DNA of 14,028 nt from Candidatus Altiarchaeota archaeon (GTDB lineage: Archaea; Altiarchaeota; Altiarchaeia; IMC4; QMZM01). The stretch is taken from positions 1-14,028 of the forward strand of contig JAWAEV010000013.1 in NCBI GenBank assembly GCA_038891095.1. The letters are read 5' to 3'. The position numbers and the translations under genes were made by a program. The notes under the pieces were generated by a model. That model was not told where the DNA came from. It saw only the letters and a list, made by a program, of their open reading frames with translations, and ran no database searches. How positions within the stretch are numbered: position 1 is the first letter of the stretch; every line of letters begins with the position of its first letter. This document shows positions 1 through 14,028 of the stretch, in pieces.

Positions 1-2013
1 CCCCTCAATCATACGCATTGTATATCTGTTGAGATTCCCGATTGTTGTAACTGTTTTGTTAGCAATATCCTCTCTTGTAAAGAAACCCTCAAAGTAAATA
101 GGTAAATGGAAAAAGCCAGATAACAAAGAAGCATTCAAGCCTACAGTATAGTTATTCTCAACAACAATAACATAATTTTTTACACTAAAGTAAGTATCAT
201 ACAACACAGAGAAATTTGTTACTTCAAAAAATCTAATTGTTGCTGATGGATTTAGATTATACCAATCAATTGTTGCTCTATTGTCTAAGATGTGTTGATC
301 TCTAAGCCAATAAGCAAGAACATCATCAAAGTTAGGGTGCATTCTTGTCCCGTTTGGAATGAAAATTGTTACATGCTTTGGTTTATATTTTTTCATAAAT
401 TCAATTGCTGAATCAATATCAAAATCTCCATTTGGCTCCTGATGATAAATAAGTAAAGGGTATTTTTTATCCGCATTAGAATTCTCTAAGGATGGCCAAA
501 GAACAATTGGCATTAATGAAAGTATAAGTTTCCAATCAGTATCTGGAACTAAAAAAACTTCTCTGTCTCTGTAAGCAGTTAAATTCCAAGAATTTTCCAC
601 TTCTCTAGGATCTGTTATAGCAGAAGCAGAAGTTATATTCTGTACTGGAAAACTGAAAATTTTTTCCATCCTTTTCGAGAATTTCATATTTCCTACATTA
701 TCACAAGAGCTTATATTAAGGTAAATTTCATATCTTTCATATGGTGGCTCACTTTTTGGAATTGAATAGGAGCATAAATCTGAATAACATTCCTTTGAAA
801 ATGTTTCAAAGAAAGGAAATTCCTCTTCATCACAAACTTCTACTATCTCAGGAATGCCGCGCTCTATTTCAACTGTTTCATTTCTGCAGTGGCCTCTTAG
901 CTTAATAATTTTTTTAATTAAACCATCAACTTTAACTCTTTTAATTCCTGAATCATCAAATGCTTTAACAATTAGCTCAATATTCTCCTTAGTTGTTGCA
1001 TTTATTGGGGAAAAATAGATGTCTACTTCAGGAGGATTAACTTCTATAGGCTTGAAAATAAAGTCAAATGAATTTTCATTGCTTAAATTAACAATTCCAA
1101 AACCTGCGAATGTTAAATTTCTATTCCAAAAATTTCCTCTCCATTCACAGACATCATCAAATTTCTGGTAGAATGGAACAATCATATAAACACCTAAACA
1201 CAAATTTTCAAATTTATATGAGTTATGAGATGAAAGATTAACATATCGCTCTGTGCCTCTTTTACATATCCAGTTAATTTCTCTTGAAATTAAATCAGTT
1301 TCTCTAACTCCTATGGGAACAAATTGCAGATGAAATTCTGGTGTTATCCCAACAGGGGAGTAAGAAAATTCTGTGTCAATATCAACTCTCTCCTGAATTT
1401 CTGAAGAGAGTTTTTCAACTTCGCATAGTGAAATAGATAATGTCTTTGGGTGATAGGTAAAATTCATAATTTTTCCACCAATTGAATAAAAGCAACCTCT
1501 ATGCTCTATCGGCTTTATAGGATATTTGACTATAGAAATCGTGGTTGTAGTTGTTTTTTGTGTTGTTGTAGTTATTCTCTTTACCATTGTTGATGTTGTT
1601 GTGATTGTAGTGAAAGTTTTAATTTTTGTGCAAGTGCATTTATCTTTATATAAAATACAAATTTCTCCCTTTGGACAAATTCCTTGAGAGCAAAATTGTG
1701 GTTTCATTAATGAGCAAGTATATTCACCTAAGGTAGTAGTTGTTGAAGTTATTATCGTAGTTGTTGAAGTTACTTGCTTTAATTTCACGCATGTGCATGA
1801 ATTACTACTCGGCATTAACTCGCAAGAATAACCTATAGGACAAGTTCCTTTCATGCATGAAGGTGGTTTCATTGAACTGCAGGTATAGAAAATTAACCCA
1901 TTGACATTAAAATTCAAATGGATAGCAGTCAAAAATGCTAAGAGGAACACTACTAAAAATTTATTCAAATTTAATTGAAAAAACTCTCTGTGTTTTAGTT
2001 TTAATGGGAACAT
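1..2013 (-). CDS. Large secreted/surface protein (partial, runs off the left edge; at least 671 aa): signal peptide, two 6-Cys modules with Thr-rich linkers, beta-rich region, cell-wall-binding-2-like region
   Basis: Manual translation from ATG at 2013 is open to position 1 (MFPLKLKHREFFQLNLNKFLVVFLLAFLTAIHLNF...RYTMRMIEG). It has a hydrophobic N-terminus, YTCSxMKP..C..G.CP.G..C..CTC twice, and poly-Thr linkers. VIVVENNYTVGLNASLLSGFFHLPIYF resembles a CW_binding_2-type motif. Absent from the ORF track because no stop lies in the window. Confidence 0.9.
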   Translation of the reverse strand, partial: MFPLKLKHREFFQLNLNKFLVVFLLAFLTAIHLNFNVNGLIFYTCSSMKPPSCMKGTCPIGYSCELMPSSNSCTCVKLKQVTSTTTIITSTTTTLGEYTCSLMKPQFCSQGICPKGEICILYKDKCTCTKIKTFTTITTTSTMVKRITTTTQKTTTTTISIVKYPIKPIEHRGCFYSIGGKIMNFTYHPKTLSISLCEVEKLSSEIQERVDIDTEFSYSPVGITPEFHLQFVPIGVRETDLISREINWICKRGTERYVNLSSHNSYKFENLCLGVYMIVPFYQKFDDVCEWRGNFWNRNLTFAGFGIVNLSNENSFDFIFKPIEVNPPEVDIYFSPINATTKENIELIVKAFDDSGIKRVKVDGLIKKIIKLRGHCRNETVEIERGIPEIVEVCDEEEFPFFETFSKECYSDLCSYSIPKSEPPYERYEIYLNISSCDNVGNMKFSKRMEKIFSFPVQNITSASAITDPREVENSWNLTAYRDREVFLVPDTDWKLILSLMPIVLWPSLENSNADKKYPLLIYHQEPNGDFDIDSAIEFMKKYKPKHVTIFIPNGTRMHPNFDDVLAYWLRDQHILDNRATIDWYNLNPSATIRFFEVTNFSVLYDTYFSVKNYVIVVENNYTVGLNASLLSGFFHLPIYFEGFFTREDIANKTVTTIGNLNRYTMRMIEG
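1618..1887 (-). repeat. Two tandem Cys-rich protein modules (1777-1887 and 1618-1722) separated by a Thr-rich linker
   Basis: YTCSSMKPPSCMKGTCPIGYSCELMPSSNSCTCVKLK versus YTCSLMKPQFCSQGICPKGEICILYKDKCTCTKIK, with all six Cys conserved. Confidence 0.85.
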
Positions 2014-2039
2014 AAAATTTGTAGTTATAGATAAATAGG

Positions 2040-2053
2040 TATAAATTTATAAA
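2040..2053. promoter_or_regulatory. Divergent (bidirectional) archaeal TATA region
   Basis: The perfect palindrome TATAAATTTATA (2040-2051) gives TTTATA on both strands, about 27 nt upstream of the minus-strand ATG at 2013 and about 40 nt upstream of the plus-strand ATG at 2093. Confidence 0.55.
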
Positions 2054-2092
2054 AAACCAATAATAACAAAAGATAACAAAGGAAAATGCAAA

Positions 2093-2920
2093 ATGACAGA
2101 AAGAATAACCCTTGAGCTTAAGGACGAAGATGCATTAGTTTTAGAGCATTTAATAGACAAGAAAAAAATAAAAAACAAAAAGGAAGCGATTATGTTGATA
2201 ATAAGAAATTCTATTGCAAAAATTTTTATAAAAGAAGCATTTATTTTAGCTGGTGGTAAAGGCACTAGAATGAGACCGTTCACTTATGAAATTCCCAAAG
2301 CTTTAATACCTGTTAAAGGAAAACCTATTCTTGAATACATTCTCGAACTACTGAGGAAATATGAAATAAGAAATGCTATAATCTCTGTTGGATATTTAGG
2401 CCAAAAAATTCAGGAGTATTTTGGTGATGGCTCAAAATTTGGAATGAATATTACCTATATCGAAGAAAGAGAAGAATTTGGAACTGCTGGACCTTTAAGA
2501 TTAGCAGAAGAAAAGCTGAGAAGACCTTTTCTTATGTTCAATGGTGATGTTCTCTCAAATATAAATTTAAACAAATTGATAAAATTTCATTTATTGCATA
2601 AAGGTTTAGCAACAGTAACCTTAGTTAAGGTTCCGGATGTTTCAAATTTTGGAACTGTTAAGATGGATGGCAATAAAATTTCTCAATTTGTAGAGAAGCC
2701 AAATATTTGCTGTGAGGGCTTCATAAATGCTGGAATTTATGTTCTCGATCCAAAAGTTATCAGCTATGTACCCAAAGGATTTTCAATGATTGAAAAAGAT
2801 GTTTTTCCAAGATTGGCTTCTGAAGGCAAACTATTTGGCTACAAGTTTCAAGGTCAGTGGTTTGATACTGGAACTCATGAAGCTTATGAAAAAGCAATAA
2901 AGGAGTGGAAGGGAATTTAA
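2093..2920 (+). CDS. Sugar-1-phosphate nucleotidyltransferase (NTP_transferase, mannose-1-phosphate guanylyltransferase-like) with N-terminal ribbon-helix-helix-like extension
   Basis: Motifs ILAGGKGTRMRPFT..PKALIPV, EFGTAGPL, NGDVL, FVEKP, INAGIY, WFDTGT. The first ~43 aa (ERITLELKDEDALVLEHLIDKKKIKNKKEAIMLII) fit a beta-alpha-alpha RHH pattern. Confidence 0.9.
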   Translation: MTERITLELKDEDALVLEHLIDKKKIKNKKEAIMLIIRNSIAKIFIKEAFILAGGKGTRMRPFTYEIPKALIPVKGKPILEYILELLRKYEIRNAIISVGYLGQKIQEYFGDGSKFGMNITYIEEREEFGTAGPLRLAEEKLRRPFLMFNGDVLSNINLNKLIKFHLLHKGLATVTLVKVPDVSNFGTVKMDGNKISQFVEKPNICCEGFINAGIYVLDPKVISYVPKGFSMIEKDVFPRLASEGKLFGYKFQGQWFDTGTHEAYEKAIKEWKGI

Positions 2921-2957
2921 TTTAAGTTAAAATTTATCCAGATAAAACATTATAAAA

Positions 2958-4310
2958 ATGTCAATTTTCAGAGCATATGACATAAGAGGAATTTTCGGCA
3001 AAGATCTGACTTTGGAAATAGCTGAAAATATCGGAAAAGCTTTTGGAGTATATATTGGCAACAAAGGAGAAGTTGTTGTAGGAAGAGATTGTAGATTAAG
3101 TTCTCCTGAGCTAAGAGAGGCTATTGTTAATGGTTTGACCTCTTCTGGGTGTGATGTTCTTGACATTGGTATGGTGCCAACACCAGTTTTTTACTTTACT
3201 GTTCGTCATTACAAAAAATGTGCTGGAGTTATGATAACTGGCTCGCATAATCCTCCAGAATATAATGGCTTCAAACTTTGTAAAGGAGAGCATACTTTAT
3301 ATGGCGAAGAAATTCAAGAATTGAAGAAGATAATAAAAAGAAAAAAATTTAAAAAAGGAAATGTTAATGGATATGTAAAAGAGCAGGATGTTACTCAAAG
3401 CTATATAAATTTTTTGAAGAAGAAAATAAAGATAAAAAGAAAATTAAAAGCAGTTGTAGACCCTGGAAATGGAACCTCAGGGCCAATTGTTAGGAGGTTA
3501 TTCAAAGAGTTAGGTTGCGATATAATTGAATTGAACTTTGAGCCAGATGGCAGATTTTTAGCACATTTTCCTGACCCAACAGTTGACAAAAATTTAGAGC
3601 AGTTAATTAAAGCAGTAAGAGATGAAAATGCAGATTTAGGTATAGCATATGATGGCGATGCTGATCGTTTGGGCTTAGTAGATGATTTAGGTAATATTGT
3701 GCGAGGAGATCAAGCACTAATTTTGTTCTCAAGAGAAATTTTAAAGAAAAACAAAAGAGCTAAAATAATTTTTGAAGTAAAATGCTCTCAAGCATTAATT
3801 GAGGAAATTGAAAAGAATGGTGGCATTGGGATTATGTATCGCACAGGGCATTCTTTCATAAAGAAAAAAATGAAAGAGGAAAATGCTTTGCTTGCTGGAG
3901 AGATGTCAGGACATTTTTTCTTTAGAGATAATTATTATGGCTACGATGATGGAATTTTTGCATCTGCAAGGATGTTAGAATTACTTTCAAAAACTGAAAA
4001 GAAGTTCTCAGATTTAGTCAGAGAAATTCCAAAATATTTTTCAACTCCTGAGATAAGGATTCACTGCCCTGATAATGAGAAATTTAGAGTTGTTGAAGAG
4101 CTAACAAAAAATTTTCAACAGAAGGGTTATGATGTCATTACAGTTGATGGTGCAAGAATCCAATTTAAAGATGGTTGGGGTTTAGTTAGAGCATCAAATA
4201 CCGAGCCTGCCCTGATCTTAAGATTTGAAGCAAAAACAGAAGAAAATTTAGGAAGAATAGAAAATTTAATTAAAGAGGAATTAAGAAAGTTTCTATCATT
4301 ACAGCTTTGA
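2958..4310 (+). CDS. manB: Phosphomannomutase/phosphoglucomutase (AlgC/ManB-type alpha-D-phosphohexomutase)
   Basis: N-terminal IFRAYDIRG, catalytic TGSHNPPEYNGFK, metal loop DGDADR, sugar loop GEMSGH, C-terminal RASNTEP. Confidence 0.95.
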   Translation: MSIFRAYDIRGIFGKDLTLEIAENIGKAFGVYIGNKGEVVVGRDCRLSSPELREAIVNGLTSSGCDVLDIGMVPTPVFYFTVRHYKKCAGVMITGSHNPPEYNGFKLCKGEHTLYGEEIQELKKIIKRKKFKKGNVNGYVKEQDVTQSYINFLKKKIKIKRKLKAVVDPGNGTSGPIVRRLFKELGCDIIELNFEPDGRFLAHFPDPTVDKNLEQLIKAVRDENADLGIAYDGDADRLGLVDDLGNIVRGDQALILFSREILKKNKRAKIIFEVKCSQALIEEIEKNGGIGIMYRTGHSFIKKKMKEENALLAGEMSGHFFFRDNYYGYDDGIFASARMLELLSKTEKKFSDLVREIPKYFSTPEIRIHCPDNEKFRVVEELTKNFQQKGYDVITVDGARIQFKDGWGLVRASNTEPALILRFEAKTEENLGRIENLIKEELRKFLSLQL

Positions 4311-4368
4311 GTGATGAAAATTTTATCTCTGAACCAAAACTGGTTGTGATGAAACTTATGAGCGCTGA
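4311..4368 (+). ncRNA. Archaeal box C/D methylation guide sRNA (D guide complementary to a CAU anticodon loop; sR-tMet-like)
   Basis: Box C GTGATGA 4311-4317, 11-nt guide AAATTTTATCT, D' CTGA 4329-4332, short hairpin AACCA/TGGTT, C' GTGATGA 4346-4352, 12-nt guide AACTTATGAGCG, D CTGA 4365-4368. It fills the 60-nt gap between convergent genes. Confidence 0.88.
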
Positions 4369-4370
4369 TT

Positions 4371-5027
4371 TTATAGTATATCAAAGCTAAAGTCATGAAG
4401 ATTTATAATTGGTTTATCAAAATAATCTTCAGAAATTCTTGGACATGCTGTATTTAGCCACAAATCAACTTTAAATCCTAGTAATTTTTCTGGAGAAATT
4501 TCATCTCCAACAAATATAAATGCTTTTCTACCCTTTTTCTCAATTTGTTTTTTTATTTCAATAGCTTTTTTAAAGTTAAACTGATTTGTCTTTGTTGAAA
4601 CAAGAATTCCAAAAACTTTTGCAGAAAGTGCCTTTAAAATTGCTGCTTTTTTTCTTGCAATATACTTTTTTCTTTCATCATCTGAAATTTCATCTATGGA
4701 GTTAGTGTATGGATTAAAAATAATAACTGGTTTTTCAGTTCTTGCTGAGATTCCTAAAGCATGAAATTTTCCAGAGCCTATATAGATGAAGACATCGACT
4801 TTGTTTTTAACTTTTTCAATTTTTCCAAAACTACAACCCAAAATTTGTCCAAAAGCCACTACTTTTTTTCCTTTGCTCTGAAGAAATTTCTTTACTTTAC
4901 TTAGCTGTGCTAAATGTTGTGTAGTTGTAAATAGAGCAACTCTCTCATATTTTTCAATTTTTTTCAGAATTTTCTCATTAAGAAAAATTTTCTTTTTTGA
5001 ATAACAAGGGATAAAAAGAATTTTCAT
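4371..5027 (-). CDS. dph2: Diphthamide biosynthesis protein Dph2 (short form)
   Basis: Motifs FTTTQH, GQILGC, YIGSGKFH, GILVSTK..Q, NTACPRI..D..F.KPII. At 218 aa it is shorter than canonical archaeal Dph2. Confidence 0.88.
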   Translation of the reverse strand: MKILFIPCYSKKKIFLNEKILKKIEKYERVALFTTTQHLAQLSKVKKFLQSKGKKVVAFGQILGCSFGKIEKVKNKVDVFIYIGSGKFHALGISARTEKPVIIFNPYTNSIDEISDDERKKYIARKKAAILKALSAKVFGILVSTKTNQFNFKKAIEIKKQIEKKGRKAFIFVGDEISPEKLLGFKVDLWLNTACPRISEDYFDKPIINLHDFSFDIL

Positions 5028-5031
5028 GACA

Positions 5032-7899
5032 CTAAGTTTTTTTCTTTAACTCAACTTCCTTAAGCACATTTTTTATATCATGCGCAACATCTTCTTGCTC
5101 AGACCACTGAAGCTTTGCTATTGGCAATTTATCCAGTTTTGTTTCAATTATATAATGTAAAATTCTTTTTTCTTTCATACCAAGAGTGCCAAGATACCAC
5201 TTGGCGACTTTATCTTTCAATTTTTCATCAAAACCATCATGTGTTATAACATCAAGATTAGTTGCATCATCTGGCAATGGATCAATAACATAAACATCCT
5301 TTATTGGGGTTCTCTGGTTATTTTTTACTGTTAGATAGACAAAAACCTTTTTATTCTTTCTGGAAACTACTTTTTTTATTTCTGGCCCTCTACTTGGGGA
5401 TTCTTCACTTGTTATTTCCTTTAAACCTATAGAAGAGATATCAACCTTTTCTGAAATTTTTTTGCCCTCAATTTTTTCTCTCAATTTATCTTCAACTTTA
5501 GTGCTAAAAATAGGTGATATAGTATCAACATTAGCTACTAATTTTTTTTCATCTGTGACATTAGGGATTTCCTTTACAATCGTGACTTTTGGTTTCTCAC
5601 TTATAGTGCTTTCTTTTTTAATTTCAATCTTAGCTTCATCCTTAAATTTACTCTCATATTCCGAATTTATTCTTGGTTCAAGTGACTCAAGATAAAGTTT
5701 TGCAACATCAAAGCTGCCTTTTTTAACATTATCAAATGCTAAATTTAGCTCCAATTCTAAATCAAACACATCAACACCCACTTCTTTAAGTTTTTCTATT
5801 TTATCCTTGAGTTCTTCTATTTTTATGTTAAATTTATCATATCTCTCAAGCTCTTTATCACTAATTCTCTGAACACTATGTAGAATAGGTCTAAATGAGA
5901 TGAAATATGGTCTGCCTTTATTATACTCAGCATTTTGCAGCATTCCAGTACCAACTGCAGCCTTTACAACAGACCTTAAAATGTCTTCACCATACTTCAT
6001 TTTAATTCTTTCTAAGTCACCTTCATACCTTGCCCTCATCTGAATTTCTGTTCCAATGTTTGCTTTTATTTCTCCTACAAAATCTGAAAGAACTTGTGAT
6101 ATGAGGATAACTCCTAAGCCCCACTTCCTAAACTCTCTGACAGCATGCTCTACTTGAGTTAGACCATTGCCTGAGCCACCAAATTTAGGTAGCAATCTAT
6201 GAACTTCATCTATTATTATTAATGTTTTCAACTCATAAGTTTCTTCAAAACCACCAAGGAATACATCTCTAATAGCATTACTTATAAATGTCTCTATCTC
6301 AGGCGTCTCCAATTTATTCAGGCAGAAAACAGTAATCTCTCCTGGCTTTTGATATTTTTTAATGTCAATTTTTTTATTTGGATCTTTTACTATGTAAATA
6401 TTCCCATTAAATGCCCTAGCATCTTTTTCTTTCATTCCAAATTTTCCATACAAGGCAAACATTCCTTTGTCTTTATTTTTTCTAAGAAATCCTGTCCACT
6501 GAGCTGTTGGATCAAAAACTATAGCTGAGACATTTCTTTGTAAAGCTTCTTCAACAAGAACTTGTGCAGCAATTGTTTTTCCAGAACCAGTTGCTCCTGC
6601 TATTAGAACATGGGTTGTTAGCTTATCTATATCAAAAAATGCTCTCATAGCTGTTTCAGCTAATCTTCCAAGGAATCCTGCTCTTGGACCTGGCTGCGGT
6701 AAGGTACGCATTTCAATTGTTTCAAGATATCTGCGTTTTCTTGCTTCTTCTCTTTTGTGTAGGATATAGACTATAAAGAGAATGAAAATTAGTACTAAAG
6801 AACTTAATATCATCCATATAGGAATTCCAAAAATTGCAAATTCAAATAAAGAACGCTTTACTGTTATGGAACATGTTGCTAGCTCTCTTACCTTCACACC
6901 CTCTCTTGAGAATTCAGCTATTCCTCTGATTATATATCTGCCTTCAGGGATATCTTTTGATAAATTTATTTCTGTAATTACAGAAGTTGATGTTTCAACA
7001 CTCGCCTTTTGTGTTTGCTCTATAATTATATTATTACTTATTGGCTCAATAAGTTGGATTATCAAATCTAAATCTATTTTCCCAGAACCGCCGAGATTAT
7101 AGAGAGTTGTATCTACTCTTAAAGTCTGTCCTGGAGAAATCATCTCTGTGACAGGACTAACTTTTATATCTAAAATTTTCTCTCTTGATTGCAGAACTCT
7201 TATAGTTACTGGAACTACAGGTAAACTAATATTTCCAGAATTTATGATAATGTTTCCATAATATAATCCAGGTGGAGTCCCTGGAGGGATATATACACTT
7301 AAATTTATATGTCCTTCTGCTCCAGAAGGCAATGTTAATGTTGGGTTTTCTATATTTATTAGATCTGCAACAGTTCCATCAACTTTTGATGAAATAATTT
7401 TAGTTGAATTCAGATTATTTTTCACTAAAATCATAGTTGGAAGGTAATCACCAGGATCTAAATCGAAACTTATTGCCTGCGAGAGAACTTGTAAAGTTCC
7501 GCCTTTAGATTCTGATATTAAATTGTTTAGATTATTATGAATTTCATTAACTGTATTTCTCATTTGTTGGATTTCAGTATCAGTCGCTTCTCTGATTTTA
7601 GCAAGATTATCTTGAATTTCTTCTATTGATTTCCAAATTGATGTTGTGTCTATAGTAGCATTTGTTGTTTTATTTAGAGAAGAAAGCATTTCCTTGATTG
7701 TAGAAATCTCTCTTTCAATTCCAGAGATGTCTACTCTTCCACCACCAGCATATGGCGGGATAGTTATAGTTGTTGCAGTAGGTTGAAGATAATAATTATC
7801 ACCATAGTCAATCTCGTAATATGTACCATTCTGAACATAAGCAAAAACAAACACAGACATCAAAAGAATTGCTAATACTGTTTTATATACAATTTTCAT
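5032..7899 (-). CDS. Membrane-anchored HerA/FtsK-superfamily (DUF87-like) P-loop ATPase with extracellular coiled-coil and Ig-like domains
   Basis: Signal peptide (MKIVYKTVLAILLMSVFVFA), heptad-like region, beta-rich Ig-like segments, TM helix (IPIWMILSSLVLIFILFIVYIL) followed by a basic stretch. ATPase motifs: HVLIAGATGSGKT (Walker A 6574-6597), IVFDPTAQW, LIIIDEVH (Walker B 6199-6219), REFRKWGLGVILISQ. Confidence 0.88.
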   Translation of the reverse strand: MKIVYKTVLAILLMSVFVFAYVQNGTYYEIDYGDNYYLQPTATTITIPPYAGGGRVDISGIEREISTIKEMLSSLNKTTNATIDTTSIWKSIEEIQDNLAKIREATDTEIQQMRNTVNEIHNNLNNLISESKGGTLQVLSQAISFDLDPGDYLPTMILVKNNLNSTKIISSKVDGTVADLINIENPTLTLPSGAEGHINLSVYIPPGTPPGLYYGNIIINSGNISLPVVPVTIRVLQSREKILDIKVSPVTEMISPGQTLRVDTTLYNLGGSGKIDLDLIIQLIEPISNNIIIEQTQKASVETSTSVITEINLSKDIPEGRYIIRGIAEFSREGVKVRELATCSITVKRSLFEFAIFGIPIWMILSSLVLIFILFIVYILHKREEARKRRYLETIEMRTLPQPGPRAGFLGRLAETAMRAFFDIDKLTTHVLIAGATGSGKTIAAQVLVEEALQRNVSAIVFDPTAQWTGFLRKNKDKGMFALYGKFGMKEKDARAFNGNIYIVKDPNKKIDIKKYQKPGEITVFCLNKLETPEIETFISNAIRDVFLGGFEETYELKTLIIIDEVHRLLPKFGGSGNGLTQVEHAVREFRKWGLGVILISQVLSDFVGEIKANIGTEIQMRARYEGDLERIKMKYGEDILRSVVKAAVGTGMLQNAEYNKGRPYFISFRPILHSVQRISDKELERYDKFNIKIEELKDKIEKLKEVGVDVFDLELELNLAFDNVKKGSFDVAKLYLESLEPRINSEYESKFKDEAKIEIKKESTISEKPKVTIVKEIPNVTDEKKLVANVDTISPIFSTKVEDKLREKIEGKKISEKVDISSIGLKEITSEESPSRGPEIKKVVSRKNKKVFVYLTVKNNQRTPIKDVYVIDPLPDDATNLDVITHDGFDEKLKDKVAKWYLGTLGMKEKRILHYIIETKLDKLPIAKLQWSEQEDVAHDIKNVLKEVELKKKT

Positions 7900-7920
7900 T
7901 CTGTCTTATCTAAATTTATT

Positions 7921-7954
7921 AAATATTTTGTATATGAGCATATAAACCTTTCGC
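7921..7954 (-). promoter_or_regulatory. BRE-TATA promoter of the ATPase gene
   Basis: Minus strand reads GCGAAAGG TTTATATG CTCATATA CAAAATATTT, with the TATA box about 40 nt upstream of the ATG at 7899. Confidence 0.75.
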
Positions 7955-7983
7955 TCTCTGATTTCCAGTTTAAAAAATCCGTC

Positions 7984-8003
7984 AAAAAAGAAAAAAAGAA
8001 AAA
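7984..8003 (-). terminator. Oligo(T) archaeal terminator-like tract
   Basis: TTTTTCTTTTTTTCTTTTTT on the minus strand, just after the stop codon of the 722-aa gene. Confidence 0.55.
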
Positions 8004-8008
8004 TTAGA

Positions 8009-10177
8009 TTATGCAGTGAATATCGTTGTCTCTGTAGTGCACTTGTATTTTTGCTCATCAAATACTGGACCTTCACAGAGTGTTATTGAAAGTTCATAGT
8101 CTCTACCTTTAATAAGGTTTAATTGTTTCTCTTCTCCAATTCTTAGTTCATAAATTCCATTACTAATGACATCATTGAAAATTTGTGCCCAAGAAGCTAA
8201 TGGTGTATAAGTATCGGTTATAACAACTTTCAAGCTTCCATGTAATAAATTCCTTTCACCTTTTAATGTTAAAATTGTTGGTGTTGGTAACTTTTGTGCA
8301 TAGCCTTCATCAATTTTCTCATTGTCTACATATATATTATCTTTATCTGCTGTAACGCTACCAACACCTGTTCCTTGTAGCTCATCATAAGTATCTTCAA
8401 TAACCTCTATTGAGCCTATAGGCCCACGAGCATGAGTTACCCATACATACTCTGGATCAATTTCAACTTCTCTAACAACAGTATAATTGCCTATACTAAG
8501 TGATGGTCTAAGAGAGATATTTAGGGTGTAATTAAATGTTGGTCTCACGATATATTGAGCAACTAAGGGATTACAATAAGGCTCAACATTCTTGAATTCT
8601 CTATTCTGGTTAACACAAGTTTGATTTATATAAGGATCAGTTGCACTCCATCTGAGGAACCAGAATTTCCATCTTATTGGCAAGTAGTCAGTTGAATCGA
8701 ATCCTTGCTTCAATGGAACTGTAATGTTGTAGAATATGGTTATGTTTGCTACTCCACTCAAAAATCTTCCAGTCATGTTTTCAAAGCGTATCACTTGGTC
8801 ATTTCTTCTTACAAATCTTTCCCATATCCAGTGTGTTGTTGTATTTATCTCTGTGACAAAAATTTTGACTGTGTTTAAAGTTGAATTAACAACAAGGACA
8901 TGATATGTTATGTTATCTAACTTCTCACATAATGCATCTTGTACATAATTTGCAGTACAATTTGTCATATTTCTAATTTCTCCAGCTTTTAAATTTATTT
9001 CTTCTAAAGTAACATTCATTCCAAGTAATCTTGCATGTAGGCTATTGTTTGTATTTGTTATTAACTCTACAATAGTATCATTGTGTGAAAACAGCTCATT
9101 TTCCATTCTTGTTATGTTCTCTCTTAAGAATTGTGTCCAGTTCATTATATACTTTAGTCTCTGGCAAATTGAGTAATTTTCTTGATTAACTATTGCATAG
9201 TCAGAACAATTTAATGTATTATAAATCCAGTCAGTATCATTTAAAATTTTTGAAATGTTTTCATTCATTCCTTGTAAATATGGATAAACAGTTCCTGTGA
9301 GATAGTCATAAATGTTTGTTGTATTGTATTGAGTTGCTCTTAAAAATCTTAAAGCTGCTGATGAGGTATAAATTATTGCATAATCTAAAGCAAATGCATT
9401 GTCATAGACTTCTAAAACAAATGTGTTTTGTCCTGTTTGTAGTATACTCACATTCACTATCTCAGTTTTCATAGCTTCAGAACTTCTGTCAAAATTCCAG
9501 TTTTTGAATACATAGTAACCATTTATTGAAAGATTTACCCTAGTTGTTGCTGAAGTTCCATAAGGTGCTGTGATCAATTCGACTGTTAAGTTATCTAAAG
9601 GTATTTGCTCAAGATAGAAATAATATGTTCTTGAAGTTCCTGTTGAGAGAACCTCATAAATTTTATCATGAGATGTCAAATTCTGATCAACAGTTGTAAG
9701 ATCATTGGAAACAACATACAAATTCTTACCAAAACTTGTAAGAATATTACCGGTTAATTTCTTTGTTAAAGTTGCTGTTAAATTTGTTGAATAAGTAGTT
9801 GCATTTATCTCTCTCAAGAATTCTAAGGAGCTAATATTTAACTTCTGCAATGTTGTGTTTATTAAATCTAAATACCAGCATTTTGTTCCAACCTCTGCAA
9901 TATGGTTATCCTTAGTACAGTTCTCTCTATCAAATAGATATGAAACATTCCAAAGAGTTCTCCATGTTGTGTAATTTATCTCTGCTAAGTAATCATACAC
10001 ATCAGGAACATAAACATCTTCTGTTACAGTGACATTTCTTAACTCTCCTGATGAAGAGCCAACAATATTCTCAGAAAATACAAAATTAGATGCAAACAAA
10101 GCTAAGAACACTAAAGCTAAAAAACTAACCATAAGAGCCCCGCTAAATACCCTGCCAATTTTATTTATTTGTTCCAT
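8009..10177 (-). CDS. Secreted coiled-coil glycoprotein with probable beta-sandwich (CBM-like) insert and conserved C-terminal domain; function unknown
   Basis: N-terminal hydrophobic signal, many N-x-S/T sequons, amphipathic helices broken by Cys pairs (NCSDYAIVNQENYSIC, NCTANYVQDALC). The C-terminal ~90 aa are homologous to those of the 824-aa protein, and 8393-8503 is homologous to the ORF at the right edge. Confidence 0.85.
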   Translation of the reverse strand: MEQINKIGRVFSGALMVSFLALVFLALFASNFVFSENIVGSSSGELRNVTVTEDVYVPDVYDYLAEINYTTWRTLWNVSYLFDRENCTKDNHIAEVGTKCWYLDLINTTLQKLNISSLEFLREINATTYSTNLTATLTKKLTGNILTSFGKNLYVVSNDLTTVDQNLTSHDKIYEVLSTGTSRTYYFYLEQIPLDNLTVELITAPYGTSATTRVNLSINGYYVFKNWNFDRSSEAMKTEIVNVSILQTGQNTFVLEVYDNAFALDYAIIYTSSAALRFLRATQYNTTNIYDYLTGTVYPYLQGMNENISKILNDTDWIYNTLNCSDYAIVNQENYSICQRLKYIMNWTQFLRENITRMENELFSHNDTIVELITNTNNSLHARLLGMNVTLEEINLKAGEIRNMTNCTANYVQDALCEKLDNITYHVLVVNSTLNTVKIFVTEINTTTHWIWERFVRRNDQVIRFENMTGRFLSGVANITIFYNITVPLKQGFDSTDYLPIRWKFWFLRWSATDPYINQTCVNQNREFKNVEPYCNPLVAQYIVRPTFNYTLNISLRPSLSIGNYTVVREVEIDPEYVWVTHARGPIGSIEVIEDTYDELQGTGVGSVTADKDNIYVDNEKIDEGYAQKLPTPTILTLKGERNLLHGSLKVVITDTYTPLASWAQIFNDVISNGIYELRIGEEKQLNLIKGRDYELSITLCEGPVFDEQKYKCTTETTIFTA

Positions 10178-10229
10178 TTTAATTTTATTTTTACTTTTTG
10201 AATTTTTTATTTTGAACTTTCTTAGGGGT

Positions 10230-10265
10230 TTAAAAATTTTGCATTTGAGTATAAATACTTTTCGG
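10230..10265 (-). promoter_or_regulatory. BRE-TATA promoter of the 722-aa gene
   Basis: Minus strand reads CCGAAAAG TATTTATA CTCAAATG CAAAATTTTTAA. Confidence 0.7.
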
Positions 10266-10269
10266 TTTT

Positions 10270-10536
10270 TTAAACTTTTATCTCTTTGACACGGAAGTAT
10301 TTTACAACTGTTTTTGTTGTTGGATCTATTAGCAGCATTATTCCTTCTTTTTCTGAGTTATATTCAACTTTGTAGATTTCTTTTGAGTTTATATTAGAGT
10401 AGATTGCTGGTGAAGTTGCAATCAATGAGCGAAGAGCAGTTTCATCTAAGAAGGTTACTTTTGATTTATAAAGAGGATTTTCTCTCATGAACTCTTTTGT
10501 TAAGGGATGCTGCGAGGCTATCTTTAAAATTTCCAC
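10270..10536 (-). CDS. Small PepSY-like domain protein; paralog of 10606-11037 lacking the membrane anchor (possibly a 5'-truncated remnant)
   Basis: 46/88 identities without gaps (hand count) to the C-terminal domain of the upstream 143-aa protein. The start is GTG. Similarity continues a few codons upstream (KFTD versus KLTD) towards an in-frame TGA at 10564-10566. Confidence 0.6.
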   Translation of the reverse strand: MEILKIASQHPLTKEFMRENPLYKSKVTFLDETALRSLIATSPAIYSNINSKEIYKVEYNSEKEGIMLLIDPTTKTVVKYFRVKEIKV

Positions 10537-10605
10537 ATCTGTAAATTTTAATTTTGTGTTAGCTCAGAGCTCAGCTAAAGTTTGTGGAATGCACAACTTG
10601 AAAAT

Positions 10606-11037
10606 TTAGAAGGAAATTTCCTTAACTCTGTAGTATTTTAAAATTTTTTGTGTTTCAGGGTCAAGTAGAAGAAGTATGCCTTCATCCCTTGCTTTATATT
10701 CCACCTTATAAAGCGCTCTAACATTTAGGCCCCCATAAATTGCTGGCGCTGTTGCTGCTAAAGATTTTAGCATTGTCGCATCAACAAAGGTTATCTTTGT
10801 TTCATATTTTGGATTTCTTGCAACAAAGTCTTTTGTTATTGGCTCTCTGCTTGTAATAGATAAAATTTGTGCATCTGTAAGTTTTTTCGCCTCAATAGGC
10901 TTCTCTTTTTCTTTGGAGAGCATTGGTAAAACAAAAATTACAAATAAAATTACTGCTATAACTAAAGCAACTGCAAAAATAATTTTTGGTTCGACTGGGA
11001 ATTTAAATTCCTTCTTTTCAGATTTCTGAAGTGTCAT
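10606..11037 (-). CDS. Single-pass membrane protein with C-terminal PepSY-like domain
   Basis: TM helix IIFAVALVIAVILFVIFVLPML. YKVEY...ILLLLDPETQKILKYY resembles a PepSY-type strand pattern. It starts 13 nt after the stop of the 824-aa gene. Confidence 0.8.
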   Translation of the reverse strand: MTLQKSEKKEFKFPVEPKIIFAVALVIAVILFVIFVLPMLSKEKEKPIEAKKLTDAQILSITSREPITKDFVARNPKYETKITFVDATMLKSLAATAPAIYGGLNVRALYKVEYKARDEGILLLLDPETQKILKYYRVKEISF

Positions 11038-11050
11038 TTTATGCTACATT

Positions 11051-13525
11051 TTATGCTATAAAATATGTTGTGAAAGTCTCGCAAGTGTAGAGTGTTGGAT
11101 CAAATGTTATTCCATCACAAACCGTTATATCCCTTTTATATTTTCTTTTTGGAATTAAACTTAAATCATGAGTACCGCCAATCATTATGTTGAACATATT
11201 ATCATGTATGATATCGTTATATTCATGACTCCAAATAACAAATGGCACATAAGCATCTGTTATATTTACCTGAATACTTCCGACTGAAAGATAGTCATTT
11301 GTGCCCTTTCTTTTAACTTTACCTTGTAAAATTAAAACTGTTGGTATTGGTTGTGTGTATGAGAAATTTCCCCATTTAACCTCATTTATATAATTTACCA
11401 TATTTAAAGTTTCATGGATTGTTCTATTTACTTCTGCTAATAAATCAGCTAAAGAGCCACCTCCAGTGGTTGCGTTTTGTATTAATTCTAAACGATAGCA
11501 AACATCTGAAGGATTAACTGATGTGCAATTAAATTCAATAATTAAACTTTCTACATAATCATGGATTGTTGTTATGTTTGAAAGCAATATATTAACTTTT
11601 GAAGCAATATAAGTTGCATTGTTCAATGTGTCAATTGTTGTTATGTTAATTATTTCAATTAGAGTATTTATATCGCTAATTTTTTTGCATATATCATTCT
11701 CAGAGTTATCACAATCTAATGCTTCAAAAATTGCAGTTGTGTTAGCATTAATTGCATTTATAGTTGTTTCAATATCAAGCAATTTATCCCATATAGTTTT
11801 ATTATGGTCAGTTAAAATTTCTCTTAATAACGAGAGATTACTTTCTATTCTTTCAGCGTAATTGCAAAGGTCAGAGTTGTTGCCAAGATTAGAGCAGTTT
11901 AACATATCTTGAATTTTATTTACTGAGGATTGCAAGTTAGAGATGTATTCACAAATAGGTGAGTCATCAATCCCATCACAATCTAACATCTTTGAAATTG
12001 CGGATGTATCTAAGGTTATAGTGACATTTAAATCAAAGCCAACTTTGAAGCCAGATGTTGCTTGAGTTTTCTTTCCAAGAGGATCAGCCTCAATTAGGAC
12101 AGCATAACTACCATGAAATGCATTTGATGGTATAGTCCAGCTATAGTAATACCACCCAGTTGAAATTTTATTCATTGCAATTGAGTTTAAATCATAAATT
12201 ATTGAAGAACCATTCCAATGAATTACTGTTAAATTTATATATGTATCTGGCTCAATAGGCTCCCCATGGAAAGTTATTAATGCGTATGCTGTTATAGTGT
12301 TGCCTTCCCCATAAATTGTGTCAAGCCCAGCAATACTTATCATAGATGAGGTTCTGTTAATATAGCTAAGTGTAGTGTCAATTCTATGAGTTGTTGTATT
12401 AATCTCATTTAATATTCCGAGCAAAGGACCTGTCGCATTTTGTATTAACTCTAAACGATAGCAAACATCTGAAGGATTAACTGATGTGCAATTAAATTCT
12501 TTTATGAGAATTTCCAAATAGTTTTTCACATCACTAACATTTGAAAGAAGTTCTCTAAGCTGAGGAAGCATTAATGTGACATTATCTAATGTTTTATGTG
12601 TTGTTGAATTCACTTCTTCAAGGAAAATTCTCAACTCATTAACTTTCTTGCAGACATCATTTTCAGAGTTATCACAATCAAGAGCTTCTGATATATTTTC
12701 AACATATGATCTTATTGTATTTGATGTTGATTCTATCAACAATAATTTATTCCACATTGAATAATTCACATCTCTAAGCAAGTTTCTAAGGTCAGAAATA
12801 TTTGTTTCTAAATTTTTTGTGTAGTTACAAATATCTGAATTGTTGCCATTATTTTCACAATTTAGCATATCAAGGATAATTGAAGTTATATTATTCATGT
12901 TTTTCGTATATTCACAAATAGGTGAGTCATCAATCCCATCGCAGTCCATTTGTTCTGTTATTAAGGAAGTGTCAACACTAATTGTCGCATTTATTGTAAA
13001 TCCAACTTTGAAGCCAGATGTTGCTTGAGTTTTCTTTCCAAGAGGATCAGCCTCAATTAAAATGCTATAAGTGCCCTGATGCTTTATGCCAGAAGGAATT
13101 GTCCAATTTAGATAATACCACCCAACAAAAATTTTCGTCATTTGAGTTGAATTTAAGTAAAATTGTAAAGATGAACCATTCCAATGAACTATTGTAATGT
13201 TGCAATATGACTCAGGATCAACTGGGGCTCCATGTAAAGTTATTGATGCAAAAATTGCTATATTGTCACCTTCACCATAGATAGTGTTAACTCCGCCAAT
13301 TGTTATTATTGGCAAAGATCTATTGCTCTGATTTTTTATTTCTTGGATATCAAGCCATTGGGAATATTCATCAGGTCTTGAAATATTTTCAGTCGCTGAA
13401 AATGTTGAGCAATTTGGACCCACACAATTATCAGGAGAAGTTACACTAATAAGTAAAAAGACAGCTACAAGTGAGGAGTATAATAGCAAAAATTCTCTAA
13501 AAAAATTTCGCTTATTTTTTTCCAT
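11051..13525 (-). CDS. Secreted glycoprotein with two ~321-aa repeats (Ig-like domain plus Cys-punctuated coiled coil) and conserved C-terminal domain; function unknown
   Basis: Signal-like N-terminus, duplicated TIYGEG...EADPLGKKTQATSGFKVGF...DCDGIDDSPICEY...NCTSVNPSDVCYRLELIQNAT, and about 38 N-x-S/T sequons by hand count. Confidence 0.88.
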   Translation of the reverse strand: MEKNKRNFFREFLLLYSSLVAVFLLISVTSPDNCVGPNCSTFSATENISRPDEYSQWLDIQEIKNQSNRSLPIITIGGVNTIYGEGDNIAIFASITLHGAPVDPESYCNITIVHWNGSSLQFYLNSTQMTKIFVGWYYLNWTIPSGIKHQGTYSILIEADPLGKKTQATSGFKVGFTINATISVDTSLITEQMDCDGIDDSPICEYTKNMNNITSIILDMLNCENNGNNSDICNYTKNLETNISDLRNLLRDVNYSMWNKLLLIESTSNTIRSYVENISEALDCDNSENDVCKKVNELRIFLEEVNSTTHKTLDNVTLMLPQLRELLSNVSDVKNYLEILIKEFNCTSVNPSDVCYRLELIQNATGPLLGILNEINTTTHRIDTTLSYINRTSSMISIAGLDTIYGEGNTITAYALITFHGEPIEPDTYINLTVIHWNGSSIIYDLNSIAMNKISTGWYYYSWTIPSNAFHGSYAVLIEADPLGKKTQATSGFKVGFDLNVTITLDTSAISKMLDCDGIDDSPICEYISNLQSSVNKIQDMLNCSNLGNNSDLCNYAERIESNLSLLREILTDHNKTIWDKLLDIETTINAINANTTAIFEALDCDNSENDICKKISDINTLIEIINITTIDTLNNATYIASKVNILLSNITTIHDYVESLIIEFNCTSVNPSDVCYRLELIQNATTGGGSLADLLAEVNRTIHETLNMVNYINEVKWGNFSYTQPIPTVLILQGKVKRKGTNDYLSVGSIQVNITDAYVPFVIWSHEYNDIIHDNMFNIMIGGTHDLSLIPKRKYKRDITVCDGITFDPTLYTCETFTTYFIA
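11380..13309 (-). repeat. Intragenic tandem duplication, period 963-966 bp
   Basis: Identical blocks at a 963-bp offset: 12039-12096 = 13002-13059 (58 bp), 11487-11536 = 12450-12499 (50 bp), 11946-11977 = 12909-12940 (32 bp), 11700-11716 = 12663-12679 (17 bp). Outer boundaries are approximate. Confidence 0.92.
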
Positions 13526-13530
13526 TGTTA

Positions 13531-13566
13531 ATTAAAATTTATCATTTGAGTTTTTATACTTTCCTT
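13531..13566 (-). promoter_or_regulatory. BRE-TATA promoter of the 824-aa gene (probably leaderless transcript)
   Basis: Minus strand reads AAGGAAAG TATAAAAA CTCAAATG ATAAATTTTAAT, with the TATA box ending 25 nt upstream of the ATG at 13525. Confidence 0.7.
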
Positions 13567-13571
13567 TTTCA

Positions 13572-14027
13572 TTACTTGTTATACCATTTATCTTTCATTT
13601 GCTCTCCGCCTTTAGATTTTTTCTTTTCAATTAGGATAAATAAAATTAATAAAGCAGTTATCGCAACTGGTAAAACAGTATAAAGGTCCAAATTTAATTT
13701 CCAGCTTTCTCTTTCTTTTGCTGACTTAGCTAATGCTGCTATGACCTTTGCTCTTTTTTCAGTTGTTGTTGTAATTTGTTGAGTTGTTGTTATAGGTAAT
13801 AAAATTTGTATTACATATGGCTCTTTCTTCTCTTCTGTAGGTATAGCCATTGTTAATGCTTCTTTCTCTTGCTCAAGAAGCTCTGGCATAGTAACATTGA
13901 TCAATGGCTCAAAATTATCTTCGAGAACAGTTATATTTCCGATAGGACCGTGAGCATAGCTAAGCCATACTTGTTCTGGATCAACTTCAAGCTCTCTGAT
14001 CATAGTATAGTTACCTCTTTTTAGAGA
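13572..14027 (-). CDS. C-terminal part of a membrane-anchored surface protein related to the 722-aa protein (5' end outside the window)
   Basis: The frame is open to the window edge (SLKRGNYT-MIRELEVDPEQVW...), so ATG 14003 is internal. 23/37 identities to SLSIGNYTVVREVEIDPEYVWVTHARGPIGSIEVIED of the 722-aa protein. Thr-rich linker, TM helix VLPVAITALLILFILI and basic tail EKKKSK. Confidence 0.85.
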   Translation of the reverse strand, partial: SLKRGNYTMIRELEVDPEQVWLSYAHGPIGNITVLEDNFEPLINVTMPELLEQEKEALTMAIPTEEKKEPYVIQILLPITTTQQITTTTEKRAKVIAALAKSAKERESWKLNLDLYTVLPVAITALLILFILIEKKKSKGGEQMKDKWYNK

Positions 14028-14028
14028 A

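Follow-up and report, generated by a model that had tools for sequence, protein, structure and literature searches.

Few genes of DPANN archaea are as conspicuous as those for the SPEARE-type giants, which are believed to act in contact with a host. Their mechanism is disputed, adhesion or pore formation with DNA degradation being set against T4SS-like secretion, and they are hard to study because of their size. Several ring ATPases, VirD4/TrwB, FtsK/SpoIIIE and EssC/EccC, move DNA or proteins, and KaiC-like ATPases are regulators of archaeal surface motors. In the available part of Hamm et al. 2019 (PMC6642349), RLG14629.1 is listed as a SPEARE match, relatives in Altiarchaeales are stated to exist and short SPEARE versions of 655 and 717 aa are mentioned. 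In the corresponding extract of Reva et al. 2023 (PMC10266531), the cytoplasmic part of SPEARE is re-read as a transmembrane (TM) helix followed by a VirB4/TraG-like ATPase and a coiled coil. CedD is described in the accessible text of PMC11868833 as a TM helix plus a HerA-like ATPase that is needed for DNA import.

The window, by which we mean the whole stretch of 14,028 nucleotides that was analyzed, contains a cluster of six genes, all on the minus strand and separated by 13-109 nt:

5032..7899, minus strand: the ATPase gene, 955 aa, a short-form SPEARE-type membrane ATPase
8009..10177, minus strand: F722, 722 aa, secreted and sequon-rich
10270..10536, minus strand: S88, a soluble paralog of S143
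10606..11037, minus strand: S143, a small protein anchored by an N-terminal TM helix
11051..13525, minus strand: F824, 824 aa, secreted and rich in N-glycosylation sequons
13572..14028, minus strand: the anchored fragment, a 5'-open ORF with the end of domain B, a Thr-rich linker and a C-terminal TM helix

The anchored fragment is the 3' part of a gene whose 5' part is missing beyond the contig end. This gene set agrees with the initial annotation, which had described six co-oriented genes encoding an ATPase with a signal, an Ig-like region and a TM helix before the motor, two secreted sequon-rich coiled-coil proteins with a common C-terminal domain, a C-terminally anchored relative and two paralogous small proteins. 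Its statement that pilin, PilB/C, VirB and viral families are lacking was likewise confirmed by Pfam and NCBIfam searches of the ten window proteins.

The ATPase could be divided into the following parts, which rest largely on an AF2 model with a pLDDT of 73.8:

6859..7494, minus strand: membrane-proximal ecto-module, residues 136-347, two beta-sandwich domains (AF2)
6718..6819, minus strand: TM helix, residues 361-394 (AF2 and hydropathy)
5890..6681, minus strand: HerA-clade P-loop ATPase core, residues 407-670 (Pfam, AF2 and PDB profile search)
5101..5424, minus strand: cytoplasmic C-terminal beta-sandwich, residues 826-933 (AF2, with a weak DUF11 match)

The model also shows a helix at residues 2-24 and a coiled coil at 59-126 in the N-terminal part, and helices at 681-764 after the core. 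Depending on whether the N-terminal helix is cleaved or retained, each subunit has one or two TM helices. The sequon density is 2.13 per 100 aa at residues 22-350 versus 0.35 at 385-955, and together with the model this gives the SPEARE topology, in which the N-terminal part lies outside and the TM helix is followed by the ATPase inside and then by the coiled coil. The best Foldseek matches of the ecto-module are the tandem FnIII domains of RbmA, and the C-terminal beta-sandwich occurs in relatives as separate or fused copies. Walker A (GATGSGKT, 434-442) and Walker B (D564/E565) are invariant in 25 sequences, as are several Arg residues; judged from this conservation, the motor therefore looks intact.

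The comparison with RLG14629.1, the reference used and itself a listed SPEARE match, shows that the 955-aa ATPase belongs by sequence to the SPEARE-type family. The two proteins are 47% identical over 616 of the 955 residues, which comprise the ecto-module, TM helix, ATPase and coiled coil. Because of this homology, the SPEARE listing in the available part of Hamm et al. 2019 and the remark on Altiarchaeales made there, the system is not an undescribed one, as had initially been proposed. It resembles SPEARE (PMC6642349, PMC10266531) in the order of a membrane-proximal Ig-like ecto-module, a single TM helix, a ResIII/DUF87 ATPase and a coiled coil, and the ResIII Pfam signal (E 3e-6) is the same as that of SPEARE. 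A second likeness is the presence of adhesin-type, sequon-rich ectodomain partners with Laminin_G and Big domains. The differences are nevertheless considerable. The ATPase protein has 955 aa versus 3,000-9,400 aa in SPEARE, the large ectodomain has genes of its own, for anchored or secreted proteins in which domains A, B and C are lineage-specific, a protease or toxin-like region is lacking here, and the host is an altiarchaeote and not an obligate nanohaloarchaeal symbiont. A long laminin-G-bearing ectodomain in the same polypeptide was not found, the ectodomain of the ATPase being ~330 aa long and free of Laminin_G.

Among relatives of solved structure, HerA is nearest in both sequence and fold. 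The central domain of DUF87/HerA (PF01935) scored 45.8 bits against a cut-off of 23.2, covering profile positions 3-68 of 220. The PDB profile search of the ATPase returned HerA-type chains only (best 4d2i, E 1.3e-7), and the best Foldseek match of the core was also HerA (4d2i_B, E 3.3e-8). The NCBIfam HerA model (NF040937) gave 21 bits against a cut-off of 800. A HerA of the HAS-barrel/NurA end-resection type was rejected, as the modeled TM helix enters the RecA-like core directly in place of a HAS-barrel, the protein is embedded in the membrane and carries an ectodomain, and there is no NurA in the window, although a NurA-domain gene lies downstream in paralogous Altiarchaeal clusters. CedD was the best NCBIfam match, and CedB and CedD (PMC11868833, extract) share with our protein a TM-anchored HerA-clade ATPase and an action at cell-cell contacts, which for the present cluster is presumed. 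However, the CedD score was 38.8 bits against a cut-off of 600 and was confined to the Walker region, a VirB4-like N-terminal domain and a nearby gene for a polytopic CedA/CedE channel are both lacking, and a large exported domain precedes the TM helix, so that a CedB/CedD identity was also rejected. VirD4/TrwB, FtsK/SpoIIIE and EssC/EccC of T7SS are similar in being membrane-anchored ATPases of the FtsK-HerA superfamily and in giving partial Pfam matches in the Walker region, but none of their partner genes is present here. An FtsK/SpoIIIE identity fails on a PF01580 score of 22.1 bits (cut-off 24), and a VirB4/VirD4 identity on the lack of a CagE/VirB4 match, a TrwB match that is only partial and the lack of VirB genes in the window; the NCBIfam scores for TraD and TraC were far below their cut-offs. 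The cluster is neither a T4P, an archaellum nor Ced, and this distinctness, together with the linkage described below, is the part of the earlier interpretation that stands.

The SPEARE-type ATPase family is chromosomal and DPANN-wide, with at least 575 loci in species representatives, of which 80 were sampled for gene context. Its conserved part consists of the two-beta-sandwich ecto-module (matched in 80/80 loci), one TM helix, the HerA-clade P-loop ATPase with intact catalytic motifs and the cytoplasmic coiled coil. In most DPANN this part stands at the end of a giant adhesin-type protein with heavy N-glycosylation; in 42 of the 80 loci the ATPase ends a protein of at least 1,700 aa with 54-234 sequons. 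The core is common to 312 proteins of 1,673-4,775 aa, with 47-65% identity among the 120 matches listed, and the fused giants carry NEW3, Laminin_G_3, CARDB and Big domains. A gene for a coiled-coil partner follows the ATPase in 53/80 loci, and we found no mention of this gene in the portions of the SPEARE literature available.

In the Altiarchaeota family of the host the arrangement is different, in that the ATPase is short and the genes immediately upstream encode large sequon-rich domain-A/B glycoproteins that have a C-terminal anchor of their own. Conserved linkage had been set beforehand as the test on which the proposed association would stand or fall, and it holds: 9 of the 11 domain-B genes in these relatives, spanning five genera, lie directly upstream of a short-form ATPase or in its cluster. 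Seen from the ATPase, an A/B partner gene is directly upstream in 7 of 20 neighborhoods, with an overlapping start in L043-L047, and one relative has the full syntenic set (G001:C80), including an S143 orthologue directly upstream of the ATPase. The association is further borne out by other DPANN, in which the surface part and the ATPase are fused into one protein. Of nine partner proteins tested, five share homologous regions with the ectodomains of giants that carry the ATPase; one of them matches 34/60 giants, often just N-terminal of the conserved ecto-module, and the partners carry Laminin_G_3, Big_13, MG2 and DUF2341 domains, as the giants do. F722, F824 and their G001 orthologues showed no detectable homology to giant ectodomains (0/60), and their link to the giants runs only via domains A and B, which they have in common with other partners. 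A fusion of domain B with the ATPase was not seen in any protein, P0333 having been checked. What is new is not the system but its split form, in which, as far as sequences tell, surface proteins are encoded separately beside a short-form SPEARE-type ATPase.

The most likely explanation, to which we assign a probability of about 0.6, is that the cluster encodes the SPEARE-type surface machine known from DPANN archaea in a short form that is split over several genes. The part of this reading that concerns a split SPEARE-type functional unit appears quite probable. The anchored domain-B protein or proteins, together with the secreted F722 and F824, would supply the adhesive ectodomain and would sit on or beside the ATPase ring, presumably a hexamer, and the cytoplasmic motor would drive a polymer through the membrane at the point of contact. 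A point against this reading is that the surface proteins, whose N-termini are of the usual signal-like kind, require no exporter of their own. The conserved working unit would then be a 600-residue cassette of ecto-module, TM helix, HerA-clade ATPase and coiled coil, and the adhesive ectodomain could be supplied in trans by separate anchored or secreted glycoproteins.

That the polymer is DNA, taken up for nucleotides or for recombination, is a more tentative suggestion with less than even odds. It is based on the analogy with the TM-anchored HerA-clade CedB/CedD and on NurA in paralogous Altiarchaeal clusters, where genes for NurA, KaiC and DUF835 have been recruited. NurA is directly downstream of the ATPase in two loci (L049 and L051, by Pfam) and is recognized in a third (L053) by 45-71% identity to their proteins, with KaiC beside it. 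Outside Altiarchaeota such neighbors are rare (NurA in 1/80, KaiC in 6/80 and ParA in 2/80 loci), which makes the DNA inference narrow, and one or two TM helices per subunit without a conserved polytopic partner speak against a DNA channel. A broader proposal, which places the ATPase and the coiled-coil protein at the center of a DPANN-wide contact-dependent translocon, distinct from T4P, T4SS and Ced, that takes up DNA or nucleotide polymers from whatever the ectodomain binds, and whose working parts are exposed by the split Altiarchaeal versions with NurA, KaiC and DUF835, must be regarded as doubtful. If it is true, the 955-aa ATPase and its partners are a minimal and structurally tractable model of machines of up to 9,400 aa. 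The recruited genes are testable hints on substrate and regulation, and the ATPase, with its small partners, could realistically be expressed, assayed for ATPase activity and DNA translocation, and studied by cryo-EM.

The rarity of nuclease neighbors (1/80) also favors the strongest alternative, a protein-directed machine that moves no nucleic acid and in which the ATPase assembles, anchors, tensions, extracts or turns over surface glycoproteins, or signals ectodomain engagement to the cytoplasm. The only family-wide partners, an ectodomain and the cytoplasmic coiled-coil protein, fit such a role, as do the KaiC-like neighbors in several Altiarchaeal subfamilies and the finding, in the accessible part of Hamm et al. 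2019 (PMC6642349), that the ecto and cytoplasmic portions of SPEARE run in different gel size fractions. We nevertheless consider it rather unlikely, as HerA-type DNA translocases are the closest of the solved relatives in both sequence and fold, and as the N-termini of the surface proteins look like ordinary signals.

T4SS-like secretion, in which the ectodomain binds another cell and a VirB4/TraG-like ATPase drives effector export, was proposed for the nanohaloarchaeal giants (Reva et al. 2023, PMC10266531, extract). The topology of an N-terminal TM helix and a cytoplasmic ATPase does resemble that of coupling proteins, and there is a partial TrwB_AAD_bind match (29.2 bits, profile positions 13-56 of 387 only). 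However, neither the window nor the annotated neighbors contain a CagE/VirB4 N-terminal domain or any gene resembling VirB6, VirB2 or a relaxase, the PDB profile search gave exclusively HerA-type chains, and in the nanohaloarchaeal loci sampled the gene downstream of the ATPase encodes a coiled-coil protein, not a second ATPase. This alternative is improbable.

Chance proximity of ordinary S-layer or adhesin genes to a membrane ATPase with a separate role was already disfavored and is very improbable. The surface proteins do resemble C-anchored archaeal S-layer and surface glycoproteins in their signal-like N-terminus, dense sequons and Thr-rich linker and, in the anchored relatives, in the C-terminal TM helix, but they have no S-layer Pfam or NCBIfam match, and the paper on the hamus protein offers no gene context for comparison. 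In favor of chance proximity, the genes have their own promoters and are set apart by the gaps given above, and domain-B genes are found away from the ATPase in two of the 11 cases in relatives (G001:C9 and G003:C83) and in the C10 paralog of this genome. Yet the genes are tightly linked to the ATPase (9/11 across five genera), start and stop codons overlap in six loci, homologous modules are fused to the ATPase in other phyla, and F824, F722 and the ATPase gene have a promoter-like element in common:

13532..13564, minus strand: element upstream of F824, an A/T-rich TATA-like box, then CTCAAATG..AAAT.TT.A
10231..10263, minus strand: the same element upstream of F722
7920..7952, minus strand: the same element upstream of the ATPase gene

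Only seven matches with at most one mismatch exist genome-wide, and these are three of them. A virus or plasmid remnant with an FtsK/HerA-type ATPase that packages or transfers DNA, also disfavored, can be set aside as extremely improbable: archaeal mobile elements do often carry HerA-like ATPases (Makarova 2014, extract), but the window proteins showed no signal for a capsid, an integrase, replication or a tRNA flank, the GC content is flat at ~0.31 and the family is a chromosomal one across DPANN.

The proteins of the split form have a modular structure of their own. F824 consists of a 321-aa unit, present twice in tandem, and the C-terminal domain C. The unit comprises an Ig-like domain A and a helical region with four Cys-x8-10-Cys loops; the two halves share 57% identity over 316 aa (E 6e-131), and the Cys positions repeat at an offset of 321. 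F722 consists of an N-terminal region, long helices with Cys loops (~274-453), domain B (416-614) and domain C (626-722), the last being 40% identical to that of F824 over 103 aa (E 4e-24). The AF2 model of F722 is poor (pLDDT 54.4), and the label "coiled-coil" given to these proteins refers to long predicted helices in a low-confidence model. With 38 NxS/T sequons in F824 (4.61 per 100 aa) and 34 in F722 (4.71), both are near the 99th percentile of the genome, the median of which is 0.45 per 100 aa (760 ORFs of at least 150 aa). Domain B is retained in 234 library proteins, mostly near the C-terminus of large proteins. Over 42 aa the anchored fragment matches the end of domain B of F722 at 57% identity, and over 105 aa it matches the paralog at C10:9875-10978 at 56%; its final 125 nt recur at C10:10600-10724 with 100% identity.

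S88 and S143 are 54% identical to each other. Neither has a Pfam match, PF03413 (PepSY) included, and their structural matches to PepSY clusters are weak (TM-score 0.40-0.45, all under the bar); judged from the models, S143 is possibly PepSY-like. In the S88 region the contig depth is raised, and 3 runs gave a "goes back 344" joint, which points to a collapsed tandem copy.

The source genome, of an Altiarchaeota archaeon in a hot-spring community, comprises 15 contigs (958,546 bp, completeness 93.65%), one of which, C13, is the window. Six co-oriented minus-strand genes had been described between 5032 and 14027, and ORF calls returned the same genes in the same arrangement. F824 and F722 are large secreted proteins, and S143 and S88 are two small proteins, all named by length in amino acids.

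Genes of the cluster
13572-14027, minus strand, gene of the C-terminally anchored protein, truncated at its 5' end
11051-13525, minus strand, F824
10606-11037, minus strand, S143
10270-10536, minus strand, S88
8009-10177, minus strand, F722
5032-7899, minus strand, ATPase of 955 aa

None of the five non-ATPase proteins matched a Pfam or NCBIfam family above threshold. The left end of the contig shares 118 identical bases with the start of contig C7, an overlap that places a second ATPase paralog about 25 kb further on. At the right end, 125 nt are identical to the interior of a paralogous gene on contig C10, and the contig breaks there because this repeat is common to both. The C10 paralog (367 aa) consists of a signal, Ig-like domain A, a second surface-protein domain (B), a Thr linker and a C-terminal TM helix.

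Another secreted protein (>671 aa) is encoded on the minus strand at 1-2013 and on into C7:2-118; its two Cys-rich modules are knot-like, and it also has poly-Thr linkers and 14 sequons. Between it and the cluster lie divergent sugar-nucleotide genes, one for an NTP transferase (2093-2920) and one for a PGM/PMM (2958-4310). A Dph2-like gene (4371-5027, minus strand) starts 4 nt past the ATPase stop. Its product, merely 218 aa, spans positions 64-287 of the 302 of Pfam Diphthamide_syn; the gene is not conserved beside the ATPase, and a relative's genome, G001, has KaiC in that place.

Pfam identified a central DUF87/HerA domain in the ATPase (45.8 bits), with partial matches to TrwB, HerA_C, ResIII and DEAD around Walker A. 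The top NCBIfam match, CedD, scored 38.8 bits (cut-off 600). Across a 25-sequence alignment, both Walker motifs (A, GATGSGKT; B, DE) and several arginines are invariant, and the profile built from it matched only HerA-type chains in the PDB (best 4d2i, 1.3e-7). The AF2 model (pLDDT 73.8) has the following layout.

Predicted elements of the ATPase (AF2 model)
Start of the protein, N-terminal helix
Residues 59-126, coiled coil
Residues 136-347, two beta-sandwiches (the ecto-module)
Residues 361-394, TM helix
Residues 407-670, RecA-like core
Residues 681-764, helices
Between 764 and 826, disordered linker
Residues 826-933, C-terminal beta-sandwich

Foldseek matches of this model were mostly tandem FnIII/Ig proteins such as RbmA, and the best match to an ATPase fold was HerA (4d2i_B, 3.3e-8). 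Unlike HerA, however, the model has no HAS barrel. Judged by its conserved residues and predicted fold, the protein is a catalytically intact motor of the HerA clade with one or two TM helices, tethered to a conserved Ig-like ecto-module; its predicted cytoplasmic part runs from about residue 395 to 955. The predicted secretion system of Makarova 2015 was ruled out as an identity, as it is MoxR/vWA-based.

The ATPase core occurs in at least 575 loci among GTDB species representatives. Proteins near the query length gave 184 matches, named Altiarchaeota, Woese-, Micr-, Aenigm- and Nanoarchaeota. A further 312 matches lie in longer proteins (1,673-4,775 aa) with NEW3, Laminin_G_3, CARDB, Big, beta-helix, MG2 and sometimes DUF835 domains. 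ORF maps were made with a simple caller for the best 80 of these at least 575 loci, many of them on short contigs. The ATPase forms the C-terminus of an ORF of at least 1,700 aa in 42 of the 80 (35 of these ORFs run beyond the fetched flank), of 1,200-1,699 aa in 18 and of less than 1,200 aa in 20, ten of which are cut by the locus end. The 42 giants contain 54-234 sequons and one TM helix directly ahead of the ATPase. This is the architecture of the SPEARE proteins of DPANN archaea, for which the available part of Hamm et al. 2019 (PMC6642349) describes a giant adhesion region outside the cytoplasm and, close to the C-terminus, a TM helix. The same part mentions versions of 655 and 717 aa and related sequences in Woese-, Aenigm- and Micrarchaeota and in Altiarchaeales. 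One protein that it gives as a SPEARE match, RLG14629.1 (P0136 in our library), aligns to the window ATPase with 47% identity over 616 residues, across the ecto-module, TM helix, ATPase and coiled coil. On this alignment, the window ATPase is a short-form member of the described family. Hence the initial annotation's view of an undescribed apparatus does not hold, as the family and its Altiarchaeales members are in print in that part of the paper. In a midpoint-rooted FastTree of the ATPase cores, with topology read without support, the Altiarchaeal short and middle forms fell into one clade and the giants into other DPANN clades.

A strong ATPase orthologue (E <1e-100) is present in 19 of 40 relatives. 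The initial annotation had proposed looking for fibre genes beside ATPase homologues, and they were found in 7 of the 20 neighbourhoods fetched from relatives, which are not independent samples. Contig G001:C80 reproduces the whole window order, namely the anchored domain-B protein, F824-like, F722-like, S143-like and ATPase genes. In the other six loci (L043-L048), the gene immediately upstream of a 660-683-aa ATPase encodes a large protein, rich in sequons, that combines domains A and B with a C-terminal TM helix; the stop of this gene overlaps the start of the ATPase gene in L043-L047. The remaining 13 neighbourhoods lack a gene for domain A, B or C; five have a long-form ATPase (1,324-1,639 aa), and the others are of the KaiC/NurA type, contain a tandem pair or an interrupted gene, or are cut by a contig end. 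The interrupted orthologue (L040/L061, G038:C32:638-2674) has a single TAA just ahead of the Walker A region, which leaves ORFs of 532 and 443 aa; the 1,391-aa cytoplasmic protein encoded downstream of it contains the ATPase C-terminal beta-sandwich twice.

Within the order, domain B is limited to the family of this genome (8 of 21 family genomes vs 0 of 27 in other families). Nine of the 11 domain-B genes in relatives lie inside an ATPase cluster; the genes at G001:C9 and G003:C83 lie away from one, as does the C10 gene of the source genome. A chance adjacency of ATPase and surface genes is an improbable rival reading of the cluster. An exhaustive HMM search found 234 proteins with parts of F722, vs 10 in a narrower word-index search. 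In the HMM search, domain B mostly lies about 150-250 residues short of the C-terminus in proteins 800-2,500 aa long, a position that suggests a membrane-proximal module. A metagenome scan with the F722 alignment gave one short locus (L055, 3,974 bp), and two contigs, of 42.8 and 10.9 kb, carry an F722-like gene and an ATPase homologue together.

We compared nine of the surface proteins encoded beside an ATPase with 60 ATPase-bearing ORFs of more than 1,200 aa by phmmer. Five of the nine, all of the L043-L048 type, gave significant matches, and the L043 partner matched 34 of the 60. Where all 8 kb of upstream flank were available, the match stops just ahead of the conserved ecto-module. The matching partners carry Laminin_G_3, Big_13, MG2 or DUF2341, as do the giants. 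F722, F824 and their G001 orthologues matched none of the 60, which leaves domains A and B as their indirect link to the giants. An apparent fusion of domain B to the ATPase in P0333 was rejected on inspection. The HerA-clade motor is genetically coupled, by fusion or in an operon, to large glycosylated ectodomains of adhesin type.

A DPANN-wide coiled-coil family (~300-700 aa, typically about 335) is encoded downstream of the ATPase in 53 of the best 80 of the at least 575 loci (L062-L135). In 51 of the 53, the gene is on the same strand and within three genes of the ATPase (E 1e-18 to 1e-37). The family has the conserved motif ERF..SEQIGELR...VQPE, no Pfam family and only generic coiled-coil similarity to PDB entries. 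The ~335-aa protein was also considered as a diverged NurA, which was rejected as its matches were to coiled coils only. Further neighbours are infrequent and, in essence, confined to Altiarchaeota: KaiC-like ATPases in 6, a small 2-TM protein in 5, DUF835 membrane proteins in 3, V4R and ParA-like proteins in 2 each and NurA in 1 of the same best 80. Among the relatives, NurA is also present in L051, where Pfam identifies it, and in L053, whose protein is 71% identical to that of L051.

In an Altiarchaeal subfamily, the gene order is DUF835 membrane protein, KaiC-like ATPase, membrane HerA-like ATPase (1,085-1,151 aa) and NurA-domain nuclease, assigned by Pfam in L049 (G009:C4) and L051 (G014:C2) and by 45-71% identity of the downstream protein in L053 (G007:C49). 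This arrangement amounts to a membrane-tethered HerA-NurA pair. L052 (G018:C98) fits in part, with matching upstream gene sizes and an ATPase gene that runs beyond the locus. In the source genome, genes for a TM protein and a KaiC-like ATPase come ahead of the second ATPase paralog (C7:19624-22557, 977 aa, 48% identical). The run C7:17975-27223 encodes that 283-aa TM protein, the KaiC-like ATPase, the SPEARE-type ATPase and a 498-aa coiled-coil protein, and 3 kb past the last of these lie the family-wide coiled-coil partner (C7:25581-26624), its sole copy in the genome and outside the window, and a 2-TM protein.

Taken as a machine, anchored domain-B protein(s) and secreted F722 and F824 would form an ectodomain around a ring of the ATPase, and the motor would move a polymer at contact sites. 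DNA is our tentative choice for this polymer (probability about 0.35), because the closest solved relatives are HerA translocases, NurA adjoins paralogs and the TM-anchored HerA-clade ATPases CedB and CedD import DNA (PMC11868833, available part). Against this choice, the link of NurA to the ATPase is narrow, and the surveyed neighbours include no conserved polytopic channel partner. Among the alternatives, the motor could perform protein-directed work, or signalling, on the ectodomain. It could also export effectors in a T4SS-like manner, as the available part of Reva et al. 2023 (PMC10266531) proposes for SPEARE, whose cytoplasmic part is re-read there as a VirB4/TraG-like ATPase with a coiled coil. 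A mobile element comes last among the alternatives.

The SPEARE family itself is already known. Three features appear to be new, as a literature search, with supplements outside its reach, returned no account of any of them: the operonic split, conserved and with anchored partner proteins; the family of coiled-coil partners; and the KaiC/NurA/DUF835 variants. For another nanohaloarchaeal order, the part of the literature accessible to this search mentions small SPEARE-like genes.

F722 has 34 N-glycosylation sequons (4.7 per 100 aa) and F824 has 38 (4.6 per 100 aa), vs a genome median of 0.45 per 100 aa (760 ORFs). The initial annotation was right that they are sequon-rich and share a C-terminal domain (domain C, 40% identity over 103 aa, E 4e-24). 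The F722 model is of low confidence (pLDDT 54.4), and its Foldseek matches were generic tandem beta-sandwiches or STAT-like; an Atlas structure search with residues 416-722 gave no usable feature match. Complex prediction for the ATPase ecto-module (136-350) and F722 domain B (416-614) scored 0.00, which weighs neither way on binding. An identity with the hamus (grappling hook) was dropped, as the hamus paper contains neither gene context nor an ATPase.

A similar 33-nt promoter-like element, an A/T-rich TATA-like box followed by CTCAWATR.WAAAT.TTWA, lies ahead of three genes.

Promoter-like elements
13532-13564, upstream of F824
10231-10263, upstream of F722
7920-7952, upstream of the ATPase gene

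These are three of seven genome-wide matches with at most one mismatch, and no such element was seen ahead of the C10 and C7 paralogs or the G001 orthologues. A scan for sigma-70 promoters, a consensus not relevant to archaea, and terminators stayed at or below shuffle expectation.

F824 is a 321-aa unit in tandem duplicate, with copies 57% identical. DNA contigs from four runs of one study, none of them listed as RNA, cover the window. In one run, X2, a contig (depth 10.4) joins 11945 to 12909, leaving out 963 nt, exactly one repeat unit, and there is no coverage across 12232-12831. A sister population seems to carry a one-unit F824, which would make the repeat number polymorphic. Around S88, contigs in three runs go back 344 nt, from 10561 to 10218, and the depth over 10218-10561 exceeds the flanking depth by a factor of 1.4-2.4. 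The assembly may here have merged a tandem duplication of the S88 unit into one copy.

S88 and S143 are indeed paralogs (54% identity), and their PepSY-like nature is a weak lead. A further S143 paralog (143 aa, TM-anchored) is the first gene of another run in the source genome (C6:16909-21857), followed by secreted proteins rich in sequons, one of 585 aa and one of 883 aa with 48 sequons, and by pilin-like proteins. In this genome, small PepSY-like anchors may accompany surface-protein operons in general.

Follow-up and report, generated by a model that had tools for sequence, protein, structure and literature searches.

The gene at positions 5032–7899 (minus strand, ATG start) of the 14,028-nucleotide stretch analysed here, referred to below as the window, encodes a 955-residue protein, P0001. 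This is a genuine membrane protein, in which a small stalk faces outward and a HerA-like ATPase faces inward. Its open reading frame (ORF), homologues and AlphaFold2 model point to a compact SPEARE-type membrane-anchored ATPase, and on balance P0001 is best explained as a whole as a compact member of this already described family. We assign it to SPEARE because of its Nanohaloarchaeota-labelled homologues, giant ORFs of 2,116–3,530 aa (contigs L024, L029 and L031) that share 44–46% identity with it over residues ~107–750, and because published descriptions match. The available text of Hamm 2019 (PMC6642349) describes SPEARE as mostly extracytoplasmic, with a giant ectodomain carrying laminin-G and multiple adhesion domains and a TM domain towards the C-terminal end; the most conserved part is cytoplasmic and contains ‘type III restriction enzyme’ domains. 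That paper also names versions of 655 and 717 aa and relatives in Altiarchaeales and in Woese-, Aenigm- and Micrarchaeota, taxa that add to the likeness. The corresponding passages of Reva 2023 (PMC10266531), where the name used is ‘giant membrane-anchored extracellular proteins’, give a signal peptide, Ig-like repeats (~75 in the giant ectodomain), a TM segment, a VirB4/TraG-like ATPase in the cytosol and a coiled coil at the end. P0001 follows the same order, from a hydrophobic N terminus through an extracytoplasmic region, TM helix and P-loop domain to a terminal cytoplasmic coiled coil (helices 681–765), and its P-loop domain matches ResIII (Pfam, E 3e-6), as is found for 35 of 40 family members.

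P0001 differs from the SPEARE giants in length (955 aa vs 3,000–9,400 aa) and in its external part, which comprises ~330 residues folded into a helical stalk and two β-sandwiches; Pfam detected no laminin-G domain, adhesin repeats, Ig-repeat array, or protease-like or toxin-like region in the protein. Its stalk and C-terminal cytoplasmic sandwich are common to three close relatives only, and glycoprotein genes are encoded separately, upstream of the ATPase gene. The SPEARE identity of this architecture had not been raised in the earlier note on this DNA. New here are the placement of the ATPase, the absence of a HAS barrel, the inclusion of the sandwiches in the conserved core, the upstream glycoproteins and the patchiness of the gene.

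The window is the whole 14-kb contig of a metagenome-assembled genome, which leaves some room for P0001 being a chimera of assembly or a functionless gene in decay, but the chance of either is close to nil. P0006 and P0007 are homologues along the full length of P0001 (85% and 58% identity, both at 100% cover), and positions 4304–10247 are tiled by overlapping contigs from run X2, another sample of the same study, with ~1% substitutions and zero indels. P0001 is therefore not a chimera, and the earlier concern that it might be one, with no full-length homologues, is contradicted. In addition, its catalytic motifs are invariant and its reading frame is free of stop codons.

A Kyte-Doolittle scan finds two hydrophobic segments in P0001, residues 3–25 and ~353–381 (peak 361–379), the second followed directly by the basic cluster HKREEARKRRY. 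Seven N-x-S/T sequons lie in the 330 residues between the segments and two in the 574 residues beyond, consistent with a bitopic or type-I membrane protein. The same signals recur across the family: in 116 homologues, the distance from the end of the TM segment to Walker A has a median of 53 aa, no hydrophobic segment follows Walker A in 115 of them, and the 15-aa flanks of the TM segment contain a mean of 5.5 K+R after it vs 1.6 before it. Sequons average 2.28 per 100 aa outside vs 0.24 inside, and are denser outside in 109 of 115 homologues. Hydropathy, the AlphaFold2 model, sequons and the family-wide position of the TM segment thus bear out the proposal of the earlier note that ~330 residues lie outside, followed by one TM helix and a cytoplasmic ATPase. 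The domain order it gave (signal peptide, coiled coil, Ig-like domains, one TM helix, ATPase) also holds as a layout, with the qualification that the N-terminal segment is either a signal peptide or a signal anchor.

In the AlphaFold2 model (mean pLDDT 77.8), the N-terminal hydrophobic segment (residues 1–25, positions 7825–7899; this and all further features within the gene are on the minus strand) forms helix 2–22, with disorder at 20–55. The segment is present in 60 of 116 homologues, many of the others being partial proteins. The coiled-coil-like extracellular stalk (residues 59–129, positions 7513–7725; helices 59–78 and 86–129) is lineage-specific, with residues 1–125 covered by only 4–18% of 119 BLASTP-aligned homologues. 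By model, alignment and Foldseek, two juxtamembrane β-sandwiches follow, at residues 136–235 (positions 7195–7494) and 243–347 (positions 6859–7173), each covered in all 36 non-close homologues, with mean identities of 30% and 27%, respectively; the first resembles tandem FnIII/Ig-like proteins such as RbmA (Foldseek, E 3e-12). The single TM helix with its basic cytoplasmic extension (residues 353–394, positions 6718–6843; helix 361–394 in the model) leads into an α/β ATPase core at residues 407–669 (positions 5893–6681), where identity to 36 homologues averages 62% and 10-residue block means of pLDDT are mostly ~83–96, dipping to 63–76 around residues 601–650. A helical, coiled-coil region (residues 681–765, positions 5605–5859) is conserved over 681–750, with coverage in 36 of 36 homologues at a mean identity of 50%, and the cytoplasmic domain 395–765 is predicted at high confidence. 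Beyond disorder at 759–824 lies a predicted C-terminal cytoplasmic β-sandwich (residues 826–933, positions 5101–5424; block means mostly ~70–88), weakly DUF11-like (E 0.0043, under the DUF11 cut-off) and covered by 3–6% of matches, common only to the three closest relatives, and then a last helix, 937–954. Neither the cytoplasmic coiled coil nor this sandwich had figured in the earlier domain order.

Residues ~151–750 are covered by at least 90% of the 119 BLASTP-aligned homologues and, as judged from these alignments, the conserved core runs from the two juxtamembrane sandwiches through the TM helix and ATPase to the coil. We found 377 proteins related to P0001 at E≤1e-3 among 7,997 candidates scored. 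At E≤1e-30, the core recurs in at least 491 representative clusters, the longest protein having 6,253 aa; relatives are also encoded by no fewer than 610 species-genome stretches (610 of the 613 pattern matches listed), so the architecture of P0001 is not unusual. Core-bearing proteins range from ~650 to more than 6,000 aa and come mostly from DPANN and Altiarchaeota. The P0001-type gene is patchy: it was found in 21 of the 61 genomes of relatives, and 4 of the 13 high-quality ones have it.

DUF87, PDB profiles and VIA-align place the RecA-like core in the FtsK-HerA superfamily. Read from the sequence and the homologue alignment, Walker A is GATGSGKT (residues 435–442, positions 6574–6597) and Walker B is LIIIDE (residues 560–565, positions 6205–6222). 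The motif REFRKWG (residues 588–594, with FRKWG at 590–594; positions 6118–6138) is likewise invariant, and R591 aligns with the arginine of GRKFG in Sulfolobus HerA and is presumably the arginine finger; after the next strand comes a sensor-type ISQ (residues 600–602, positions 6094–6102). All four motifs (Walker A, Walker B, FRKWG and ISQ) are unchanged in 40 aligned homologues, in agreement with the earlier reading that the R-K-x-G motif and the ISQ sensor are intact. The spacing of 123 residues noted then between the Walker A lysine (K441) and the Walker B aspartate (D564) is a family trait, being 122–125 in 113 of the 114 homologues with a recognisable Walker B, and the reduced insertion it had suggested is seen in both structural and profile alignments against Sulfolobus HerA (PDB: 4D2I). 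Model residues 1–285 align with 4D2I residues 110–470 (VIA-align), 48 profile positions stand between two matched blocks where the HerA chain has ~120 residues, and the core of P0001 is ~75 residues shorter than that of HerA.

Within the superfamily, Pfam matches P0001 to DUF87 (E 1e-11), and across 40 family members DUF87 and HerA_C match all 40, TrwB_AAD_bind 38 and T4SS-DNA_transf 11. A PDB profile search returned HerA chains at E ~1e-7, and sequence profiles favour HerA models. In Foldseek, the rows listed above rank 25 are all HerA chains, with VirB4 at rank 30, TcpA at 35 and FtsK at 40 among the matches listed. VIA-align gives Z scores of 22.5 for DndH-C, 22.4 for HerA 4D2I and 20.4 for VirB4 (rmsd 3.7 over 236 residues, ~2 Z units from HerA and DndH), falling to 17.3 for TrwB, 15.5 for FtsK and 14.9 for EccC. 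The comparison with HerA, VirB4, TrwB and FtsK called for in the earlier note, made here by structure and profile, places the ATPase closest to HerA and DndH, followed at a short distance by VirB4.

HerA structures (Sulfolobus 4D2I and Thermococcus 9X1L) are the best Foldseek and VIA-align matches of P0001, and share with it the RecA-like core, aligned Walker A and B motifs, GRKFG/FRKWG and the SQ sensor, as well as DUF87 and HerA_C. The contrast with canonical HerA drawn previously is upheld. Pfam finds no HAS barrel in P0001, and the 4D2I chain aligns only from its residue 110 onwards, immediately behind the TM helix of P0001, which stands in the place of the barrel; in contrast to soluble HerA, the protein is membrane-anchored, with two hydrophobic segments and an ectodomain. 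As stated before, nurA, mre11 and rad50 are absent, and Pfam and NCBIfam scans of the 10 window ORFs also found no SIR2 or DUF4297, the partners in SIR2-HerA and DUF4297-HerA defence systems. P0001 scores 21 bits against the NCBIfam HerA equivalog (cut-off 800), does not match NF040819 and matches NF040937 at E 9.6e-5. Two separate, soluble HerA-like genes in the same genome match NF040819 at E 1.9e-48 and 9.7e-83 and NF040937 at E 9.7e-41 and 3.4e-72, all under cut-off.

Upstream of the ATPase gene the window is occupied by glycoprotein genes. A TATA-box-like element, TTTATATG (positions 7939–7946, minus strand), lies ~44 nt before the ATG of P0001 as a putative promoter, and a T-rich tract just past the stop of the upstream gene (positions 7984–8003) is a putative terminator; both were read from the sequence and, since they lie between, co-transcription of P0001 with the glycoprotein genes is doubtful. 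The upstream gene (positions 8009–10177, minus strand) encodes P0002, 722 aa, predicted to be secreted and bearing 34 N-glycosylation sequons. Residues ~430–600 of P0002 form a domain (~170 aa) that recurs in related loci: in L011, L012, L021, L022, L033 and L042 it is part of the gene immediately preceding the ATPase, and in L003 it lies two genes upstream. In five of these loci the preceding gene runs 10 nt into the start of the ATPase gene. P0002 homologues are found on contigs that match in length those of P0007 and P0008. Further upstream, all on the minus strand, are a pair of small ORFs that are paralogues (88 and 143 aa, the longer with a single TM segment; positions 10270–11037), a homologue of which directly precedes the ATPase in L003, then P0003 (positions 11051–13525; 824 aa, predicted secreted, 38 N-glycosylation sequons, an internal duplication), whose C-terminal ~100 aa are shared with P0002 (40% identity), and the 3′ end of a further P0002-family glycoprotein gene with a TM segment and a KDKWYNK tail (positions 13572–14028). 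The adhesive part in this lineage thus appears to be supplied by separate upstream glycoproteins and not by a giant fused ectodomain. On the other side, the gene next after P0001 is Dph2-like. In 47 of 81 loci, the sequence downstream of the ATPase encodes, in the same orientation, a cytoplasmic coiled-coil protein that this window lacks; 11 loci contain KaiC-like ATPases, and a P0001 paralogue in the same genome (on C7) has both neighbours.

In P0001, the short external part, with its helical stalk and two conserved Ig-like sandwiches, is connected by the TM helix to a HerA/VirB4-branch ATPase in the cytoplasm, behind which come the coiled coil and, in this protein, an additional β-sandwich. 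By analogy with its solved relatives, P0001 quite likely works as a hexameric ring of active ATPase beneath the membrane, and a hexamer would bring together six TM helices and twelve sandwiches, the latter arranged as a collar. As a tentative proposal, with less than even chances, the ring would move a polymer at a site on the cell surface or of host contact; by analogy with HerA, DndH, CedB/CedD and VirB4, nucleic acid would be the favoured polymer. The membrane passage formed by the oligomer itself, as suggested in the earlier note, has little to build on, since a pore for macromolecules could hardly be made from six single TM helices; the alternative suggested there, external binding coupled to ATP hydrolysis, is conjectural. 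As no conserved polytopic membrane protein is found beside the ATPase in the window or in the 81 loci compared, the route of the polymer across the membrane is not evident.

A published proposal, made for the giant forms (available text of Reva 2023, PMC10266531), is a type-IV-secretion-like export motor, in which the VirB4/TraG-like ATPase drives effectors or DNA into a surface-held host cell. The structural closeness of VirB4, the TrwB_AAD_bind and T4SS-DNA_transf matches, and weak NCBIfam matches to TraD, TraC and TraB agree with it, and P0001 shares its superfamily and membrane association with VirB4 and with coupling proteins (TrwB/VirD4, TcpA, DotL). In TrwB, too, a TM anchor at the N terminus immediately precedes the ATPase. 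We nevertheless consider such a motor unlikely here: the VirB4 N-terminal domain PF03135 is unmatched in P0001 (Pfam, E≤0.01), an all-α domain and T4SS gene neighbours are missing, the ectodomain, unlike in VirB4 and TrwB, is large and conserved, scores for T4SS families are all far under their curated cut-offs, and profiles favour HerA. Moreover, neither a VirB6/CedA-like polytopic protein nor a second VirB4-like ATPase is encoded in the window or among the recurrent gene clusters of the 81 loci. The Sulfolobales DNA importers CedB and CedD are likewise membrane-anchored archaeal ATPases of the HerA clade, and CedD is the top NCBIfam match of P0001 (E 4.4e-10), although the score is 38.8 bits (cut-off 600) and the match is confined to the P-loop region (residues 422–470). 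As described in the available text of PMC11868833, CedD has a TM segment, a cytoplasmic N-terminal domain and then the ATPase, with no ectodomain; in a further difference from the Ced system, no CedA-like gene lies near P0001.

The ring might instead act inward, on cytoplasmic DNA or on a coiled-coil partner or scaffold, with TM helix and ectodomain serving only to position it at a particular place on the surface. FtsK, a membrane-anchored relative, acts on cytoplasmic DNA, and the missing channel partner together with the downstream coiled-coil and KaiC-like genes, both present beside the C7 paralogue, would fit such an FtsK/SpoIIIE-like motor. It would, however, leave unexplained why the two juxtamembrane sandwiches are conserved in all members and why ectodomains grow to thousands of residues, the FtsK_SpoIIIE Pfam score (22.1 bits) is under the 24-bit cut-off and the FtsK Z score is low, so that we hold it to be improbable. 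Less probable still is a machine that mounts, holds or remodels the co-encoded P0002-family glycoproteins on the envelope. Their conserved adjacency and 10-nt overlaps in Altiarchaeales loci, the three P0002-family genes upstream in the window, and a TM segment with a (K/R)W(Y)(E/N)K tail in seven locus proteins, all of the P0002 family and some with a KKWYEK cytoplasmic tail, speak for this role, but P0002 itself lacks both TM segment and tail, the tail motif occurs just once in this genome, the T-tract and TATA-like element separate P0002 from the ATPase, and giant fused forms require no separate cargo.

For the polymer-moving ring, we also consider a bolder and rather unlikely version, in which the core module, retained by all members, would be an autonomous envelope machine of DPANN and Altiarchaeota to which giant adhesin arrays are optional. 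The window would then hold a split form, with adhesive or cargo parts on separate P0002-family glycoproteins whose relatives carry a TM segment and the KKWYEK tail, and the ring would power contact-dependent uptake or hand-over of DNA or protein, with no need for a known channel protein. If true, this would be a translocation principle unlike those of T4SS, Ced and T7SS. DPANN need contact with host cells, to which they attach and with which they exchange material; SPEARE-type proteins are among the few conserved DPANN proteins that reach from the cell surface to the cytoplasm, and they include a motor domain. Published SPEARE annotations conflict between restriction enzyme and T4SS ATPase. 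With P0001, the whole conserved core is available in 955 residues, a size suited to expression, purification and imaging.

The architecture of P0001, the membrane HerA-like ATPase encoded by the minus-strand ORF 5032–7899 (ATG start, 955 aa), is that of a large, already published family. Hydropathy places two hydrophobic segments at residues 3–25 and ~353–381, the second followed by the basic stretch HKREEARKRRY, and N-glycosylation sequons number 7 in the 330 residues between the segments compared with 2 in the 574 beyond. An AlphaFold2 model (mean pLDDT 77.8, input alignment of 40 sequences) comprises a helix (residues 2–22), disorder (20–55), helices (59–129), two β-sandwiches (136–235 and 243–347), a long TM helix (361–394), an α/β ATPase (407–669; 10-residue block means mostly ~83–96, and 63–76 around 601–650), helices (681–765), disorder (759–824), a third β-sandwich (826–933) and a final helix (937–954). 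The architecture read from the sequence in the earlier note, an outside region with Ig-like domains, one TM helix and a cytoplasmic ATPase, is correct by hydropathy, sequons and model; the note overlooked the ~275 residues C-terminal to the ATPase, which form a coiled coil, a linker and a β-sandwich, and also that the N-terminal hydrophobic segment may be a signal anchor instead of a cleaved signal peptide. The 826–933 sandwich (window 5101–5424, minus strand) is weakly DUF11-like (E 0.0043), and no relatives beyond the three closest share it. It is predicted to be cytoplasmic; domains of the DUF11/CARDB type lie outside the cell as a rule.

The gene itself is real. The earlier note had allowed for an assembly chimera with no full-length homologues, and both halves of the evidence run the other way: P0006 (956 aa, 85% identity, 100% cover), P0007 (1,026 aa, 58%, 100%) and P0008 are full-length homologues, and overlapping contigs of run X2, another sample from the same hot-spring study, tile window positions 4304–10247 with ~1% substitutions and zero insertions or deletions (the sequencing runs listed are four DNA runs of that one study, with no RNA run among them). 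Short-sided apparent joints in the read comparison (sides of 20–24 letters) were taken as spurious.

Of the 7,997 candidates scored in a word-seeded search with P0001, 377 proteins reached E≤1e-3. At E≤1e-30 the family profile, run against 1.84 billion representatives, gave 491 clusters, a count that rises to 2,636 at E≤1e-10; members are as long as 6,253 aa. Species genomes hold at least 610 relatives (610 of the 613 pattern matches listed), labelled among those matches as Altiarchaeota, Woesearchaeota, Pacearchaeota, Micrarchaeota, Nanoarchaeota, Nanohaloarchaeota and Aenigmatarchaeota. At least 90% of the 119 hits with a BLASTP alignment to P0001 cover residues ~151–750, compared with only 4–18% for residues 1–125 and 3–13% for residues 776–955, so that the conserved core is wider than the ATPase and takes in both juxtamembrane sandwiches and the TM helix before it and the first coiled-coil helices after it. 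Mean identity to homologues is 62% for the ATPase and 50% for the first coiled-coil helices; the two sandwiches average 30% and 27%, and both are present in 36 of 36 homologues. The ATPase is intact and under strong purifying selection, and the juxtamembrane ectodomain and coiled coil are conserved in the family. P0001 has an outside–TM–inside layout, and the same topology signals run through its relatives: a median of 53 aa separates the end of the TM segment from Walker A, 115 of 116 homologues are free of hydrophobic segments beyond Walker A, Lys and Arg average 5.5 after the TM segment compared with 1.6 before it, and sequon density per 100 aa is 2.28 outside compared with 0.24 inside (higher outside in 109 of 115).

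We did not find the P0001 family in the literature under HerA or DUF87. It very probably corresponds to the SPEARE surface proteins of DPANN archaea, also described as giant membrane-anchored extracellular proteins. In Hamm et al. 2019 (PMC6642349) these are very long, mainly extracytoplasmic nanohaloarchaeal proteins, whose TM domain lies close to the C terminus and whose conservation is highest in the cytoplasmic region beyond it; similar sequences are noted in Woesearchaeota, Aenigmarchaeota, Micrarchaeota and Altiarchaeales, and versions of 655 and 717 aa are listed. The 'type III restriction enzyme' domains given there for the cytoplasmic region agree with the ResIII match in the P0001 family. 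In Reva et al. 2023 (PMC10266531) this domain is annotated anew, as a VirB4/TraG-like ATPase, in the order signal peptide, Ig-like repeats, TM domain, ATPase and coiled coil. Giant ORFs of 2,116–3,530 aa in three loci labelled Nanohaloarchaeota (L024, L029, L031) are 44–46% identical to P0001 over residues ~107–750. P0001 is thus very probably a SPEARE-family member, as judged from these homologues and the matching published descriptions. No biochemical data on the ATPase were found among the papers listed in literature searches or in a passage of preprint 10.1101/2023.02.24.529834.

Pfam models across 40 aligned members match DUF87 and HerA_C in all 40, TrwB_AAD_bind in 38, ResIII in 35, AAA_10 in 30 and FtsK_SpoIIIE in 21; weak matches of P0001 to DEAD, nSTAND3, AAA_22, Zot and Zeta_toxin were set aside because they cover the P-loop region only. 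Against PDB sequences the family profile finds HerA chains first (9X1L, 4D2I, 8WIV, 8XAU; E ~1e-7), with DotL at 0.0025. Residues 395–765, folded separately (pLDDT 89.3, pTM 0.87), retrieve only HerA chains above rank 25 among the Foldseek matches listed, followed by the STIV2 packaging ATPase B204 at 25, VirB4 at 30, TcpA at 35 and FtsK at 40. The same model, compared with 48,161 representative chains in VIA-align, scores Z 22.5 with the DndH C-domain, 22.4 with Sulfolobus HerA, 20.4 with VirB4 and 19.0 with Deinococcus HerA, and lower with TrwB (17.3), FtsK (15.5) and EccC (14.9). From these profile and structure scores we conclude that, within the FtsK-HerA superfamily, the ATPase probably belongs on the HerA/VirB4 side, nearest HerA in sequence and with a predicted structure that also allows VirB4.

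P0001 is not a canonical HerA, a contrast rightly drawn in the earlier note. Structural alignment to Sulfolobus HerA (4D2I) opens at chain residue 110, past the HAS barrel, where P0001 has its TM helix, and contig C1 of the same genome carries two distinct genes for soluble HerA-like proteins. These match NF040819 (E 1.9e-48 and 9.7e-83) and NF040937 (9.7e-41 and 3.4e-72), whereas P0001 has no NF040819 match and reaches only 9.6e-5 on NF040937. Walker A (GATGSGKT, residues 435–442) and Walker B (LIIIDE, 560–565) place K441 and D564 the noted 123 residues apart, a spacing of 122–125 in 113 of 114 homologues. The suggestion of a reduced insertion also gains support, as the aligned core (285 model residues, compared with 4D2I chain residues 110–470) is ~75 residues shorter in P0001, and the R-K-x-G and ISQ motifs are present as FRKWG (590–594) and ISQ (600–602). 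R591, the putative arginine finger, aligns with the Arg of GRKFG in 4D2I. Makarova 2014 (PMC4158269) has only the HerA-like helicases of arCOG00280, as virus-associated proteins, and these are not the family of P0001.

Four nt downstream of the ATPase stop, on the same strand, lies a Dph2-like gene (4371–5027, minus strand). It is short (218 aa), matching Pfam Diphthamide_syn at 64–287 of 302 and arCOG04112 at 72–293 of 308 only, without ~70 N-terminal residues; as Altiarchaeota locus L042 has a 220-aa homologue (E 1e-67), the short form seems conserved instead of broken. Upstream, a T-rich tract (7984–8003) and the TATA-like TTTATATG (7939–7946) separate the ATPase gene from that of P0002 (8009–10177, minus strand; predicted secreted, 722 aa, 34 sequons), suggesting that the ATPase gene may have its own promoter. 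Two small paralogous minus-strand ORFs follow (10270–10536 and 10606–11037; mutual E 1e-32), without a Pfam family match; an N-terminal TM segment is present in the 143-aa copy but not in the 88-aa one, and in L003 the gene next upstream of the ATPase encodes a 156-aa homologue. P0003 (11051–13525, minus strand; likewise predicted secreted, 824 aa, 38 N-x-S/T sequons) is internally duplicated, residues ~70–395 recurring at ~396–720, with recurring Cys-containing motifs (DCDGIDDSPICEY, LDCDNSEND.CKK, FNCTSVNPSDVCYRLELIQNAT) and a C-terminal ~100 aa 40% identical to the P0002 C terminus. A partial ORF of the P0002 family (13572–14028, minus strand) ends at the window edge; a near-identical stretch, NYTMIRELEVDPEQVWLSYAHGPIGNITVLEDNFEP, in the same genome (C10:9872–10978, plus strand, against window 13572–14027) is either a recent paralogue or the cause of the assembly break there. 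At the other end (1–2013, minus strand), a secreted protein of at least 671 aa running past the edge has 14 sequons and duplicated C..MKP..C..G.CP.G..C motifs with Thr-rich linkers between them, with no family match and no homologue among 81 loci.

The 81 loci comprise 79 among the matches listed in species genomes, the own-genome paralogue and the window; their ORFs were called by a simple longest-ORF rule and clustered by single-linkage BLASTP. In 47 of them a cytoplasmic coiled-coil protein of ~350–600 aa is encoded on the ATPase strand, for the most part as the next gene downstream (position +1 for 29, +2 for 11 and +3 for 5 of 85 ATPase genes); it is absent from the window. KaiC-like ATPases occur in 11 of the 81 (Pfam KaiC, E 7.8e-56), and in ~13 a small RHH-like protein and a large secreted protein are encoded upstream. 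The genome's second ATPase copy (C7:19624–22557; 977 aa, 48% identity) has surroundings that differ from the window and are closer to typical loci (C7:17975–24117): genes for a KaiC-like ATPase and a 283-aa membrane protein precede it, and one for a 498-aa coiled-coil protein follows. The ATPase is found in 21 of 61 related genomes (4 of the 13 high-quality ones). Within the same family 13 of 21 genomes carry it, and in the two other families of the class none of 12 does. The gene is accessory rather than universal.

By analogy with solved relatives, the ATPase of P0001 probably forms a ring under the membrane. For its work we favour, tentatively and as less likely than not, a contact-site motor that would move a polymer, most likely nucleic acid by analogy with HerA, DndH, CedB/CedD and VirB4. 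A rival reading is an FtsK-like motor that would act inwards, on DNA or on the coiled-coil partner. Export of the kind carried out by type IV secretion, a role proposed in Reva 2023 (PMC10266531), would accord with the VirB4 scores, yet any trans-membrane route has against it that a polytopic partner is not conserved, none being found in the window or among the recurrent neighbours of the compared loci, and that six single helices would make a poor pore for a macromolecule.

The ATPase could also be a machine that mounts P0002-type glycoproteins. A P0002 domain of ~170 aa (430–600) recurs in the gene next upstream of the ATPase in L011, L012, L021, L022, L033 and L042, and two genes upstream in L003; in five Altiarchaeales loci that gene and the start of the ATPase gene share a 10-nt overlap. 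This adjacency is specific to the window's lineage. Homologues of P0002 are found on contigs equal in length to those that carry P0007 and P0008. P0002-family relatives mostly end in a TM segment and KKWYEK tail, as does the window's partial end ORF, and all seven tail proteins in the loci (window 13572–14028; L003, L011, L012, L022, L033, L042) are of this family. The TM segment is followed by a basic stretch and a conserved terminal (K/R)KWYEK or KDKWYNK tail, predicted to be cytoplasmic, which may act as a docking motif. The tail was rejected as a sorting signal for the genome at large, where it has one case, and in the loci only P0002-family proteins carry it. Complex prediction of P0001 136–352 with P0002 430–722 scored 0.00, which gives no answer and speaks neither for nor against binding. 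P0002 as a hamus subunit was rejected with nothing in its support; the study of hami in Altiarchaeum (PMC4460559) never mentions an ATPase, operon, genomic context, helicase or DUF87, and the three 'neighbor' matches in it are unrelated (neighbouring cells, Neighbor Joining).

P0001 is a compact SPEARE-type member with lineage-specific ends. Were the ATPase a contact-site motor, adhesive function in the window's lineage would have been split off into the upstream glycoproteins. At 955 aa, P0001 offers the whole conserved core of the family in a size suited to biochemistry.
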